In this document: one piece after another, positions 1 through 64,000 of the stretch
Position numbering within the stretch: position 1 is the first letter of the stretch
How the letters are laid out: every line of letters starts with the position of its first letter
Source of the DNA: an uncultured delta proteobacterium
Lineage (GTDB): Bacteria; Myxococcota_A; Polyangia; Fen-1088
Length of the DNA: 64,000 nucleotides
Assembly (NCBI GenBank): GCA_963796685.1
Contig: CAWCMR010000006.1
Span: forward strand, 224,001-288,000
Direction of reading: 5' to 3'
Notes under the pieces: model-generated
Seen by the model: only the letters and a program-made list of their open reading frames with translations
Told to the model about the DNA's origin: nothing
Database searches by the model: none
Position numbers and translations under genes: made by a program

Positions 1-875
1 GACCTTGATCTAGGGGAGCACTTGGCCTGCACCGAAAATCCCCCAAGGATGTCCGAACTAACCTCGGTGATACTGAGTTCCCACTCGAACCCCTTGCCTC
101 TGTACGGCTTCCACGCTTCGTCCATCTGCAGGTCCGACAGGCCAGAAGCCGTCCCGAATTTCTCGGCAACCTCCAAGCACGTCTCGTCGACATAGGTGAG
201 GTCTTGCGCTTGCCTGACTACGGGGCTGGGTTGCGCGTATGAAGCGGGTTGCACGGTCGCCGTGTACGCTGACGAGCTTTCCGCCGCCCTGTTCAGGTTT
301 CTCATCGAAAAGAACATTAGGACCATCCATCCCAAGGCAAGAAATCGCTGTTTCGTAGAGTGCCCTTTTCTCAGCGTGAACCACGCGAAAATGTACGGGA
401 GAAAGACAATCCCCAAAACCAAACCGGTGCCGAGTTCTTTGCCAGGGTCACCACCGCCGAGATCACATTGCATCTTGAGATAGTTCCACAAGCCAGTGCC
501 AAGCTTTCTTGCCGGCGGCTTCGCCTGCTGTGTCTTCGGGATCTGCGCCGATGAAGCCGGCCGGGCGCTGGTTTGGGGCAATGGTTGCCGAGGTGCTTCC
601 GGTGGTTGTGCTTGTCCAGAGGTGGCAGCGCGCTGGCCTACCGTGAGTGGTGGCGGCTGCGCTGGTTGAGCGCTCCCAGCGCTGGCGACCATATACCCAG
701 GAAGCGACGGTGGTGGCGCGTTCCCGGCATCGGAAGCGTTGTGTCCCACGACCGTTTGTTGCGCCGGGCGTACCGATTTGACGTCAGCGGGACGGTTCGG
801 CCTTCCACAATGCGGACACGCGATAGCTTCCGTGCTGAGTCGGCCAGCGCAATCGGGGCATTTTACCAGAGCCAT
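1..875 (-). CDS. Zinc-ribbon membrane protein, partial (runs off the left edge; absent from the ORF track)
   Basis: Manual translation from ATG 875 (GGAGG RBS): MALVKCPDCAGRLSTEAIACPHCGRP, a Pro/Gln linker, then a hydrophobic segment LGIVFLPYIFAWFTLRKG. Confidence 0.75.
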   Translation of the reverse strand, partial: MALVKCPDCAGRLSTEAIACPHCGRPNRPADVKSVRPAQQTVVGHNASDAGNAPPPSLPGYMVASAGSAQPAQPPPLTVGQRAATSGQAQPPEAPRQPLPQTSARPASSAQIPKTQQAKPPARKLGTGLWNYLKMQCDLGGGDPGKELGTGLVLGIVFLPYIFAWFTLRKGHSTKQRFLALGWMVLMFFSMRNLNRAAESSSAYTATVQPASYAQPSPVVRQAQDLTYVDETCLEVAEKFGTASGLSDLQMDEAWKPYRGKGFEWELSITEVSSDILGGFSVQAKCSPRSR

Positions 876-1188
876 GGGGCCTCCCGGTTCCATCGTCTCA
901 CCGGGCGGGATCCTGTCAAGCCGGAGTTGGAATACCTTCTTGTCCGGGCCCGCGTCCGAACGGGCCCGCATCCGGGGCCGGCCGAACATGGCGGAGGTTG
1001 CCCAAGAAGTGGGCCGTGTGCGGGACGGGGGCGCATGTAGGCCGTGCCGTGCGCCGCCGTCGTGTCGGCGTCCTTCAAGCTCGGCCCAATTCCGGCACGC
1101 CTTCCTGCCCTGCATGCACGGGATCTTGGGCGCACAAACGCCGGCATTTCATCGAGGACAAGGTCTGGCACCGCGCGGGGCTGAAACG

Positions 1189-2388
1189 CTACTTGCACGA
1201 CACCTTGGCCGAACGGCCCACCAGCATTCGGTAGCCTTCTGTCTGCTCTGCAAGCGTCTCTTCCCAAAGGCGCAGATTCTCTTTCAATTCTTGCAAGTCG
1301 CTAAGGCTAAGCACGCCCGTGCGCTTTGCGTATCGATGCTCTTCGGCGATTTGACGCTTCGTCTCGGCAATGCTGGCGCGAAGGTCGCAAATTGACTCCG
1401 TGACCTCCGCAATCTTGCGCTTGAGAGACTTGGCGTTCGCGTCCGCAGTCCTTCGATCCATGCAGTCTTCATCGGCTCGACAAGATTTCTCAGCCGCCCA
1501 TGTCTTTCTGAACAGCGCAAGTTGATCGGGCGCGTCACCTTCATCGCCGAGACACAGCAAGTTGCTTTCAACTGCTGCGACCTCCGCTTCCTTCCATGCC
1601 GTGGAATCTCCTGCGGGGCGGTAGGTCACCATTACCTCACGCAGAACCCTGAGAGAGTATGCCGCTTTGACGGGAGCTGGTGCGTCCGCTGCCGTACGCG
1701 GACGGGACGCCATTGCTTTCCTCATAAAAGCTTGGTCGTGCACCGGTAGTGGCTTGAGCATCTGATCAAAATCGGCGAGTTGTTCTTCGCTAACAGAAGG
1801 GGAACTTTTTACAAAATCTCTGAGAGCGGCGAGAAGGTCACACCCGGTCAGCTTTGAGATCTCTTTCCAGTGATCTTCGCGCAGCATCTCGCGCACAGTG
1901 GCCGCGATGCTGGCGGCCATTCTAGCCAGTTCCGCCCGATCAGCGTCTGAGAGCGGTAGCTTTGTCGCTTGCAGTAGGATTTCGTTCTTTTGTCGTAGGC
2001 TCCCGCATTCGTTTCTCATTTGAGCCATCTGTCCGCAAGCGAATGCTGCCCTCAACCCCTCTAGGCAGAAGTAGCGCGTTAGCTCGACCATCCTACGTGG
2101 CGCGCCTTGTAACCGGGCAAGACCGTAGTGACATGTATTTAGGGCAGGCAGAGGCTGCTCTTCGATTCCACGCATACCCCGGACTGGTGTGTATGCCGCA
2201 CGCTTTTCTAGGTACTCAAGAGGATCAGTGTTTGAATTCCGCGTATCCTCGTCAATCCGCCAGGTGCCATTTCCGCCGATGTCGATGGCCCGTGAGAATC
2301 TCGGCGATATGCGCAAAGTCGGGGCTTCTTGCGCAAAGACCGGCGTAGCCACACAAAGAAGGGACAGAAACCCAAAGCTATGGCGCAT
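1189..2388 (-). CDS. Hypothetical secreted protein with C-terminal coiled coil
   Basis: 399-aa ORF with signal-peptide-like N-terminus (ATPVFA|QE). Confidence 0.6.
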   Translation of the reverse strand: MRHSFGFLSLLCVATPVFAQEAPTLRISPRFSRAIDIGGNGTWRIDEDTRNSNTDPLEYLEKRAAYTPVRGMRGIEEQPLPALNTCHYGLARLQGAPRRMVELTRYFCLEGLRAAFACGQMAQMRNECGSLRQKNEILLQATKLPLSDADRAELARMAASIAATVREMLREDHWKEISKLTGCDLLAALRDFVKSSPSVSEEQLADFDQMLKPLPVHDQAFMRKAMASRPRTAADAPAPVKAAYSLRVLREVMVTYRPAGDSTAWKEAEVAAVESNLLCLGDEGDAPDQLALFRKTWAAEKSCRADEDCMDRRTADANAKSLKRKIAEVTESICDLRASIAETKRQIAEEHRYAKRTGVLSLSDLQELKENLRLWEETLAEQTEGYRMLVGRSAKVSCK

Positions 2389-2722
2389 GTCCAGACTCTA
2401 AGCGCATTTGCGCCGCTCGAATAGGGGGCCCGCTGTGGCATTGATTAAGACCGTGGCCGCGATCGAGACCGTGGCCGCGCTCGAGACCGTTAGCGCCGAC
2501 CGATGTCGCCACCGGCGTGACGAGGTCCCTTTTTCACCAGGATCACCGGTGCCCAGGGACCCAGGCAGGCAAGAAACTGGCGATGAGCGGGGCGGGCGGC
2601 GAGGCTGGCGGGCAACGACGGCTGTAGATAGAAAGAAGGCCCGGAGTTCCCGCTCCGAGCCTTCTTGGGGCAGCACCCAAGCGCCGCACACCTGACCAAA
2701 TAGCGACGGTCTTGGCCAGGAT

Positions 2723-3358
2723 GTGGCCAGGTGGCGGCGATGTCCAGTTCTTCGGCCTCGCCGAGGACCACTGGAAATTCGAGCACGACAATGCAGGCAC
2801 TGCGACCAGACGTTTTGGGTCCACCGGCGGTGCGACCACGGACATGCCTATTGCTCCACGACCTGTAAGAAGCAGGGCCGAAAGCGGACCGCAGCGAAAG
2901 CCCGCCGGAAGCACAGGGCCAGCCCCGAAGGACGCGCTGACCACCGGGACAACCAGCGCGCCTACCGCGCCCGCAAGCGCGAGGGCCACGTGGGGGATCA
3001 TGGTTCCGAAAAGTTGACGGCTCAGGCATCTGTGGTCGCGGACGACACGGAGACCGCCGATGAATGCGACACGCTTGACCTTCACCTTGCGGCCCCTTTT
3101 CGATGGGGCCTATACCCAGCTCTCACTACAGGGACCGGTGGCGACGGTGCCACAGCATCGGGAAGTGCGACGGCTGATGTCGCTGCTCTGGCTGTGGCAC
3201 GGACATCCCCTCGATGTTGTGTTGTGTGCGGACGGGACGAATGCGGGCGCTTGCTGGCTGGAGATCTGGGAGGACGTGCTTGGTCGCGTGCCCGGCCGCC
3301 ACCTCGACATTCGGTATCTCTATCTCCGCGACACGCTTGCCCAAGGTGCAGGCCATGA
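2723..3358 (+). CDS. Cys-rich putative zinc-finger protein within IS21 (start and 3' extent uncertain)
   Basis: CRHCDQTFWVHRRCDHGHAYCSTTC followed by a basic helix. Confidence 0.55.
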   Translation: MARWRRCPVLRPRRGPLEIRARQCRHCDQTFWVHRRCDHGHAYCSTTCKKQGRKRTAAKARRKHRASPEGRADHRDNQRAYRARKREGHVGDHGSEKLTAQASVVADDTETADECDTLDLHLAAPFRWGLYPALTTGTGGDGATASGSATADVAALAVARTSPRCCVVCGRDECGRLLAGDLGGRAWSRARPPPRHSVSLSPRHACPRCRP

Positions 3359-3365
3359 GCGCTGA
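3060..3365 (+). CDS. Small hypothetical protein within IS21
   Basis: 101-aa ORF whose stop overlaps the istA start. Confidence 0.5.
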   Translation: MNATRLTFTLRPLFDGAYTQLSLQGPVATVPQHREVRRLMSLLWLWHGHPLDVVLCADGTNAGACWLEIWEDVLGRVPGRHLDIRYLYLRDTLAQGAGHER

Positions 3366-4902
3366 GGAAGAGCTGTTTTCTCAGCGTCGAGCCGAGGTAC
3401 TGCGGCTGACCTACGCCGAGAATCTCGGGATTCGCGCCATCGCTCGTCGCTTGGGGATCGCGCGCAAGACGGTGCGCAGGCTGCTCGACGGAGATCGAGC
3501 GATCAAGAAGGCGCAAGCTGCACCTCGGACGCGACTACTCGAACGGTATGACGGAGCCATTCGGCAGATTCTGGACGACACGCCTGAGATGCGTGCACCC
3601 GCGATGTTGGAGCGTCTGCGCACGCTCGGCTATCACGGCGGCATCACCATTGTGCGCAACCGACTGCGCCAGTTGCGTCCGCACGTCGAGAAGGAGGCAT
3701 TCCTGACCTTGGACTTCAAGGCCGGCGCGGCAGCGCAGGTGGACTGGGCCGACTTCGGTTTCGCCCTGCCGGGCTGTACGCGCAGGCTGAGCGCCTTCGT
3801 GATGGTGATGTGCTACTCGCGTTTGCTCTACCTGGAATTCACGCTGAGCCAGTCCATGGGCTCGTTTCTTCGCTGCATGGAACGCGGCCTGCGCTTCTTC
3901 GGCGGCAGCACTACCGTCGACATCTTCGACAACATGAAGACCGTGGTCACCTCGCACACGCCGACGGCCACGGTCTTCAATCCGAAGTTTCTGGCCTATG
4001 CACGCGCGCGACAGTTTGGCGCCGTCGCCTGCAACGTCGCTCGCGGCAACGAGAAGGGACTCGTCGAGCGCCCCATCGGCTTCGTGCGCGAGCGCTTCTG
4101 GCCGGGCTGCAGGCCCTCCGACCTCATCGACGTCAACGTCAAGGCCGCCGCCTGGCGCGACAACTTCGCCAACAACCGCGTCCACGAGATCACCGGCAAG
4201 GTCCCGTCACTGGTCTTCGAGCACGACGAGCGCAGGGCTTTGCGCCCCATCCAAGACGTCTCGTTCAATACCGACGACGTCCACACCGCCACCGTCAGCA
4301 AGACCTTTCGCGTCCGCTTCGACCGAAACCTCTATTCCGTGCCACCGCGACTGGTCGACCAACTGGTCCTGGTCCGCGGCACCGATCACGATGTGTCCGT
4401 CTTTCTCGGCCCCAAGCTCGTCGCTTCTCACGAGCGCTCCTGGGACACCAACAAGGACATCGAAGATCCCGTACATCGCCTGGCCGTGCTGGCCAAGAAG
4501 CCGCGCTCCCAACCTGGCGAGCTGCCGCCCGGCCTCACCGGCCTCGGTGTCCCGGGCATTCAATACTTCAAGATCCTCGCCGCAGGGTCGCGGTCGCTTC
4601 GTCGCGAAACCGTGCGCCTGGTCTTTCTCGCCGAGCTGTTCGGTGAATCCGCCACGGCCAGTGCCATCGAAGAGGTCATGCACACAGGCCACGTCGGCGT
4701 CGAGTATGTCGAGTATGTCTTGCGCCACAAGAAGGGCCTGGTGCCCTGTGCGCCGCCACTGCGCCTCGGCGATCCAGCGCTCGACAGCATTTCTCTCCGC
4801 GAGCCGGACCTTTCCCTCTACGACACCATGGTGGCGCCGGCGATGACCCGCGACCCCGGCGAGCTGCCAGACGAACACACCGCTCAAGGAGATCCACCAT
4901 GA
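3355..4902 (+). CDS. istA: IS21 transposase
   Basis: N-terminal HTH; QVDWAD, FDNMKT and EKGLVER DDE motifs; ATG at 3355. Confidence 0.95.
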   Translation: MSAEEELFSQRRAEVLRLTYAENLGIRAIARRLGIARKTVRRLLDGDRAIKKAQAAPRTRLLERYDGAIRQILDDTPEMRAPAMLERLRTLGYHGGITIVRNRLRQLRPHVEKEAFLTLDFKAGAAAQVDWADFGFALPGCTRRLSAFVMVMCYSRLLYLEFTLSQSMGSFLRCMERGLRFFGGSTTVDIFDNMKTVVTSHTPTATVFNPKFLAYARARQFGAVACNVARGNEKGLVERPIGFVRERFWPGCRPSDLIDVNVKAAAWRDNFANNRVHEITGKVPSLVFEHDERRALRPIQDVSFNTDDVHTATVSKTFRVRFDRNLYSVPPRLVDQLVLVRGTDHDVSVFLGPKLVASHERSWDTNKDIEDPVHRLAVLAKKPRSQPGELPPGLTGLGVPGIQYFKILAAGSRSLRRETVRLVFLAELFGESATASAIEEVMHTGHVGVEYVEYVLRHKKGLVPCAPPLRLGDPALDSISLREPDLSLYDTMVAPAMTRDPGELPDEHTAQGDPP

Positions 4903-5657
4903 CAGCTCGCCAAGACACACCTCAACTCGAACTCCTCGTCGAGAAGCTGCGCTGGCTGCGCCTGCCCGGCATGGCCGCCGCGGTCAAAGACCTCATCGAA
5001 CGCGCCGCCAAGGACAACCTCACCCCATGCGCCGTCGTCGACTGCTTGTGCGACAGTGAGAAGCACAGCCGCATTTGCAGCTCTATCGAGCGCAGGATCA
5101 AGGACGCCAGGTTTCCCGAGATCAACACCGTCGATGCCTTCGACTTCGATTTCGACCCCGCCCGCAAGCGCCTGCGCGCCCGCTACCTGGCCCTGCACGA
5201 CCTCGACTTCATCGCCAAGGGCACCAACGCCATCTTCATCGGCAATCCCGGCACGGGAAAGACCTTCCTAGCGCGGGCACTTGCCTTCAAAGCCTGCCAG
5301 GCCCAGAAGCGCGTCGTCTTCACCTCGGCGCCTCGCATGCTCACCGACCTACACGGTGCCGACATCCACGGCTCCCTCGACCGCGCCCTTCGCCGCTACG
5401 TCCGAGCCGATTTGCTCGCCGTCGATGATTTCGCAGTCCTCGCCATGGACCCCGCCCAGGCCAAGCTCGCCTTCCAGGTCATCGCCGAACGCTACGATTA
5501 CCGTCGGACAACTCTGGTCACTACCAACAGAGCGTTTAAGGATTGGACCAAGGTCTTCCCCGACCCGCTCAACGCCGAGGTGATCGCCAAGCGCCTCACC
5601 GAGCGTGCTGAGACCTTCATCCTCGATGGGAAAGGCTACAAGCCGAACAGTCCCTGA
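4899..5657 (+). CDS. istB: IS21 helper ATPase
   Basis: Walker A GNPGTGKT, LLAVDD, TTN motif; overlaps the istA stop. Confidence 0.95.
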   Translation: MTARQDTPQLELLVEKLRWLRLPGMAAAVKDLIERAAKDNLTPCAVVDCLCDSEKHSRICSSIERRIKDARFPEINTVDAFDFDFDPARKRLRARYLALHDLDFIAKGTNAIFIGNPGTGKTFLARALAFKACQAQKRVVFTSAPRMLTDLHGADIHGSLDRALRRYVRADLLAVDDFAVLAMDPAQAKLAFQVIAERYDYRRTTLVTTNRAFKDWTKVFPDPLNAEVIAKRLTERAETFILDGKGYKPNSP

Positions 5658-6149
5658 GTGCAATTCCGCCTGTCCGGGAAGGAACCCAACAGCCCCGCCC
5701 GCCGACGCCCCTCGTCGGCGCAGGCCCTACGCCGACCTCTGGCCGCCGGGTTACGCAGGGATTTGCCTCCGCGCCACCAGGTGGGCTCCTGGTACCCGGT
5801 GAAACTGGTGAAAGTGGTACCCTTGGATGCCGTCGGCGACACGACCGAGCCGCCTTTGCAAGTTGGATCGCAATCAAGGCCCTGGCTCGGACCGAGGTTG
5901 TGGGTTCTGGCGGGCCAATTCTCTGGGCGAAAAAATCTTCTGAAAAGTAATTGCGCACGACATGAATGACTACTTGCGCCAGCTCCGATTTCTGAAAAAA
6001 ATTCCTCAGACCGGTCCGAAGGATAAGCACGCCACCTGGGTGCGTTGTCGCATAAACGAGGGCGAGAACCCCCACCCCCTCACGTGTGGGTGCATGGCGG
6101 CCGGCATGAGTGCCTACCCACGTTGACCGAGGCCACCGCGATCGGCTGT

Positions 6150-6225
6150 ACAAACACCGCTCGGCTTTTGTACAGAACAACAAACATCAATGGTTGACAA
6201 TCTATAACAATGATACACAATAGGA
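6150..6225 (+). promoter_or_regulatory. AT-rich promoter / possible res site of the serine recombinase
   Basis: TTGACA-N16-CACAAT and paired TGTACA motifs directly upstream of the recombinase. Confidence 0.4.
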
Positions 6226-6227
6226 TC

Positions 6228-6953
6228 ATGGCAAAGCGAATTCAACCAGGCGATCCCAAGGTGGCCGTTGGCTATGTTCGGGTTTCCACGGACGAACAGA
6301 GCTTGGGCCCAGAGGCACAGCGGAACGCTATCGAGAAGTGGGCGCAGTCGCGCGGCGTACGTGTGGCGATTGTCCTTGAGGACTTCGGTATCAGCGGCGG
6401 CGCATCGGCCGAGAAGAGGCCCGGCCTACTGGCTGCCTTGGCGGCGCTTCGGGACAACAACGCGGGTATGTTGGTGGCCGCCAAGCGCGACCGCATCGCA
6501 AGGGACACGGTGATCGCCGCCATGGTTGAACAGGCCGCCCAGAGGGCCGGTGCCGTTCTCACCACCGCGGACGGCGCTAGCGATGGCGTAGGGCCCGAGG
6601 GCGCGCTTATGCGTGGGATCGTCGACGTGTTCGCAGCCTACGAGCGAGGAGTCATCAAGTCCCGGACGAAAGCGGCCCTCGGCGTGAAGAAGGCGCGGAA
6701 CGAGTGCGTCGGACAAGTGCCCTACGGGTTCGAGCTGGCGGCCGATGGTGTCCACCTTGCCGAGGCTGCAGGCGAGCAAGCCACGATCGAGAAGATCCGC
6801 GCGCTGCGGACTAGCGGCTTGTCCCTTCGTGGGGTGACCGCGGAATGTGCTCGCCTTGGTTTGGTTTCCCGATCTGGAAAGCCGTTCATGCTCACGTCAA
6901 TCGCGAATATTCTGCACGCGAACGAGATCACCCATGAAAGGGTGGCAGCATGA
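6228..6953 (+). CDS. Serine recombinase (resolvase family)
   Basis: GYVRVSTDEQ catalytic motif, KRDRIARD, FAAYER, PYGF. Confidence 0.92.
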   Translation: MAKRIQPGDPKVAVGYVRVSTDEQSLGPEAQRNAIEKWAQSRGVRVAIVLEDFGISGGASAEKRPGLLAALAALRDNNAGMLVAAKRDRIARDTVIAAMVEQAAQRAGAVLTTADGASDGVGPEGALMRGIVDVFAAYERGVIKSRTKAALGVKKARNECVGQVPYGFELAADGVHLAEAAGEQATIEKIRALRTSGLSLRGVTAECARLGLVSRSGKPFMLTSIANILHANEITHERVAA

Positions 6954-7150
6954 GCAAGAAGGAAACGAAGATGCCCAAGGATGTTGGCGGTTCACTGCAA
7001 ACCGCCGTCAGGCTTGAGACCGATGTGATTGCCCGCTTGGACGCTCTCGTCGAAAAGATGTCACGGCCGGGGCTGCGCCTAAGTCGCACGGACATAATTC
7101 GGATGGCGCTCGCCGAGGGGTTGCCCATCCTCGAAAAGGAATGTCGGTAG
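6950..7150 (+). CDS. Ribbon-helix-helix (CopG-like) DNA-binding protein
   Basis: QTAVRLETDVIARLDAL...SRTDIIRMALAEGL; ATGA overlap with the recombinase. Confidence 0.7.
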   Translation: MSKKETKMPKDVGGSLQTAVRLETDVIARLDALVEKMSRPGLRLSRTDIIRMALAEGLPILEKECR

Positions 7151-7487
7151 CTATGCTTCGCGGGTGGGCGGAGAGCAAGCGGCTCGGAATACTGAACAGA
7201 TGTTCAGGCTTCGACATGCGGAGGCCGAGTCGTGGACGCTCGACAAAATGTCGCAGAAGTACCAACATGGAACACTGAACTTGTGTTCAGTACACGCGCT
7301 CGATCCATGGTGCGAAGGATACGTGTTTGAATATTCCCAAATGATATTAGGTTTTTGAGACCTACAGATTTTGCTCGCCGTCCTGACAAATCTTGATTCG
7401 GCCGCGGAACGGACCGGCCGAGAGTAATTGCGCCCCGCATTGTGATTGTGGCTTCCGGCCCAATTTCGATATGTCAGCGGCAACGGG

Positions 7488-8069
7488 TTAGACGCCGTTT
7501 CGATGAATCCGCAGTTCAGGGAATTCCGATTCTGCCGCGGCTGCAAGGCGTTCAAAGATGTCTTCATCACGTTCCTCATGGCCTGCCAGGCACAGATAGT
7601 AGTTCTTGTGGTTGTGGCGCTTGTAAACGATCCAATCTCCGGTGAGTCGATGTTGCTTCTCTCTCTGGGTGAACGCCTCGGCAACCAGCCGCTCCGAAAT
7701 CTTGCCGGCAAGTTCCCAGTCATTGCGTGGTTTGTCGGCGTACTCGCCAAGCACCCTCTTCACGATCCGGTGCATGCGATCACTTCCTGGCGACCAATGG
7801 TTTAGAATGTTTTGTGGTATGTGCCTGGCGTTGAAGAAGTGCTTGTGCATCAGCCCAGCTAGTGGCCCCCGCTTGAATGCCTCCGCTTTCTTGGTTCGGG
7901 AGGGAAGACTCCGCTCGATTTTGCCAATTTCTTCCATCAAGGAGAACGGATTGATGAGACTGCTCCTTGTCGCCGCTTCGAGCTGCCGACCGAATACAGA
8001 CGTGTACGGGACATCTGACAGACCGGCGCGTGCGAACATTGCTTCTGCAAAGGACATCTGGTCAGCCAT
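7488..8069 (-). CDS. Hypothetical protein, possibly RelE/YafQ-like fold
   Basis: 193 aa with RBS; C-terminal LTGDWIVYK..NYYLCLAGH. Confidence 0.6.
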   Translation of the reverse strand: MADQMSFAEAMFARAGLSDVPYTSVFGRQLEAATRSSLINPFSLMEEIGKIERSLPSRTKKAEAFKRGPLAGLMHKHFFNARHIPQNILNHWSPGSDRMHRIVKRVLGEYADKPRNDWELAGKISERLVAEAFTQREKQHRLTGDWIVYKRHNHKNYYLCLAGHEERDEDIFERLAAAAESEFPELRIHRNGV

Positions 8070-8254
8070 TCTGCCTGCTCCGGGCGTCGTCAGTGCGCGG
8101 TCTAACAGGGTCTTGACGATCTCCTAGGCCAGCCTCGGCGGGCCTTGGACTTGGTGCTGACCCCTACGACCTGAATATGCCGGGTGACGGGTGGTTTTGG
8201 TTGGCCGCCACCATGGAGCGGGTGCCGTCGAGGAACCCAAGGGTCTTGGAGCCA

Positions 8255-8588
8255 TGACGCATAAGGCGGGGGACTTGTGGAGGACTTGCGGAGGACTTGC
8301 GGTGGCACTTAGATCGCGTCAAGTGCCGTAAATCAAGGTACCGGAGGACTTGGAGGACTTAGATCCCTCCTCTCCCATACACATCCCCCATGTGGGCGGT
8401 GCGTTAGCACGATGAGTAATAGTTACACACTGTTAACATTACTACTTCAAAAACTTGCATGGGGTAGGATTTAAGTCCTCCAAGTCCTCCGACCACTGTA
8501 TTTGTAGTGTTTGACGCGGTTCAAGTGCCACCGCAAGTCCTCCGCAAGTGCCACCGCTTTGCCCGCAAGTCCCCCGCCTTACGCGTCA
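8255..8588. repeat. Large inverted repeat built of GGAGGACTT-type iterons around an AT-rich core (candidate origin)
   Basis: Six GGACTT/GCACTT units at 8271-8360 mirrored by six AAGTCC/AAGTGC units at 8473-8577. Confidence 0.85.
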
Positions 8589-8945
8589 AATATATGGGAA
8601 ACGGCACGAGCGGCGCGGCAGTAATTGTTACGTTGGAAATATGAAGGATTCACGGGAAGGTCCCAGCGGCCCTTGTTTCTAACGTAACAATTCATCTAGT
8701 GTTTCTAATGTAAATATTACTTATCGCGCCAACGCGCCACCCACATGGGTAGGCACCCCGAAGCGCTTCGTGGGTAGGGCTCCAAGGGCATGACCACGAT
8801 TCACATCTAGGCCGAATCGGGGGCCCGGATCCGAATCTGGGTCATGACCTCCGATGTCCTTCACCGGGCTCGGCAACTGGCGCACTCGAAAGCATCCCGA
8901 AGTTCGCGTCACCATTGGGCAATGCAAATCACGTGCCAAATATGT

Positions 8946-8975
8946 TGACACAGTGACGGCAAGTTTGAGACAATG
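8946..8975 (+). promoter_or_regulatory. Sigma70-like promoter
   Basis: TTGACA-N18-GACAAT upstream of the ORF at 8993. Confidence 0.5.
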
Positions 8976-8992
8976 AATACAGGTAATCCCCT

Positions 8993-9253
8993 ATGGAAAC
9001 AAGTCAAATCGCACAAGCCCCGACCCCTTTGCCCGAAATGCTCACCACCGCCGAGGTGGCGGCAGTGCTGCGCTGTACTCCTCGGACCGTCTACCGCCTG
9101 ATTCGCGCTGGCGCATTGCCCGACACTGGACTAGCCAAGAAACACCTCTGGTCACGTAGTCTGATCGAGGAATTCTTGACAACACGCGTTCCGGGCCGCG
9201 TCGGGCAATGGCGCCGCTCTCAGACACCCGTTGAAAGTACCCCTACCCAATAA
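8993..9253 (+). CDS. Excisionase-like HTH protein
   Basis: LTTAEVAAVLRCTPRTVYRLIRAGAL. Confidence 0.85.
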   Translation: METSQIAQAPTPLPEMLTTAEVAAVLRCTPRTVYRLIRAGALPDTGLAKKHLWSRSLIEEFLTTRVPGRVGQWRRSQTPVESTPTQ

Positions 9254-9315
9254 ATGAAAACCCCGCTCGGGTGGGCACTCCCGGCGGGGTCGCAGTCACG
9301 AAAGAACTGGTTTCA

Positions 9316-11538
9316 ATGACTTCAATTATCATATCACAGAATCCCGCCGCTCCTACCGCTCTCATTTCCGTTTCGCCTCCGCCGGTCGATCCCACCGAGT
9401 TTATCAAAGAGCATTTCGCGGGAAAGCCCAAAGTCTTGGAGATCGATCTCGTGATCGTCTCCCCCGACGGGACCACGCGACGCTTGCCGATTTCTCTCGA
9501 TGGCGAAACGGACTATATCCGATCCGTCATCCGGGAATGTTCGGAGATGGGTGACATCGTCTCGTTCTCGGGCGTTGCTCACGCTCCCCTAAAAGACAGA
9601 CGTGTGCACGAATGGATCCCTGCGCTCGGCGTGCGGCTATCCGTCCCACTGGCCGCAGTCGAGAACGTGTTGTCCAACCTCCCCCCACCAACCACGATCA
9701 TCGATGGGGGTGGTACGTGCGTCCCTATCTGGGCGCTCGCCGAACCCATCGAGGTCACGGACGCGGCCGGTGTGGAGCGGGTGCGCGCCATTATGCGGGC
9801 CATAGGGGATCGCGTGCATGGACTCTTGGGCGATCACGGGCAGGACACGCGCGATCCATCGGCGCCGTGGCCACTACCCGGAACCCCGATCGTTGGAGGC
9901 GTCGGCAACGTGCGCACCGTTGGGACACCGGGGCCCGTTTACGATCTGGCGGACCTTGTCGCCTCGCCCGCGCCCGCCGCTTCGCCCGCGCCCGCCGAGT
10001 CGCCCGAGATTCCAGCCGCCTTCCTGCTCCCCGACGGCCGCATCTTGATCGAGCCTAGCCCGATCGCGCATGAGCAAATGGCCCAAGTCTTGGGCATCCT
10101 CCGTCTTCGAGCGGAGGTGCGCAATCTCTTCCAGCGCGGAGGGCGGCTTGTTCAACTGGCCGAGAGTTCTCCCGGCGCGCTGGTCATCAAGCCAATTCAC
10201 CGGGCGTGCATCGACGAAGTTGTTGTTTCACCGGACATGCAATTCGGCTTCCGTGGAACGAAGGACGGTGAACCCCCGAAGCTAATTAAGACCCCGCGTG
10301 ACGTCCTCGATAACCTCGCTTGGCGCCCAGATTTTCCAGGCATTCGCGCTCTCGAAACGGTGACCAGCATCCCACCCGTCGGGCCGGATCTTCGGATCCA
10401 CACAACACCCGGCTACATTTTCGGTTTGCAGATCTTCTACGCGCCTACGGTGAAGATCCCGCCAATCCCAGAGCGACCGACGGCGGGGGACATTGAGGCC
10501 GCGCGGCCTCTACTCGACGATCTGCAGGTTGATCGCCCATTCGCGAGCAAAGGCGACAAGGCCGCCGCCTTGGCCCTCCTGTTTACCTTGGTGCTGCGTT
10601 CCGCGATCGACGGACCAACGCCGCTCTTCAGTGTTTGGGCGAATGCGCCGCGCCAAGGAAAGACCCTTTGGGTTCGGGACTGTTCTTTGATCGCCCACGG
10701 GATTGAGCCCGAACCCCAAAGCTATTCGGGTGACGACGAATCCATTGGCAAGCGGCTTTTCGTTGCCGCACGCGAGGCGCGCCCGATACTCTTTTGGGAC
10801 AACTTACGTTCCGGGATGAAAATCGGCGGTCCGGCGCTCGACTGCGTCCTGACCACTCGCCGCCTAAATGATCGGGTCCTGGGCGAATCAAAATCCGAAA
10901 GCTACCAGTGGGACACGGTGGTGGTAGTTTCGTCGAATAATCCGTGCTACCGCGGCGACACCGCACCACGAACACAGCCCATCGGGTTTCAATCCGATCT
11001 TGAGCATCCCGAACTGCGATCGGGCTGGAAACATCCGGACCTTGCCGGATGGGTGCGCGCAAACCGTGGAAACCTTCTCTGGGCAATTTTCACGATCGCC
11101 CGTGGCTACGCCGCCGCGGGGATGCCCGATCAACACCTCACCGCGTGGGGATCGTATGAGGCATACACCAAGATCGTCCGCGGGGCGCTTGTCTGGGCGG
11201 GGTATTCGGATCCGGCCTCGGTGAGGGTCACGGATCGCGACGTCGAAGTCGATTTCGTTGCAACCCTACTCGAAGGGTTGCGGGTTGCGGACAAAGACGG
11301 CGCGGGACTTTCCACGCGTCAGATAATCGAAAAGGCGCAGTTCGGCCGGAATGAAGTCTTGTCGGCCGCCCTAAGCGCAATTTCGCCGCCGAACCTAATG
11401 ATCTCGCCCGATTCGCTCGGCCGGCACCTAGCCCAGCATCAAGGGCGGAACGTCGGGGGCTGGCGAATTTCTTGCCGGAAGAAGCATGGCGGGGTTTGCG
11501 TCTGGTTCGCCGAGCGCATCTTGTCGAGGGCCGCGTGA
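9316..11538 (+). CDS. Primase/helicase-like replication protein
   Basis: N-terminal RepB-primase-like segment (PPTTIIDGGG..IWAL, PLPGT); C-terminal P-loop ANAPRQGKT and LFWDN. Confidence 0.7.
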   Translation: MTSIIISQNPAAPTALISVSPPPVDPTEFIKEHFAGKPKVLEIDLVIVSPDGTTRRLPISLDGETDYIRSVIRECSEMGDIVSFSGVAHAPLKDRRVHEWIPALGVRLSVPLAAVENVLSNLPPPTTIIDGGGTCVPIWALAEPIEVTDAAGVERVRAIMRAIGDRVHGLLGDHGQDTRDPSAPWPLPGTPIVGGVGNVRTVGTPGPVYDLADLVASPAPAASPAPAESPEIPAAFLLPDGRILIEPSPIAHEQMAQVLGILRLRAEVRNLFQRGGRLVQLAESSPGALVIKPIHRACIDEVVVSPDMQFGFRGTKDGEPPKLIKTPRDVLDNLAWRPDFPGIRALETVTSIPPVGPDLRIHTTPGYIFGLQIFYAPTVKIPPIPERPTAGDIEAARPLLDDLQVDRPFASKGDKAAALALLFTLVLRSAIDGPTPLFSVWANAPRQGKTLWVRDCSLIAHGIEPEPQSYSGDDESIGKRLFVAAREARPILFWDNLRSGMKIGGPALDCVLTTRRLNDRVLGESKSESYQWDTVVVVSSNNPCYRGDTAPRTQPIGFQSDLEHPELRSGWKHPDLAGWVRANRGNLLWAIFTIARGYAAAGMPDQHLTAWGSYEAYTKIVRGALVWAGYSDPASVRVTDRDVEVDFVATLLEGLRVADKDGAGLSTRQIIEKAQFGRNEVLSAALSAISPPNLMISPDSLGRHLAQHQGRNVGGWRISCRKKHGGVCVWFAERILSRAA

Positions 11539-11542
11539 GCCA

Positions 11543-12040
11543 ATGGAAACCTATGCGGGTGTTGAAATTCCGACCGATTTGCCGGCTCGGCTTGCGGATC
11601 TTATGAAGGCGAACCCAGAACTTTCCGCCTACGGATGGGGTTGGGAAGCGCCTTCGGAAGCCGCCCATGAGCGCGATCGTGAGAATCTACGGAAGGCCGT
11701 TTCGGTCGTGGCCGCCGTCATGGGACTGTTGGGGGAGTGCCCGCGGACGCGCGAGCCGGCCGCGAACTCCTACGCAATCAAACATTTTGCCGAGCGCATT
11801 TTTGCACTTCGCGAGGGCCGTTATTGCGGCCACGTGAGCAACGGCGCCACAATTGCCGCCGCCTTGCTTATGGGAATCGCCGTCAAAGAAACCGCGTCGC
11901 CCAATCTTCTCATGGGAATTTCGCGGAGTTGGCTCGCGCTTCTTGAAAAAGCCGCGATGCCAGCCAAACTCGAAGACGAGCGGCAAAAGTGGATACGCGC
12001 TCGCATGCGGACGGCACGGCAGTCGGGCGCATCCGCGTAG
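11543..12040 (+). CDS. Hypothetical mobile-element protein
   Basis: ORF directly after the replication gene; NSYAIKH...VSNGATIAAA motif. Confidence 0.65.
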   Translation: METYAGVEIPTDLPARLADLMKANPELSAYGWGWEAPSEAAHERDRENLRKAVSVVAAVMGLLGECPRTREPAANSYAIKHFAERIFALREGRYCGHVSNGATIAAALLMGIAVKETASPNLLMGISRSWLALLEKAAMPAKLEDERQKWIRARMRTARQSGASA

Positions 12041-12121
12041 ACGAGTCCGCACTGTAATCCGCACCCACTCCCGGCGTCAGCATCCCAGCGGTGACCTTGG
12101 GCCGCCCGCAGTGCGCAGCCG

Positions 12122-12158
12122 AATTGATATCAATTACGACCGACGTATTGATATCAAT
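12122..12158. promoter_or_regulatory. Tandem palindromic operator ATTGATATCAAT x2
   Basis: Perfect 12-bp palindromes at 12123-12134 and 12147-12158. Confidence 0.6.
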
Positions 12159-12263
12159 TGAGGCAAAGGCACAATCAATTCCATCTAACCGAGAGATTCC
12201 TTAATCAACGATGCGCTTCTTGATTGCAACAACTGGGCCAGTTAAGGTATTCTAGATCGGGTA

Positions 12264-12440
12264 ATGGACAGCTCAAGGCGCTTTCATTCAATTAGAGAGG
12301 TCGCAAAGATCTTCGGAGTGTCGGAGCTTACTGCCCGCCGATGGTGCCGAAACGGGCAATTGCAGTCAATCAAAGTAGGCGGCACTATTCGGATCCCAAT
12401 TGAGGCTATTGAGCGCCTCACAAGCGCGGGCGGTCAATAA
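12264..12440 (+). CDS. Excisionase-like HTH protein, 58 aa (absent from the ORF track)
   Basis: Manual translation MDSSRRFHSIREVAKIFGVSELTARRWCRNGQLQSIKVGGTIRIPIEAIERL. Confidence 0.85.
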   Translation: MDSSRRFHSIREVAKIFGVSELTARRWCRNGQLQSIKVGGTIRIPIEAIERLTSAGGQ

Positions 12441-12592
12441 TGAATTCCGCCGTCACACCTGAACAAGTCACGCGCGCCATTGCGTGGCTTGTTGAACACC
12501 ACGGATTCCTTTTCGGAACACCGAGAAATCTCCGCGAGATCGAATCATTCGCCCTATGGGCAACACAAAATCAAGACCGAAAGGCCGCCTAA
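12440..12592 (+). CDS. Small hypothetical protein, 50 aa (absent from the ORF track)
   Basis: TAATG coupling to the upstream HTH gene; next ATG follows at 12594. Confidence 0.55.
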   Translation: MNSAVTPEQVTRAIAWLVEHHGFLFGTPRNLREIESFALWATQNQDRKAA

Positions 12593-12593
12593 A

Positions 12594-12977
12594 ATGAGTA
12601 TCCCCCGCTGCAACGTTCCCGAGATCCTTGGCTGCATCAAAATCGCCGCGGCCTTCTGGCCCGATAAGGATGCCGAATTCTTTCGTCTTTGGGCGGCGCC
12701 CTTAATTGAATCCTGTCACGGCGGAATTACAGATGCAGAGCTTGCGGGCGCGATTGATGCTGCTCGTTCTACACCCGTGATTATGTATGCCGTGCCCGAA
12801 ATTTCGGACGTCGAATTGGCCCGGCGCGAAGATGCGGAACGCTCGGCTGCACGGGCAAGGCGCCAAGACGAAGCCGAACGCGCCGTAGCCCGCGAATACG
12901 GCCCACGCCCATCTTCGGGCGGCTATGTGAACCTCGACGAAGCTGAACGTAAGAATCGCGCTTCGGCGCAGAGATAG
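12594..12977 (+). CDS. Hypothetical protein
   Basis: ATG directly after the upstream stop; operon-like packing. Confidence 0.55.
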   Translation: MSIPRCNVPEILGCIKIAAAFWPDKDAEFFRLWAAPLIESCHGGITDAELAGAIDAARSTPVIMYAVPEISDVELARREDAERSAARARRQDEAERAVAREYGPRPSSGGYVNLDEAERKNRASAQR

Positions 12978-13001
12978 TCCCCACCCAAAGAAAGAAGAAC
13001 C

Positions 13002-13271
13002 ATGCCATCCGGATTTGAAATTCTGAATTATAGCGATCTGAATAGTATGACCCTGGCCGAGGCACTATCGGCCATGGAAGATGGGCGTGTCACGCCCGAA
13101 GCGCTGGCGAAAATCCAGAAAGCTTGCTCTCTCTGTGTCCAGAAGCAAGTCGCCAAGGCTTCCACTGTCGACGCGTGGCCGGCGGACCTGGCGCCGTCTC
13201 CCAGGGACTGCAGCAATCCGAAGAACGTCAGCGTCTTGATACGACAAGGCGCCGCCCACGGTCACCGCTAG
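13002..13271 (+). CDS. Hypothetical protein
   Basis: 89-aa ORF in a co-oriented small-gene string. Confidence 0.5.
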   Translation: MPSGFEILNYSDLNSMTLAEALSAMEDGRVTPEALAKIQKACSLCVQKQVAKASTVDAWPADLAPSPRDCSNPKNVSVLIRQGAAHGHR

Positions 13272-13287
13272 GCGAATCGAGGATCCC

Positions 13288-13857
13288 ATGAAAGAGCAGA
13301 GCCGCCTAGCGACCGAGTTGATCCAGAACGCCCTACTTCGTGGGGCGAGTAAGGCCCAAGCCGTGCTTGCGGTCAAGTCGGTCTTGGGTGCTCTCGACAA
13401 GCCCGCATACAGCGCAAATGAGGAGCAGCTATTGCTTGATCGGGTGAGAGACGCTTGTGTTCTGGCGAAGCTGGACGCCCTCGCTTCCCAGCTGCATCGG
13501 GAAAACGACGCCCCTCGGCTTGGGGGACAGGCTGCAAGTGTGAACCCTCCGGCGTCACTGATTAGGGGCAAGACCGGCGGCGCGGTAGCCGCCTTGAACG
13601 CACGACCGGCGGCGGATCCCGGACGAGGAAACACCCCGATCGCCCAGAGTCCCGTAGTGCCGGGAGTATTTGCGGCCGACACCGTCAGGGCGCTTGAGTT
13701 GCTCACGAAGGAAGCCCAGAGGAAGAAGACACCCGCGGTCAAACCGCCCAAGACCTCCGACCTCGCATCGAGTATTCAACTCGGCGGTCATGATGTGGCG
13801 AAGTCGGGCCGTCGACTAGAAATCGTACTGACCTCGGCCGGTGCGCGACGGGTCTAG
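13288..13857 (+). CDS. Hypothetical protein
   Basis: 189-aa ORF with GAGG RBS. Confidence 0.55.
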   Translation: MKEQSRLATELIQNALLRGASKAQAVLAVKSVLGALDKPAYSANEEQLLLDRVRDACVLAKLDALASQLHRENDAPRLGGQAASVNPPASLIRGKTGGAVAALNARPAADPGRGNTPIAQSPVVPGVFAADTVRALELLTKEAQRKKTPAVKPPKTSDLASSIQLGGHDVAKSGRRLEIVLTSAGARRV

Positions 13858-13863
13858 CTCGCT

Positions 13864-14562
13864 ATGGACGCCTTCACCGAGTCAACAACACCACCAAGAT
13901 CCAGGTCATCATTTGACCTTGATCTTGGTGGTGTTGTTGACCCGTTGAAGGGGAACGCGTCCGCGCTGGTTACCACCGTGGGCGGCGACGATGCCCCAAA
14001 AGGTTCGGACATTGGCCGGCGGCTCGAACAACCCCCGCATCGTTCGAGCACGCCGGCCTGTGCCGATTATCTTGCCGTCCCGGTCCGGTATCTCACCACC
14101 GCCGAAGCGGCCGTCTATCTGCGCTATCGATCGGGTTCGGCTATCCGGAACTTGGTTGTCTCTGGGCGGCTGGTCCCCGCCGGGCGCCGTGGTCGCACAT
14201 ATCTATTCCGCACCGAGGACTTGGACGCTATGCTCGTGGGCAATGGCGCTCCTATGGCTCGGATGGGAGCAAGAAATGAAGACGAAGTATCCGGGTATCC
14301 ACATCATGGACGATGGCCGCAAACGTATCCGCCTACGTGTCATCGACCCAAGAACGGGGCGGAACAAGGAGGTAGACAAAATCATTACGGGGACGGTCCA
14401 GGAAGCCACCAAACTCCGGGAGGAGTGGCGGCTACAGATCCGCAACGCCGACCAAACGGCGAAGGACGTTCCACGGTTGGGCGCCTACGCCGAATCGTGG
14501 ATCGCGTCCAAAGCGCTGCGGCTCAAACCGTCGACGGCAACATGGTACGCCCAGCGGCTTGA
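13864..14562 (+). CDS. Excisionase-like HTH protein (true start and extent uncertain; HTH at about 14088-14235)
   Basis: YLTTAEAAVYLRYRSGSAIRNLVVSGRL..GRTYLFRTEDLD; 3' part overlaps the integrase. Confidence 0.6.
   Translation: MDAFTESTTPPRSRSSFDLDLGGVVDPLKGNASALVTTVGGDDAPKGSDIGRRLEQPPHRSSTPACADYLAVPVRYLTTAEAAVYLRYRSGSAIRNLVVSGRLVPAGRRGRTYLFRTEDLDAMLVGNGAPMARMGARNEDEVSGYPHHGRWPQTYPPTCHRPKNGAEQGGRQNHYGDGPGSHQTPGGVAATDPQRRPNGEGRSTVGRLRRIVDRVQSAAAQTVDGNMVRPAA
13881..13941. repeat. Hairpin with 28-bp arms
   Basis: GTCAACAACACCACCAAGATCCAGGTCA-TCATT-TGACCTTGATCTTGGTGGTGTTGTTGAC, one mismatch. Confidence 0.95.
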
Positions 14563-15475
14563 CGATCACGTCTTGCCCCCTTTGGGTGACTTCTTCCTAG
14601 ACAAGGTCACCCACGAAGATCTGCGGGTCCTGCAGGCCACGCTGGCGAAGAAGATGGCCGCATCTTCTGTGAATGGGGTGATGGCAGTGGTCAAGATGTT
14701 GATCGGGGATGCGTCAGTAGAATTCGATCTGCCGCGCAATCCTGCCCAGCGTCTGCAGTCGCTACCGATCCGAACGTGGAACGACGAGAATCCCAATATC
14801 CTAAGCGCGCAAGAGCTTGGTTGCGTTCTAGACGCGATCAAGCAACTCACTCCGCAGCACTACCCATTGGTAGCCACCTTGGCTTTCACCGGGTTGCGGT
14901 TCGGTGAGGCTAGCGCGCTCCGATGGGACGACATAGACGAAGCTGCCGGCCTTATCCGAATCCGGCGAGCGCAGTGGAGGGGTAGGGTATCGACCACGAA
15001 GACCGGGAAGACAAGATCGGTGCCGTTGGTGGCAGAGCTGGCCGTCGTGCTGCGTGAGCATCGCGAGCGGCTGGTTGCACGTGAGGCGCCCGGACTAGAG
15101 GAGGGGTGGGTATTCCCGTCGTCGGTTGGAAAGCTGCATCCGAAGGAAGTCCTTCGTGTGCCGCTCCGAAGGGCGTTAAAGCAGGCCGGTATCAATCGGC
15201 ACTTTGCAATGCACGGGTTCCGTAGGACGTTCAACAACCTGTCACGGCAAGTAGCCGGAGAGATTGTCACCCGGAGTATCACCGGCCACGTCACGCAGTC
15301 CATGACCGAACACTACAGCCACGTCGGCGGAGCCGAGAAACTCGCGGCGGCCGGGCAGATCGTGCGCCTAGTGTTCACCCAGCCGCCCAAGACCGAGACC
15401 GTCGATGAAAGTGGGGATCTAGGTGGGGATCGCGGACCAGATAGAGAAAAGGCCACCGTGGCTGCGGTGGCCTAA
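14276..15475 (+). CDS. Tyrosine integrase
   Basis: TGLRFGE, KTGK, HGFRRT, TGH...HYSH catalytic residues; ends next to the tRNA 3' end. Confidence 0.95.
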   Translation: MKTKYPGIHIMDDGRKRIRLRVIDPRTGRNKEVDKIITGTVQEATKLREEWRLQIRNADQTAKDVPRLGAYAESWIASKALRLKPSTATWYAQRLDDHVLPPLGDFFLDKVTHEDLRVLQATLAKKMAASSVNGVMAVVKMLIGDASVEFDLPRNPAQRLQSLPIRTWNDENPNILSAQELGCVLDAIKQLTPQHYPLVATLAFTGLRFGEASALRWDDIDEAAGLIRIRRAQWRGRVSTTKTGKTRSVPLVAELAVVLREHRERLVAREAPGLEEGWVFPSSVGKLHPKEVLRVPLRRALKQAGINRHFAMHGFRRTFNNLSRQVAGEIVTRSITGHVTQSMTEHYSHVGGAEKLAAAGQIVRLVFTQPPKTETVDESGDLGGDRGPDREKATVAAVA

Positions 15476-15504
15476 ACCTGCGTTTCTATTAGTATTTTCT
15501 GCGG

Positions 15505-15577
15505 TGGAGCTGAACAGGATCGAACTGTCGGCCTCCTGAATGCCATTCAGGCGCTCTCCCAGCTGAGCTACAGCCCC
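15505..15577 (-). tRNA. tRNA-Ala(GGC)
   Basis: GGGGCTGTAGCTCAGCTGGGAGAGCGCCTGAATGGCATTCAGGAGGCCGACAGTTCGATCCTGTTCAGCTCCA; followed by CCG rather than CCA. Confidence 0.97.
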
Positions 15578-15818
15578 ATCGCCCCTTGCGAGGCAGGGAG
15601 TAACTACCAGTCGCCCGGCCGGACGTCAACCACTAGTCACACAGAGTCGCGCGGGCGAGGCAGGCTCCGTTTCCATCTCGCGAGCCGGGGAGAGCCCTGC
15701 GTTGCTTCCTGCCACGGGCGGCGCGTCGTGGCTTGACAGAGTGGGGCAGGGTGGCAGATTGTCACCTCCCTTTTCCGGGCGAGGTTGCGTCCGGAAGGTC
15801 GAAACATCAGGAGATCCC

Positions 15819-16919
15819 ATGGCAACGATCGATTTCGGTGGAGTCAAAGAAGAAGTCATCACGCGCGAAGAGTTCCCGATCAAGAAGGCGCTCGAGGTTC
15901 TCAAGAACGAGACCATCGCGGTGATCGGCTACGGCGTCCAAGGCCCGGCCCAGGCGCTCAACATGAAGGACAACGGCTTCAACGTCATCATCGGCCAGGC
16001 GTCCAAGTTCAAGCGGGACTGGGATCGCGCCATCGCCGACGGTTGGGTGCCGGGCAAGACCCTGTTCGAGATCGAAGAGGCGGCCGAGAAGGGCACCATC
16101 GTGCAGATGCTGGTGTCGGATGCCGCGCAGAAGGCCATCTGGCCCGAGGTCAAGAAGCACCTCAAGAAGGGCGACGCCATCTACTTTTCGCACGGCTTCT
16201 CCATCGTCTACAAGGAGCAGACCGGCGTGATTCCGCCCGCCGACGTGGACGTCATCATGGTCGCGCCCAAGGGCTCGGGCCTGAACGTGCGCCGCAACTT
16301 CCTCTCGGGCGCCGGCATCAACAGCAGCTTCGCCGTCGAGCAGGACGCCACCGGGCGCGCCAAGGATCGCGCCATGGCCATCGGCATCGCGGTGGGCTCG
16401 GGTTACCTCTTCCCCACCACCTTCAAGCAGGAGGTCTTCAGCGACCTGACCGGTGAGCGCGGCGTGCTCATGGGCGCCCTGGCCGGCATCATGGACGCGC
16501 AGTACGACGTGCTGCGCGCCAACGGCCACAGCCCCAGCGAGGCCTTCAACGAGACCGTCGAGGAGCTGACCCAGAGCCTCATCCGCCTGGTCGACGAGAA
16601 CGGCATGGACTGGATGTACTCGAACTGCTCGGCCACGGCGCAGCGGGGCGCGCTCGACTGGCGCCCGCGCTTCAAGCAAGCCGTCATGCCGGTGTTCGAG
16701 CTGCTCTACGACCGCGTCTCGTCGGGCAAAGAGTGCGCCCGCGTGCTGGCGTCGACGGGTGGACCGAACTACCAGCAAGAGCTGGGCAAGGAGCTGGCCG
16801 AGCTCGGCAACAGCGAGATCTGGCGCGCCGGCAAGGCCACCCGGTCCCTCCGTCCCAAGGAGGCCGCCAAGGCCATCTCCGCCGACACCAAGGGCATCGG
16901 CGGCCGCAGTCAGAACTAG
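15819..16919 (+). CDS. ilvC: Ketol-acid reductoisomerase
   Basis: GYGVQG, FSHGF, VAPKGSG, SDLTGERG, EAFNETVEE. Confidence 0.97.
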   Translation: MATIDFGGVKEEVITREEFPIKKALEVLKNETIAVIGYGVQGPAQALNMKDNGFNVIIGQASKFKRDWDRAIADGWVPGKTLFEIEEAAEKGTIVQMLVSDAAQKAIWPEVKKHLKKGDAIYFSHGFSIVYKEQTGVIPPADVDVIMVAPKGSGLNVRRNFLSGAGINSSFAVEQDATGRAKDRAMAIGIAVGSGYLFPTTFKQEVFSDLTGERGVLMGALAGIMDAQYDVLRANGHSPSEAFNETVEELTQSLIRLVDENGMDWMYSNCSATAQRGALDWRPRFKQAVMPVFELLYDRVSSGKECARVLASTGGPNYQQELGKELAELGNSEIWRAGKATRSLRPKEAAKAISADTKGIGGRSQN

Positions 16920-16996
16920 CTGGGGCTGGCGCCCGGCGCCAGGGGGAAGGAACGAAGGGGGCGGATCGTCGCTCTCCCTGATCCCGCGACAAGGGT

Positions 16997-17106
16997 GGTC
17001 GTGGACGTAGACGGCTTACCGTGGCCGTAGGCGTCTTCGCCGTCGTGGCCGACGGCAAGTACAACCGGCCACGGCCACGGCCACGGCTACGACCACGGCC
17101 GCGACC
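16997..17106. repeat. Intergenic hexamer repeats (GTGGCC / GGCCAC) in inverted arrangement
   Basis: CGGCCA tandem run at about 17067-17106 opposed by GTGGCC/GTGGAC units upstream. Confidence 0.55.
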
Positions 17107-17199
17107 TTCCGCGGCTATCGCGGGATGAGGGGATCTGCGCCCTTCTTGCGCTCGCTGTTTTCTCTGTGCGCTCCCTGTCCACGTGGTTAGATCCAGCCC

Positions 17200-19470
17200 G
17201 TGCTCCTCCCCAAATCCGCGCTCGCTTCCAGCATCACGGCGCAGATCGGTCCCACCAACACCGGCAAGACCCATCGCGCGGTCGAGCGCATGCTCGGCCA
17301 CGAATCGGGCATGATCGGCTTGCCCCTGCGCCTGCTCGCGCGCGAGATCTACGATCGGGTTTCGGCGCGCGTGGGCGAAGGCGCGGTGGCGTTGGTCACC
17401 GGCGAGGAGAAGCGCATGCCGCCCCGGCCGCGCTACTTCATCTGCACCGTCGAGGCCATGCCCGCGGGGCGCGAGGTCGACTTCCTGGCCGTCGACGAAA
17501 TCCATCTGGCCGGCCACGTGGAACGTGGACACGTGTTCACCGATCGGATGCTTCACTGGCGCGGACGGCTCGAAACCTGGCTGCTCGGCGCTGACACCAT
17601 CCGGCCCGTGCTCGAGCGCCTGGTCCCCACCGCGGTCATCGAACGCAAGCCGCGCCTCTCGCGTCTGTCGTGGGCGGGCAATCTTGCCCTGCGGGCGCTG
17701 CCACCGCGCACCGCGGTGGTGGCATTTTCGGTGGATCGCGTGTACGAGCTGGCCGAGAGACTGCGTGCCCGCCGCGGTGGCGCTGCTGTGGTGATGGGCG
17801 CGCTATCGCCGAGGGCGCGCAACGCGCAGGTCGCCATGTATCAGTCGGGCGAGGTCGACTACATGGTGGCCACCGATGCCATCGGCATGGGGCTCAACAT
17901 GGACGTCGACTGCGTGGCCTTCGCGGATCTGCGCAAGTTCGACGGGCGCAAGCTGCGCGAGCTGGAGGACTCCGAGTTGGCGCAGATCGCGGGCCGCGCG
18001 GGTCGTCACCACAACAACGGCAAGTTCGTCACGCTGGCCCCGCTGTCCGAGCTGCCCCCGTCCACCGTCAGGGCCATCGAGGACCATCGGTTTCCGGCCC
18101 AGACCAGCGTGTACTGGCGCAATTCCGACCTCGATCTTTCCTCGCTGGAAACCGTCGCGGCGTCGCTGGCGCGCAAGCCGATGCAGTCCTGTCTCGAGAT
18201 GGCGGCCGATGCCGACGACGCACGCGCGCTGGTGCGCCTGGGTGCGGACGCCGAGATCGCGGCGCGCTGCCGGTCGAGCAAGAATGTCGCGTTGCTGTGG
18301 CAGGTTTGCCAGATCCCCGACTTTCGCCAGCTGCAACTGGATGACCACTTCAAACTGTTGCGAGCCGTGTTCCTGCAACTTACCGGCCCACGCGGACGGT
18401 TGGAAAAGGACTGGATCGCGCGACACCTGGAACGGCTGTCGGAGCTGCAAGGCGACATCGATACCTTGCTCGCGCGGATGGCCTTCATCCGGACCTGGAC
18501 GTACATCACCCACCACACGCGTTGGCTCGACGACGCGCAGGCCTGGCAAGAACAGGCGCGCGCCCTGGAAGACGAGCTCAGCGATGCCCTGCACGACAAG
18601 TTGGTGGCCAGGTTCGTCGATGCCGGCAACCGCAGAGGCCGTGGCCGGGCTCCGGTCAGGGGCGCCTTTGCCGAGCAGCTGCGCCACGCCATGACCCGGA
18701 CGGCCGACGGAGCTTCGGTGGAGGTGGCGGATCCCGCGAGATGGGTGGAAGACTTGGTCGAGGCCGGCGACGACCGCTTTGGCCTCGGCGACGACGGACG
18801 AATCCTCGGCGAGGGCAGGGCGCTCGGGCGCATGTCCCAGGGCGCAGACAGACTGCGTCCCGAGGTCACGGTCTCGGTGAACGACCTCGGCCCCGGGGCC
18901 AAAATGCGTCTTCAGCGGCGGCTGGTGGCCTGGACGCGCGACCTGGCCGAAACCCTCTTGTCTCCGCTGCGCGACGAACGCCTCGCCAAGCTGGGCTCGG
19001 CGGCGCGCGGGATCCTCTACCAGCTCGAACAAGGACTCGGTACCGCGCTGTCCGGCCGGGCCCAGGCGCAATTGCGCCAGATCGAGCAGACCGATCGCAG
19101 TCGGTTCGGGCGCGCGGGGATCAAGCTCGGGCGCGAGGTCGTGTATGCGACGGCCCTCCTTCAGCCGGAGGCTCTGCTCGTGCGCGCGACCTTGTGCCGC
19201 GCCTTTTTGCCGCCCGGAATTCCCTTCGAGATTCCGTCGCCGCAGTCCCGATTCTTCCTGCCCACGGACGAGATTGACGACGACACCTGCCTGGCCATGG
19301 GCTTTCCCGTGGTGGCGGGCGTGGCGATTCGCGCGGACGAGGCGGAGGCCATCGCGGCCCACGTCGCAGGCGGTGCTCGCGCCAGCGCCATCGCGCGCCG
19401 CCTGGGCTGCGACACCGACATCGCCACGGCGATTTTCGAAGCGCTGAACCAACGCCGCCACCGCCGCTGA
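17200..19470 (+). CDS. Suv3/MgpS-like SF2 helicase
   Basis: GPTNTGKT, PLRLLARE, DEIH, ATDAIGMGLN, QIAGRAGR. Confidence 0.92.
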   Translation: MLLPKSALASSITAQIGPTNTGKTHRAVERMLGHESGMIGLPLRLLAREIYDRVSARVGEGAVALVTGEEKRMPPRPRYFICTVEAMPAGREVDFLAVDEIHLAGHVERGHVFTDRMLHWRGRLETWLLGADTIRPVLERLVPTAVIERKPRLSRLSWAGNLALRALPPRTAVVAFSVDRVYELAERLRARRGGAAVVMGALSPRARNAQVAMYQSGEVDYMVATDAIGMGLNMDVDCVAFADLRKFDGRKLRELEDSELAQIAGRAGRHHNNGKFVTLAPLSELPPSTVRAIEDHRFPAQTSVYWRNSDLDLSSLETVAASLARKPMQSCLEMAADADDARALVRLGADAEIAARCRSSKNVALLWQVCQIPDFRQLQLDDHFKLLRAVFLQLTGPRGRLEKDWIARHLERLSELQGDIDTLLARMAFIRTWTYITHHTRWLDDAQAWQEQARALEDELSDALHDKLVARFVDAGNRRGRGRAPVRGAFAEQLRHAMTRTADGASVEVADPARWVEDLVEAGDDRFGLGDDGRILGEGRALGRMSQGADRLRPEVTVSVNDLGPGAKMRLQRRLVAWTRDLAETLLSPLRDERLAKLGSAARGILYQLEQGLGTALSGRAQAQLRQIEQTDRSRFGRAGIKLGREVVYATALLQPEALLVRATLCRAFLPPGIPFEIPSPQSRFFLPTDEIDDDTCLAMGFPVVAGVAIRADEAEAIAAHVAGGARASAIARRLGCDTDIATAIFEALNQRRHRR

Positions 19471-19692
19471 CCTTCCGGTCTCTGTTGACCTGTCCAAGAA
19501 TTGGACAGGTCGACGGAAGCCGAGCCAAAGGCTCGGCCGCGGGTGGGGTGAAGTCCGCGAATTCACTTCGCGGACGAGGGGCGGGCGGCGGCCCGCCCCT
19601 TTGAAATCTTCAAGACGGGTCCATTTATGGACACGTCTTGCGTCCTCCATCTCCTCCGCGCTCTCTTCCAGCCCGATGTTACACTGCGGGCG

Positions 19693-20727
19693 ATGCAAGA
19701 CGAGTCGTACGACGTGGTCATCGTGGGCGCGGGCCCGGGCGGGCTTTCGTGCGCGCGGGCGCTGGCGGGCTCGGGCCAGCGCGTGCTGGTGCTGGAAAAG
19801 AGCGACGGTTTGGGCAAGAAGATCTGCGCCGGCGAGCTGACCGCCAAGGTCTTGCCCGGCGAGAACTTCGACCGCGGCCGGCCATGGACCGAGATCCACG
19901 TCGGCAACGACCACTCTTGCCACCGCATCGAGCTGCCACGCCCTTTCGCCTGGACCACCGGCCGACAGGGAATCGAGAGCCACCTCATGAAGGGCTGCGA
20001 CGCCGAGGTGCGATTCGGCGAGCCGGTCCAGACCATCACGTCCGAATTCGTCGCGACCCGCACCCGCCGCTACCGCTACAAGAAGTTGGTGGGCGCCGAC
20101 GGGGCGAATTCGATCGTGCGCCGTCACCTCGAGCTGCCGCGCGAGACAATCGTCGGCTGGGCTTACCACTTCGTGGTCGACCAGCCAGCCACCGAGTTTC
20201 ACATCTATTGGTTGCCGCGCACCTTCCCCGCCGGCTACGGCTACATGATGTCGCGCAGCCGCGGCCAGACCATGGTGGGCCTTGCCTTCGAGGGCAGCCG
20301 CTTCGATCGCGAGGTGGCGGCGCGGGCCGGCGCGTGGGTGGCCGAGCGCTTCGGCCTGGACGTGTCCAAGCTGCGCCACGAGGCGGCCAAGGGCAACGCC
20401 GACTACCGCGGCTGGCGCTTCGGCGACGTGTGCCTGGTCGGCGAGGCCGCCGGCCTGCTCAATCCGCTTTCGACCGAGGGTATCTACTACGCCATTCGCA
20501 GCGGCGAGGGGGTAGGCAAGTTTTTGCGTGGCGATGCGTCGGGCGAGGATCTGCTGCGGCACCTTGCCCGGGTGCACGGGCGGCAGGTGCGCATCTTCAA
20601 GTTGGTGACCCACAAGAAGCTGCCCTTCTGCTGGATGGTGGATTGGGTGATGCGCGATCCACGCGCGGGGCTGCGGCGCTGGCTCCTGCAGTGGGTGCTG
20701 TACTGGCTCATGGACCGGTCGGGATAA
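19693..20727 (+). CDS. FAD-dependent oxidoreductase (geranylgeranyl reductase family)
   Basis: DVVIVGAGPGG, KICAG, GADGANS, GEAAG..NPLSTEGI. Confidence 0.85.
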   Translation: MQDESYDVVIVGAGPGGLSCARALAGSGQRVLVLEKSDGLGKKICAGELTAKVLPGENFDRGRPWTEIHVGNDHSCHRIELPRPFAWTTGRQGIESHLMKGCDAEVRFGEPVQTITSEFVATRTRRYRYKKLVGADGANSIVRRHLELPRETIVGWAYHFVVDQPATEFHIYWLPRTFPAGYGYMMSRSRGQTMVGLAFEGSRFDREVAARAGAWVAERFGLDVSKLRHEAAKGNADYRGWRFGDVCLVGEAAGLLNPLSTEGIYYAIRSGEGVGKFLRGDASGEDLLRHLARVHGRQVRIFKLVTHKKLPFCWMVDWVMRDPRAGLRRWLLQWVLYWLMDRSG

Positions 20728-20959
20728 GGGCGACACGAGCAGGCGTAAGGAGAAATTGTGTTCGGCCGGGCCAAGAGCGTGGCAAAATGGCGTTGCCGGG
20801 GCGAAGATCCGGGCGGGACCGCGGGCGTTCCATGCCTCAAGTCCACGGGAAAAACCGACGAAAACCGACTGTAGGATGGGGTGACTGTGCGCCTCGGCAA
20901 ACGCGCACGACGGCTGGAAATCAGCACCCCATACAAGTTCCCCGCCAAGGGAGGTTTCT

Positions 20960-21349
20960 GTGAACGTTGTCAAGACTCGCAAGGTACTCGTGGTCGAGGA
21001 CTCGCGCCTCATCCACAAGATGTATGAGGTGATGCTTCGGCCGTGCATGCTTATCGCGGCGCACGACGGGCGCGAAGGGCTTGCCCGCCTGGCCGAGAAC
21101 CCGGACGTCGATGTCATCATCCTGGACATCAACATGCCCCACATGACCGGGCTCGAATTCCTGGGCCAGGTGAAGGCCAAGCCCGAATTCGCGACCATTC
21201 CGGTCATCATTGTCTCCACCGAGGGCAAGGAAGAGGACGTCGCGCGCGGGCTGCGGGCCGGCGCGGTGGCGTACCTCAAGAAGCCCTTCCAGCGCGAGGA
21301 TCTGCTCAAGATCATCGGCCGGCTCACGCTCAAGCAGCCTTCCCCATGA
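20960..21349 (+). CDS. CheY-like response regulator
   Basis: VLVVED, LDINMP, ST, KPF receiver motifs. Confidence 0.92.
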   Translation: MNVVKTRKVLVVEDSRLIHKMYEVMLRPCMLIAAHDGREGLARLAENPDVDVIILDINMPHMTGLEFLGQVKAKPEFATIPVIIVSTEGKEEDVARGLRAGAVAYLKKPFQREDLLKIIGRLTLKQPSP

Positions 21350-22116
21350 AGGACGGTGATGCCATGGCCGAAGGTCCACGCAAAACCGGCTATTCAGGGG
21401 CGGACAGCAGCGATCCCTTGGCGACCCTGATGCGGGCGCGCCAGCTCATCCACGACGCCCAGGCCGCCATCGAGGAGGCCAGCAAGTCGGTGGTCCAGCA
21501 GCGCACGGCTTCGTCAGAGCTTCCCGAGCACGCCTTGCGCCTGGCCAAGGCCGAGAACGAACGCGAGGAGCTGGCCGCGCGGCTCGCCGAGGTCGAGCAC
21601 CAGGTGGGGCGTCTCATGACCTTGTACGTGGCCACCTACCAACTGCACGCCACCCTGGATCCGGCGGACGTGCAATCGACCATCGCCGAGATCGCCGTCA
21701 ACCTGCTGGGCGCCGAGCGGTTTGCCCTGCTGCTGCGCGACGAGGACGAGAGCGCCCTCGAGATCCGGCTGCAAGAGGGCGCCATCGATGCGACCTGGTC
21801 GGGGGGCACGACCTACACCGGCGGCGATCCGCTGATCGACGCCTCGCTGCTCGACGGCATGCTGCGCTTCGGGCCGGTCGAGAATTCGCCCGTCCTGGTG
21901 ACCGTGCCCTTGCGCGTGCAGGACGTGACGGTGGGCGCGCTCATCATCACCAAGTTGTTCGAGCACAAGGGCAAGCTGGACGAGGAGGATCGCGACCTGC
22001 TCGATCTGCTCGGGGCGCACGCGGCGTCCGCGCTTTTCGCGTCGCGGGTGTACTCGCGGGCCGCGCGCAAGCTGCGAACCCTCGAGGGGCTGATCAAGCT
22101 GGTCAAGCAGGGCTAG
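21346..22116 (+). CDS. Coiled-coil plus GAF domain protein
   Basis: LVTVPLRVQDVTVGALII..DRDLLDLLGAHAA. Confidence 0.8.
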   Translation: MKDGDAMAEGPRKTGYSGADSSDPLATLMRARQLIHDAQAAIEEASKSVVQQRTASSELPEHALRLAKAENEREELAARLAEVEHQVGRLMTLYVATYQLHATLDPADVQSTIAEIAVNLLGAERFALLLRDEDESALEIRLQEGAIDATWSGGTTYTGGDPLIDASLLDGMLRFGPVENSPVLVTVPLRVQDVTVGALIITKLFEHKGKLDEEDRDLLDLLGAHAASALFASRVYSRAARKLRTLEGLIKLVKQG

Positions 22117-22148
22117 ACCGCCGGGGGAGCGCCCCCAAACGAGGATGC

Positions 22149-23810
22149 ATGAGCTTCCGAGGCATGATCGAAGACGTTGCGGTTGCCGATGTGATGCAAC
22201 TGATTCGGCTGGGCGGTCACTCGGGAACTCTCACCGTCAACAACCGTAGCGAAGAAGGCTTCATCGGCTTCGAGCGCGGACGCATCGTGAGCGCGTGGAA
22301 TCCGCGCACCCGGCGGGTCGGCGAGCTGCTGGTCGCCGTCTCCGCCATCGATGAGGGCACCTTGCTGCGCGCCCTGGAAACACAGAGCTCCGAGCGACCG
22401 CGGCGAAGCATCGGTCAGATCCTGGTGCGCATGGGCAGCACCACCCCGGAGGCGATTCGCGACGTGATGGCCGCCGAGATCGAACGCGTGGTGGGCGAGA
22501 TGCTCTCGTGGAAATCGGGGACCTTCGAATTCGCCATCGACGATCTTACGCCCATGGTCGAGGTTACCCGTTTCATCGGCGCCCCCAAGGTCGATCTGGA
22601 CACCCAGACGGTGCTGATGGACGTCCTGCGCCGAATCGATGAGACCGGCACGTCGGGCGAGTTTCCCGCGGCCGGGGTGGGGGACGCGGAGGGGGGCGCG
22701 GCGAAGCGCAGCCCGCAAACCCACAGCAGCGAATTCGAGCCACCCGCCCTCGAGGAAGGGGGCGAAGCCGATGCGCCCCCCTCCGATTTGGACCTCCAGG
22801 CAAGGTCCGGCGACCGGGTGGCCTACGAGCCGACCCCGCGTCCGCAAAGCGAGCGTCTACGCTATCAGATCGTGTCTCCGGACGCCGACCTCCTGGCGCG
22901 GCTCAACCAGTTGATGGCAACGTCCGGCGATCGTGTTGCCGCGGTCGCCCTGCGCGACGCCGGTGCCTCGCTGCTCGGCGAATCGCCGCCCATCGTGGTG
23001 GTCGACTTGCGCTACCAGGTCCACGCCTTGACCACGCTGTCGGCGCTGTGCCGCTCGCGCCCGCGGGCCGCGGTCATCGCGCTCTTCGAAGGCCGCGCAC
23101 CTTTGCGCGAGATGTACAAATCGGGCGTGCTCTCGGTGACCTCGTCGGTGCCCGAAACCATCGTGGCGTGCATGCTATCCGCGGCCCGGCAGCGCAAGTT
23201 CATGGCCAACGAGCACGCCATCACGGAGGGGATCCGCGCCAGCTTCGCGCGCCTGCGACGGATCATCGCCGACCTACGCTCGGGACTGCTCGGCACGTCG
23301 GTGTCCTCGAACTTGATGGCGGCGGTGGCCGAATCCCTCGACCGCGGGGTTCTCTTCGTGCCGCATCTCGATCGCATGGTGGCGCTGGGGGCGTTCGGCA
23401 ACACGAGCTGGGGAGCGCCGCTGTCCAAGACGACCCAAGGGCTCATCATGGCCATCGGCGGCAGCGGGGTGTTCAAGGATTGCGTGACCGACAGCCGTTC
23501 GCGCCGCCTGCGCTACGACGAAGCCGACTTGCCGCAGGCCTTCATCGAAGCCGTGGATCGCCCGAGGACGGGGGAGATCGCAGTCTTGCCGGTGCCGGGC
23601 AGCGAACGCGTGATCGCCGCCATCTACCTCGACAACGGGACGCGGGATCGGGAGATCGGCGACATCGAAATCTTCGAGCTGGCGGCCTTTCAACTTGGAC
23701 TGGCGCTGGAAAATGAATTTCTGCGTCGGGCGAACCCCGGTCAGGACGTGACGTCCGCCATCCTCGGCATGTGCAAGAACGGCGGTGGCAAGAGCGGGGG
23801 CAGCGGATAG
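22149..23810 (+). CDS. DUF4388 (PATAN-like) domain protein with C-terminal GAF-like region
   Basis: FRGMIEDVAVADVMQLI..SGTL..WKSGTFEF. Confidence 0.8.
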   Translation: MSFRGMIEDVAVADVMQLIRLGGHSGTLTVNNRSEEGFIGFERGRIVSAWNPRTRRVGELLVAVSAIDEGTLLRALETQSSERPRRSIGQILVRMGSTTPEAIRDVMAAEIERVVGEMLSWKSGTFEFAIDDLTPMVEVTRFIGAPKVDLDTQTVLMDVLRRIDETGTSGEFPAAGVGDAEGGAAKRSPQTHSSEFEPPALEEGGEADAPPSDLDLQARSGDRVAYEPTPRPQSERLRYQIVSPDADLLARLNQLMATSGDRVAAVALRDAGASLLGESPPIVVVDLRYQVHALTTLSALCRSRPRAAVIALFEGRAPLREMYKSGVLSVTSSVPETIVACMLSAARQRKFMANEHAITEGIRASFARLRRIIADLRSGLLGTSVSSNLMAAVAESLDRGVLFVPHLDRMVALGAFGNTSWGAPLSKTTQGLIMAIGGSGVFKDCVTDSRSRRLRYDEADLPQAFIEAVDRPRTGEIAVLPVPGSERVIAAIYLDNGTRDREIGDIEIFELAAFQLGLALENEFLRRANPGQDVTSAILGMCKNGGGKSGGSG

Positions 23811-23818
23811 CTGGCAAG

Positions 23819-25540
23819 ATGGAAACCCTGTTTGCACCCCTGGCGAAAGACTTCGTCGACGAGTCGGCGCCTATCGCGCAAGAGGTGGGCGGACTGCTGC
23901 TCGAGCTCGAGCAAGCGTGGAGCACGGGCGCTGACGGCAAGCAGCTCTTGCGCGCGATTCGCGGCGGGTTGCACACCATCAAGGGCAACGGCGCCATGAT
24001 GGGCCTTTCGCCCATCGAGCGGGTGGCGCACGCCCTCGAGGACGTTTGTGGGCAGGTCGAGACCAGCCGGGCCGGCGAACGGTCCGGTCTCGTCCAGTGC
24101 CTTCTCGAGGGCTGCGACCTCCTGGGTGCTCTCATCCAATCCGCGCTGGTCGGCCAGGTGGACCCGCAGCCCGCGGACGCGTTCGTGGCCAGGGCGCGGG
24201 AAGCGAACGAAGCGGCCCGTTTGCCCAGGATGGCAGCGGCTCGCGCAGAAGCTCCGGTGCGCGGCGAAAGCGCGGGACATGGGCTTGGCCCCGCCGTCGA
24301 AGCCGAGGAGGGGCGGGGCAGCGCGCGCATCGCCGACTGCGATGTGGACGAGCTGCTGGAGTTGGCCGGGGAAACCATCGTGGGGCACACCGAGCTGGCG
24401 CGCGTGCATGGCCGGCTCGTGCGTGGCCACATCGAGGCCAGCGACATCGCGCTCATGGATCAGCTCCTGACCGATCTCGGCCGCACCTCGCGCGAGATGC
24501 GCCACAAGCTCTTGCGGGTCCGCCTGGCCCCCATCGCCACGCTCTTTCGCCGTTTCGGTCGCTTTCTGCGCGATCTGGCCCATGAACGGGGCCAGGCCAT
24601 CGAGCTTTGCATCGAGGGCGGAGAGACCGCCGTGGATCGTGCCATCATCAGCCGTCTGCACGAGCCCCTGGTCCATATCGTGCGCAACGCCGTCGCCCAC
24701 GGCATCGAATCCGCCAACGAGCGCGCGGCCCTCGGGAAGCCGGCCAAGGCGCAGCTTCTGCTCGGCGCTCGCCTGCGCGAGGGCCGGGTCAATGTCAGCA
24801 TCGCCGACGATGGGCGCGGCTTGGATCACGTCGCCATCGCGGCCAAGGCGAAGAGCCAGGGGCTCGACACCACCGGGTTCTCCGAGCGCGACCTCCAGCG
24901 CCTGATCTTTCGGTCCGGATTCTCGACCGCCTCGTCGGTGTCCAACCTCGCGGGACGCGGGGTGGGGCTCGACGTGGTGGCCAGTGTGGTGCAGGGCCTG
25001 GGAGGCAGCATCGATGTGCGCTCGACCCCGGGACGAGGCACGGTCTTCGTGCTCGACCTGCCCGTGACGGTGTCCTTGCAGAAGGCCGTGATCTTCGGCG
25101 TGGACAGCGAGACCTTCGCCATTCCTGCGGGGTTCGTTCTGGACGCCATGGAGAGTCGCGAAAAGGACATGCAGACCATCAATCGCGTCTTGCTTGTCTC
25201 CTGGCGTGGTGATTTCGTGCGCGCCGTGGACGCGGGACACCTGCTCGGTTGTCAGGGCTTGGCCCAGGCATGGGCGCGACCCTACGCCATCGTGTTGCAG
25301 GCCGGGAACAAGACTGGCGCGCTGCTGGTGGACTGGGTCTCGGGCGTGCAGGAGATCGTGGTCAAGCCCCTCGACGAGACCCTGGCGGGTTGCCATATGG
25401 TCGCCGGCGCGACGGTTCTGGCGCAAGGCCGCGTGGTTCCCATCCTCGACAGCGTCGAGGTCGTTCGTCGCGCAAGCGCCGCGCTCTTGCCCGAACCGTC
25501 CTTGGAGACGAAGGTGGAGGCCCACTACGATGTCTTCTGA
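23819..25540 (+). CDS. cheA: Chemotaxis histidine kinase
   Basis: Hpt LHTIKG, HIVRNAVAHG, DDGRG, GFSTA..GRGVGLDVV, CheW domain. Confidence 0.93.
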   Translation: METLFAPLAKDFVDESAPIAQEVGGLLLELEQAWSTGADGKQLLRAIRGGLHTIKGNGAMMGLSPIERVAHALEDVCGQVETSRAGERSGLVQCLLEGCDLLGALIQSALVGQVDPQPADAFVARAREANEAARLPRMAAARAEAPVRGESAGHGLGPAVEAEEGRGSARIADCDVDELLELAGETIVGHTELARVHGRLVRGHIEASDIALMDQLLTDLGRTSREMRHKLLRVRLAPIATLFRRFGRFLRDLAHERGQAIELCIEGGETAVDRAIISRLHEPLVHIVRNAVAHGIESANERAALGKPAKAQLLLGARLREGRVNVSIADDGRGLDHVAIAAKAKSQGLDTTGFSERDLQRLIFRSGFSTASSVSNLAGRGVGLDVVASVVQGLGGSIDVRSTPGRGTVFVLDLPVTVSLQKAVIFGVDSETFAIPAGFVLDAMESREKDMQTINRVLLVSWRGDFVRAVDAGHLLGCQGLAQAWARPYAIVLQAGNKTGALLVDWVSGVQEIVVKPLDETLAGCHMVAGATVLAQGRVVPILDSVEVVRRASAALLPEPSLETKVEAHYDVF

Positions 25541-26102
25541 TGCCGGTCGAACGGGGCAGGGCGAGGGCGGTGGCGCGGAGAACAAAGAACCCCTGCTGGC
25601 ATTCGCGGACGCCTTGGTCGCCGCCAACGAGCGGCAGGCCGGCGGGGCCGAAGGCGAGATCCGGCAGTTCGTGACTTTCTTCCTGCGCGAAGACGAGATC
25701 GGCATTCCCATCTTGCAGTGTCGAGAGATCGTGCGGGCGCCCGCCATCACCCGCGTGCCCGAGGCGCCCGATTACGTGCGCGGCGTGGTGAACCTGCGCG
25801 GTCGCGTGCTTCCGGCGGTGGACGTGCGCAAGTGCCTCGGCTACGAGGCCAGCCCGCCCACCGCCAGGGCACGCCTGCTGGTCGTGGAGGTCGCGGGGCG
25901 CGCCTTCGCGCTGCTCGTGGACAGGGTCGCGCGCATCCTCAAGCTGGCCTCCGCCGACATCGCACCGTCACCCGAGCCCGCCAGCCCCCGCTCGGCCCTT
26001 GGCGTGGCCCACGATGGCGACGCCGTGATTCACTTGACCGATGCGGAGCGCATTCTGCGACCCGGACCCGCTGCGTCCGTCCCAAGGAGTGACCAAGCAT
26101 GA
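25530..26102 (+). CDS. cheW: Chemotaxis coupling protein
   Basis: [26 protein letters not shown]. Confidence 0.93.
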
Positions 26103-28468
26103 GCACACACGAGAGCAAGGCCTCAGGGGCCGCCGAGTCTTCGCGTTCGAAGAACGGCGACGGCTCGGCTCGCGAGCGCAAGCGGCACCGGTGGCTCGGG
26201 CGTATCGAGGGGGCGCCCATGCTGCGCCACCTGTCGCTGTGGCAGAAGCTTCTCATCATCGTGATCATTCTTCTTCTCCCCACGGCCCTGCTGCTGCGGG
26301 ATTTCGTCAGCAAGAGCAGCGACGAGCTCGTCCGCATGCGCCGGGAATTGTGCGTGGAGGGATACGCACAACACATCCGGCGCATCCTTGGTCAGCAGAT
26401 TGCCATGAATGCGCGCGCGCTCTCGTCCGGCCCGGAGGAATTTCAGGCGGGCTCGAAGAACGCCATGAGCTCGGCCATCGAGGCCCTGGGCGCCTTGAAT
26501 ACCTCGGGGTGCGGCGTCGAAGCCGACATGGCCAGGGTGCGCATGCCCGAGACGCTGGCCGACCTGCGTGTCCTGTCCGCGCAAGTCGGTGGAACCACGG
26601 TCGCCAGGGAGGAGGTGCACCGTCGCCTGCGCGAGGCGGTAGACACCTGGTTCAGTCAGATCGCCCTGGTGGCGAACGAGACCCAGATCTTGGATCCCAT
26701 CGCCGTGCACGTCGTGGATGCGACGCTGCGGCGGACACCCGAAGCCGCCAGGCACATCGAACGCATGGTCGAGCTGTCGGCCGAATGGTTGCGCAGCGAC
26801 AGCGTCTCGATCGCGGTGCGGGCCGAGCTCATCAGCACCGTGGATGGGTTCGCCGCCGATCTGGCCGACATCGAACGCGATCTGCTGGCGGCGGTGCGCG
26901 GAAGCGGCTCCTCGGCCACGGGACAGTCCGTGGCCAGCGTGGGCATCCCCTTGCAGGAGTGCCTCTCGGCCGGGCGCAAGACCATCGCCGTCGCCCGTCA
27001 GTTGGTGGAAGAAGCGGGAGGCGCCAAGGATTCCACGCGCGCCGCGACGGTGTCGTCCCTGCGCGGTCTGGCGGCCTCGGCGCTCGATTCGTTGCTGGCA
27101 ACGTTCGATACGACCCTCGGCGCTCGCCGGGCCGAGCTGCTGGAGAAGAAGACGGCCAAGGAGGAGCAGGGCAAGTGGACCATCGCCCTCGTGCTGGTGG
27201 CGGTGCTGGCGGCCGCGGGACTGGTTTCGGTCATCGTCCGCAGCATCACCGCGCCCATCAAGCTGGCGGTCGAGTCGGCCAACAGCCTGGCCGAGCAGAA
27301 CTTCGCCATCGAGATAGGGGAGACCCGCTCGACCGACGAGGTTGGTCAGTTGCTGGTGTCCATGCGCAAAATGGCGGCCAACCTGCGCGCCACCATCGGC
27401 TCCATCTTGAATGCTTCGCGCATTGTCGCCAGTGCCTCGGAGAAGATCTCGGTCTCGGGCGCTCAGCTTGGCCGGGGAACGGAGACGCAATCCACGGCCA
27501 CCGCCGCGACCTCGGCCAGCATGGGGCGCATCGCCGAACAGATCCAGCAGCTCTCGCAAACCGCGACGTCGCTTTCCGCCAGCGTGGAAGAAACCACCAC
27601 GGCCTTTCAGCGCATGTACGAGACCCTGGAACGGACTGCGCTGCATGGCCAGACCCTGCTCGCCTCGTCTCAGGAAGCCACCATGCACCTGGCGGGCTTG
27701 ACCAGCAACATCACCCAGGTCACCGCGCAGGCGCGCACGGCCAACGAGATGTCCAAGGCCACGTTGGGTTCGGTCAAGTCGGGCAGCGAGGCGCTGCAGC
27801 GCTCCATCGGGGCCATCGGCGATCGGGCGCAGGAGATCCGCAAGATTCTTCGCCTCATCGAGGAGATCGCCGACCAGACCAACCTCTTGGCCCTCAACGC
27901 GGCCATCGAGGCGGCGCGGGCGGGCGAGGCGGGACGTGGTTTCGCCGTGGTGGCCGACGAGGTGAAGCGCCTGGCCGAGCGCAGCGCCCAATCCACGCGC
28001 GACATCAGCACCATCATCGAAGGCGTGCAGAAGGACGTAGGCACGGCCGTGACTTTGACCGATGATGTGCTGGTGGGAATGATGGCGTCCATCGACAAGA
28101 CCTCCACCATCATCGCGGCCAGCGCCCTGGCCACGGAAAGTCAGAGTGAAGCTGCGCGGCAAACGCTGAAGGTCGCGGAAAACATGTCCGGTCTGGCACA
28201 GCAGATTGCCATGGCCGCGCGCGAAAATGCGGGCAGCGCGGCGGAGATTGTGACGGCCTCCAGGCGCATGAGCGCTCTTACGAGCTCGATGCTCGATGCG
28301 ACCATGGAACAGAAGCGAGGCGGGGAAACCGTCGTCAAGTCGACCGAATCGATCTCGGAAGTGGCGCGGCAGAATCTTCAGGTGGTCGAGCAGCTCAATC
28401 TGGCGGCCAGGGAGCTCTCGGCTGAAGCCGAGTCGCTGCGCCAGCGCATGGAGGACTTCACGGTCTGA
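26099..28468 (+). CDS. Methyl-accepting chemotaxis protein
   Basis: Two TM segments, [37 protein letters not shown]. Confidence 0.95.
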
Positions 28469-30405
28469 TGGAACCCTTTGGACCGGCAGCATCCCTCGAC
28501 GAAGCCCTGCTGGCGGCGCTGGGCGACGGCAATGCCTCGTCCTCCGATGTGCCCCTGTCGGAAGGCGCCGGCCGCCTCGGTGAAGCGCAAGTGCCACGGG
28601 GCAAGGGCGAGGACGCCGCCCGGCGTGTGGCCGTGCTCGATGCCCTGGCTCGTGGTGGTAGCCGGAGCATCTCGGCGCTGGTCAGTGCCTTGCGCAGCAA
28701 CGACGACGACGTGGCGATGTACGCGGCCACCGCGCTCGGCGAGGCACGCGATCCGGCGGCCGTGCCACACTTGATTCGTCTGCTCCAGCATCCCGATCTC
28801 AACGTGGCCCAAGCCGCCATCGATGCCCTGGGGAAGTTGCGCGCGCAATCTGCCGCCGCCCCCATCGAGGCCATGCTCGAAGCCGATCCCTGGTTGCGTT
28901 TCGCGGCGGCGCACGCGCTCGGCGAGATCGGCCACCCGGGCAGCGTGCACGCGCTCATGCGCGCGGCGGGTGATTCGGCGATCTCGGAGCTCGCGGTGGA
29001 GGCGTTGGGAAAAATCGCCACGGTTCCCGCCGTGGCCGTGTTGGCCGATTTGCTCATGGGCCGGGCCGATGGCGAGGGCTTCGACGGCTGCTTGCTGGCT
29101 CTCGGAACCGCGCTTGGGCGCATGATCGACGGCACGGGCCTCGACGGCAGCCGCGCCTGGCGGCGGCTTGTCTCGCCCGAGGGGAACGCCGTTCACGCCC
29201 GTCTGGCGGCCCTCCTGGTTTGTCGCGAGGTGGAGCCCGAGGGTGCGGTCGACCAGCACTTCCTCAAGGAGGCCGCCATCGCGGTCATTCGCGCGCTGGC
29301 GATTCCCGCCCTCTTCCCCGCGCTCGTCGAGGGCGCCTGGGACGTCGCCATGGGCGAGCCCCTGCTCGATGCCGTGCTCTTCGCGGGGCCGACCACGCAC
29401 GCCAGCGTGCTCGCGGGTCTGGGGCATGCCGACGCGGATGTGCGTGTCTTCAGTTGCACGGCCGCGGCTGCCCTCGGCATCGAGGAGGCGACCGTTGCGT
29501 GCACAGGGCTGCTCGCCAGCGAGGAGGTTCGTGTGCGCGTGGCCGCCTTGCGCGCCCTGGCCGGGCTCGCCGCGGAGGCGGCGGTGCCGGCCATGCTGGG
29601 GTGCCTTGCCGACCCCGCGGAGCAGGTGCGTGCGGCCGCGGTGCGATCCCTAGGAACCATGGACGCGACACTGGTCACCGCCGTGCTCCTCGCGGATCGG
29701 GACGTGTCCACCGCCCAGGCGTCGCTCGTTCTCGAGGTCATGCGCATCGCGCCCTGCGCGGACCAGCGGGGATTCGTCCTGGCCGCTCTCGCAGACGGAC
29801 GCGAGGAGGTGCGGAAGGCGGCGGTCGGCGTCCTGGCAGCGAACGAGCACGCCGAGAGCGTCGAAATGCTGGAGCCGCTGCTCCAAGATCGATCGCCGGC
29901 CGTTCGTGCCGAGGTGGTGCTAGCGCTCGGGCGGCGCCGCTCTCGACGAGCCCTGCGCTTGTTGCTCGACCAGTTCGCACGCGATGCCAGAAGCCGCGAG
30001 CCGATCCTGCGGGCCCTGGGGCGGATCGGGGACGGGTGGGCGGCCCGCCGATTGATGCTGCTGTTCTGCGAACAGGAGCCGCCCGTCCGGTTGGCCATCA
30101 TCGACGCCTTGGGCGCCATCGCCGCGCCCGCCTCGGAGCCCTTCCTTTCACGGCTTTTTGGCGATCCCCAGCCCGAGGTCCGCAGCCGCGCGGTGGTGGC
30201 CATCGGCCAATACACCAGCGATGGTGCGGTGACCCGACTGGTTCACGCGACCCGTGATGCGGATGCGCGCGTGCGGCTGGCCGCTCTGGAATCGCTCTCG
30301 GCGTTCGCGGGCCGTCCGGCCGCCGTCGAATCCTTCGAGCGCCTGTGCTTGGATCCCGTTCCGGCCATCGCGGCGCTTGCCCGCCGCTGCCTGCGCAAGA
30401 GCTGA
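28468..30405 (+). CDS. HEAT/PBS-lyase repeat protein
   Basis: Repeated VRxAAxxALG units; TGATG coupling to the MCP. Confidence 0.9.
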   Translation: MEPFGPAASLDEALLAALGDGNASSSDVPLSEGAGRLGEAQVPRGKGEDAARRVAVLDALARGGSRSISALVSALRSNDDDVAMYAATALGEARDPAAVPHLIRLLQHPDLNVAQAAIDALGKLRAQSAAAPIEAMLEADPWLRFAAAHALGEIGHPGSVHALMRAAGDSAISELAVEALGKIATVPAVAVLADLLMGRADGEGFDGCLLALGTALGRMIDGTGLDGSRAWRRLVSPEGNAVHARLAALLVCREVEPEGAVDQHFLKEAAIAVIRALAIPALFPALVEGAWDVAMGEPLLDAVLFAGPTTHASVLAGLGHADADVRVFSCTAAAALGIEEATVACTGLLASEEVRVRVAALRALAGLAAEAAVPAMLGCLADPAEQVRAAAVRSLGTMDATLVTAVLLADRDVSTAQASLVLEVMRIAPCADQRGFVLAALADGREEVRKAAVGVLAANEHAESVEMLEPLLQDRSPAVRAEVVLALGRRRSRRALRLLLDQFARDARSREPILRALGRIGDGWAARRLMLLFCEQEPPVRLAIIDALGAIAAPASEPFLSRLFGDPQPEVRSRAVVAIGQYTSDGAVTRLVHATRDADARVRLAALESLSAFAGRPAAVESFERLCLDPVPAIAALARRCLRKS

Positions 30406-30509
30406 CCGCTTCGCCACGCGCGGAAGGGGCCAACACCCTCCCTCGGGTCAAGCTCGGTGCGAAACGTCCGCGGAGTTTGGACATCAGATAGAGCAGATAC
30501 AAGGCGACC

Positions 30510-31835
30510 ATGGGGGAACGCAAAAACAGAGGCTTGGCCGGGATGTCCATCGTTCTGTGCGTGGCCGTCTTCTGCGCGAGCTCCGCGATGGCACGCGCGG
30601 AGCCGATGCCCCACGAGATGAGCCTCGACCAGGCCCTGGCCTTGGGTCGCAAGGCCAACCGAAGCCTTGTCACCGAGCGTGCCCGCCTGGCCCAAGCCCA
30701 GGCCAATCTGGATCTCGCCTGGACAACTCTGTTCCCCACGGTGGCGGCACAGGGCAAGTACACCCGGAACAACATCGCGTTCAGTTTCCAGGTTGCGCCT
30801 GGCGAGACCCTGACCATCCAACCCAAGAACCAGCTCGACGGCGTCGTCAGCTTCACGATGCCGCTTCTCGTGCCTGCCGCGTATGTGGGCTTGGAGGCCG
30901 TGCAAGGCACCGTTCGCGCGGCCGAGGCCCAGTTCGAAACCTCGGAGGCCACCGTGCTCTTCGCTGTGGCACAGGCGTTCTATGCAGCGGCCATCGCGGA
31001 CGAGGTCGTGTCGGTGCGACAGTCGAACATCGAGGTTGCGCGCGCCACGCTCGACAATGCCCACACCCGGTTCGAGAACGGCAGCGTGACCAAGGTGGAT
31101 GAGGATCGGGCACAGCTGGCCGTGGTGCGGGCAGAGCAGGCCGCGCTCGAAGCCCGTTTCGCGCAAGAGCAAGCGTACCGTGCCTTGGCGACGTTGATTC
31201 AGTACGATCGAAAGTTCAAGGTTCGGCCGGCCGCGGCTCCGGAGGCGAGCGAGGAAACCGGAAGTCTCGAATCCGCGCTGCATTTGCGTCCGGAGTTCCG
31301 GGCCCTCGAGCTCACCGCCAAGTCCGCCGAGCTGCAGCGGCGCGCCTATGCCTGGCGCTGGGCGCCCTCGTTGTCTGGCTTCGGCAACCTGCGCACCTTC
31401 AATTACGACAATTTCGCGCAAGAGCGCTATTCATGGGCCATCGGCCTCCAGCTCGATTGGGTGCTCTACGACGGTGGGGTGCGAGATGCGCAGCGCCATA
31501 TGGCCAACGCCCAGGCCGAGGAGGCGGCCGCGCAGGCTGCGGTCTTGCGCGATGCCATTCGCGACGACATGGCCAACGGCCAAGGCCTTCTCGAGACGAA
31601 ACGCCAGGCCCAAAGGGCGGCCGAGCGCTCGGTCGCGTTGGCCATGGAGACGCTCGACCTCGTGCGAACCCAGTACGAAGCGGGGCAATCGGCGCAGATC
31701 GACCTGCTTCAGGCGCAAGACGGCCTTGTCGCCGCCAGGGAGGCCCTGGCGCAAGCCCATTTCGAGGTGGCAGTGGCGGATCTCACGCTTCGTCGGGCAG
31801 CCGGCACGTTTCCTGGACCCGGGATCGGACAATGA
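30510..31835 (+). CDS. TolC-family outer membrane protein
   Basis: Signal peptide; two OEP repeats (RFENG, QYEAG..DLLQAQ). Confidence 0.9.
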   Translation: MGERKNRGLAGMSIVLCVAVFCASSAMARAEPMPHEMSLDQALALGRKANRSLVTERARLAQAQANLDLAWTTLFPTVAAQGKYTRNNIAFSFQVAPGETLTIQPKNQLDGVVSFTMPLLVPAAYVGLEAVQGTVRAAEAQFETSEATVLFAVAQAFYAAAIADEVVSVRQSNIEVARATLDNAHTRFENGSVTKVDEDRAQLAVVRAEQAALEARFAQEQAYRALATLIQYDRKFKVRPAAAPEASEETGSLESALHLRPEFRALELTAKSAELQRRAYAWRWAPSLSGFGNLRTFNYDNFAQERYSWAIGLQLDWVLYDGGVRDAQRHMANAQAEEAAAQAAVLRDAIRDDMANGQGLLETKRQAQRAAERSVALAMETLDLVRTQYEAGQSAQIDLLQAQDGLVAAREALAQAHFEVAVADLTLRRAAGTFPGPGIGQ

Positions 31836-34156
31836 GGGGGGGCTGGTCACTGCCCATGCATGCGATCGGCGTGCTTACGGGTTGCGGCGTGGCAATGGCC
31901 GTTCGAGGAACGTGGCCCATCGTGGTGGGGTCCGGGCTGTCTATCATGGCATGGGGATGGGGCGCGGGCAACGTCGGGCGGTGGACGCCGAGCGGCCGAT
32001 TCGGCCCGGCCAACGCGCTGACCACGGGCCGCCTGCTCCTGCTCCTGTCGCTCACCGCCTTCGCCCACCGGCTTTCCTCGTCCATGTTGGCCATGGGGTT
32101 CTTGGCGGCCCTGCTGCTGGATGTCTTCGACGGCTACGTGGCCAGGCGAGGCGGACACGTCTCGGCGTTCGGCGCCAGCTTCGATACGGAAGTCGATGCG
32201 ACATTCATCCTGTTCCTCGGCTATCTGTTGTGGTTACGCGCGGGTCACGGGTCTTGGGTCCTGGTTCCCGGGCTGCTTCGCTACGCCTACGTGCTCGTGC
32301 TCGTGTTGCTGCCTCCCACGCGGACCGAGACGAGAGGCTCGCGCTTCGGGCGCGCGGCCTTCGTGGTCACGGCCTCGTGTTTCCTGCTCGCGCTCGAGGT
32401 CGATGATTTTTTCGCCAGGAGCTCGATCGCCGCGGTCGGCACCGTGGTCGCATGCCTGTCCTTTGGTCGTTCCTTCTACGAGGTCTATCCGACCCTCGGG
32501 ACGCTTCCCGCGCGCATCGCAAGCGCGAGCAAGCGGGCCTTGCCCGCTCTTTGGCCCGCGGTGCTCTTTGTCGTGTCTTGGTCTTTTCTCAACGTGTTGG
32601 TGAACCTCCGCTTTCCCGCATCCGAGCCGACCGGGTGGTATTTTTTGCCCTCCCTCGATGTCACGGTCGTCCTGGCCGCGTTCGTCTTGATCGGGCTCTC
32701 CGGCTGGCGGGTGACCTGGCCCTTGCGCGTCCCGCTCGTGGCATGCTTGTTGTTCTTTCGCCTCCTGCGTTTTGGCGACGGCATTACCGGCGAATACTTC
32801 AGTCGCCCATTCAATCTCTATACGGATCTGCCGCTGGTCTCGGAGCTGGTTCGCTATATCCATTCCAGCCTGGCGCCGTGGCGATTTCTTGCCGTCGTCG
32901 TGTCCGCGGTGCTCGTGGTCGCCCTGTTGGTCGTCGCGGTCGACCGTTCGCTGGCATTCCTGGCGGCGCACCTTCGCCGTCGCCGCCCGGCCTTGCTCTT
33001 CGCGGTCGTCGTGCTGCCCCTGGCCGTGGCCTCGCCGTTCGTGAGCCACGACACCCGCTACGTCCGGCGCTACACAGGTGCGTTTGGATCGACCATTCTG
33101 CCCCGCGTGAGGCGCGAGGCGGAGTTCCTGCTCAACGTGTATTCGCGAAGGGCGCACGAGGCCAAGGCGATTGCCTCGGTTCAAGAGGTGCTGGACCACA
33201 CACCGGCGCGTTTGCAGGGCCTGCACCACGCCAATGTGCTGTTGATGTTCGTCGAGTCCTACGGCGCCACCGTGATCGATCGCCAGATCTTCACCAGCAA
33301 GGCCCTGCCTGCGCTGAGGAGCATGGAGGCCGATCTTGCCAACCATGGGTTCGTCACCGCCTCCGCGCAATTGACCTCGGCGACCTACGGAGGCATGTCG
33401 TGGTTGGCCCACGCGACCCTCCTCACGGGGGTGCGCACGACCAACCAATTGGAGTATGACCTGCTTGGGGTGCACAGGCCGCGCAGCATGGCGCGCATTC
33501 TGCACCAAGCGGGCTACCACACGGTCCTGCTGGAGCCGAACACGAACCGCAAGTCCAGCGGCGCCGACTTCTACGATTTCGACGAGACCTACCGCAACTG
33601 GGATTTCGACTACGCCGGGCCGCCGTTTGCCTGGGCCTCGATGCCGGATCAGTACGTCTTGGACTTCGCCCGGCGCAGGGTCGTGGATGTGGCTCGGGGA
33701 CCTCTCTTCGCGACCTACGTGCTGGTGTCCAGCCATGCGCCCTGGTCGCACGTTCCCACCCTGGTGCGCGACTGGTCGCGGGTGGGCAATGGCGCGATCT
33801 ACTACTCGCTTCCCGTGAAGCGTGCCTATATCGATTGGTCCAGCTTTTCCCATGCCGCCGAACCGTACTTGGGGAGCATCCTCTACGACCTCGACGTCCT
33901 ACGCAGCTACCTGACCGAGCTCGTTCATGACGGCTCTCTCGTCATCATCCTGGGCGATCACCAGCCCGTGTCCGAGGTGACGGACAATTCGCCGTCCTGG
34001 TCGGTCCCCATTCACGTCATCAGTCGGGATCCGGATTTGGTGGCCCCGTTTGTCGCGCGCGGCTATACCCGTGGAATGGTGCCGGGAAATGTCAGCCTTC
34101 CCATGGAAGACTTCCTGGTGGATTTTCTGCACGACTTTTCGGGAGGGGCGAGCTGA
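31832..34156 (+). CDS. CDP-alcohol phosphatidyltransferase fused to a membrane sulfatase/LTA-synthase-like domain
   Basis: DVFDGYVARR..FGASFDTEVD; FVESYG, SWLAHAT, SSHAPW, GDHQP. Confidence 0.85.
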   Translation: MRGGWSLPMHAIGVLTGCGVAMAVRGTWPIVVGSGLSIMAWGWGAGNVGRWTPSGRFGPANALTTGRLLLLLSLTAFAHRLSSSMLAMGFLAALLLDVFDGYVARRGGHVSAFGASFDTEVDATFILFLGYLLWLRAGHGSWVLVPGLLRYAYVLVLVLLPPTRTETRGSRFGRAAFVVTASCFLLALEVDDFFARSSIAAVGTVVACLSFGRSFYEVYPTLGTLPARIASASKRALPALWPAVLFVVSWSFLNVLVNLRFPASEPTGWYFLPSLDVTVVLAAFVLIGLSGWRVTWPLRVPLVACLLFFRLLRFGDGITGEYFSRPFNLYTDLPLVSELVRYIHSSLAPWRFLAVVVSAVLVVALLVVAVDRSLAFLAAHLRRRRPALLFAVVVLPLAVASPFVSHDTRYVRRYTGAFGSTILPRVRREAEFLLNVYSRRAHEAKAIASVQEVLDHTPARLQGLHHANVLLMFVESYGATVIDRQIFTSKALPALRSMEADLANHGFVTASAQLTSATYGGMSWLAHATLLTGVRTTNQLEYDLLGVHRPRSMARILHQAGYHTVLLEPNTNRKSSGADFYDFDETYRNWDFDYAGPPFAWASMPDQYVLDFARRRVVDVARGPLFATYVLVSSHAPWSHVPTLVRDWSRVGNGAIYYSLPVKRAYIDWSSFSHAAEPYLGSILYDLDVLRSYLTELVHDGSLVIILGDHQPVSEVTDNSPSWSVPIHVISRDPDLVAPFVARGYTRGMVPGNVSLPMEDFLVDFLHDFSGGAS

Positions 34157-35079
34157 TGCATATGTGGAATGCTCGGGAAAGCGTGATGGAGGAAACGGCG
34201 CTTGTGGAAGAACAAGCTTGGCTGCTGTTGCGCGCGCTTTCCGCCCAGGCCGGGTTGGGCGTGGCCGTGACGAAACCGTGCGGCGTGCGGGTGGACGAGG
34301 CGGGTTGGTTGGAGGAGGTCGACCTTGGCCAAGGCTGGCTCGATCTCCACCCGGACGCCGAACCGCCTTTTCGGCCAACCGTGCCGCTGCCTCCGTCGGT
34401 CGAGCGCCTGCTCGACCTCTACCTTCCGCTGTGCATCGGGGATGCCAGCAACGATTTGGTCCTGGGGCATCTCGCGCAAAGCCTGGACGGGCAGATTGCG
34501 ACCGCGACGGGCGCATCGTGCTTCATCACGGGACAGGAGGATTTGGTGCACACGCACCGCCTGCGCGCCCTGTTCGACGTGGTCCTGGTCGGACGGACGA
34601 CCGTCGCCAGCGACGATCCACGCCTGACCACCCGCCTGGTTCCGGGGCGCAATCCGACGCGGGCGGTCCTGGATCCGGGCCTGCGCGCGCCGGAAGACCG
34701 CCAGGTCTTTCGCGATGGCGCGGCACCGACGCTGCGCTTTTGCGCCCATCGCCAGCGCAACGGGCGGCCGGCGTGCGCGCATGTGGAGATCGTCGAGATG
34801 CCGTCGTCGGGGCCGTTGCTTCCGCCGGGGGAGATCCTCGAACACCTGAGAGCCAGGGGATTGCGCCGCATCTTCGTCGAGGGCGGGGGCGTGACGATCT
34901 CCCATTTCTTCTCGGCCGGGCTGCTCGGGCGGGTGCATCTCACCATTAGCCCCTTCTTCCTCGGTCAGGGACGGCCCGGGCTGGTCATGCCGAAGATCGA
35001 TCGACTCGATCAGGCGGTACGTCCGCGCGTGCGCAGATTCATGCTGGGTGAAGATACGTTGTTCGATTGCCGATTCTAG
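34156..35079 (+). CDS. RibD C-terminal reductase-like protein
   Basis: AQSLDGQIA, HRLRA, DDPRLTTR, VEGGG. Confidence 0.88.
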   Translation: MHMWNARESVMEETALVEEQAWLLLRALSAQAGLGVAVTKPCGVRVDEAGWLEEVDLGQGWLDLHPDAEPPFRPTVPLPPSVERLLDLYLPLCIGDASNDLVLGHLAQSLDGQIATATGASCFITGQEDLVHTHRLRALFDVVLVGRTTVASDDPRLTTRLVPGRNPTRAVLDPGLRAPEDRQVFRDGAAPTLRFCAHRQRNGRPACAHVEIVEMPSSGPLLPPGEILEHLRARGLRRIFVEGGGVTISHFFSAGLLGRVHLTISPFFLGQGRPGLVMPKIDRLDQAVRPRVRRFMLGEDTLFDCRF

Positions 35080-35090
35080 GATGGACCTTC

Positions 35091-36170
35091 ATGCAGTGGT
35101 TCATCGTGCCCAACCTCGACGGCCCCGTCAGTGGGGGCACGCTGTACAACCGACGGATGATCGCCGGCTTGAAGGAGGTCGGGTGCGCTTGCGACGTGTT
35201 GCCCATCGAGCGTGCCCCGACGGTCTTGGCCCAAACCGGCGACGGCGAGGGCGACGGCGTCGACGTCTGGGTCGACTCTCTCTACCTCGACCACTTGCCC
35301 CGGCTGGCGCGTGCGGCCCGGTCAGGTACGCGGCTCGGCCTCATCGTCCACTACCTCCCGTCGTTGATTTCAAACGGCGAAGGTCTTGCCCCATCCGATC
35401 TGACCCGCATCGAAGTGGAGGCCCTGCAAACTGCCACCATGTTTCTGGTGCCGAGCGCGTTCATGGGCGGGATGGTCCGCCGTTTGACCGACGATGCCCG
35501 ACCGGTGCTGCAGGTCGAGCCCGGGCGTCCGCCCGGCGAGTCGTCGTCGCTGCCCGATCCGCCAGTCCGCGCGCTCATGGTGGCGAACCTCGTTCCGGGC
35601 AAGGGGGTGGCGCGCTTTCTTTCCTGTCTGGCCGAACAGATACGCGAAAGCGATGGCCTGCAGGTGAGCATCGTGGGCGGGGCCGGGCAGGATCCGGCGT
35701 ATGCGGAGAGCTGCCATACCCTCGGACAGGATCCTCGTCTGCGCGGTCAGGCTTGCTTCCTGGGCGAGCTGCCGCACGACGAAACCCTGCGGCAGATGGC
35801 GTCCAGCAACCTGCTGGTTTCCTGTTCCCGTATGGAGTCCTACGGGATGGCGCTGATGGAGGCTCGCGTCCTGGGCGTTCCCATCCTGGCCAAGCGTGGA
35901 GGGCACGTGGCGGCCATGGTGGACCAGGATGCGGGGGGCGAGCTGTTCGCGGACACCACGGATTTGGTGGCCTCTTTGTTGCGCATCTGCCGCGACCCCG
36001 CCGATCATCGTCGTCGTATGGCGGTTGCCCGGACCAGGGCATTGCCTGCCAGGCCGTGGTCGGCGGCGGCGTTGGAGTTTGTCTCGCAGGTGGCGGGCTC
36101 GTCCAAGCCGGGAGGGCAGGCGGCCATGAAAGAGGCGAAACCACAAGAGGGACTGCGCCGTGCCGGCTGA
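35091..36170 (+). CDS. GT4 glycosyltransferase
   Basis: SGGTLYN; ESYGMALMEA. Confidence 0.88.
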   Translation: MQWFIVPNLDGPVSGGTLYNRRMIAGLKEVGCACDVLPIERAPTVLAQTGDGEGDGVDVWVDSLYLDHLPRLARAARSGTRLGLIVHYLPSLISNGEGLAPSDLTRIEVEALQTATMFLVPSAFMGGMVRRLTDDARPVLQVEPGRPPGESSSLPDPPVRALMVANLVPGKGVARFLSCLAEQIRESDGLQVSIVGGAGQDPAYAESCHTLGQDPRLRGQACFLGELPHDETLRQMASSNLLVSCSRMESYGMALMEARVLGVPILAKRGGHVAAMVDQDAGGELFADTTDLVASLLRICRDPADHRRRMAVARTRALPARPWSAAALEFVSQVAGSSKPGGQAAMKEAKPQEGLRRAG

Positions 36171-37149
36171 GCGAGAGCTCTGGTTCACGGGACCGCGTCG
36201 GGTCGAATTGCGTCCGGGCGAGCCCTTGCCACCGCTCGCACCAGGCGAAGTGAAGGCGCGCGCGCTTCACTCGGGGCTGAGCCAAGGCACCGAGCTGCTG
36301 CTCTATCGCGGCCAAGGACCGCAGCGGTTCGACCCGTCGCTGGACGCTCCAGGGACGCCGCTCTATCCGCGGCGCTACGGCTACAGCTGGGTGGGCGAGA
36401 TCGTCGAGAGTCGGACCCAAGGCACGGAGGTCGGCCAGCGCATCTTCGCCCTGCGCCCGCACGGCGACGTTCATGTCCTCCGGCCCGAGGCCATGCGCAG
36501 GATTCCGCCGTCCATTCCGAGCGCGCGCGCCACCCTGGCCGCGAACATGGAAACCGCGTTGACCGTGGTGTGGGACGCGGGCATCGCCATCGGTGATCGC
36601 GTGCTCGTCCTGGGCGGCGGCATGGTTGGGCTCTTGACCTCGATGTTGGCCAAGGCCGCGGGCGCTACGCGGGTTACCGTGGTCGAGCCATCGCCCAGGC
36701 GAGGACAGGCCGCCCTGGCGCTGGGCGCGGATGAAGTCTTCACCCCTGGGCAAGACGAGCCGCGCGGCGATTGCGACGTGGTCGTCGAGGCCACGGGAGA
36801 TCCGGCCTGCCTGGATCGCGCCATCGCCCACGCGGGCCTGGAGGCGACCATCGTGGTGGCTTCGTTCTACGGCGAGCGGCACAGCCCCGTTGCCCTGGGC
36901 GCGGAATTTCACCGACGCCGATTGCAGCTCAAGGCAAGTCAGGTCTCTCGAATTCCGTCGGCCAAGACCGCGCGCTGGGATGCCGAGCGGCGATTCGCCG
37001 TGGTGCTCGAGAAACTCTCGGATCCGCGCCTCGACGCCCTTTTGGACACGGTGGTGCCCTTTGCCGAGGCGCCCGCCGTCTACGCGCGCCTGGACGCCAA
37101 CCCGGGTTTGGCCTTGCACACGGTGTTCGCCTATGACGAAGGTTTCTAA
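36160..37149 (+). CDS. Zinc-binding dehydrogenase (MDR family)
   Basis: SQGTELL, GYSWVG, GGGMVG, EATG. Confidence 0.88.
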   Translation: MPAERELWFTGPRRVELRPGEPLPPLAPGEVKARALHSGLSQGTELLLYRGQGPQRFDPSLDAPGTPLYPRRYGYSWVGEIVESRTQGTEVGQRIFALRPHGDVHVLRPEAMRRIPPSIPSARATLAANMETALTVVWDAGIAIGDRVLVLGGGMVGLLTSMLAKAAGATRVTVVEPSPRRGQAALALGADEVFTPGQDEPRGDCDVVVEATGDPACLDRAIAHAGLEATIVVASFYGERHSPVALGAEFHRRRLQLKASQVSRIPSAKTARWDAERRFAVVLEKLSDPRLDALLDTVVPFAEAPAVYARLDANPGLALHTVFAYDEGF

Positions 37150-37200
37150 GCATGGCCTTCCCGCTTTGCATGCCGGCCGAACCTGAGGCAGAGTCGACCC

Positions 37201-37602
37201 ATGTTCAGCGTGGGTGTTTCCGACTACTGCATGGTGGCGCACAGTCTGCCTGATCCCACCTTCGGGCCTGCCCAGCGTCTTCATGGCGCCACCTACACGG
37301 TGGAAGTGGAGGTCCATTCGCAGGCGATTGGCCGGCACAACGTGGTCATGGACATCGCGGCTTTGCGCGAGGTGGTTCACCGCGTGCTCGCTCCCATCAA
37401 CTACAGCAATCTCGACGAGCACCCGGCGTTCGCCGGGAGAATCTCCACCAGCGAGCGCTTGGCCGAGTACCTGGCGGAGAGAATTGCCGACGCCATCGCC
37501 GAGCTGCCCGAGGAGGCCAGGCCGACCGAGCCCGCCAGCCTTCGCCTGCGCTTGCACGAGTCGCCCAACGCCTGGGTCGGCTGCGACCGCCCGATCCCGT
37601 AG
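37201..37602 (+). CDS. PTPS/QueD-family (COG0720) protein, non-QueD subtype
   Basis: AHSL..FGPAQRLHGATY, NLDE, LHES; lacks the QueD CxxxHGH motif. Confidence 0.88.
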   Translation: MFSVGVSDYCMVAHSLPDPTFGPAQRLHGATYTVEVEVHSQAIGRHNVVMDIAALREVVHRVLAPINYSNLDEHPAFAGRISTSERLAEYLAERIADAIAELPEEARPTEPASLRLRLHESPNAWVGCDRPIP

Positions 37603-37644
37603 GTCGAATTCTTCCGACGACTCTGCCGCCCTGTGATCTACTCT

Positions 37645-38268
37645 TCAGCCATAGTGCTCTTCCAGACGAGCCAAGGCGACCAACAGACCGTTCAGGCTCG
37701 GGCATCGTAGACGTGCAGCATCAAGATCCCAAGCCTTCTCCACGAACGGGGCCATCGCCCCATTGTAGTCAGGGCCCTGCAAGTAGCGCCCACTCCGCTC
37801 GTCCCGCCATACGATCGCCTCGCGCACGTCCCGATGGCGAGACTGAGACGCAAGCTCCAGGAGAGTCGCCTTTGGATCTTGTAGACTTTCAGGGTTCGGC
37901 ACACGAGCTGGCTTCCTCAGCCCCAGGAACTCTCCAAGATTGGTGTCGTCAGCAAGAAGCCAGCTCTCGACCTCTCTAACTGCAACCCGGAAGATGAAAT
38001 GTGGATGCTGGCGCCGTCCTGGCCCCAGCCACTCGGCCACGAGGTTCGGGGCACAAGGACTCTGATCGAGATCCGTGAGCAAAAGGAATGGCCCGGCTTT
38101 GGCGGCGTTGTTGAAACTCGCGGTCCGCTTCTTGAGGTAGCCGAACCCACCGTGGCAATAAACAGCGCCAATCTCATACTTAACAGATCTCTCCGAGAGA
38201 GCGCGTTTGAGAACATACTCACTGAGATTGTCCTCGACGGCTAGGCGTATTGGAATTCTTGCCCTCAT
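37645..38268 (-). CDS. DUF4276/TOPRIM-like protein
   Basis: LAVED, LTDLD, VREVESWLLAD. Confidence 0.75.
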   Translation of the reverse strand: MRARIPIRLAVEDNLSEYVLKRALSERSVKYEIGAVYCHGGFGYLKKRTASFNNAAKAGPFLLLTDLDQSPCAPNLVAEWLGPGRRQHPHFIFRVAVREVESWLLADDTNLGEFLGLRKPARVPNPESLQDPKATLLELASQSRHRDVREAIVWRDERSGRYLQGPDYNGAMAPFVEKAWDLDAARLRCPSLNGLLVALARLEEHYG

Positions 38269-39422
38269 GTTCTGAATAGGTCAAGTTGGCCGGCGTCTCG
38301 AGGTGCCGTAAGGGGGAGGACGGCATCCCCTACGGTCATTCCCTGTTCCAGAAGAAGTCTGATGTCTTCCATGTTTTCCGCCAATTCGATAGCCGTTCCC
38401 TCACCACCGTTGGGACGCAGTAGCGCTACTTCACTCAACTTGATTCCGCGGTCGCCAAAGATCTCGGAGCTGTGCGAAGAGAGAATGACTTGGCGCCGGT
38501 GCGGTCTCTGGAGACGCCAGATCAGTGCTGGAAGCTTCGCGACGATCCGCGTATGTAGGGAGAGTTCTGGCTCTTCCAATAACAACAAGGAGTCGCCTTC
38601 GAGGAGTGACCACAGCAACCCGATTAGTCTCAAAGTACCGTCGGAAAACTGATCCTCCCGCTGGCGTCCCCCATGCGGCCTCCAGTGACGGTAGTGCGCT
38701 TCGAGATGTGGCAGTCCACGCTCGTCGCGAATATCCTTCAGCTCCTCAAGCTCGGGGACAGCAGCTTTCAGGGCTGATTCAATCTTGGCCAGACGAGAGC
38801 GCCGTGTCTTTTCTGGTGTTCCGACAATTCTCTCCAGAAGCCTCAGTCCGAACGGATCTTCTGTCGCGGTCTCTCGGTTGGCGAGGCTGGGGTACTTCAA
38901 TAGCTGAGGAACAAGGTGCAAGTATAGAGTCTTTTGGAACGCTTCGGCGATAACCCGAAAGGCTTTGTTTGAGCCGATATGCTCAAGATGAGTCTCTTTC
39001 AAGCGCTGGTCATCACCCTTGTCTGGATCGTCGGGACGATTGAGCAGGAGGTGCTCGTCTCGCCATATTCTCTCGTAGCGAAGTAGAAACCTCCGCGCAC
39101 CCCGCGACTCCTGATACAGGCCAATGCCGTATCGCCACTGAGGGCCATCATGGCCTTCCGATTCAGACAAGGTCGCCTCAATCTCGACATCTGGATAGCG
39201 CCGAGCGGCCAGGCACCGAATCTTGGACAGGCCGCCACGTTCTTTGATGGCCTGCTGCAATCCTCCTCCGTCCTTCGCAATATCACGGAGGAAGCGAAAG
39301 ACATCGAGGAGGTTCGACTTGCCGCTTGCGTTGGGCCCTGTGATGAACAGCCGCTCTCCGATGGGCAGGTCGACATCGACGAAGTTCCGCCAGTTCCTAA
39401 GCTTCAGGTGGGTGAACAACAT
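38265..39422 (-). CDS. AAA_21/ABC-type ATPase
   Basis: GPNASGKS, SDGTLR, LLLEEPE..LH, SSHS. Confidence 0.9.
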   Translation of the reverse strand: MLFTHLKLRNWRNFVDVDLPIGERLFITGPNASGKSNLLDVFRFLRDIAKDGGGLQQAIKERGGLSKIRCLAARRYPDVEIEATLSESEGHDGPQWRYGIGLYQESRGARRFLLRYERIWRDEHLLLNRPDDPDKGDDQRLKETHLEHIGSNKAFRVIAEAFQKTLYLHLVPQLLKYPSLANRETATEDPFGLRLLERIVGTPEKTRRSRLAKIESALKAAVPELEELKDIRDERGLPHLEAHYRHWRPHGGRQREDQFSDGTLRLIGLLWSLLEGDSLLLLEEPELSLHTRIVAKLPALIWRLQRPHRRQVILSSHSSEIFGDRGIKLSEVALLRPNGGEGTAIELAENMEDIRLLLEQGMTVGDAVLPLTAPRDAGQLDLFRT

Positions 39423-39551
39423 TTGGCACTCTTATATCCCATGGTGATCGTACCTTACCTCCGTTCTAGCGGGCAAGGTAGTAGCGTCGTCTCCACCTGA
39501 GTCGGCCTCTCGCCGAAACCTGCCTCTTGCGTGCTGTGCGGGACCCGACCC

Positions 39552-40479
39552 ATGGTAGTGTTCGCCGAAATGACCGCCGCTCTATCCCTGCCTCTCGCCT
39601 TGCTGAAGGCGATGCGACCCAAGCAGTGGGTGAAGAACCTGCTCTTGTTCGCCGGTTTCGTGTTCACCGTCAACGAGCGCTGGCATCCCATGTCGCCCGC
39701 CATGTGGACCTACCTATCGCGGGCTGCGGCTGCCTTCGCGCTGTTCTCGCTGGTGTCGAGCGCGGTCTACCTCGCCAACGATGTGCTCGATGTGGAGAAC
39801 GACCGCCAGCACCCCACCAAGTGCAACCGCCCCATCGCCTCCGGCGCGCTACCCGCCTGGCTGGCGGTGCTGGTGGCGCTGCTGCTGATCCCGGTCTGTC
39901 TGGTGGGCGCCTATGTCCTCCAGCCGTTCTTCGCCCTGGCGATGGGGGGCTACCTGGTCATGCAGGTGGGCTACCTCTTCGTGCTCAAGCACATCGTCCT
40001 TCTGGACGTGTTCATCCTGGCGCTGGGCTTCGTCATCCGCGCCGTATCGGGCGCCGTGGTGATCGGCGCGGTGATCTCGCCGTGGCTATACACCGTCACG
40101 CTGCTCGGTTCGCTGTTCCTCGCGCTGTGCAAGCGTCGCGGCGAGCTGGTGCTGCTGGAAGGCCGCGCGGGCGGCCATCGCAAGATCCTCGAAGCTCTAC
40201 ACGCCGTCCCTGCTCGACAGCCTGATCAGCATCGTAGCGTCGTCGACCATCATGGCGTACTCGCTATACACCTTCACGTCGCCCAAATTGCCGGCCAACA
40301 ACCTGATGATGCTCACCATCCCGTTCGTCATCTTCGGGATGTTCCGCTACGTGTACCTCTCGCACTCGCGCAACGCGGGCGGCACCCCGGAAGAGGTGTT
40401 TCTCAAGGATAGGCCACTCATCATCACCATCGGGTTGTGGATCGTCACCACCGGCCTCATCCTGGGCCTCGACCGCTGA
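39552..40479 (+). pseudogene. UbiA-family decaprenyl-phosphate phosphoribosyltransferase, frameshifted near 40195 (possibly an assembly error)
   Basis: RPKQWVKN, YLANDVLD..HPTK.NRPIASG, KRRGE; C-terminus lies in the frame of ORF 40252-40479. Confidence 0.8.
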
Positions 40480-40649
40480 CGATTGCTACGACGTTGGACA
40501 ACGCGGCGTCGAACGCTTGCAACCGACCAATGATGGATTTCTCGACAAACTAACCCAACTTCGTGGCAGTCGCCTGCACGCCCGACATCTCCACCGCGAG
40601 CCTTAGGTTCATCGTGCCGACCAGAGCGTACGGCGCCTGGGCCGTCCTG

Positions 40650-43600
40650 TCATCGATCCGAGAAGCTCGGGTGCGGATAGAGGGGAGGCTTTCGGTTGCG
40701 GCTGGTCTGTTGGCGGACCTCGACGTCGGCGAACAGGAGCGGTGGAGCGATGATCGAGGACGGCAAGCCAAGGCCGGCGAATCCGTCGATGAAGTTGAGG
40801 ACATAGGGATCCCGCCCCGCCGCGACGATGTCCTTGAGGGACCGCGGCACCAGGCCTTCGAGGGTGAAGCCGCGAACGAGCTCCCTCTTTCCCGTTCTTG
40901 AGCCGATACGCCACCAGGGGAAGGACAGAGGGCGTGCCGCCGCCACCTCTTCCGCTGGTGAAGAAATGAAACATCTGCTCGGCGAAATCGGCCATGTCGA
41001 CCATGCCTCCCGTCGTGGCGTCGTCGACCAGCCGGACGATGTAGGCATCGCAGTGCCTGGCTTTGCTCTCCTTGGCCAGTCGATCCAGCAATGCCTGGCG
41101 TGTCAGTCCGCCCTTGGCCGTGACGAAGAGATTGGCTATGTGTCCCTTCACGCCGGCCATCTGGGTCGCGCGGCCGTGGCCGTTCGAGCGAGCCACGTCC
41201 TTGCTTGGCGTCCGCGACATCAGCAACGTCTTGAGAACGCCCGCCTCGATTAGCGAGACCTTTTGTGCCGGAACGCCCTCGTCGTCGGCGTGGTAGCTGC
41301 CCAGCAGGAATTCCTTGCCGGGGCCCAGCTCGGATCGGGGATCGTCATAGACCGAGAGAAATGGGGCGGCGACCCGCTGGCCGATCTTGCCCGCGAATTC
41401 GCGAGATCCGGCGGCCAGGCGTCCCTCGCCGACGGCCGTCCTGGGTGGGGGTGTTCCCGCGAGGTGCTCGGCGAGCAGGCTCTTGACGATCTGACCGGCC
41501 GCAGGCCCCTCGAACAGGACCAGGGCGGTGCCGCTTTCGGGGATCGCGGCACCGGTTTCATCGCTCAGCTCTTGGGCCAGCTCCATGTCGGCCGGCGCGG
41601 GCAATCCGTCGACGGTCTTGGCGGTGAATGCCACCATGTCGGACAGCCGCATGCCATCAGGGGCCTGGGTCGTGGCCGAGACGTCGAGGCGCACCAGGCT
41701 GTCGCGTTCGTCCGCCCAGGCGCCACCACTGCCCAGATAGCGCTGCCGGCCCACCGCGTGTATGGCCTCGACGTGTGAGGTGGCGATGCGCGGATAGGAC
41801 TGAAACAAGGCGGACAGCTTGGTCGCAAGCTCGCGCAGCGGGCCCGCCTCGGGCGCTGGGAAGACGGGCAAGGACACGGTCTTCGCCGGCGCTTGCGCGG
41901 CGAAGTCGGGGATTTTGTCCTCGGCGGACGCGCTGTGTCCATCGGCAGACGCCTTCTTCTTGGCCAACATGTCCACGGCGCGCTTGTAGGCCTCGTCGGT
42001 GCGCAGCCACAAGGCCCGCCTGGCCACGAGGTAATCGTCGTCGAGCGGAAGCACGCCGAAGCCGCCGGGGGCCATGAAACCGAACCCGCCCTCCGCGAAA
42101 TTGCTGCTGTCGAAGCTTGCTTCTCCGACCCTGACCTCGCTGCGCAGAGTGCGCGACCGATGCTGGGACTGGCTGGTGATCGCTCCGAAGGTTGCGCCGA
42201 CGCGTGCGAAGTCACCCTCGGTCACCGTGTAGGCGGCGAAGTGTGGACGCGGTTGCTCCTCCACGCGCATTTCGGCCATGGTGCGACCAAGCTCATCCTC
42301 CATGGCCCGGCGAACGGGGTCCTCGGCGGAGGACGGGGCCGCGGCCGGTGGCGGCGGCAGCACCGGAGGCTTGTCGCTGCCTTTCTCTTTTCGCTCGACC
42401 TCGATCTGTTGCACGAGGAGGCTCGGGCTGGTCGCTGACACCGGCACGAAGCCGGACTCGGCGCCGCAATACCCGTTGAAGGTCTGGTAGTCGTCGGTCG
42501 CCGCCATGATCTTGTTCAAGGCGGTGAGCGGGGTACCGACGATGTCCACTCCACGCAACAGCTCGTCGGGGCGGCCGTCGGTCCACACGCGATAGACCAG
42601 GATTGGCAACACCTTGAAGGCCTGCGGCATGAAGCGCTCGGTATTGGTGAACCCGCCCGAGATGTCCCGGAAGAGGAGGCCGAACGGCTTGCCCTGTCGT
42701 CGGGCCTCGTCACGCAGGCGCCGCCTCAGCTCATCGCTCGACACGGCCAACGCCGGCTGTACGACCAGATTTCCTTGCCGTGCTACCACGGCGCGCCCAT
42801 CCTCGCGCCGTCCATGCCCGTTCGAGTGCATGAAGTTGCGGGTCGGAGACCGGCCCATGAGGAAGCTCTTGAGCACACCACTCTCGACCAAAGGCGCTCG
42901 CTGCCCCGGCACGGCTTCGTCGTCGAAGCGATACGAGCCGTTCAAGCTCTCAGGACCAATACGCGCGATCGTCGGATCGTCGTAGATCGAGATGAAAGCG
43001 GGCATCACGGCTTGGCCAATCTTCTTGGCGAAGGTCTGCCCTTCCTCGTCGCGTTTCTGCCGATGGCCCTCCACGCGGTGGCCGAAGATCTCGTGGAAGA
43101 AGACAGCCGCCGCCTTGCCCTCCAGAATGGCCGGCCCGACGAAGGGCTCGGCCAGCGGTGCCCGGCGCAGGGCCTGCAAGTCCGCGATGATGGCATCGGC
43201 CGCGCGGTCCAGCGTGGCTTCATCGGGTAGCCCGCCCACCTCGGTGGCATCGAAGGTTTCGTGCCGCTCCATATCCATGCCGTCCTCGGCGCGCGTGCTG
43301 GCCTGGATGGAGATCCGCGCGTAGTTGCGGCCGGTCTGAACACTCGATCCCTCCGAGTTGGTGAGCCAACGGTTCACGCTCTTCACCTCGAGCGCGACGT
43401 GCGCGCTCCGGATATCCGGAAGGTTGCGCAAGCGCGCCGAGAGGCGCCGCACGCGTGCCTCCCAGGCTGCAACATCCAGCGTGACCGACGCTGGCGACTC
43501 GACGAAGGTGACGGGCTTTTCATGGGAAAAGTCGTCCGAGGGATCCTCCTCGGCCGTCTTGCTCTTCCTTTCCGACTTTACCTTGAGCAACCGCTCGAGC

Positions 43601-44154
43601 GCCGCCTTGTAGCGCCTGTCGGTCTCGGCCCAGGCCACCGCCCGGATGGCGGCGGGAACGTCCTCGAGGGGCAGGGGCACCGAGCTGCCCACGATGGCAT
43701 CGAAGTCGAATGCAAAAGCCCCGCGCAGGGCATGGGTGGAGTCGAGCGTGTTGGTTCCGACGCGAACGTCGATGGTCAGCGCGCGCGTGCGTTGGTCGAT
43801 CGAGCCGAGCAGCGCTCCTTCGCTGGCCGAGATGTTGATGTCGCGCCGATCGTGGACCTCATAGCCGATGAAGTAGGGAGGCGGATTCTGGCTCTTGGCG
43901 AGAGCGGCCATCGCCCGGTGCAACTCCTCCTCGAGAACGACCAACTCGGGCGCTTTGCTGCCGTCAGTGCCCCGGAGCGGAGCGATGCGCACGATCTCCG
44001 GAAGCCGTGCAGGCCGAGCGGCCGTGGGCAGGGTGTCGCCCAGAACAGGCCTCGCGCCTTTCGCTACCTTGTGGCCAGCACAGGCGAACGAGAGGGTCGT
44101 GGCAAGAACAGCCGTTGCAAGAGGACGTTTGAAGGCAATGAGCATAGAAGGCAC
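40650..44154 (-). CDS. Tandem TldD/PmbA-family metallopeptidase fusion, frameshift near 40885
   Basis: FFHEIFGHRVEG in the first unit; second unit lacks HExxxH; the C-terminus continues in the frame of ORF 40650-41048. Confidence 0.85.
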
Positions 44155-44248
44155 GGTCCTTTCGACGCACTATGGTACCAGCATGCGTGCGGAACGGACA
44201 GCGGCGTGATTCAACGCCTCCATGATCTCCCACGGATCCGCGCCAGCG

Positions 44249-46021
44249 TCAGCGGACCACCACGGCCACGTAGGCGCCGAGGTCCCCGACGTCCACGGTC
44301 ACCGTGCCCGCGTTGTAGGCGACGGGTACGGTCTTGTCGGCCGCGAAGTCCGGTGAGGCCAGGGTCACCGAGGAGGGCTGGCTTGCGACGGGGAAGCTCG
44401 CGGTGACGCCCGGCTGGGTGACGACACCGGCCGCATAGTTGTGGTTGATGAGGTGAAGCACGGTGCCGCCGTCGGGAAGGCTGGCGAGCACGGTGGTCAG
44501 GTTGGACGCCGAGACCGTGGCGACGTCGGCCAGCTCTTGCGCCCCCAGGTAGATCGCCGCGTGGTTACGATAGTAGGTTTCGAGCTGCTGGAAGAAGCCC
44601 ATCATGCCGAGCGCGGTTGCGGTGTTGCTGTCGGTGGTGGTGGCCAAGGGCGGCGCGAACAGCATGCCGAGCGCCCAGACCTCCGCGCCGTACAGCCGGA
44701 AGTAGTCCTGCCGGCCCTGCGGCGTGAGCCCGTAGTACCGATCCATGGAGGAGGTTGGCCAATCGAGGAAGAGCACGATGGGCACCTCGTGGCCGCCCAC
44801 CGCGTCGACGATCTGCTTGGAGCGTGCCTTGAAGCCCTCGAGCGCGGTCTTGAACGAGCGCGTGCCATCGAGGTCGGCCCCCTGGCGCGGCACCCAATTC
44901 ACCTCCGTGTTGCCCGGCCCGTCCCGGTTTCCGTCGTACAGACCGATGGTCTGGAAGTCGACGAACGGAAAGGTGCCGTTGGCGCTGATGAGGATCTCGC
45001 GACCGTAGGTCTGGCGTGCATAGGTGCGCAGGGCCACCACGATGCGCTGCCAATACACCAGGGCGGGGTAGGTTTCGAGGAACGTCCCGCTCGACGGGTT
45101 CGGGCGATTGTTCACGCTGGTGCCCCAGTCGGCGGCCAGCGGGTTGCGCGCGCTGCTCAGCGGGTTCGACTGGGCGCCGTGCCGGGCCAGGTATCCGCGG
45201 TAGTCGAAGCCGCGCCCGCCACTTTGCCCCGTGCAGTCGAGGTGGTCGTCGGCGGCGACACCGAGCGCGGCCAGCGCCGACGAGGAGCCCGCGTATTTCG
45301 CGCACAGATAGGCGCCGAAGTCCGCCACGTGGTAGTCGTCGAAGCCCTCGTTGCCGCCCACCCAGTTGGCGCCGGTGTAGCCGCCGAGGATCTCGTCGTA
45401 GTGCAGGCCGTCCACGCCGCCGTCGAGCTGGATCTTGCCGATGTCCACCAACCGCTGCTGGTAGGCGGGATTGGCCAGGGTGGCCCGGTACGCGTTGGCC
45501 GCGATCTCCCCGTGCGGGACAGGCTGGCCCGAGGCATCGCGACTGACCTGATCGGAGAAGTCCGCGGCGCTGACCTCGTCTTGAAAGAGCACCGACGCCG
45601 TGGTGCCGCCCATGAACAAGGTGCCCTGCGCAACGCAAGCGCGCACAAACGCGAACTTGTAGTCGCCTGGCTTCAGCCCCCAGGTATCCCAGCGCGCCCA
45701 GGCGCGAGGCAGCAGGTCGGGGGCCAGCGCGAGCACCTGTGCGTCCTGTCCATCGGTGACCACCTGGCTGAAGGCGGGGAAGATCAGCTTCGACAGATCG
45801 GCTTGGCCGAAGGCGCGGGGATCGTATTGGCCCGGCTGGATGGCCGGCAGGTCCGAGGTGTCGTAGTGGGTGACGCTGCCGCCCGGGCCGTCGCTCGCTC
45901 CGCCTGCATCCCCCTTTGGGGGCGTCGTGCCGGGCGAGGCGCCGCCGCCACAGGAGAGCAGCGCCATCGCGGCACCGAAGGTGGTGGAGGCACGTGACAG
46001 ACCGCCAAGGCGAAAACGCAT
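44249..46021 (-). CDS. Putative lipoprotein, glycoside-hydrolase-like
   Basis: Lipobox LLSC; GGVDGLHYDE; C-terminal beta-sandwich VLHLINHNY. Confidence 0.6.
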   Translation of the reverse strand: MRFRLGGLSRASTTFGAAMALLSCGGGASPGTTPPKGDAGGASDGPGGSVTHYDTSDLPAIQPGQYDPRAFGQADLSKLIFPAFSQVVTDGQDAQVLALAPDLLPRAWARWDTWGLKPGDYKFAFVRACVAQGTLFMGGTTASVLFQDEVSAADFSDQVSRDASGQPVPHGEIAANAYRATLANPAYQQRLVDIGKIQLDGGVDGLHYDEILGGYTGANWVGGNEGFDDYHVADFGAYLCAKYAGSSSALAALGVAADDHLDCTGQSGGRGFDYRGYLARHGAQSNPLSSARNPLAADWGTSVNNRPNPSSGTFLETYPALVYWQRIVVALRTYARQTYGREILISANGTFPFVDFQTIGLYDGNRDGPGNTEVNWVPRQGADLDGTRSFKTALEGFKARSKQIVDAVGGHEVPIVLFLDWPTSSMDRYYGLTPQGRQDYFRLYGAEVWALGMLFAPPLATTTDSNTATALGMMGFFQQLETYYRNHAAIYLGAQELADVATVSASNLTTVLASLPDGGTVLHLINHNYAAGVVTQPGVTASFPVASQPSSVTLASPDFAADKTVPVAYNAGTVTVDVGDLGAYVAVVVR

Positions 46022-46104
46022 GAGCTTTGCTCCTTCGTATAGCAGAGTCGCATGTCGTCCCGGGCGGCTCAGCCGTGCCCCCCGGGTCAATGGTCAATCC
46101 CGAG

Positions 46105-47394
46105 CTACGTTCCCATCGCCGCCGCCAGATCCTTGGCCGGGTCGTCGCCGGTCAAGCGCAAGTCGAGCTTGTCTTGCAGCACCTTGAAGACTCCGGGCGT
46201 GATGAAGGCCGGCGCATTCGGGCCGATGGCGATCTTCTTCACGCCCAGCGAGAGCAGGGTGAGTAGCACGGCCACCGCCTTTTGCTCGAACCACGACACG
46301 ACCAAGGTCAGCGGCAGGTCGTTCACCGTGCAGTCGAAGGCCTTGGCCAGCGCGACCGCGACCTGGATGGCGCCGTAGGAATCGTTGCATTGGCCCATGT
46401 CCATCAGGCGCGGCAACCCGAGGTGGGTGCCGTAGTCGTGCTCGCGGATGCGGAACTTGCCGCAGCCGAGGGTCAGGATGAACGAGTCGGGCGGGGTCAG
46501 CCTGGCGTACTCGGTGAAGTAGTTGCGCCCCACCTCGGCGCCGTCGCAACCGCCGATGACGAAGAAGCGGCTGATCTTGCCGGCCTTGACCGCGTCCACG
46601 ATGGTCGGTGCCAGCGCCAGGATCGTCGAGTGGTGGAAGCCGACGGTCGACTTCTTGATTGGCGAGGCGGGCAGTGGCGCGCATGCCCTGGCCTTGGCGA
46701 TGACCGCGGAAAAGTCGTTCGTCGTCAGGCGCGTGCCGCCCGGGACCGCGGTGGCGCGCGTGGTGAACAGGCGCCCGGCGTAGCTTTGCGGCGGAATGAC
46801 CACGCAGTTGGTGGTCGCGAGCACGGCACCCGAGAAGGCGGCGAACTCGCTGCGCTGCTTCTGCCAGGCGCCGCCGAAGTGCCCGGCCAGGTTGGGGTGG
46901 TTGCGCAGGTTCGGGTACATGTGCGCGGGCAGCATCTCGCCGTGGGTGTACACCTTCACCTCGGTGCCCTTGCACTGGTCGAGCAGGTCGGCGAGATCGA
47001 CCAGGTCGTGGCCGGTGACGAGGATGCCGGGGCCCGCCTGGGTGCCCTCGGAAACCTCGGTGGGCGAGGGCTGGCCGAAGCGCCGCACGTGCCCCTCGTC
47101 GAGGAGCTGCATCACGCGCAGGTTCTTGCGGCCAAGCTCCATGGCGTACTCGAACAGCGTGCCCAGGTCGAAGCTCACGTTGGTCAGCGTCGCGAAGAGC
47201 GCTTCCTCGATGAAGGCGTTGACGGACTCGTCCACCATCCCGAGGCGGCGGGCATGGTGGGCGTAGGCCGCCATACCCTTGAGGCCGTAGAGGATGGTTT
47301 CTTGCAGCGATTGCACGTCCGGATCCTTGCCGCACACGCCGGGGCCGGTGGTCGCGCAGCTCTTTCCGAATTGCTCACATTGGTTGCAGAACAT
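46105..47394 (-). CDS. hcp: Hybrid cluster protein (hydroxylamine reductase)
   Basis: MFCNQCEQ..CGK, GHDL, THGEMLP, TTNC, GCDG, GQCND, WFEQKA. Confidence 0.96.
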   Translation of the reverse strand: MFCNQCEQFGKSCATTGPGVCGKDPDVQSLQETILYGLKGMAAYAHHARRLGMVDESVNAFIEEALFATLTNVSFDLGTLFEYAMELGRKNLRVMQLLDEGHVRRFGQPSPTEVSEGTQAGPGILVTGHDLVDLADLLDQCKGTEVKVYTHGEMLPAHMYPNLRNHPNLAGHFGGAWQKQRSEFAAFSGAVLATTNCVVIPPQSYAGRLFTTRATAVPGGTRLTTNDFSAVIAKARACAPLPASPIKKSTVGFHHSTILALAPTIVDAVKAGKISRFFVIGGCDGAEVGRNYFTEYARLTPPDSFILTLGCGKFRIREHDYGTHLGLPRLMDMGQCNDSYGAIQVAVALAKAFDCTVNDLPLTLVVSWFEQKAVAVLLTLLSLGVKKIAIGPNAPAFITPGVFKVLQDKLDLRLTGDDPAKDLAAAMGT

Positions 47395-47456
47395 GATGGA
47401 AGCTCCTTGGGGGTGGGTTGCTGGCGCGACCATGGCAGGGTCGTGAGCGCGGCGCC

Positions 47457-47470
47457 TTGATCTGGATCAA
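47457..47470. promoter_or_regulatory. FNR/HcpR-type binding site
   Basis: TTGATCTGGATCAA (TTGAT-N4-ATCAA) between divergent hcp and the Crp/Fnr gene. Confidence 0.85.
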
Positions 47471-47493
47471 GCAACCGCGCAATCTTCCCCGCC

Positions 47494-48159
47494 ATGGACA
47501 AAGGCGCCATCATCGGAGGTTGTTCGCTCTTTCAAGGCGTGGGCCTGGGGCACAAGCGACGGTTGGTCGCGATGGCGCGCAAGCTGAGCTTTCCGGCCGG
47601 CACGCTGGTATTTCGACAGAACGATCCTTGTCCCGGTCTCTACTGTGTCGGCAGCGGCGTCGTCCGCATCTATCGCATCGGCGTCGGCGGCAAGGAGCAC
47701 ACCCTGCACATGGCCGGTCCCGGCCAGACCTTCGCCGAGGTCGCGGTCATCGGCGGATTTCCCTGTCCGGCCTTTGCCGAGGTCACGCAGGCCGCGCAAT
47801 GCGCCCTGCTTCCCGCCCGCGCCTTTCATGCCATGCTTCGCGAGGAGCACGCGTTTTGTCTCGAGCTTCTCATCGGCATGAGCCATTGGGTGCGCCATCT
47901 CACCGGCCTGCTCGAAGACATCACCCTGCGCGACGCCAGTGGCCGCGTGGCACGCCATCTGCTCCAAGCCGACCACGATGCCCGCGGCACCGTCGGGCTG
48001 GCCGGGCTCAAGAAGCACATCGCCTCGCATCTCAACCTGACCAGCGAGACCTTCTCGCGCGTGCTGCGTCGGCTGGCCGACGCCGGCGTCGTCGTGCTGG
48101 TCGACGAGAGGCGCCTGCGCATCGTGGACCGGAAGGCGCTCGAGGGGCTGAGCGAGTAG
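47494..48159 (+). CDS. Crp/Fnr-family regulator (HcpR/DNR-like)
   Basis: cNMP-binding domain; HTH SETFSR; divergent from hcp. Confidence 0.9.
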   Translation: MDKGAIIGGCSLFQGVGLGHKRRLVAMARKLSFPAGTLVFRQNDPCPGLYCVGSGVVRIYRIGVGGKEHTLHMAGPGQTFAEVAVIGGFPCPAFAEVTQAAQCALLPARAFHAMLREEHAFCLELLIGMSHWVRHLTGLLEDITLRDASGRVARHLLQADHDARGTVGLAGLKKHIASHLNLTSETFSRVLRRLADAGVVVLVDERRLRIVDRKALEGLSE

Positions 48160-48247
48160 GACGAGCGGGGGCGCACCCAACCGGCGGCTTCTGGCGCAAA
48201 TCCGGGACCGGCTTGATACCTGTTCGGATGTTCAGTATAGTGGTCGT

Positions 48248-49393
48248 GTGGCATTGGTCAGGGTCGTTCCCTCGGTCGAGACCTCGCTCGCGGCGCTCAC
48301 GCGAGCGGCTCGCCACGACATGTCTTGCGCATGCGGCCCCAGCCAGCATCGCCAGCGCGGCGCGGACGGTCTGTGGATCTACCCGGCGGCGCTGCCGTCC
48401 GGCCGGCGCGTGCCGATGCTCAAGGTGCTGCAGGCCTCCGGCTGCGAGCGCTCGTGCGTCTACTGTGTCGAGCGCTGTGGCGGGCAGGGACCGGGCGCCA
48501 GCCTCGAGCCCGAGCAACTGGCCGGTGCCTTCGTCGACCTTCATCGCAGCCGGCGCGTCGACGGGCTGTTTCTCTCGTCGGCCATCCGGGGCGGCGCGGT
48601 GGCGACCATGGACCGCATGCTGGGCACGGCCGAGCTCTTGCGCGCGCGCCACGGCTTTCGCGGCTACATCCATTTGAAAGTGATCCCTGGCAGCCGTCCG
48701 GATCAGGTCGAGCGCGCGATGGCGCTGGCCACGCGCGTGTCGGTGAACATGGAGGCGCCCAGCGCGGCCCATCTGGCGCGCATCGCGCCGGGCAAGAAGT
48801 TCGAGGACCAGATTCTCGCACCCATGCGCCAGGTGGCGCGTGCCATCGCGCGCGGCGAGTTCGCGCGCGCCGGTCAGACCACCCAGCTGGTGGTGGGCGC
48901 GGCCGGCGAGCAGGATCGCGAGGTAGTGGCCGCGGCCGCCTGGAGCTATCGCGAGCTCGAGATGGCGCGCGTCTACTACTCGGCCCTGCAACCGATCCCG
49001 GGAACGCCGGTGGCCGAGCGCCCGGCCGTGCCCTTCCTGCGCGAGCATCGCCTCTACCAAGTCGATTTTCTCCTGCGCAACTACGGCTTCTCGGTCGACG
49101 AGATCCACTTCGACGAGGCCGGGGCGCTGCCGCTCGATACCGATCCCAAGACCCTGTGGGCGCGCCGTCACCCCGAGCGCTTTCCGATCGAGATCAACCG
49201 GGCCGGGCTCCACGAGCTCGTACGCGTGCCGGGGATCGGGCCCCGCTCGGCCGCGCGCTTGCTCGCCATGCGCCGCACGCACCGCCTGCGTGACGTGGAG
49301 GCCCTGCGCGCCGCCGGCGCCTCGTGGAAGATCGCGTCGCCATTCCTTCTTCTCGACGGTAAACCGGCCGAGCGCCAACTGCGCCTGTGCTAG
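48248..49393 (+). CDS. Putative DNA modification/repair radical SAM protein with HhH
   Basis: CERSCVYC, GLFLSS, REHRLYQ.D.L, RVPGIG. Confidence 0.88.
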   Translation: MALVRVVPSVETSLAALTRAARHDMSCACGPSQHRQRGADGLWIYPAALPSGRRVPMLKVLQASGCERSCVYCVERCGGQGPGASLEPEQLAGAFVDLHRSRRVDGLFLSSAIRGGAVATMDRMLGTAELLRARHGFRGYIHLKVIPGSRPDQVERAMALATRVSVNMEAPSAAHLARIAPGKKFEDQILAPMRQVARAIARGEFARAGQTTQLVVGAAGEQDREVVAAAAWSYRELEMARVYYSALQPIPGTPVAERPAVPFLREHRLYQVDFLLRNYGFSVDEIHFDEAGALPLDTDPKTLWARRHPERFPIEINRAGLHELVRVPGIGPRSAARLLAMRRTHRLRDVEALRAAGASWKIASPFLLLDGKPAERQLRLC

Positions 49394-49530
49394 CGGGCGC
49401 GATTTCAACCGCTGGGGTTGACGATCGAAATTTCGCGCTTACAGTGAACGGACGAATCCGTGAGGCATGGTGCCCACGGACACGAAGACCCCGCCGGGAG
49501 CTGAAGGCCTCGGCGAAAGGAGAAGAGAAG

Positions 49531-50025
49531 ATGCAAACTGGAATCGTTTCGTGGTGGCGAGCGCACCGTGGACATTGTGGCGGTGCTTCGGCATGGAGCT
49601 GCAGCCCGGGCGGCCACCGAGGTCATGATTGGCCGGGGGGCGGCGACGGCGGCGGTGGCGGCGGCGGCGATGGCGACGGGTTTGGGGGATTCGGTGTGCG
49701 TCGACCGCTGCGCTTCTTCGCCTACAAGCTGGAGCTCGACGACCGTCAAGTCGCCGAGTTGGCGAGGATTCTCGACGAGATCAAGACCGAGCGGGCCCAA
49801 GCCGAAGTGGATCGTCGACGCACGTTGTCGGCCTTCGCCGATGCGATGGGCGGGGAGACCTTCGACCAGGCCCGGGTCAAGGAGGCCGCGGACTTGCGCG
49901 TCGCCTCCGCGGAGAGGCTGCGTGACGCGGTCGCCAAGGCGCTCGCCCGCATCCACGCCCTGCTGAGGAACGATCAGCGCGAGCGTTTCGCCTATCTGAT
50001 CCGAACCGGGGTCATCACCCTGTAG
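49531..50025 (+). CDS. Spy/CpxP-like helical protein
   Basis: LELDDRQ ... IHALLRNDQRERF. Confidence 0.7.
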   Translation: MQTGIVSWWRAHRGHCGGASAWSCSPGGHRGHDWPGGGDGGGGGGGDGDGFGGFGVRRPLRFFAYKLELDDRQVAELARILDEIKTERAQAEVDRRRTLSAFADAMGGETFDQARVKEAADLRVASAERLRDAVAKALARIHALLRNDQRERFAYLIRTGVITL

Positions 50026-50089
50026 GCGGCAGGCAAACGCCGCAGTTTCGTGGGAGGGGCGGCCAAGCCCTCCCACGAGGGAGGTTGCC

Positions 50090-51040
50090 ATGTCCATGAC
50101 GACTGCAACAAGCAATGCTCGCGAGGACCGCGAGGACCGCGACTTGCTCGACGCCTACTCACGAACGGTCACCAGCGTGGCCGAGCTGGTCAGTCCGTCG
50201 GTGGTGCGAATCGAGGCTTCGGGCAGCGGTTCGGGGTTCGTGACCACCCCCGACGGTTACTTGCTCACCAACAGCCACGTCGTCAGTGGCGAGAAGCGTA
50301 TCCACGTCACCCTGCAAGACGGGCAGCGCCTGCCGGCCCAGTTGGTGGGCGACGATCCCCACACCGACCTCGCGCTCTTGCGCATCGACGCCCCAAAACT
50401 GATCGCGCTCGCCTTTGCCGATTCGTCGGCCTTGCGCGTGGGACAATTGGCCATCGCGGTCGGCAATCCCTATGGATTCGACTGCACGGTGACCGCGGGA
50501 GTGGTCAGCGCGCTCGGCCGCTCCTTGCGCACGAAGACCGGACGCCTCATCGACGACGTCATTCAAACCGATGCCGCCTTGAATCCGGGCAACTCGGGTG
50601 GTCCGCTCGTCGATTCGCAAGGGCGTGTCGTCGGCGTGAACACGGCGGTGATCCTGCCCGCCCAAGGCATTTGCTTCGCCATCGCGGCGAACACGGCCGG
50701 GTTCGTCATGGGCAAGCTGATTCACGATGGCCGCATCCGCCGATCCCACCTCGGCATCGCCGGTCAAAACGTGCCCCTGCATCGCCGCGTGGTTCGTTTT
50801 CACGGTCTGGCCAGCGAAAGCGGCATTCTCGTCGTGTCGGTAGAACCCCAAAGTCCCGCCGCGCACGCCGGCCTGCATGATGGCGACCTGATCGTTGCCT
50901 TCGGCGATCGTCCCGTGGCCAGCATCGACGATCTTCACCGCCTGCTGACCGCCGAGCGCGCCGGCGTCCCCACGACGGTAACCATCCTTCGCGACCTCGA
51001 GAAACGCATGGTCCAGGTGGAACCCCTCTTGCGCGAATAG
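50090..51040 (+). CDS. HtrA-like serine protease with PDZ domain
   Basis: TNSHV, TDLAL, GNSGGPL, PDZ. Confidence 0.93.
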   Translation: MSMTTATSNAREDREDRDLLDAYSRTVTSVAELVSPSVVRIEASGSGSGFVTTPDGYLLTNSHVVSGEKRIHVTLQDGQRLPAQLVGDDPHTDLALLRIDAPKLIALAFADSSALRVGQLAIAVGNPYGFDCTVTAGVVSALGRSLRTKTGRLIDDVIQTDAALNPGNSGGPLVDSQGRVVGVNTAVILPAQGICFAIAANTAGFVMGKLIHDGRIRRSHLGIAGQNVPLHRRVVRFHGLASESGILVVSVEPQSPAAHAGLHDGDLIVAFGDRPVASIDDLHRLLTAERAGVPTTVTILRDLEKRMVQVEPLLRE

Positions 51041-51062
51041 CGGATGGCCTGACGTAGCCCTG

Positions 51063-51946
51063 TCAGCCAGCCGTCACCGAGAAGTTGGTGACCGCGAACG
51101 TGGCGTCCGCGCCGCCGGTCGACACCAACTCGACCCCGTAGTCGATGGCTCCGAGCGTGGAGCTGGCGGGGATCCAGCCCTTGCCGATGATGCAATCGAA
51201 GAACGACAGCAGGTTCACGGTGCCCGAGGTCACGTTCGTGGTGTCGACGAAGGCGATGTAGCTGCCACTCTTGTAGACGTCGTACGTTTGCCCGTCGAAG
51301 GTGACGGTGTCTTGGCGCGAACCCGAGGGCACCTGGTGGTAATTGTCCGTCCAGATCATCACCTCGGTGGCGCCGCTGCTGGCGACGCCGTTGAGCCCAA
51401 TATCGTAGGCGAGCTCGTAGATTCCGACCTGCGGCGCGGTGTGCGCAAAGCTACTTGAAAGGGTGGTAAACGAGCTGATCGCGGGCGCGTTGTTGAAGTC
51501 CTTGTGAACGTTGGGGTAGGTCTTGACGGCTCCGTCGCCGCTGTCGTTGTTCATCGTGGCGATCACGTACCAGTTGTTGTAGTCGCAGACGTACATGGTC
51601 TGCGACACCTGGTAGCCGGCTGCGTTCCAGGTGTCCGTATCCAGGTAATAACCGCTCAGCGTGATGCCGTCCTGGGGGTTGGACGCATTCATCGGCAAGA
51701 CGTGCGTAGGATTCGTGCAAGTCTGCGACACCGCCGAAGTACCGCCGGTCGAGGTCCCAGGCCCCCCAGCAGCGCCGCCAGCGCCGCCTCCCATCCCGGC
51801 GCCACCCATACCGCCACTTCCACCGGAGCTGGACACCCCAGCGCCGCCGGAAGCGGTGACAAGGCCGCCGTCCGTCGTGGATGTCGGGTTGGAACCGCCG
51901 CAACAGCAGAGCACAGTGAGCGCCGCGAGCAGCAGCGTGGGTCCAT
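51063..51946 (-). CDS. GH12 glycoside hydrolase (start uncertain, probably frameshifted at the N-terminus)
   Basis: VKTYPN, AYDI, EVMIW, YGVE; Gly-rich linker. Confidence 0.8.
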
Positions 51947-52005
51947 CGGGCGGCCATCTGCGGCCGACCGTCCGCTTCAACGGCTTTGGCGGCGCTTCCG
52001 CGATG

Positions 52006-52371
52006 TCATTTCTCGTCGGAATGATCGTCGCCCTCCTCCTTGGAGTACCAGTTCGCGAGCTCGATCCCGCCACGAAGGATCTCCAGAATCTCGGGGCCAG
52101 CCTCGGTTTCGCTGATTATTCCGTTGGCGATAGCGCCGGCTACAGCCAGCTCGATGGCGTCTCCGGTGTATGTGGTGAAGAGCCGGCGATTGGGGCCTTG
52201 ATGGAATTCGTGGATCCGCTGGTCCAGGTCGTGGGCGGTTATCGCGCCGCTGCGCCATCGAGCGAGCTCCCCGTCGAGGGTCGTCAGCTCCCGAGAGAGT
52301 TCTCGGTCGTAGGCAATGCCCGCGAGCTCGCGGATGCGCCGTCGCCGTGATTTTGTGAGATCTCGCCTCAT
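52006..52371 (-). CDS. Cassette-borne hypothetical protein
   Basis: GAGGAG RBS right after core GTTCGCC; followed by a degenerate attC half at about 51955-51995. Confidence 0.8.
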   Translation of the reverse strand: MRRDLTKSRRRRIRELAGIAYDRELSRELTTLDGELARWRSGAITAHDLDQRIHEFHQGPNRRLFTTYTGDAIELAVAGAIANGIISETEAGPEILEILRGGIELANWYSKEEGDDHSDEK

Positions 52372-52386
52372 GCCATCTCCTCGTCC

Positions 52387-52556
52387 GGCGAACGTCCTGG
52401 CGTTCAGCAGCAAGGGCGGAGGTAACCACCTTCAACGGGAGCCCAAGCGTGCCATCTGGTCCCGTCCCAGAAGGGCATAAGCAAGGGCTGCCGGCCATTG
52501 AGCTGCGAAAGATCGAGATAGGGGATATCGCTCAGGCTGATCAAATGGAGAGTCAT
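52387..52556 (-). pseudogene. Truncated cassette: 50-aa gene remnant fused to a half attC
   Basis: ATG 52556 MTLHLISLSDIPYLD... runs directly into GCTGCTGAACGCCAGGACGTTCGCC; the R''/L'' half is missing. Confidence 0.65.
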
Positions 52557-52566
52557 GGCTTGGTCG

Positions 52567-52673
52567 GGCTAACGCTTTGCCGTTCAGCTGCGAGCCCGTC
52601 GCACGAACGGTTCGTTGATGTTACTCCGATTTCCCTGCGGCGGGTTCGTCAGTCTGCAACGGCTTGGTTAGCC
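52567..52673 (-). other. attC site
   Basis: R'' GGCTAAC ... R' GTTAGCC with inverted L boxes. Confidence 0.92.
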
Positions 52674-52959
52674 ATCGCCAAGTTCGAGCCGACGACGCCA
52701 CGCCCTCGGATTGCGGCTGCCATGAAAGCAGGCAATCACCACGACGCACTCTGGATAGACTCGATACAGAAGCCCAAAGGGAAACCGACGAATCGGCGCG
52801 CGACGAACGTCCCGGTAGAGAATCTGGTAGGACTCGGGCAGTTCGGAGATCGCGTTTGCAGCATGGGTAGCTGCACGAAGGAACTCAGCGCCGCTCATAC
52901 CAACCGTTCGCGTCAGCCAGATCGGCCTCGGCTGCTGGCCGAAGAATGACCGGCTTCAC
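52668..52959 (-). pseudogene. RelE/ParE toxin with a frameshifting lesion
   Basis: VKPVILRPAAEADLADANGWYERR* and, in another frame, AEFL...RRFPFGLLY...IACFHGSRNP. Confidence 0.8.
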
Positions 52960-53174
52960 CGTGAAGAGCCGATGCGACGAACCGCCTCGTCCCAGGCTGT
53001 GCCAGTCGGGCCTTCACGTTCCAGATCATCGAGGCGACCGTCGAGCTCTTCCCGCTGCGCTGGGGTCAAGGGAAGCAAGCTCGCAGCGGAACCAATGCTG
53101 TCCCAGAGCCTCCCGATCAGATCCAAACGCTCATCGGTACTGAGACGATCTACATCGATAGCTGGCATGGCCAT
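52956..53174 (-). CDS. Addiction-module antitoxin
   Basis: LSTDERLDLIGRLWDSI...LTPAQREELDGRL...WDE; GTGA overlap with the toxin. Confidence 0.88.
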   Translation of the reverse strand: MAMPAIDVDRLSTDERLDLIGRLWDSIGSAASLLPLTPAQREELDGRLDDLEREGPTGTAWDEAVRRIGSSR

Positions 53175-53228
53175 GAACGTAGTATTCCACACTGCATCTG
53201 TCCTGCCAACCTGCACGCCGTAGCGTAT

Positions 53229-53329
53229 GGCTAACGCTTTGCCGTTCAGCGGCGCGGGCGCCGCACGAGCGGTTCGTTGATGTTACTCCGATTTCCCTGC
53301 GGCGACTGCGCTGCAACGGCTTGTTCGAC
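53229..53329 (-). other. attC site
   Basis: R'' GTCGAAC ... R' GTTAGCC. Confidence 0.92.
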
Positions 53330-53600
53330 GGCGAACCCTCGTCCTTGTGAGCCTTCGAGATTCATCACTATCGCCGCCGCTGCCGGCACCATGCTTCGCC
53401 GACCTGCCGCGGTTGCCGCCGCAAGCATTGATCGCTGCCGCAAGTGGCACGAACGGCGACGCCCAGTCGCACGCCGACCAGAGATGTCGTCCCGTCCGAG
53501 CCCTCAGATACCGTCACCTTCCAAGTAGTTTGTCCGTCGAACGCCTTGCCGTTAAGCTGCGAGCGGCCGTCCGCGGCCGATCGACAGCTTCAACGGCTTG

Positions 53601-55577
53601 GTGATGCCTGGAGGTACCCATGAAACCATAAGGTGAAAGTCCTGAAGCGGTAGAAGATCGAAGCCGCATAGCTTGGGTGGCGCCGACATGGGAAATCCTG
53701 GCGGCGAAGCCCACCGACAAAGCCCCGCATGGCGGGGCGAGCAAGGGCGCGGGCCGCAACGACGAGTGAACGTCTGGACAAGGCCCCGAGATGAAGGAAC
53801 CCCGGGTGCCGAGCTGGCCAAGTAGGGGCGAAGGCAGTAGGTGACTCCAAACGCGATCTGGGGAGGCACCGCCCGGCGGGGTAAAGGACGGCAGCACGCG
53901 CTCAAGGTCATGGGAGAAAACAGGGAAGGGCTCCTCGCCCCGTGGAGAAAGCCCACGGAAGCAAGGTAGTCGCGCGAGCCGGAAGGCGAAGTGCGGTGAA
54001 GGCGAGAGCCTGACGGATGGGTCCGTATGAGCGAGGAAGCGGGGTAACGCCCGCGGAGCAAAGGGGCCCTGCCGGAGGCAATCGGAGCAGAGAAGCGAGG
54101 CAAGAGCGGGATGACAAAGCCCACCATCAGTTTGCAAGAACTTCGAGCGAAGATAGGCCAACGGGCGAAGTCCGCCCCTGCGCATCGCTTTTGGGGATTA
54201 CACGTCCACATCAAGAAACTCGAAACGCTCGAAGCGGCGTACCTGGAGGCCAAGCGCAATGGCGGAGCCCCTGGGTCAGACGGCGAGACGTTCGAGATGA
54301 TTGAGGCGCAGGGCCGAGGAGAGTTTCTCGCGAAACTCGCCGAGGAACTGCGCGCGGACATGTACCACCCGAGGCCGTATCGACGAAGAGAGATTCCCAA
54401 GGAGGGCGGCAAAGTCCGCGTGATTTCGATTCCTGCGATTCGAGACCGCGTGGTGCAAGGCGCCCTTCGGCTGATTGTGGAACCAATCTTCGAAGCCGAC
54501 TTCTCGGACAGCTCGTATGGGGCTAGGCCGGGACGAAGCGCGCATGAGGCAAGCGAGAAAGTGCGAATGGGATTGCGCCAGGGCCGACACCGCGTGGTCG
54601 ACGTCGACCTGTCCCGCTACTTCGATACGATTCGGCATGACCGAATCTTGGCGAAGGTGGCAAGACGGGTTGTCGACAGCGATGTGCTGGCCATGGTGAA
54701 GCAGTTTCTCAAGAGCACCGGCGACCGAGGCGTGCCACAAGGCTCGCCGCTGTCACCCCTTCTCGCAAACCTCGCGCTCGACGACCTGGACCACGCCCTT
54801 GACCGAGGAGGCGGCACCATCACCTATGCGCGATACCTGGACGACATGGTCGTGCTCGCGGCCGACACCTCCAAAGGGCGGCAGTGGGCAGACCGAGCGC
54901 TCGTGCGCATCCGCCAAGAGGCGGAGGCCATCGGCGTGTCGCTCAACGCAGAGAAGACCCGTCTGGTCACGATAACGGAGCCAGGGGCGAGCTTTGCGTT
55001 TCTGGGATTCGAGTTTCGTTGGGAGCGGAAGCTCGAAGACTGGAAGATGGTATCCGAGCAGAACCCCGCGACCGAAGAAGGTCATCGCGGTCCTACAGGA
55101 AGTTGGGAGAATCTTGCGCAGGAGCCGCCACTTGCCTATGCCAGGGGCGGTTGCGCAGGTGAATTCTGTCCTGCGGGGTTGGGTGAACTACTTTCGTGTC
55201 GGCAACTCGGGGACGGCGTTCGGCAAAATCAAGTACGAGGTCGAACGCAAGGTGAGGCGACTGGCGGCCAAGAAGTGCAAGCGCAAGGGATTCGGCTGGA
55301 AGCGGTGGAGTAGCGCCGTGGTGTACGGAACGTGGGGCCTCTTTCGAGACTACCGCGTGGTGTACTGGAGCGCGAAAGCATGCCCCGGCGGAACGGACGC
55401 ATAACCCCGATGGAAGACGCCTTCGCGGTGAGCCGGATGCGGGAAATCCGCCTGTCCGGTTCGATGTGGCGGGGGCCGGAGACGGAGTGATGGAACCTCT
55501 AAACGGGCACGAAGCCGGAAACGGCGGACACAGCCAAGGGGCATCCTGCACACCACCGCGCCGGTCCCCGACCCGAC
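53601..55577 (+). mobile_element. Group II intron
   Basis: 5' GTGATG; domain V GAGCCGGATGCGGGAAATCCGCCTGTCCGGTTC; long domain VI ending CCCGAC; RT ORF inside. Confidence 0.92.
54111..55404 (+). CDS. ltrA: Group II intron RT/maturase, frameshift near 55030, no endonuclease domain
   Basis: IPAIRDRVVQ, PQGSPLSP, RYLDD, FLGF; maturase LRGWVNYF in the second frame. Confidence 0.9.
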
Positions 55578-55589
55578 TTCGACAGCCTA

Positions 55590-56045
55590 CTACAGTTCCT
55601 CGGCAACACGTTTCCACCAACTGTCCCGGGTCATCCGATACTTCTCGACGCGCTCGCAGAGGTCGGCGCCAGGAGCCGTGCATACATAGTTACCCCGCTC
55701 CCAGGATGACGTCTTGGTGTAGCCCATTTCCGTCATGATGTCGAAGGCCTCACTGTACGTGAGAGCGAACGTAGCCGTTTTCGACACGTCATCGAGATTC
55801 CAAACATACGCAATCAGCAGATTAGGGAACTTCGCGTATTTCTGGTCGAGGCCAAAGCTTCGATTGCTTGCAGCCTTCATCTGTATGGGGCGCGCTCGAA
55901 ATGTTGGGACACTGGAGAGCAGATCGGCGTAGGCGATGAGGTCGACGCTACGGTCTCGGAGAGGCAGGGACACCTCAAGCCCGGAACGGATCAACTCGCC
56001 GACGAGATGATTGCGTCCGAGCAGCTCAACAATCTGTGAATCCAT
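55590..56045 (-). CDS. Cassette protein, PD-(D/E)XK nuclease-like
   Basis: VDLIAY...IQMKAAS; AGGAG RBS after the core site. Confidence 0.7.
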   Translation of the reverse strand: MDSQIVELLGRNHLVGELIRSGLEVSLPLRDRSVDLIAYADLLSSVPTFRARPIQMKAASNRSFGLDQKYAKFPNLLIAYVWNLDDVSKTATFALTYSEAFDIMTEMGYTKTSSWERGNYVCTAPGADLCERVEKYRMTRDSWWKRVAEEL

Positions 56046-56063
56046 GCAGATGCTCCTTGGTCT

Positions 56064-56167
56064 GTCGAACGCTTTGCCGTTCAGCAGCGGGGGTGCCGCC
56101 GAACCGGCGACCGGATTCTACACGATGCCCCTGCGGCACCACCGTCTGCTGCAACGGCTTGTTAGGC
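56064..56167 (-). other. attC site
   Basis: R'' GCCTAAC (contains the gene's stop codon) ... R' GTTCGAC. Confidence 0.92.
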
Positions 56168-57487
56168 GCCGCCCTTCGCCTTCGCGAGCCATGACTTGTA
56201 TTCTGCTCTTTGGGCCGTAGGGACGGACTGACGATCCAACAGCGCTACGAGCTCTCGATAACGAGCTGTGCAGTTCGGATTATTGGCCATCCGTTTACCA
56301 AGAACAACGGATGTCTTGGGTGCTTCAAGCATCAAGCCGATCTCCCGGGGAGAGAAGTTCCGGATCATCTTTTCGTAAGCGGACGTTGCGCCCCGAGAGA
56401 ATCCCCAAGGATTTCCCACAGCGCAAATGACGACGGCCTCGACATACTCAGGCTGAACGGTCTCTGGAAGAGCGCCTTGTCCAGCCAGCTCGGCGAGCTG
56501 GTCTGCAAATGGAGGCTCGTTATAGAAGTTGTTGAACTCGTTATGCACGGCCAGGAGGCGTTGACAGACGCGGGAAATGAGGCCATGGCGTTCCATGTCG
56601 CTTAGCAGAGCAAAGATACCCAGCTTGGTGAAGAATGTCCGCGAGGCCTTCTGCCGGTCGACCTTGCCTTCGGCGACGTATTCGTTATGTCGATTAATTA
56701 GCTCCGACTTCGTCTTGTCAGAGAAGGTTTGAGAGAAACCTTTGCAGATATCCAGGCAATTGACTCGCGTTTCCTCTGAGGAGTTCGGATCACAGAAGAC
56801 TCCGTGGAGCATCGCAAAGATGAAATCGCGTTGGGAATTATGCGTTGCGCCGAGCCGCTCGATCCACTTCGAGGTCTGGGTCACTGAGAACTTTCCCGCC
56901 TTGAGCGCAGCCAGAAATGCCTGCGTATCGACACCCTTCGGGTTCGTGCCGGAGCCTAGGGCGTATTTCACGCACCGGTTCAGGAACGCCAGAAGCTCGT
57001 GGTCATCCAAGGTTCCGGTTGGAGGATGTGCCGACGAAAAGTTGTTTCTGACCTCTCGGCACTGGTTCAGAAAGAAGTGGGCTTCCTCATCTACCAGGTT
57101 GAGACTCAGGCATAGGTCGAGCAACTCCGAATCCTTAAGATCGCCCAGGGTCTCCTCTTCGAACGGCTTGCGCGTAATCTGGGCCACGACAGAGAGCCCG
57201 AAGCCTCTTACTTTCTCGCGGAGAGCAACCACGGACGAGTTCCAAGCATAGTTTACAGCTGCGTCGAATAGACCCGCAGCGACCGCCACACACAAACGGG
57301 CATGTTGCGCCGTCAACTTGTCTTTCGGAATCCCACCAATCACGCGTGGAAGGGACTGCCAGGCATGGGCGATCTCGTCGTCCGCAGCGAGCAGCTCGCG
57401 CGGAAGCGAGAGAGCCGCAGTCAGCCTCGCGAGCAGGTCACCGCTCGATCCGGTTACATCTGGGAGCTTGATGAGTTCCTTCTTCAT
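56162..57487 (-). CDS. Cassette protein with a HEPN-like motif
   Basis: 441 aa; AAVNYAWN...REVRNNFSSAH; stop codon inside the attC R''. Confidence 0.75.
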   Translation of the reverse strand: MKKELIKLPDVTGSSGDLLARLTAALSLPRELLAADDEIAHAWQSLPRVIGGIPKDKLTAQHARLCVAVAAGLFDAAVNYAWNSSVVALREKVRGFGLSVVAQITRKPFEEETLGDLKDSELLDLCLSLNLVDEEAHFFLNQCREVRNNFSSAHPPTGTLDDHELLAFLNRCVKYALGSGTNPKGVDTQAFLAALKAGKFSVTQTSKWIERLGATHNSQRDFIFAMLHGVFCDPNSSEETRVNCLDICKGFSQTFSDKTKSELINRHNEYVAEGKVDRQKASRTFFTKLGIFALLSDMERHGLISRVCQRLLAVHNEFNNFYNEPPFADQLAELAGQGALPETVQPEYVEAVVICAVGNPWGFSRGATSAYEKMIRNFSPREIGLMLEAPKTSVVLGKRMANNPNCTARYRELVALLDRQSVPTAQRAEYKSWLAKAKGGA

Positions 57488-57601
57488 GTGACTCCTCTCA
57501 AGTGCGCCTAAGGTCTCGCGCGAAAATAACTGATCGCATTAGTCTGATTGCGGCGTGACTGTGTAGTTCCAGTCACCTCTGAAACGGGCGGGGCGAAGAT
57601 T

Positions 57602-59013
57602 GGCTCTCCTGACATCTTCATGGAAGCGCGGGCACCTTGAAGACGGGATGAAGGACAACGCCTGAGCAGCAGAGGAAGATGAAGCCAATGAGGGCTTGAG
57701 CGTTGTGGAAGCCATAGGCCCTGCGGGTGATGACCCTGATCTTGCCATTAAGGCCCTCGGTTCTTCCGTTATTGAGCCCTGTGGCGACAATGGCCACGAT
57801 GCCGTCCAGGTATTTCTTGATGGTCGCGGCGACCTTCTTGAAGGAAGGTAGTCTGGATCGCCTGGCCCAACTGATCCATTCTTCGAGCTTCTGTTTGACG
57901 ACGTTGACCTGGCGACGACCGAGGATGTCGCAGATGGCGATCTTGAGCAGGTAGCCGCGATAGAGTCGGGCATTGGTCTTCGGGAGGGTCGAAAGCCTCT
58001 CAGACTCGGCCCTGGATAGGTTCCACGGATTCTTGAGCAGAAGGTACTTGGTCTTCTTCAGTTGCCCGCGTTCGTCGGTGTCCTCCAGGAGTCGGACCTC
58101 CGCACGCCGGAGCTCGTCGAGTGCTTCCTGCACGAGTCTCTGAACGTGGAAGCGGTCGAAGACGATCTGCGCTTGTGGCGCTCGCGAGGTGACCGCGTCG
58201 ATGTAGGCCGCGGACATGTCGATGGTGACGGTCTTGAGCTTGCTGGTTCGTTCCGGGCCGAGAGCGTCGAAGAAGCAGCCGAGCGTCGCAGCGTTCTTGC
58301 CCTCGTGGGCCCAGACGACCCGCTGCGAGACGTGGTCGACAACGACGGTGACGTACTCATGGTGCCGCCGGTACGACAACTCGTCGACGCCGATGTGTTC
58401 GAGGTCCTCGAGGAGAAGGCTAGGATTCTCGGTGCCGCGGCACCACCCGCTGGATGATGGCGCCGACGGTGCGCCACGCGATGCGCATGGTTTCGGCCAC
58501 CATCGTCTGGCTTGCTTGTTGGGCCAGATAGGCCACATGGTCCTCGAAGTCACGCGTGAAGCCGACCTTCGGCTCGGCCCAAGGGACCATCTCGATGACC
58601 ACGCCGCACCGAGGACAGTCAACCCTGCGCAGGGTGTAGCGCAGAAGAACCTCCATCCCGCACGCGTCCAGATGCCGCCAGTTCCGAGCCCGAGCATCGA
58701 ACACGTCATGGACCCGACATCCGCAGCCTGAGCAGTAGGGAACGGTCGTCGTTGGCGCCACGTGCACCAATATGCCAAGCAGATCGAATTCGACCGCCAG
58801 GACACGGGTATGTGGAAATTGGAGTAGGTTTCGGAATAGGGTGGTTGCGCGCATGGGCTCCTGGGCTTGTGGGTTCTAGACAAGCCACACGATACCCCAG
58901 GTGCCCGTGCGCACTTCGTCTCCACCTCACCCGAAACTCATGCCGCCCACATCTCCGTCGACGACGTGCGTCGCACCTACGAGATCTCCCCTTACGAAGA
59001 TGTCAGGAGAGCC
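57602..59013 (-). mobile_element. ISL3-family element nested in ISAzo13
   Basis: 18-bp IR GGCTCTCCTGACATCTTC; 8-bp duplication CGAAGATT at 57594-57601 and 59014-59021. Confidence 0.93.
57618..58854 (-). pseudogene. ISL3 transposase, frameshift near 58425
   Basis: Zn finger CSGC/CPRC in one frame; GVDE, IDMS, DRFH, EGLNGKI..RRAYGF in another. Confidence 0.88.
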
Positions 59014-60259
59014 CGAAGATTGACGGCTTCCATCTCCTCGTGTGCGACCTTGATTCCCTTTTTGTACGAGTTCCGGTCGGCGGCGGCGCGGATGTGGAGG
59101 CCCCGCTTTGTCGTTGTGGCTCCAATCAGATTGACGACGGTTTCGAGAGTCTCAAGCGGCCTCCCCCTCCAGTTCGCGGTGATGTGGCAGAACATCCGGT
59201 GTTCGATCTTGTTCCACTTGCTCGTCCCAGGCGGGTAGTGCGCTACTTGTATCCGCAATCCGCTCTCGTCCGCGAATTCCTGAAGTTCTGTCTTCCAAAG
59301 ACGCACTCGTGCCCCGTTGCTGCCACCTCCGTCCGCAGTGATGAGCAGCTCCTCCGCTTCCGGATACACTGCCTTGCCCATCCTCTTCCACCAACGACGG
59401 ATGGTTTCCACTGCAAACTCGGCGGTGTCGTGGTCAATCCCCACGCTCACCCAACCCTCGTTCCTTGCGAGGTCGTACACGCCATACGGAATCGCCTTGC
59501 CGAGTTCCTTGTCAATGAAGTCATGAACCCGGACGGGAACCGGCGAACCCTTCGGCTCCCATTCGCGGCCTCCGTTCTTGAAATCGCCCAGGTTCTCCTT
59601 CTTTTTGGTGTCGACAGAGATTACAGGCAGCCCCTTCGACTGGAACTCCTTCGCCCGGCGGTTGATGTACTCGAACTGGGCATCTCGGTCTGGATCCTGC
59701 TTGCCCTCTCTGGTCTTGTGGTTTGCCTGCAGACTGTAGTCCAGATCCACCAGTAGCTCTCGCACCTTGGTTGCGCTGACCGGGTGCCCCTGCGCTGTCA
59801 GTTCTTCAGCGAGGCGCCGCGTGCCTTTGCTTGTCCAACGAAGCGGCGATTCCGGATCTCCTCGTGTAGCGGGGTCGATCAGACGCTCAAGGGCTTTGAC
59901 CAGTTCTGGGTCCTGATCCTCAATGCGTTTGCGCCCAGCACCGGGGCGGCGCACCCTCTGTTCGCATGGTGCCGCCAATGGCGGCGTCTCCCGCTGCACC
60001 TGCAAATCTCTTTTCCCTGCAACGATTCTCTTGTGGCGCAGGCCGGTCGCGCGAGTGACGATGGCGACGCCGCCGCGACCCAGTGATTCTGCTTCCGCTG
60101 CGGCCCACAGTCGAATCTGGCGCTCATTCAAAATGGGCGTCAGATCACAAAAGAGCTTTCGAACCCGTTCCACTTCGTCCATATTGCGACACTCTTCCCT
60201 TTGAGTGCACAATATACGCAATTGTCCCTATATGCGCTCCTTTATTTACGCGCGAGACC

Positions 60260-60424
60260 TAACGCCCTGCCGTTCAGCGGCGAGGGCCGTAGGTGAAGGT
60301 CGATAGTAGCACTGCCGGGGCCGCGCGGCGGCCTTCCGATCATCAGATGAGCCGCGCGGCCCCGGCTCGTTGACCGTCGACCGAGAGTTGACAGGCCCTC
60401 GTCCGCTGCAACGGCATGTTCGAC
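60260..60424 (-). other. Long attC site (R' core split by ISAzo13; remainder at 57506-57511)
   Basis: R'' GTCGAAC, ATGCCGTTGCAGCGG ... CCGCTGAACGGCAGGGCGTTA|GGC. Confidence 0.88.
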
Positions 60425-60667
60425 AGCCAGGCCACCGACCTTCTCCAATTCCACTTCCAAACCCTTGACGAAATCGGTCCTCCTCGGCGCCAAGCTCTCG
60501 ACTTAAGGCTCGTCGCCCACCACGAGGCTCACGACGCTGGTCCCGATCCAACCTTCAAAATGGCACCAGTCCTGCCCGTGAGATCGGTCTTGCTGCTTCG
60601 ATGATCGCGGGCCGCGCCCCATCATTGACCTACCCGCTTCCGGCGACTTCTTCCTCTGCGGCGGTCT

Positions 60668-60706
60668 GTCGAACTACCTATTAGCATGCGAAGAATAACA
60701 TTAGCG
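60668..60706 (-). other. attI-like site
   Basis: TGCTAAT-AGGTA-GTTCGAC (7-5-7 spacing) with upstream GCTAATGTTAT and no attC hairpin. Confidence 0.65.
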
Positions 60707-60960
60707 CAGCGGCGGAAGGTGGGGTTTTCGGGCGGGTCGGGGGTTCGAATCCCTGCGATTTCGCGTGGTTGGCGGTCGCGCTTGGCGCCTTGGGCGCTCG
60801 TGGCCGCTTCGTAAGCAGGATTCCGTCCGCGCGCGGGCGCTGCCAATTGGTGGTCTAGCGGTCGAGTGGGCTGCGTAGGCCAAGGCCGGTGACCAGGCGC
60901 GCGTCGGCCGATAGGCCCGCGTCCGCGAAGGTGGCGCAGGCCGCAAGGGCTTTCGGTGCT

Positions 60961-61746
60961 CTACACCACGATCCGGCGCCGCAGCCTGCGCACGGCGAAG
61001 GCGCCCGCCACCAGGGTCGTGAGGACCAGGAAGGCGAAGTCGGCGGCCAACATGGGCGAGAAGTGGGAGAGGGCGAGCGAGCGGGCCAGTCGGACGGCGT
61101 GGGTCAGGGGCAGAATTTCGGCCACTGGACGAAGCGCGCGCGGCAGGCTGGACAAGGGAAAGATGGTTCCGGAAAAGAAGAACATCGGCGACAGGAAGCC
61201 GGTGAAGTAGAAATTGAAGTGGTTGATGTTGCGGACGAACGAGGCCACCAGCAGCGAGATCGCGCCGAACATGGTGCCGGTCAGAAATCCGATGGGCACG
61301 GCGAGCACGCCCATGGGCATGGGAATGGCACCGAAGAGGGACATGACCAGCACGACACAGGCGCTGAAGAACAGGCCTTTGCTGCCCGCCCACAGGATTT
61401 CGCCCACGAAGAGATCGTTGACGGTGACCGGCGCCGCGACCATCCCGTCGTAGGCCTTCTGGAATTCCAGCCGCACGAAGGTGCCGAAGGTGCACTCGTA
61501 GGACGACGTGAACATGGCCGAGGTCACGGGCAGCGCGGTGGCGAGAAAGACGAGATAGGGGATGCTGTCCATGGCCGCGATGTACCGGCCGAGGCCGAGC
61601 CCGATGCCCACCAGGAAGATCACCGGTTCGAGAAAGGGCGGCAGCCCGTTGCTGACCAGGTTGCGCGTGTACACGCGCATGTGGCGGTACCAGACGCTGT
61701 GCAGGCGCCAGGCGAGAGCCGGCGGATGAATGTCACTGGCGGGCAT
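60961..61746 (-). CDS. ABC-2 permease (NodJ-like)
   Basis: Six TM segments; PMFFFSGTIFP, LPLTH. Confidence 0.9.
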   Translation of the reverse strand: MPASDIHPPALAWRLHSVWYRHMRVYTRNLVSNGLPPFLEPVIFLVGIGLGLGRYIAAMDSIPYLVFLATALPVTSAMFTSSYECTFGTFVRLEFQKAYDGMVAAPVTVNDLFVGEILWAGSKGLFFSACVVLVMSLFGAIPMPMGVLAVPIGFLTGTMFGAISLLVASFVRNINHFNFYFTGFLSPMFFFSGTIFPLSSLPRALRPVAEILPLTHAVRLARSLALSHFSPMLAADFAFLVLTTLVAGAFAVRRLRRRIVV

Positions 61747-62665
61747 CGAGCCTCCTTCCGGTCGCCTTGAGAAAGACGTCCTCGAGGGTGCTCGGGCGTA
61801 GATGGAAGTCGCCGGGCGGCAGCTGGTCGGCGACTGTTTTCAGGGCCGCATAGTCCGCGGCGTACACGCTCACCGATTCTTCCGATTGCTCGACGCGCGC
61901 GGCCCCCGCGGGCAGGCGTTCGAGCGCCTGCGGCGCGAGCTTCACGTCGGTCAGCTCCAGCACGTAGGGCTCGATGTGGCTGCCAAGGAGCAACTTGGGG
62001 TTGCCGCGCAACACCGCCTTGCCGTTCTCGAGGATGAGGACGTCGTCGCAGAGCTGGAACGCCTCCTCCATGTAGTGGGTGGTCAGCATGATAGTGAGGC
62101 CGCCGCGCTTGAGTTGGCGCAGCTTGTCCCAGATGGTGTGCCGCACTTGCGGATCGAGACCGGTCGTCGGCTCGTCGAGAATGAGCAGGCGCGGCTCGTT
62201 GAGCAGGGCGCGCACGATGACCAGCCTGCGTTTCATGCCGCCCGAGAGCTCGCGGATGCTGGCCCGAGCCTTCTCGTGCAGCTCCATGAATTCGAGCAGC
62301 TCGGCGATGCGCGCCTCGGCCCGCTTGGCGGGGATGCCGTAGAGTCGGGCGAAGACGCGCAGGTTCTGCTGCACGTTCAGCTCCTCGTCCAGGTTGTCGT
62401 CCTGGGGCACCACGCCCGAGCGGCACTTGATTTCGAGCTCGTCACGCTCGGGATCGAAGCCGAACACCGAAACCGTTCCATGCGGCTCCGCGTCGCGCTC
62501 GGCCTTGCGATAGATGAGGCGCATGATGGTGCTCTTGCCCGCCCCGTTGCGCCCGAGCAGGCCGAAGCACGTCGAGGGCGCCACGTCGAAGCTCACCCCG
62601 TCGACGGCTTTCACGTCGCGGTAGGATTTGTGGACATTGTCGAAGACGATGACGGCATCAGCCAT
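61733..62665 (-). CDS. ABC ATPase (NodI-like)
   Basis: GRNGAGKS, LSGGMKRR, DEPTTGLD, TTHYMEEA. Confidence 0.93.
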   Translation of the reverse strand: MADAVIVFDNVHKSYRDVKAVDGVSFDVAPSTCFGLLGRNGAGKSTIMRLIYRKAERDAEPHGTVSVFGFDPERDELEIKCRSGVVPQDDNLDEELNVQQNLRVFARLYGIPAKRAEARIAELLEFMELHEKARASIRELSGGMKRRLVIVRALLNEPRLLILDEPTTGLDPQVRHTIWDKLRQLKRGGLTIMLTTHYMEEAFQLCDDVLILENGKAVLRGNPKLLLGSHIEPYVLELTDVKLAPQALERLPAGAARVEQSEESVSVYAADYAALKTVADQLPPGDFHLRPSTLEDVFLKATGRRLDARQ

Positions 62666-62718
62666 GGCCGCCTAGGGTTAGCACAACCCGTCGACAATCC
62701 AAGCGGTCTCGCTCGGCG

Positions 62719-64000
62719 CTAATCTCGCCAGGCGTAGGGTGGCGCCGGGGTCTTGTCCGTGCCAGGGTCGAGACAGGTCGAGCCGTCGACGAAGCCCGAA
62801 CAGGTGCCGCTTGCTCGGTCCGCGCGCAGCTCTACGTCGCCGATGAGCGCGCCTCCGCTGAGGTTTCGCCCCTCGAAGAAATCGAGGGGATAGAACGTCG
62901 TCATCGCCTTGGTCGAGGCACCCGTCACGGAGAACGCGCTGCCGAAGATCGTCAGAGCACCGACGGTGGCATCCGCCACCTTGCCGCCAAGCACCTGGGC
63001 GTGGTCTTGGATCTTCGCCGAGCCGGTCACACCGTTGCCCGTCACCAGGGCATAGGGTCCGACGTAGACCGTGGAAGCCAGGCCGGACGGGCCGCAGCCG
63101 CCGCCGTTGGTGATGCGCACCGTGCCCGAGGGACAGGCGTCTAGTTTGCCACCCTGGAATCCATCGGGCCAGGCGTTGGTCAACTGGATCATGTAGGGAT
63201 AGCGCGGCACGGTGCCGTAGGCCTGATCCCAGACGATCTGCTGCTGGGTGGAAGGAGTGGCCGCGACGGCCAGGAAGAGGGACTCGCCCGCGTTGATGCA
63301 GAAATCGAGCGCGGCGTCCGAGCCGCTCTGCATGGTGCTGTAGCGGGCCTTCGTGATGCCGGAGTCGGTGGCGACCAGGCCCCAGCGCCAGTCCGGGCTG
63401 GGCGCGGCCGAGGTCACGCCACGGAAGGTGACGGTGACGCTGGTGGCACCGGCATCGGGATAGAGCCGGATGATGTTGTAGCCGAAGCGTTGCGGTGCCC
63501 AGGAGAAGGGCGAGGCGAAGCGCCGGTTGTTGGCGTAATCGGTGTCGAGCGGCTCGACCTTGGTGAGGCGCAACCTGCGCTCGTTCTTCGATGTGTCGGT
63601 GACGAGACCATAGTTTTTGCGGAAGAGCGCCCCTTGATTGCCGCCCGCGGTGCTCTCGGGTGCAGGGTCCTGGTAGTCCCAGGTCACGTTGTGCATGGCC
63701 CAGTCGCCCGTGAAATCGTTGAGCTGGGTGATGGTCCAGCTTTGGCTGTTCATGATGGCGGTGAAGGGATCGCTTACCGCCTTGCCGTCCCAGATGGCGT
63801 TGACCGCGCTGTAGCAGTACTTGTCCTTCAGGTATTCCATGAACTGCCAGTTGCAGTACCGGTCGCGCGTCGAGCCCAGGTAGAGGTGGGACGCGTTGGC
63901 CAACATCTCGGAACAGTGGACATTGCTCGCGTGGTATTCGACCTGCTGCTGCGCGGCCCAGTTGGCGTGGCTTTCGTAGATCCAGCCACAGGTGTTCGAC
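62719..64000 (-). CDS. Secreted metallopeptidase-like (DUF6055-like) protein, partial
   Basis: Frame open to the right edge; WIYESHANW, RYCNWQF, C-terminal beta-helix-like VYVGPYA. Confidence 0.6.
   Translation of the reverse strand, partial: SNTCGWIYESHANWAAQQQVEYHASNVHCSEMLANASHLYLGSTRDRYCNWQFMEYLKDKYCYSAVNAIWDGKAVSDPFTAIMNSQSWTITQLNDFTGDWAMHNVTWDYQDPAPESTAGGNQGALFRKNYGLVTDTSKNERRLRLTKVEPLDTDYANNRRFASPFSWAPQRFGYNIIRLYPDAGATSVTVTFRGVTSAAPSPDWRWGLVATDSGITKARYSTMQSGSDAALDFCINAGESLFLAVAATPSTQQQIVWDQAYGTVPRYPYMIQLTNAWPDGFQGGKLDACPSGTVRITNGGGCGPSGLASTVYVGPYALVTGNGVTGSAKIQDHAQVLGGKVADATVGALTIFGSAFSVTGASTKAMTTFYPLDFFEGRNLSGGALIGDVELRADRASGTCSGFVDGSTCLDPGTDKTPAPPYAWRD

What the first reader, a model, noticed from the sequence alone, without database searches (positions are those of the whole stretch)
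53536..55583. Group II intron with non-IIC features inserted in the bottom strand of an attC site
Seen: the intron lies antiparallel to the cassettes and splits an attC at CGGCTTG|TTCGAC. It has a full-length domain V with an AGC triad, a long domain VI, an atypical 5' end (GTGATG) and an RT with YLDD instead of YADD. A candidate EBS1 loop CAAGT (53819-53823) can pair with the flanking exon GCTTG, which also occurs at the same position in the attCs at 53229 and 56064. Established: the described attC-targeting introns are class IIC, which have a shortened domain V with a CGC triad. Inference: this may be a separate (class E/IIB-like) lineage that converged on integron attC sites.
Basis: partly seen in the sequence, partly recalled or inferred. 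Interest (0 to 1): 0.85.

Follow-up and report, generated by a model that had tools for sequence, protein, structure and literature searches.

The report
Non-IIC group II intron homing into attC
A self-splicing mobile intron of a type not known to do so sits inside an integron recombination site, and its close copies find such sites by base pairing, which shows a second way in which introns can parasitise integrons.

Summary
A 1977-nt group II intron (window 53601-55577, + strand) splits an attC between G and TT of its R'' box and lies antiparallel to the cassettes. It is not IIC. Domain V has an AGC triad and is 33 nt long, domain VI is a 109-nt hairpin, and the intron has both EBS1 and EBS2. 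Rfam assigns it to D1D4-4, and its En-less protein is 30% identical to that of a IIC-attC intron. The 5-nt domain V loop is a IIE/IIF hallmark. I could not name the ORF class, because no labelled references were reachable.

New here: copies 98% identical occupy at least 8 different attC sites in two genomes of one genus, always at ...CAACGGCTTG|TT. EBS2 covaries with the site: TGAAG pairs with CTTCA in this genome, TGCAG with CTGCA in the other. Targeting is therefore by base pairing to the attC bottom-strand arm, not demonstrably by the hairpin.

The attC-homing group is shallow, about 1-2% divergence. Its sister copies (93-95% identical to the window's intron) have other EBS sequences and sit in non-attC sites. 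Both copies in this genome have a frameshifted protein gene, and one also carries an IS. A 2021 paper already reported class E intron fragments in an attC cluster. Verdict: a real new variant of a known kind.

The parts
53536..53600 (+). Main body of the interrupted attC, read on the bottom strand: outer box GTCGAAC, hairpin, and 3' arm ending ...CTTCAACGGCTTG.
   Evidence: Sequence. The restored site folds as a hairpin of -28.3 kcal/mol. It is the same repeat family as the attCs at about 52569-52681, 53230-53331, 56064-56169 and 60262-60425.
53588..53592 (+). IBS2 (CTTCA, positions -13 to -9 of the 5' exon).
   Evidence: Complementary to EBS2 TGAAG. The G035 copies have CTGCA in the exon and TGCAG in the intron.
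53596..53600 (+). IBS1 (GCTTG, positions -5 to -1).
   Evidence: Complementary to EBS1 CAAGT. The register is fixed by covariation in 63 distinct exon/loop pairs.
53601..55577 (+). Group II intron, 1977 nt, 5' GTGATG ... GAC 3'.
   Evidence: Removing it restores the attC exactly. Full-length alignment to copies in other genomes.
53627..53764 (+). Domain I segment matching Rfam RF02003 (group-II-D1D4-4).
   Evidence: 104.4 bits against a gathering score of 49, E = 3e-22.
53792..53796 (+). EBS2 (TGAAG).
   Evidence: Loop position and compensatory change against IBS2. Other public runs carry C at 53794, the TGCAG form (table 3).
53819..53825 (+). EBS1 loop (CAAGTAG); the first five bases pair with IBS1.
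54111..55404 (+). Gene for the intron-encoded RT/maturase, without an endonuclease domain. It is broken here by one extra base near 55029: the RT part is in frame 1 and the maturase part in the +1 frame.
   Evidence: RVT_1 at 1.8e-34 and GIIM at 5.6e-15, in different frames. Of four full-length G035 copies, three read open (430, 426 and 426 aa) and one stops at 399 aa. The 430-aa copy scores 327 bits on TIGR04416 against a cut-off of 300.
55430..55462 (+). Domain V: 33 nt, AGC triad, 2-nt bulge, 5-nt loop GAAAU.
   Evidence: Intron_gpII 38.9 bits, just under the gathering score of 40. Fold.
55466..55574 (+). Long domain VI hairpin with a bulged A at 55571.
   Evidence: Fold of 55428-55577: -72 kcal/mol, z = -2.85. 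The 3' 140 nt align to more distant relatives as far as the last base.
55578..55583 (+). Displaced remainder of the attC R'' box (TTCGAC), which is the start of the 3' exon.
   Evidence: The stop codon of the - strand frame 55590-56045 lies 6 nt away.

Best explanation
This is a mobile group II intron of the IIB-like, endonuclease-less kind with IIE/IIF-type features. It retrohomed into the bottom strand of an integron attC site.

The target is read by base pairing. EBS2 (TGAAG) pairs with CTTCA at -13 to -9. EBS1 (CAAGT) pairs with GCTTG at -5 to -1. The first base of the 3' exon is always T. These exon bases lie on the 3' arm of the attC bottom strand. They cover the bulged base and the short unpaired spacer that make the two strands of an attC differ. 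That explains both the strand specificity and the orientation against the cassettes.

Reverse splicing falls between G and TT of the R'' box. By my reading of a class 1 integron example, that is one base from where a IIC-attC intron sits.

Inferred, not shown: because the protein has no endonuclease domain, cDNA priming probably uses a replication fork, as described for other En-less introns.

The insertion moves six bases of the R'' box 2 kb away from the rest of the attC. This should stop the integrase from excising that cassette (inferred).

The copy in this window is probably no longer autonomous, because its protein gene is frameshifted. The only other copy of this family in the genome is frameshifted too, and an ISL3 element also interrupts it.
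For: 1. Exact junctions that restore an attC.

2. Repeated use of the site. The junction pattern CTKCAACGGCTTG|GTGATG occurs 2 times in G000 and 6 times in G035, and 0 times in G036, G034 and G033. The attC loops and 3' exons differ between sites: TTCGAC, TTAGCC, TTGGGC, TTAGGC, TTCGGC, TTAGGC. G036 has one further 3' junction with TTAGGC.

3. EBS2/IBS2 specificity. G000 introns carry TGAAG. They occupy 2 of 8 CTT-type motif sites and 0 of 22 CTG-type sites. G035 introns carry TGCAG in 5 of 5 copies that retain domain I; a sixth copy is interrupted before that point. They occupy 6 of 18 CTG-type sites and 0 of 8 CTT-type sites. Worked out by hand, the chance of all eight hitting the cognate type is about 0.064 x 0.081 = 0.005. 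Copies within one genome are not fully independent.

4. EBS1/IBS1 covariation. One search predicted 93 5' boundaries among 160 related loci. Of these, 69 had the loop motif and 24 were dropped for lacking it. That left 63 distinct exon/loop pairs. A mean of 5.89 of 7 positions paired, against 3.12 +/- 0.16 in 2000 exon shuffles (maximum 3.71), and 35 of 63 paired at all 7 positions. Close relatives show matching changes: L197 TAGTC/GACTA with EBS2 TCAAG/CTTGA in the same register; L009 CAATTTT/AAAAGTTG; L008 CAAGTTT/AAACTTG; L007 TCAACATC/GGTGTTGA; L117 TCAATT/AATTGA.

5. The repeats are integron attCs. Three intI genes in the genome score over the TIGR02249 cut-off. One of them (C22, 461.8 bits) is followed within 1 kb by the same motif on the strand expected for a bottom strand.

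6. In 7 of 7 attC-inserted copies an antiparallel open frame ends 0-21 nt from the 3' junction. This is weak evidence in a genome of 64.5% G+C.

7. Not IIC: see the membership rows. The protein is 30.3% identical to that of a IIC-attC intron in a class 1 integron, against 49.8% to the best plasmid-borne relative. Relatives at about 50% identity that I scanned (L011, L036, L064) also match Rfam D1D4-4.
Against: - No experiment. Pairing is inferred from sequence.
- EBS1 pairs over only 5 positions, one of them a G.U in this copy, then a mismatch. EBS2 pairs over 5. That is short for a 7-Mb genome, so the protein or the DNA structure may contribute as well.
- The paired exon bases lie inside the attC hairpin arm. 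The hairpin would have to be open for pairing. I could not test whether the fold helps or hinders.
- One related copy (L089, G034) has the attC-type EBS1 yet sits at a GACTA site, so its pairing is mismatched. I read it as a recombinant but did not show that.
- For L008, L009, L105 and L116 I found no convincing IBS2.
- The motif counts are pattern matches, not verified attCs.
- The window's array has no intI within the window.
- The frameshifts could be assembly errors in a metagenome-assembled genome.
- The ORF class is unresolved.
Confidence: 0.85

Rival explanations
1. The intron recognises the folded attC hairpin itself, as proposed for IIC-attC introns. On this view the EBS pairings are secondary.
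For: All 8 insertions lie directly 3' of a hairpin, in the bottom strand, and within one base of where the IIC-attC example in L232 sits. Many relatives about 50% identical lie directly after another hairpin, a domain V of another group II intron. The EBS pairings are short.
Against: The intron has an EBS2, which IIC introns lack and for which the stem-loop is thought to substitute (PMC1702495). EBS2 covaries with the site type. IBS1 and IBS2 lie within the hairpin arm, not after it. Sister copies with changed EBS sequences sit at sites where I saw no attC boxes. In the relatives that follow a domain V, EBS1 is complementary to the last bases of that hairpin, for example AACCGGA with TCCGGTT. 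Base pairing therefore explains those sites as well.
Confidence: 0.1
2. The intron did not home into each attC. One attC-intron unit was copied among arrays by recombination or by cassette movement.
For: The two occupied attCs in G000 are short and alike, differing at only a few positions. Integron arrays do recombine.
Against: The occupied attCs in G035 have different variable loops. The 3' exons and the adjoining frames differ at every site. A split R'' box should not be a substrate for the integrase (inferred).
Confidence: 0.04
3. It is a divergent member of class C (IIC-attC) whose ribozyme was misread.
For: The best matches among solved structures are class C enzymes: GsI-IIC RT at E = 1.2e-53, ahead of IIB and IIA enzymes at 1.9e-31 and 8e-27. 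It shares the attC niche and the orientation.
Against: Domain V has AGC and is 33 nt. EBS2 is present. EBS1 pairs over 5-7 positions. Outside the ORF the ribozyme is about 680 nt. Rfam gives D1D4-4, whereas the IIC-attC example gives D1D4-3 and D1D4-1. Identity to the IIC-attC protein is 30.3%.
Confidence: 0.02

Closest known systems
Group IIC-attC introns (S.ma.I2; a Kl.pn.I3-like intron in the class 1 integron of plasmid pNY4622-IMP, locus L232)
   Same: They insert in the bottom strand of attC, antiparallel to the cassettes, and separate the cassette gene from the body of its attC (PMC3001079 passages; PMC8876359 passages). In L232 the 5' exon ends ...CTGCAACGACTTGT and the 3' exon begins TAGAA. 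By my reading of that junction, the site is one base from the G|TT position used here.
   Different: The IIC ribozyme is small, with a CGC triad, a shortened domain V, no EBS2, and an EBS1 pairing of 3-4 bp assisted by the stem-loop (PMC1702495). The intron here has AGC, a 33-nt domain V, EBS1 plus EBS2, a 109-nt domain VI and Rfam family D1D4-4. The proteins are 30.3% identical.
Class E fragments H.ha.F1 and H.ha.F2 in the Halorhodospira halochloris attC cluster (Sonbol and Siam 2021, PMC7923331)
   Same: A non-IIC, En-less, IIB-type intron inside an attC array, with an attC or attC-like hairpin just upstream (sections 5, 7 and 10 read).
   Different: Those are 5'-truncated remnants. No EBS loops, no exact 5' junction and no repeated independent insertions could be shown. 
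IIE and IIF introns (for example Cl.be.I2 and Pe.th.I2; Nagy et al. 2013, PMC3753933)
   Same: A 5-nt domain V loop, a small IIB-like ribozyme, an En-less protein, and EBS1 and EBS2 in domain Id with IBS1 and IBS2 just upstream of the splice site.
   Different: No attC targeting is described for them. The 5' end here is GUGAU, the RT motif is YLDD and domain VI is long. Membership of ORF class E or F was not tested.
RmInt1 and RmInt2 (class D, Sinorhizobium meliloti; PMC5894124 passages)
   Same: En-less introns that spread by homing into a multi-copy mobile-DNA target through EBS pairing. Relatives differ in target through EBS changes.
   Different: Their targets are insertion sequences (ISRm2011-2, ISRm17), not attC. 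They belong to a different ORF class.

Membership tests
Group II intron (any class) | Intron-encoded RT with a maturase (X) domain | tested here: met
   RVT_1 at 1.8e-34 and GIIM at 5.6e-15. The intact G035 copy scores 327.4 bits on TIGR04416 against a cut-off of 300. In the window the gene is frameshifted.
Group II intron (any class) | Domain V hairpin with catalytic triad and 2-nt bulge; domain VI with a bulged A near the 3' end | tested here: met
   Domain V at 55430-55462, AGC, bulge CU. Bulged A at 55571, 7 nt from the end. Rfam Intron_gpII gives 38.9 bits against a gathering score of 40, so it falls just under.
Group II intron (any class) | Boundaries 5' GUGYG ... AY 3' | tested here: inconclusive
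   The 5' end is GUGAU, which departs from the consensus at position 4 but is conserved in 12 of 12 related 5' ends. The 3' end AC fits.
Group IIC / IIC-attC | Domain V distal stem 2 bp shorter and CGC in place of AGC (PMC1702495) | tested here: not met
   AGC triad and a 33-nt domain V.
Group IIC / IIC-attC | No EBS2/IBS2; EBS1/IBS1 of only 3-4 bp (PMC1702495) | tested here: not met
   EBS2 TGAAG/CTTCA, with the compensatory TGCAG/CTGCA. EBS1 pairs over 5 positions here and over 7 in most relatives.
Group IIC / IIC-attC | Protein falls in the class C clade | not testable with these tools
   No labelled class references could be fetched (searches failed). Indirect only: 30.3% identity to one IIC-attC protein, and the best solved-structure matches are class C enzymes.
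Group IIC / IIC-attC | Inserted in the attC bottom strand, opposite to cassette transcription (PMC3001079) | tested here: met
   Strand assignment checked against the intI-linked array on C22.
IIE/IIF (ORF classes E, F) | 5-nt loop in domain V instead of a tetraloop (PMC3753933) | tested here: met
   Loop GAAAU.
IIE/IIF (ORF classes E, F) | Protein without a DNA-binding/endonuclease region | tested here: met
   The 430-aa protein ends after the X domain. Only RVT_1 and GIIM were found in the window's two pieces. The TIGR04416 match ends at residue 388 of 430.
IIE/IIF (ORF classes E, F) | Alpha-prime at the tip of a stem-loop and an extra bulge loop in domain Id3 (PMC3753933) | not tested
   The single-sequence fold of domains I-III was not better than shuffles (z = -0.49), and I drew no comparative model of Id3.
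IIE/IIF (ORF classes E, F) | Protein falls in the class E (or F) clade | not testable with these tools
   No labelled references were available. Supplementary tables of PMC3552965 were closed.
Integron attC site | Inverted outer boxes RYYYAAC ... GTTRRRY, hairpin with an unpaired spacer and bulged bases | tested here: met
   GTCGAAC ... G|TTCGAC. Fold, with bulges on the 3' arm of the + strand. That bulged bases mark the bottom strand's 3' arm is recalled, not taken from a call.
Integron attC site | Occurs in arrays next to an integron integrase | tested here: met
   Three intI genes in the genome exceed the cut-off. The C22 array starts less than 1 kb from one of them. There is no intI in this window, so the local array is a cluster without an integrase.

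The most novel reading that the evidence does not exclude
IIE/IIF-like introns can retarget to integron attC sites through a few changes in EBS1 and EBS2. They read exactly the asymmetric features of the attC (the bulged base and the unpaired spacer) that the integrase uses to choose the bottom strand. They would then be a second, independently evolved, strand-specific parasite of integrons. Such introns would lock cassettes in place in the large chromosomal arrays of soil bacteria. With the class E fragments seen in Halorhodospira, this may be widespread. Because the pairing rules are simple, such an intron could be reprogrammed to hit chosen attC families.
Probability: 0.3. Interest if true: 0.8.

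Novelty: new variant of a known kind. Interest (0 to 1): 0.62.

Why it matters
Group II introns at attC sites have been treated as a speciality of one IIC sublineage that recognises a DNA stem-loop. The 2015 review PMC4424553 states that homing sites are used by all lineages except class C. Here a structurally different intron reaches the same place, on the same strand and within one base, by ordinary EBS/IBS pairing. The specificity rule can be read off natural copies.

This gives a testable model for how integron arrays acquire introns, and for how an intron can immobilise a cassette. It also shows how quickly target choice shifts in nature: sister copies in G034, 93-95% identical to the window's intron, use other sites.

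The finding extends the single earlier hint of non-IIC introns in attC clusters (PMC7923331) from truncated fragments to full-length copies with exact junctions.

Tried and rejected
Naming the ORF class. I tried to fetch labelled references and failed. The S. meliloti GR4 plasmid said to carry the class E intron S.me.I4 was not in the plasmid collection under three accession numbers that I recalled. KX711880, which carries Kl.pn.I3, was also absent. Five look-ups by id found no held paper: PMC2525957 (an id I recalled wrongly), PMC2525955 (Simon 2008), PubMed 12459272 (Toro 2002) and PMC2714756 (Leon and Roy 2009). PMC2504315 and PMC6542083 gave no ORF classes for the Bacillus plasmid introns that resemble this one. 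Class E versus F therefore stays open.

Folding. The single-sequence fold of domains I-III was no better than shuffles, so I did not use it.

Other introns in the genome. I searched the genome for a class C intron to serve as an internal reference. I found only D1D4-3 and D1D4-6 types, both with an AGC domain V.

Public runs.
- No run held more than 0.43 of the sampled words, and all were Logan contigs.
- Related intron pieces occur in soil and peat DNA runs and in RNA libraries. This does not show transcription.
- No contig joined across the intron, so no empty allele of this same attC was seen.
- One loose end in X1 continues from 53600 into TTCGAC followed by different sequence. That is an unoccupied similar attC elsewhere, not this locus.

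The attC figures of PMC7923331 and the tables of PMC3552965 might bear on novelty and on class.
Full report
WHAT IS THERE

On the + strand the window reads ...CTTCAACGGCTTG(53600)|GTGATGCC...CCCCGACCCGAC(55577)|TTCGAC(55583). Removing 53601-55577 joins the flanks into a 70-nt imperfect palindrome. It folds at -28.3 kcal/mol and has paired outer boxes, a 5-nt versus 2-nt internal loop and single-base bulges on its 3' arm.

The same repeat family lies, uninterrupted, at about 52569-52681, 53230-53331, 56064-56169 and 60262-60425. Reading frames on the - strand lie between these repeats. One of them is an antitoxin-family frame (PF09720).

The genome that holds the window is 7.3 Mb in 26 contigs, 88.6% complete. 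It has three integron integrase genes above the TIGR02249 cut-off. It also has 28 matches to the empty-site motif CTKCAACGGCTTGTT, mostly clustered in arrays. On contig C22 an intI gene (461.8 bits) is followed within 1 kb by an array whose motif lies on the - strand. That is the strand opposite to cassettes reading away from intI. The motif-bearing strand is therefore the bottom strand. In the window that is the + strand, which is the strand of the intron. No intI lies in the window, so the local array is a cluster of attC sites without an integrase.

THE INTRON

- Rfam places 53627-53764 in group-II-D1D4-4, at 104.4 bits against a gathering score of 49.
- Domain V (55430-55462) has the AGC triad, a 2-nt bulge, a 4-bp distal stem and a 5-nt loop.
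- Domain VI (55466-55574) is a 109-nt hairpin with a bulged A 7 nt from the 3' end.
- The protein gene (54111-55404) has RVT_1 and the maturase domain in two frames.
- Three of four full-length copies in a related genome read open: L087 430 aa, L102 and L196 426 aa. The fourth, L230, stops at 399 aa. The 430-aa protein scores 327 bits on TIGR04416 and ends after the X domain, so it has no endonuclease region.
- The RT motif is YLDD. Among 160 related loci the position is A in 146, L in 3, F in 2, N in 1, and was not found in 8.
- GTGATG at the 5' end is shared by 12 of 12 related 5' ends found by BLAST.

NOT IIC

PMC1702495 (passages read) defines IIC introns by four features: a CGC triad, a domain V distal stem 2 bp shorter, an EBS1 pairing of 3-4 bp, and no EBS2, with a stem-loop in its place. 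None of these holds here.

PMC3753933 (introduction and sections 6 and 15 read) gives the 5-nt domain V loop as a peculiarity of IIE and IIF introns. These are small, IIB-like and En-less, and have EBS1 and EBS2 in domain Id. That description fits.

For a direct comparison I read a IIC-attC intron in a class 1 integron (L232).
- It lies antiparallel between blaIMP-26 and the body of its attC.
- It matches Rfam D1D4-3 and D1D4-1, not D1D4-4.
- Its protein is 30.3% identical to ours. The best plasmid-borne relative is 49.8% identical. Scanned relatives at about 50% identity match D1D4-4.
- Its 5' exon ends ...CTGCAACGACTTGT and its 3' exon begins TAGAA. By my reading, which rests on restoring the GTTRRRY box, that puts it one base from the G|TT position used here.

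I could not place the protein in a labelled class tree. See Tried and rejected.

HOW IT FINDS THE SITE

A search of 89 genomes of the same order, all of one family, found matches in 16, counting the window's own genome.

The exact 5' junction pattern occurs twice in the window's genome and six times in G035. It does not occur in G036, G034 or G033. G036 has a disrupted copy whose 3' junction is followed by TTAGGC.

The occupied attCs have different variable loops and different 3' exons. An antiparallel open frame ends 0-21 nt from the junction in 7 of 7 copies. These are therefore separate insertions.

Two intron loops are complementary to the 5' exon.
- CAAGT (53819-53823; CAAGC in two G035 copies) pairs with GCTTG at -5 to -1.
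- TGAAG (53792-53796) pairs with CTTCA at -13 to -9.

In G035 the intron loop reads TGCAG and every occupied site reads CTGCA. This holds for 5 of 5 copies that retain domain I; the sixth is interrupted earlier.

Occupancy follows this rule.
- G000: 2 of 8 CTT-type motif sites and 0 of 22 CTG-type sites.
- G035: 6 of 18 CTG-type sites and 0 of 8 CTT-type sites.
- By hand, the chance of this split is about 0.005. Copies in one genome are not fully independent, and the empty sites are pattern matches, not verified attCs.

Each mismatches this genome's EBS2 at one position.

The EBS1 register is confirmed over the wider family. Of 93 predicted 5' boundaries among 160 loci, 69 had the loop motif and 24 were dropped. 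In the 63 distinct exon/loop pairs, 5.89 of 7 positions pair on average, against 3.12 +/- 0.16 for shuffled exons (2000 shuffles, maximum 3.71).

The paired exon bases cover the bulged C and the short spacer of the 3' arm. These are the features in which the two strands of the attC differ. The equivalent arm of the top strand would read ...AACGGCAAGGC and would not pair. This explains the strand choice without invoking the hairpin, although a role for the hairpin is not excluded.

HOW OLD AND HOW SPECIAL

On a DNA tree of 12 copies (first 1240 nt), the five attC-inserted copies included form a clade with 85/90 support and branches of about 0.01. Their sister group is two G034 copies, and the two groups together have 100/100 support.

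One G034 copy (L197) has EBS1 TAGTC and EBS2 TCAAG. It sits at CTTGAACGGACTA|TCCAC, paired in the same register. The 3' exon TCCAC recurs in six loci in all: L089, L104, L108, L109, L200 and L197 by its site.

Relatives 76-82% identical in protein sit at other sites, each with a matching EBS1. attC homing is a recent retargeting within one genus, not an ancient dedicated lineage.

STATE OF THIS COPY

Both copies in the window's genome carry a one-base insertion in the protein gene. The two insertions differ and lie 3 nt apart: an extra A in the window and an extra C on C8. The three G035 copies compared at this place (L087, L102, L196) lack both. Contigs of other public runs also lack the base at 55029: X1 15.9 of 15.9 depth, X4 158.1 of 199, X6 72.6 of 147.3.

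An ISL3 element with an 8-bp duplication also interrupts the C8 copy. No other copy of this intron family exists in the genome. If the frameshifts are real, the element is stranded here. I cannot exclude consensus errors. Two different insertions so close together remain unexplained.

LITERATURE

- The review PMC4424553 (2015, passages read) lists attC insertion for class C only.
- PMC3001079 (passages read) describes IIC-attC introns as a monophyletic subset of IIC.
- PMC7923331 (2021; outline and sections 5, 7 and 10 read) reports a CL1 intron beside an attC, in the cassette orientation. It also reports two 5'-truncated class E fragments in a Halorhodospira attC cluster, with attC-like hairpins upstream.
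- My search for the three terms 'group II intron', 'attC' and 'integron' returned 28 papers. By title and abstract, none describes a full-length non-IIC intron with defined EBS/IBS pairing to an attC.
- Subscription papers and supplements were not searchable.

VERDICT

This is a new variant of a known kind: an attC-homing group II intron of a different structural type, with a different and legible targeting rule.

Noticed in passing
window 57511-60259: An insertion sequence with an ISAZ013-type DDE transposase (58992-60221, - strand) has 18-bp inverted ends and a duplicated TAA. It sits inside the RYYYAAC box of another attC. An ISL3 element (transposase 57618-58925, 8-bp duplication CGAAGATT) is nested within it. 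This attC array has therefore been hit by three kinds of mobile element.
   Followed up: partly
window about 55029; G000:C8, matching place in intron copy 2: The two intron copies of this genome carry different one-base insertions 3 nt apart in the protein gene. The three G035 copies compared there, and contigs of other public runs, lack them. It could be a mutation hot spot, selection against an active protein, or consensus error. This is unexplained.
   Followed up: partly
G000:C8:664.6-666.0 kb (loci L002, L003, L103): The same ISL3 element as in the window interrupts intron copy 2 at about intron position 60, with the duplication GAAGATCG. That target resembles the CGAAGATT target in the window.
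   Followed up: no
loci L010-L085 and L118-L195: Many introns with about 50% identical proteins lie directly after a domain V-like hairpin (...ACGTCCGGTT|GTGTG). They are nested in other group II introns, and their EBS1 is complementary to the end of that hairpin. Another group follows a conserved ...GTTTTGGCGAnnnA motif.
   Followed up: partly
locus L089 (G034:C14:373136-375311): This copy has the attC-type EBS1 and a non-matching EBS2 but sits at the GACTA|TCCAC site. It may be a recombinant between the two sister types.
   Followed up: no
G000:C6:215169-216272, C11:68922, C25:752729, C8:672972-673709 (loci L215-L217, L220): A second En-less group II family (Rfam D1D4-6, 470-aa frame, domain V also with a 5-nt loop) homes after ...GCGTTTCCGCGGAA. 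One partial copy lies within the C8 attC array region but not in an attC. A third family (D1D4-3, 580-aa frame) has 7 copies.
   Followed up: partly
loci L008 and L009: The 81-82% identical relatives share a homing site in the loop of a GCCCCTC...GAGGGG hairpin. The site lies just upstream of a homologous small gene that starts M(I/F)..EL..EFF. In L009 the intron lies beside a truncated unrelated group II RT.
   Followed up: no
window 15505-15577: A tRNA gene on the - strand (60.9 bits). A weak tyrosine-recombinase match lies nearby at window 14786-15073. This may be an integration hot spot.
   Followed up: no

Follow-up and report, generated by a model that had tools for sequence, protein, structure and literature searches.

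An ISAzo13-family insertion sequence, itself interrupted by an ISL3 element, at the crossover core of an attC site

Introduction

Insertion sequences (IS) are common in integrons; at least one is present in 23% of complete integrons and in 12% of integrase-less attC clusters (PMC4889954). In integrons generally an IS may lie anywhere in a cassette, whereas in the locus described here it is precisely the crossover triplet of an attC site that was duplicated, and a consensus core is restored. The locus lies in a stretch of 64,000 nucleotides (referred to below as the window) from an uncultured delta proteobacterium. It raises the question whether the inserted element, a member of the ISAzo13 family, recognizes attC sites, as the original prediction suggested, or whether ordinary target choice has placed it there, and also whether the IS may now be moved together with a cassette. 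In the literature searched, no link between the ISAzo13 family and attC sites was found.

The insertion splits the R' core of an attC site

The IS is flanked by two copies of TAA (Table 1). Since TAA is duplicated on both sides, the target before the insertion can be reconstructed as GCC-TAA-C on the plus strand, which is GTTAGGC on the minus strand. The sequence confirms in this way the earlier reading, according to which the duplication lies inside GCCTAAC, the reverse complement of the R' core GTTAGGC. The resulting hybrid R' core (60257-60263) is GTTAGGT on the minus strand and, as had been proposed, it still fits the GTTRRRY consensus. Because the IS end supplies ACC for GCC, the R' core of the attC still conforms to the consensus, and the AAC/GTT triplets, the bulges and the fold are likewise preserved, the hybrid form being predicted to fold at -59.8 kcal/mol (z -8.55). 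At the opposite end, the R'' core (60418-60424) is GTCGAAC on the minus strand, with G at the fourth position against the consensus Y, which corrects the first reading of this box.

The assignment of the minus strand as the top strand also held, as two single-base bulges (T and C) are located in the 3' arm of the plus strand, and with this orientation the arrays read away from intI at all three complete intI genes of the genome. The site is 96% identical to an intact attC (G000:C25:1561303-1561460). It combines the features by which attC sites are recognized, namely R'' and R' cores at the ends, an imperfectly paired hairpin whose extrahelical bases are on the bottom strand, covariation, and arrays associated with an integrase.

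Table 1. Features of the interrupted attC site, the composite element and the downstream cassette (positions in the window)
Feature	Position	Strand	Basis or remark
Composite ISAzo13-family IS (1328-bp element plus nested ISL3)	57512..60259	-	inverted repeats, duplication, PF07592
Terminal inverted repeat, transposase 3' side, GGTCTCGCGCGAAAATAA	57512..57529		sequence
Terminal inverted repeat, transposase 5' side, reverse complement GGTCTCGCGCGTAAATAA	60242..60259		adjoins attC body
ISAzo13 transposase ORF	58992..60221	-	Pfam DDE_Tnp_ISAZ013 (PF07592), E 3.3e-140
ISL3-family IS inside the ISAzo13 element	57602..59013	-	perfect 18-bp inverted repeats GGCTCTCCTGACATCTTC
ISL3 target duplication (8 bp) CGAAGATT	57594..57601; second copy 59014-59021		sequence
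Left part of the interrupted R' core: GCC and first TAA copy (57509-57511)	57506..57511		sequence
Second TAA duplication copy	60260..60262		sequence
attC, 168-nt class, top strand = -	60257..60424	-	fold, comparison, core boxes
Downstream-cassette ORF, 441 aa, no Pfam match	56162..57487	-	ORF and Pfam scan
Next attC, closing the cassette now headed by the IS	56064..56167	-	attC model

The attC family and the cassette array

At least 72 attC sites were counted in the genome, in nine arrays of two or more attCs and six single sites, with a covariance model that detects only the attC family of the window site. The arrays total 67 kb of the 7.31-Mb genome. Within the stem, 10 of 27 pairs show a compensatory change on both sides, and the observed score was reached by none of 500 shuffles. 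In the alignment 95.1% of cells are paired, in comparison to 21-45% in slid controls, and the AAC/GTT triplets are invariant across the 17 aligned sites. Three complete intI genes score above the TIGR02249 cut-off. An attC is present within about 1.1 kb of every one of them, and in the case of the gene on contig C22 it is the first of a multi-attC array. The window's array has no intI gene nearby. Here, the start of the 441-aa ORF follows the original R' core at a distance of 18 nt, and the TAA stop codon of the ORF is placed inside the R'' core (GCCTAAC on the minus strand) of the next attC. A second copy of this gene was not found in the genome.

The inserted element is a composite of two insertion sequences

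As a correction to the first reading, the insert is a composite, with an ISL3-family IS nested in an ISAzo13-family IS. The interrupted copy measures 2748 bp, and subtraction of the ISL3 element (1412 bp) and its 8-bp duplication leaves 1328 bp, the length of each of the four other, intact copies in the genome (98.5-99.9% identity). The ISAzo13 transposase is encoded on the minus strand and is thus co-oriented with the cassette array. Its match to DDE_Tnp_ISAZ013 scores 466.9 bits against a cut-off of 26.9, with no other Pfam match, and a protein atlas look-up of the transposase returned the family name only. The ISL3 insertion removes the last residues of the window transposase, the profile being covered from 1 to 294 of 308 in this copy and from 1 to 308 in the intact ones, where a single open frame of 422 codons is present. 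The terminal inverted repeats have the form GGTCTCGCGCG[A/T]AAATAA and agree at 17 of 18 positions (57512-57529 vs 60242-60259). An extension of the IS ends to include TAACGCCCTG was considered and rejected, as the other three copies end at GAGACC.

The DDE_Tnp_ISAZ013 domain, one ORF, terminal inverted repeats, a 3-bp duplication and a length of about 1.3 kb place the element in the ISAzo13 family, for which a 3-bp target duplication is given as the rule (PMC10045372). What this element has beyond these shared family traits is the nested ISL3 and the two copies in attC cores. The closest family members in related genomes share about 50-60% protein identity, and the element, judged by its sequence, is a new IS species. 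Its size of 1328 bp falls inside the family range.

The nested element has the transposase domains (PF01610, E 6.1e-71; PF13542; PF14690), the 8-bp duplication and the terminal inverted repeats of the ISL3 family. Its transposase is broken across two frames (ORFs 58420-58854 and 57618-58925). Full-length ISL3 copies number 14 in the genome, with five of them within cassette arrays. In contigs from three metagenome runs, position 57593 is joined to 59014, and one base is missing at 58426.

A second copy occupies the same nucleotide of a different attC

Flanks of related copies were gathered, as had been proposed with the original prediction, and a second R'-core insertion was found. One of the four other copies in the genome, on contig C10, interrupts another attC; nucleotide position and orientation are identical to those in the window, while the flanks differ on both sides. 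The two occupied attCs belong to different classes (168 nt and 71 nt), and both carry the spacer CGCCCTG, the local sequence being GC-TAA-CGCCCTG. This spacer occurs in none of the 70 remaining attCs of the genome and in none of the 54 unoccupied GSCTAAC attCs of the genus, which are spread over nine of 13 genomes; ten of the 54 are in the sister genome G002, whose eight insertions all sit elsewhere. The 10 bases TAACGCCCTG adjoin both attC-borne copies, and of six such sites in the genome two are occupied and four are empty, two of the empty ones being attC-like. At no other tabulated insertion site did CGCCC beside TWA have a counterpart.

The remaining three of the five copies in this genome are outside attC cores. 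Three of the five are within arrays, the third of these 35 nt from an attC. In G002 neither the sole full copy nor any of the seven MITE derivatives occupies an attC core. For the IS lineage as a whole (five copies in this genome and eight in G002), attC-core insertions therefore amount to two of 13. Across other ISAzo13-family copies of 16 related genomes, a single one of 41 is inserted in an attC, where it occupies the L-box TAA and not the R' core; this family member, in genome G004, differs from the window lineage and is located inside the attC stem. The hybrid signature HCCTAACGNNNTGSCGTT is absent from 88 other genomes of the host family. Thus, the idea of attC targeting at the level of the family is not supported, and for most copies the counter-case named with the original prediction applies, TAA or TTA targets with no attC bias. 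Two ACCGAAC cores (G000:C10:1976 and C22:236313) were considered as IS footprints and rejected, as the sequence upstream is not an IS end.

The target rule and the chance of recurrence

All five copies in the genome are flanked by TAA or TTA, and family-wide the duplications are T(T/A)A, with a preference for C-TWA-G. Among 30 family insertion sites (the two R' cases excluded), both C and G flanks were present at 11, one of the two at 15 and neither at four, in comparison to 867, 6316 and 10394 of the 17577 TWA sites of the genome. The R' site agrees with this preference on one side only. In this genome of 64.5% GC there are on average 2.4 TWA sites per kb, and the value rises to 5.6 per kb within arrays.

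Under a genome-wide null, in which 15 of the 17577 TWA sites are R' TAAs, a probability of about 7e-6 is obtained for two or more of five copies at such a site. Given location in an array, the chance of an R' TAA is 0.04-0.05 per insertion; two or more such insertions then have p = 0.005 with three array copies and 0.03-0.04 with seven, and for at least one more R' insertion p = 0.08-0.26, although these conditional tests assume array location and may mask real targeting. The size of the excess of recurrence over chance depends on the null model.

Search for further junctions in metagenomes and genome collections

Metagenome and genome collections were scanned with the IS end pattern GGNNTCGCGCGWAAATAA, which proved too permissive: among the matches listed, at least 232 loci were present and one (L249) was IS-like beyond the pattern. 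At least 40 of the matches listed have TWA in front of them and thus resemble genuine family ends. We checked 39 ends among the matches listed for an abutting attC, and 32 had no GTT at the junction whereas seven flanks ended in GTTA; of these seven, two had no AAC partner in range, and for five the arm energies were between -5 and -14 kcal/mol, in comparison to -30.9 for the window. This check carries almost no weight, because only four of the 39 ends (L184, L216, L249 and L295) are of the TAAATAA type which abuts the attC body here, and the other 35 would face away from an attC. The end candidates that were followed (three records among the matches listed) turned out to be MITE blooms and not attC junctions. 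In four soil-metagenome runs of one study the IS is present at about 98% identity, together with ISL3; the window locus is absent from these four runs, and the few loose ends at IS ends are not attC-like.

Explanations of the two attC-core insertions

The anatomy of the insertion and its duplications are established, as are its recurrence and the target rule of the family. As to their cause, we give slightly better than even chances to an ordinary TWA-directed cut by the ISAzo13-family DDE transposase, which chanced on the R' TAA of an attC. The family would cut at TWA, favouring C-TWA-G, in a GC-rich genome where such sites are scarce, and cassette arrays would offer dispensable, TWA-richer DNA in which mobile elements may build up. 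Since TWA is scarce genome-wide while arrays are TWA-richer and dispensable, R' cores bearing TAA would be available and tolerated targets. Pure chance, however, does not predict the shared rare spacer CGCCCTG in both occupied attCs; the common orientation of the two insertions, the low genome-wide probability and the one-sided agreement with C-TWA-G also speak against this reading. The two identical local sites point to a local hot spot in addition to the TWA rule, and not to dedicated attC homing. A stronger version, which we regard as possible though rather doubtful, is a hot spot of this lineage at the crossover TAA in some of the attCs, recognized via the extended sequence TAACGCCCTG or an extruded hairpin and entered in fixed sense orientation, where the rebuilt and working R' core would let the IS ride as the head of the next cassette. 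Two of five copies at one nucleotide and in one orientation, in two attC classes with unrelated flanks, speak for it, as do the low genome-wide probability, the spacer seen in both occupied attCs and in no other attC of the genome or unoccupied GSCTAAC attC of the genus, the occupation of two of only six TAACGCCCTG sites, the third copy 35 nt from an attC and the different family member inside the attC stem in G004. On the other hand, 11 of 13 lineage insertions are outside attC cores, no other insertion site resembles CGCCC beside TWA, four TAACGCCCTG sites (two of them attC-like) stand empty, the hybrid signature is missing from the 88 other genomes of the host family, and the excess is modest once array location is given.

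Both junctions could also descend from a single insertion, the second having been generated by an integrase-moved cassette, homologous exchange or gene conversion. Given the known crossover point, recombination at AA|C within the hybrid core would place the IS at exactly that nucleotide of whichever attC took part, and the shared TAACGCCCTG could be a conversion tract. Yet an integrase-moved cassette would keep its downstream sequence, while the two flanks diverge right after TTAG and the 441-aa gene occurs once in the genome. Nor would the shared spacer be transferred by integrase exchange, because the spacer is on the attC-body side of the crossover, and conversion accounts for it only if both insertions pre-existed. 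We therefore find this origin improbable. Less probable still is an assembly artefact, with a repeated IS misplaced beside an attC. Both the IS and ISL3 are multi-copy repeats, and the assembly comprises 26 contigs with an estimated contamination of 6.5%, but both junctions are within one 325-kb contig, and a perfect 3-bp duplication splits a recognizable attC core whose two parts are compatible with one another and with the adjoining cassette, which is likewise the case for the C10 copy.

If the ordinary TWA-directed cut is the right reading, the case shows that a TWA rule, a GC-rich genome and a dispensable array can together mimic site-specific homing, and it cautions against calling elements attC-targeting from one or two junctions.

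Consequences of the hybrid site

By geometry, the IS now falls on the same side of the G|TT crossover as the downstream cassette. The hybrid site, conserved in sequence and predicted fold, is a putative IntI substrate. If IntI still uses it, the IS, the 441-aa gene and the next attC would act as one long cassette; the IS may plausibly hitch-hike in this way with the downstream cassette. It could then be carried as cargo of a cassette from one array or replicon to another, and integrons would transport transposable elements in addition to genes. No trace of such co-movement was seen in the comparison of the two attC-borne copies, whose downstream flanks differ. Should the hot-spot reading be true, the integrase could shuffle or export the IS, and the element would represent a second class of attC-associated IS, distinct in mechanism (DDE, duplication-making) from IS1111-attC.

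Comparison with known attC-associated elements

The likeness to IS1111-attC elements (ISPa21, ISPst6 and ISKpn4, of the IS110/IS1111 family) consists in an IS at a fixed attC position and in a fixed orientation, with arrays interrupted (PMC3001079, PMC11187229). These elements have a DEDD transposase guided by a seekRNA, in contrast to the DDE transposase and 3-bp duplication found here; essentially all of their copies are in the target, whereas only two of 13 lineage insertions here are in attC. They are placed near the attC 5' end and antisense to the array, according to PMC3001079, while the window element, in sense orientation, has entered the 3' end (R' core). The element thus lacks the DEDD transposase, the near-exclusive attC location and the 5'-end antisense placement which characterize the IS1111-attC group.

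Group IIC-attC introns similarly are mobile elements that enter the attCs of arrays at a fixed point, but they are retroelements inserted into the bottom strand and antisense to the cassettes (PMC3001079). Both known kinds of attC parasite enter the opposite attC end, in the opposite orientation. A group II intron is present in the window's own array, two attCs further down, at the G|TT of an R'' core, whereas the IS is at an R' core. Across the genome, the mobile elements located in arrays include three of the five ISAzo13 copies, five of the 14 ISL3 copies and a group II intron, and the window array stacks three kinds of them: the ISAzo13 element, the ISL3 within it and the intron.

Insertion of an ISAzo13-family element in the R' core of an attC

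The window (G000:C6:224001-288000) comes from genome G000 (7.31 Mb in 26 contigs, about 64.5% G+C) and carries an insertion sequence (IS) that is a typical ISAzo13-family member. The original prediction had placed this element, with duplication of TAA, in the R' core (GTTRRRY) of an attC, and this was confirmed by the inverted repeats, the flanking TAA and the attC fold. The duplicated TAA is that of bottom-strand GCC-TAA-C (top-strand GTTAGGC), and the known crossover point, G/TT, coincides with one edge of the duplication. Since the IS end contributes ACC, the core now reads GTTAGGT; it still satisfies GTTRRRY, as had been foreseen, and the only R-box pair to change is the outermost one. Judged by its sequence, the hybrid attC retains every feature checked. 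An integrase may therefore still use it and move IS and cassette together, as originally suggested, but no trace of such a move was found.

The hairpin of the hit attC has two single-base bulges in its + strand 3' arm, and an uninterrupted site, G000:C25:1561303-1561460, is 96% identical to it. We assigned as bottom strand the one with a clean 5' arm and a bulged 3' arm. By this assignment the array reads away from intI at all three integrases, and the top strand in the window is the - strand, in agreement with the original prediction. Read along the top strand, the attC body is followed by the IS (transposase in sense orientation), TTAGGC, a 441-aa ORF and the next attC. ABC-transporter genes lie upstream of the hit attC, which thus opens an array (window 51922-60424) that has no integrase gene. 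Members of its 168-nt class were seen at window 60260-60424, G000:C25:1561303, C25:1558114, C8:659792, C8:671392, C22:236502 and C10:2165; they are 86-96% identical, and their conserved, strongly folded central part shows conservation far above the needs of a variable loop.

Insertion of an ISL3-family element has removed the final residues of the ISAzo13 transposase. The ISL3 transposase is itself split into two frames by one extra base near 58426 relative to copies in three metagenome runs. In contigs of three soil-metagenome runs position 57593 is joined to 59014, and one base is absent at 58426. This marks the nested ISL3 as a secondary passenger with a frameshift. Once it is subtracted, the ISAzo13 element has a length of 1328 bp, as do its four other copies in G000 (98.5-99.9% identity).

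Features of the window and related loci in G000 (bare positions refer to the window)
Feature	Position	Strand	Description
Group II intron	53536-55577	+ (bottom)	RT ORF 54111-55313; Rfam RF02003 53627-53764, RF00029 55428-55534
Next attC after 441-aa ORF	56064-56167	- (top)	array order
441-aa ORF	56162-57487	- (top)	own ribosome-binding site
TAA duplication	57509-57511 and 60260-62		sequence
ISAzo13-family IS	57512-60259		inverted repeats GGTCTCGCGCG[A/T]AAATAA, 17/18 positions matching
Nested ISL3-family IS	57602-59013		perfect 18-bp inverted repeats; 8-bp duplication CGAAGATT
ISAzo13 transposase ORF	58992-60221	-	Pfam DDE_Tnp_ISAZ013, E 3.3e-140
Hit attC	60257-60424	- (top)	long, imperfectly paired hairpin; -59.8 kcal/mol, z -8.55
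IS copy	G000:C10:8368-9695		in 71-nt attC; covariance model 85.5 bits
IS copy	G000:C25:1563173		inside cassette, 35 nt outside an attC
IS copies	G000:C25:732975 and C5:282792		elsewhere; TTA duplications
Complete integron integrase genes	G000:C9:33503-34444, C22:232551-233489, C6:1518-2459		TIGR02249
Fourth, partial integrase copy	G000:C9:115533-115910

attC sites and integrases of the genome

Alignment of 17 shorter sites of the same attC family gave a stem in which 95.1% of cells are paired and 10 of 27 pairs are changed on both sides; its score was reached by none of 500 shuffles, and pairing in slid controls was 21-45%. A covariance model built from these aligned sites, combined with an energy scan, revealed at least 72 attCs in G000 (9 arrays of two or more and 6 single sites), a lower bound because five further long-class copies were seen besides. 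The complete integrase genes, three in number, score above the TIGR02249 cut-off, and their layout is that of inverted integrases. All three are transcribed towards the adjoining attC and thus run parallel to the top strand of the cassettes; the attC adjoining the C22 gene opens a 5-attC array, and those nearest to the C9 and C6 genes are isolated in the census.

A second copy occupies an R' core

The C10 copy lies at the same position (GGC-TAA-C) and in the same orientation relative to its attC as the window copy. Both of its flanks differ from those in the window, so the sites are separate. Both occupied attCs read TAACGCCCTG (window 60260-60269; G000:C10:8358-8367), with the common spacer CGCCCTG. 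None of the 70 remaining attCs of G000 has the spacer GCCCT, and neither does any of the 54 unoccupied GSCTAAC attCs spread over 9 of the 13 genomes in the genus. The 10-mer TAACGCCCTG occurs six times in G000, four times empty, and two of the empty occurrences are attC-like; nothing resembling it was found among the other insertion sites of the lineage (the window element with its close copies and MITEs in G000 and the sister genome, G002). Pure chance would not readily explain the shared spacer, which points instead to a hot spot of local sequence or to conversion between both junctions.

Relatives of the element lie mostly outside attC

Targeting of attC by ISAzo13, as originally proposed, gains from the C10 copy and loses from the majority of copies, which lie outside attC. 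The sister genome holds one full copy (98% identity) and seven MITE copies of about 155 bp (L069-L075) with the same ends as the IS, flanked by TAA, TTA or TGA. All eight are outside attC cores; two of the MITEs are within cassettes, at distances of 57 and about 130 nt from an attC, and 10 GSCTAAC attCs of this genome are without insertion. A Pfam search of 89 genomes of the bacterial family gave 50 ISAzo13-type matches in 17 genomes, 44 of them outside the lineage. We examined the surroundings of 41, leaving out three contig-end copies: only one is inside an attC, at the L-box TAA (G004:C11, L326; GCCGT-TAA-GCTG), and another (G001, L013) is inside a cassette. The expected attC enrichment among related copies was thus not seen. 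Across the 89 genomes the non-G hybrid-core signature HCCTAACGNNNTGSCGTT, a pattern that hybrids from GGC-starting IS ends escape, was found at the two G000 junctions only.

At 30 tabulated family sites, five with less certain ends because their TTA/TAA flanks are unequal, the duplication is TWA (TAA or TTA). It is preceded by C and followed by G at 11 sites, has just one of these flanking bases at 15 and lacks both at 4 (background 4.9%, 35.9% and 59.1%). The R' core matches this C-TWA-G preference on one side only. At G000:C25:1258000-1260400 and at locus L317, family elements sit exactly at the TWA flanking another member's end (...GATCAAAGGCC-TAA-GG...), which suggests that the family favours sequences resembling its own end junctions.

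The established attC parasites, according to passages of PMC3001079 and PMC11187229, are IS1111-attC elements, with a seekRNA-guided DEDD transposase, and group IIC-attC introns, both lying near the attC 5' end and antisense to the array. In contrast, the window IS has a DDE transposase, a 3-bp duplication, a position in the 3' core and sense orientation, and most copies of its lineage are outside attC; it is therefore not placed among the IS1111-attC elements. A full-text literature search found no paper linking ISAzo13 with attC.

Ordinary insertion or attC-directed insertion

TAA and TTA together number 17577 in G000, 2.4 per kb overall and 5.6 per kb in arrays, and two of the 15 attCs with a TAA-bearing R' core are occupied. 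If all TWA were equally likely targets, at least two of five copies at an R' TAA would have p about 7e-6, and at least three of five in arrays p about 1e-4 (arithmetic from TWA and array counts). Cassette arrays gather mobile elements in general: 5 of the 14 full-length ISL3 copies in G000 are inside arrays, with one more within 1 kb, the window's array also hosts a group II intron, and a figure of 23% of complete integrons containing IS is given in PMC4889954. Of the TWA sites in arrays, R' TAA account for 4.0% without weighting and for 4.8% when the family flank preference is used as weight. Given array location, at least two R' hits have p 0.005-0.007 for the three array copies in G000; p rises to 0.015-0.02 for the lineage's five array insertions and to 0.03-0.04 for the seven seen in the whole ISAzo13 family. 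As the first hit had been flagged beforehand, the fair question is that of at least one further hit, for which p is 0.08-0.26.

We lean slightly towards normal ISAzo13-type transposition into one of the few TWA sites that arrays offer as DNA which is dispensable and tolerates IS; the effect may be strengthened by a local hot spot. A genuine attC-directed hot spot seems less likely. That only one insertion occurred and was then spread by recombination is unlikely, as the downstream flanks of the two copies differ, the 441-aa gene is single-copy and the shared spacer lies on that side of the crossover which an integrase exchange would leave behind.

Other mobile elements and repeats

The group II intron sits in the same array, at the R'' core (the other attC end; G/TT) of the attC starting at 53536, with the junction GGCTTG/GTGATGCC, and looks like one of the group IIC-attC type. 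This junction recurs at G000:C8:666032; about 50 nt beyond lies an ISL3 copy (664570-665981), apparently within that intron copy. An arm-pairing scan of the window also revealed a near-perfect 63-nt hairpin at 13880-13942 (arms of about 27 nt, -33 to -34 kcal/mol), with no relation to the attC family.

The end motif GGGCTCGCGCAAAAATAA has hundreds of occurrences in G152 and G153 (L335-L353), genomes that are unrelated and bear the labels Chromatiaceae and Deltaproteobacteria. With up to 3 mismatches the counts were 232+241 and 183+161, whereas the reversed control gave 59-87, and many copies form inverted pairs about 160-180 bp apart. They resemble blooms of MITEs derived from ISAzo13 whose terminal repeat has been conserved between phyla.
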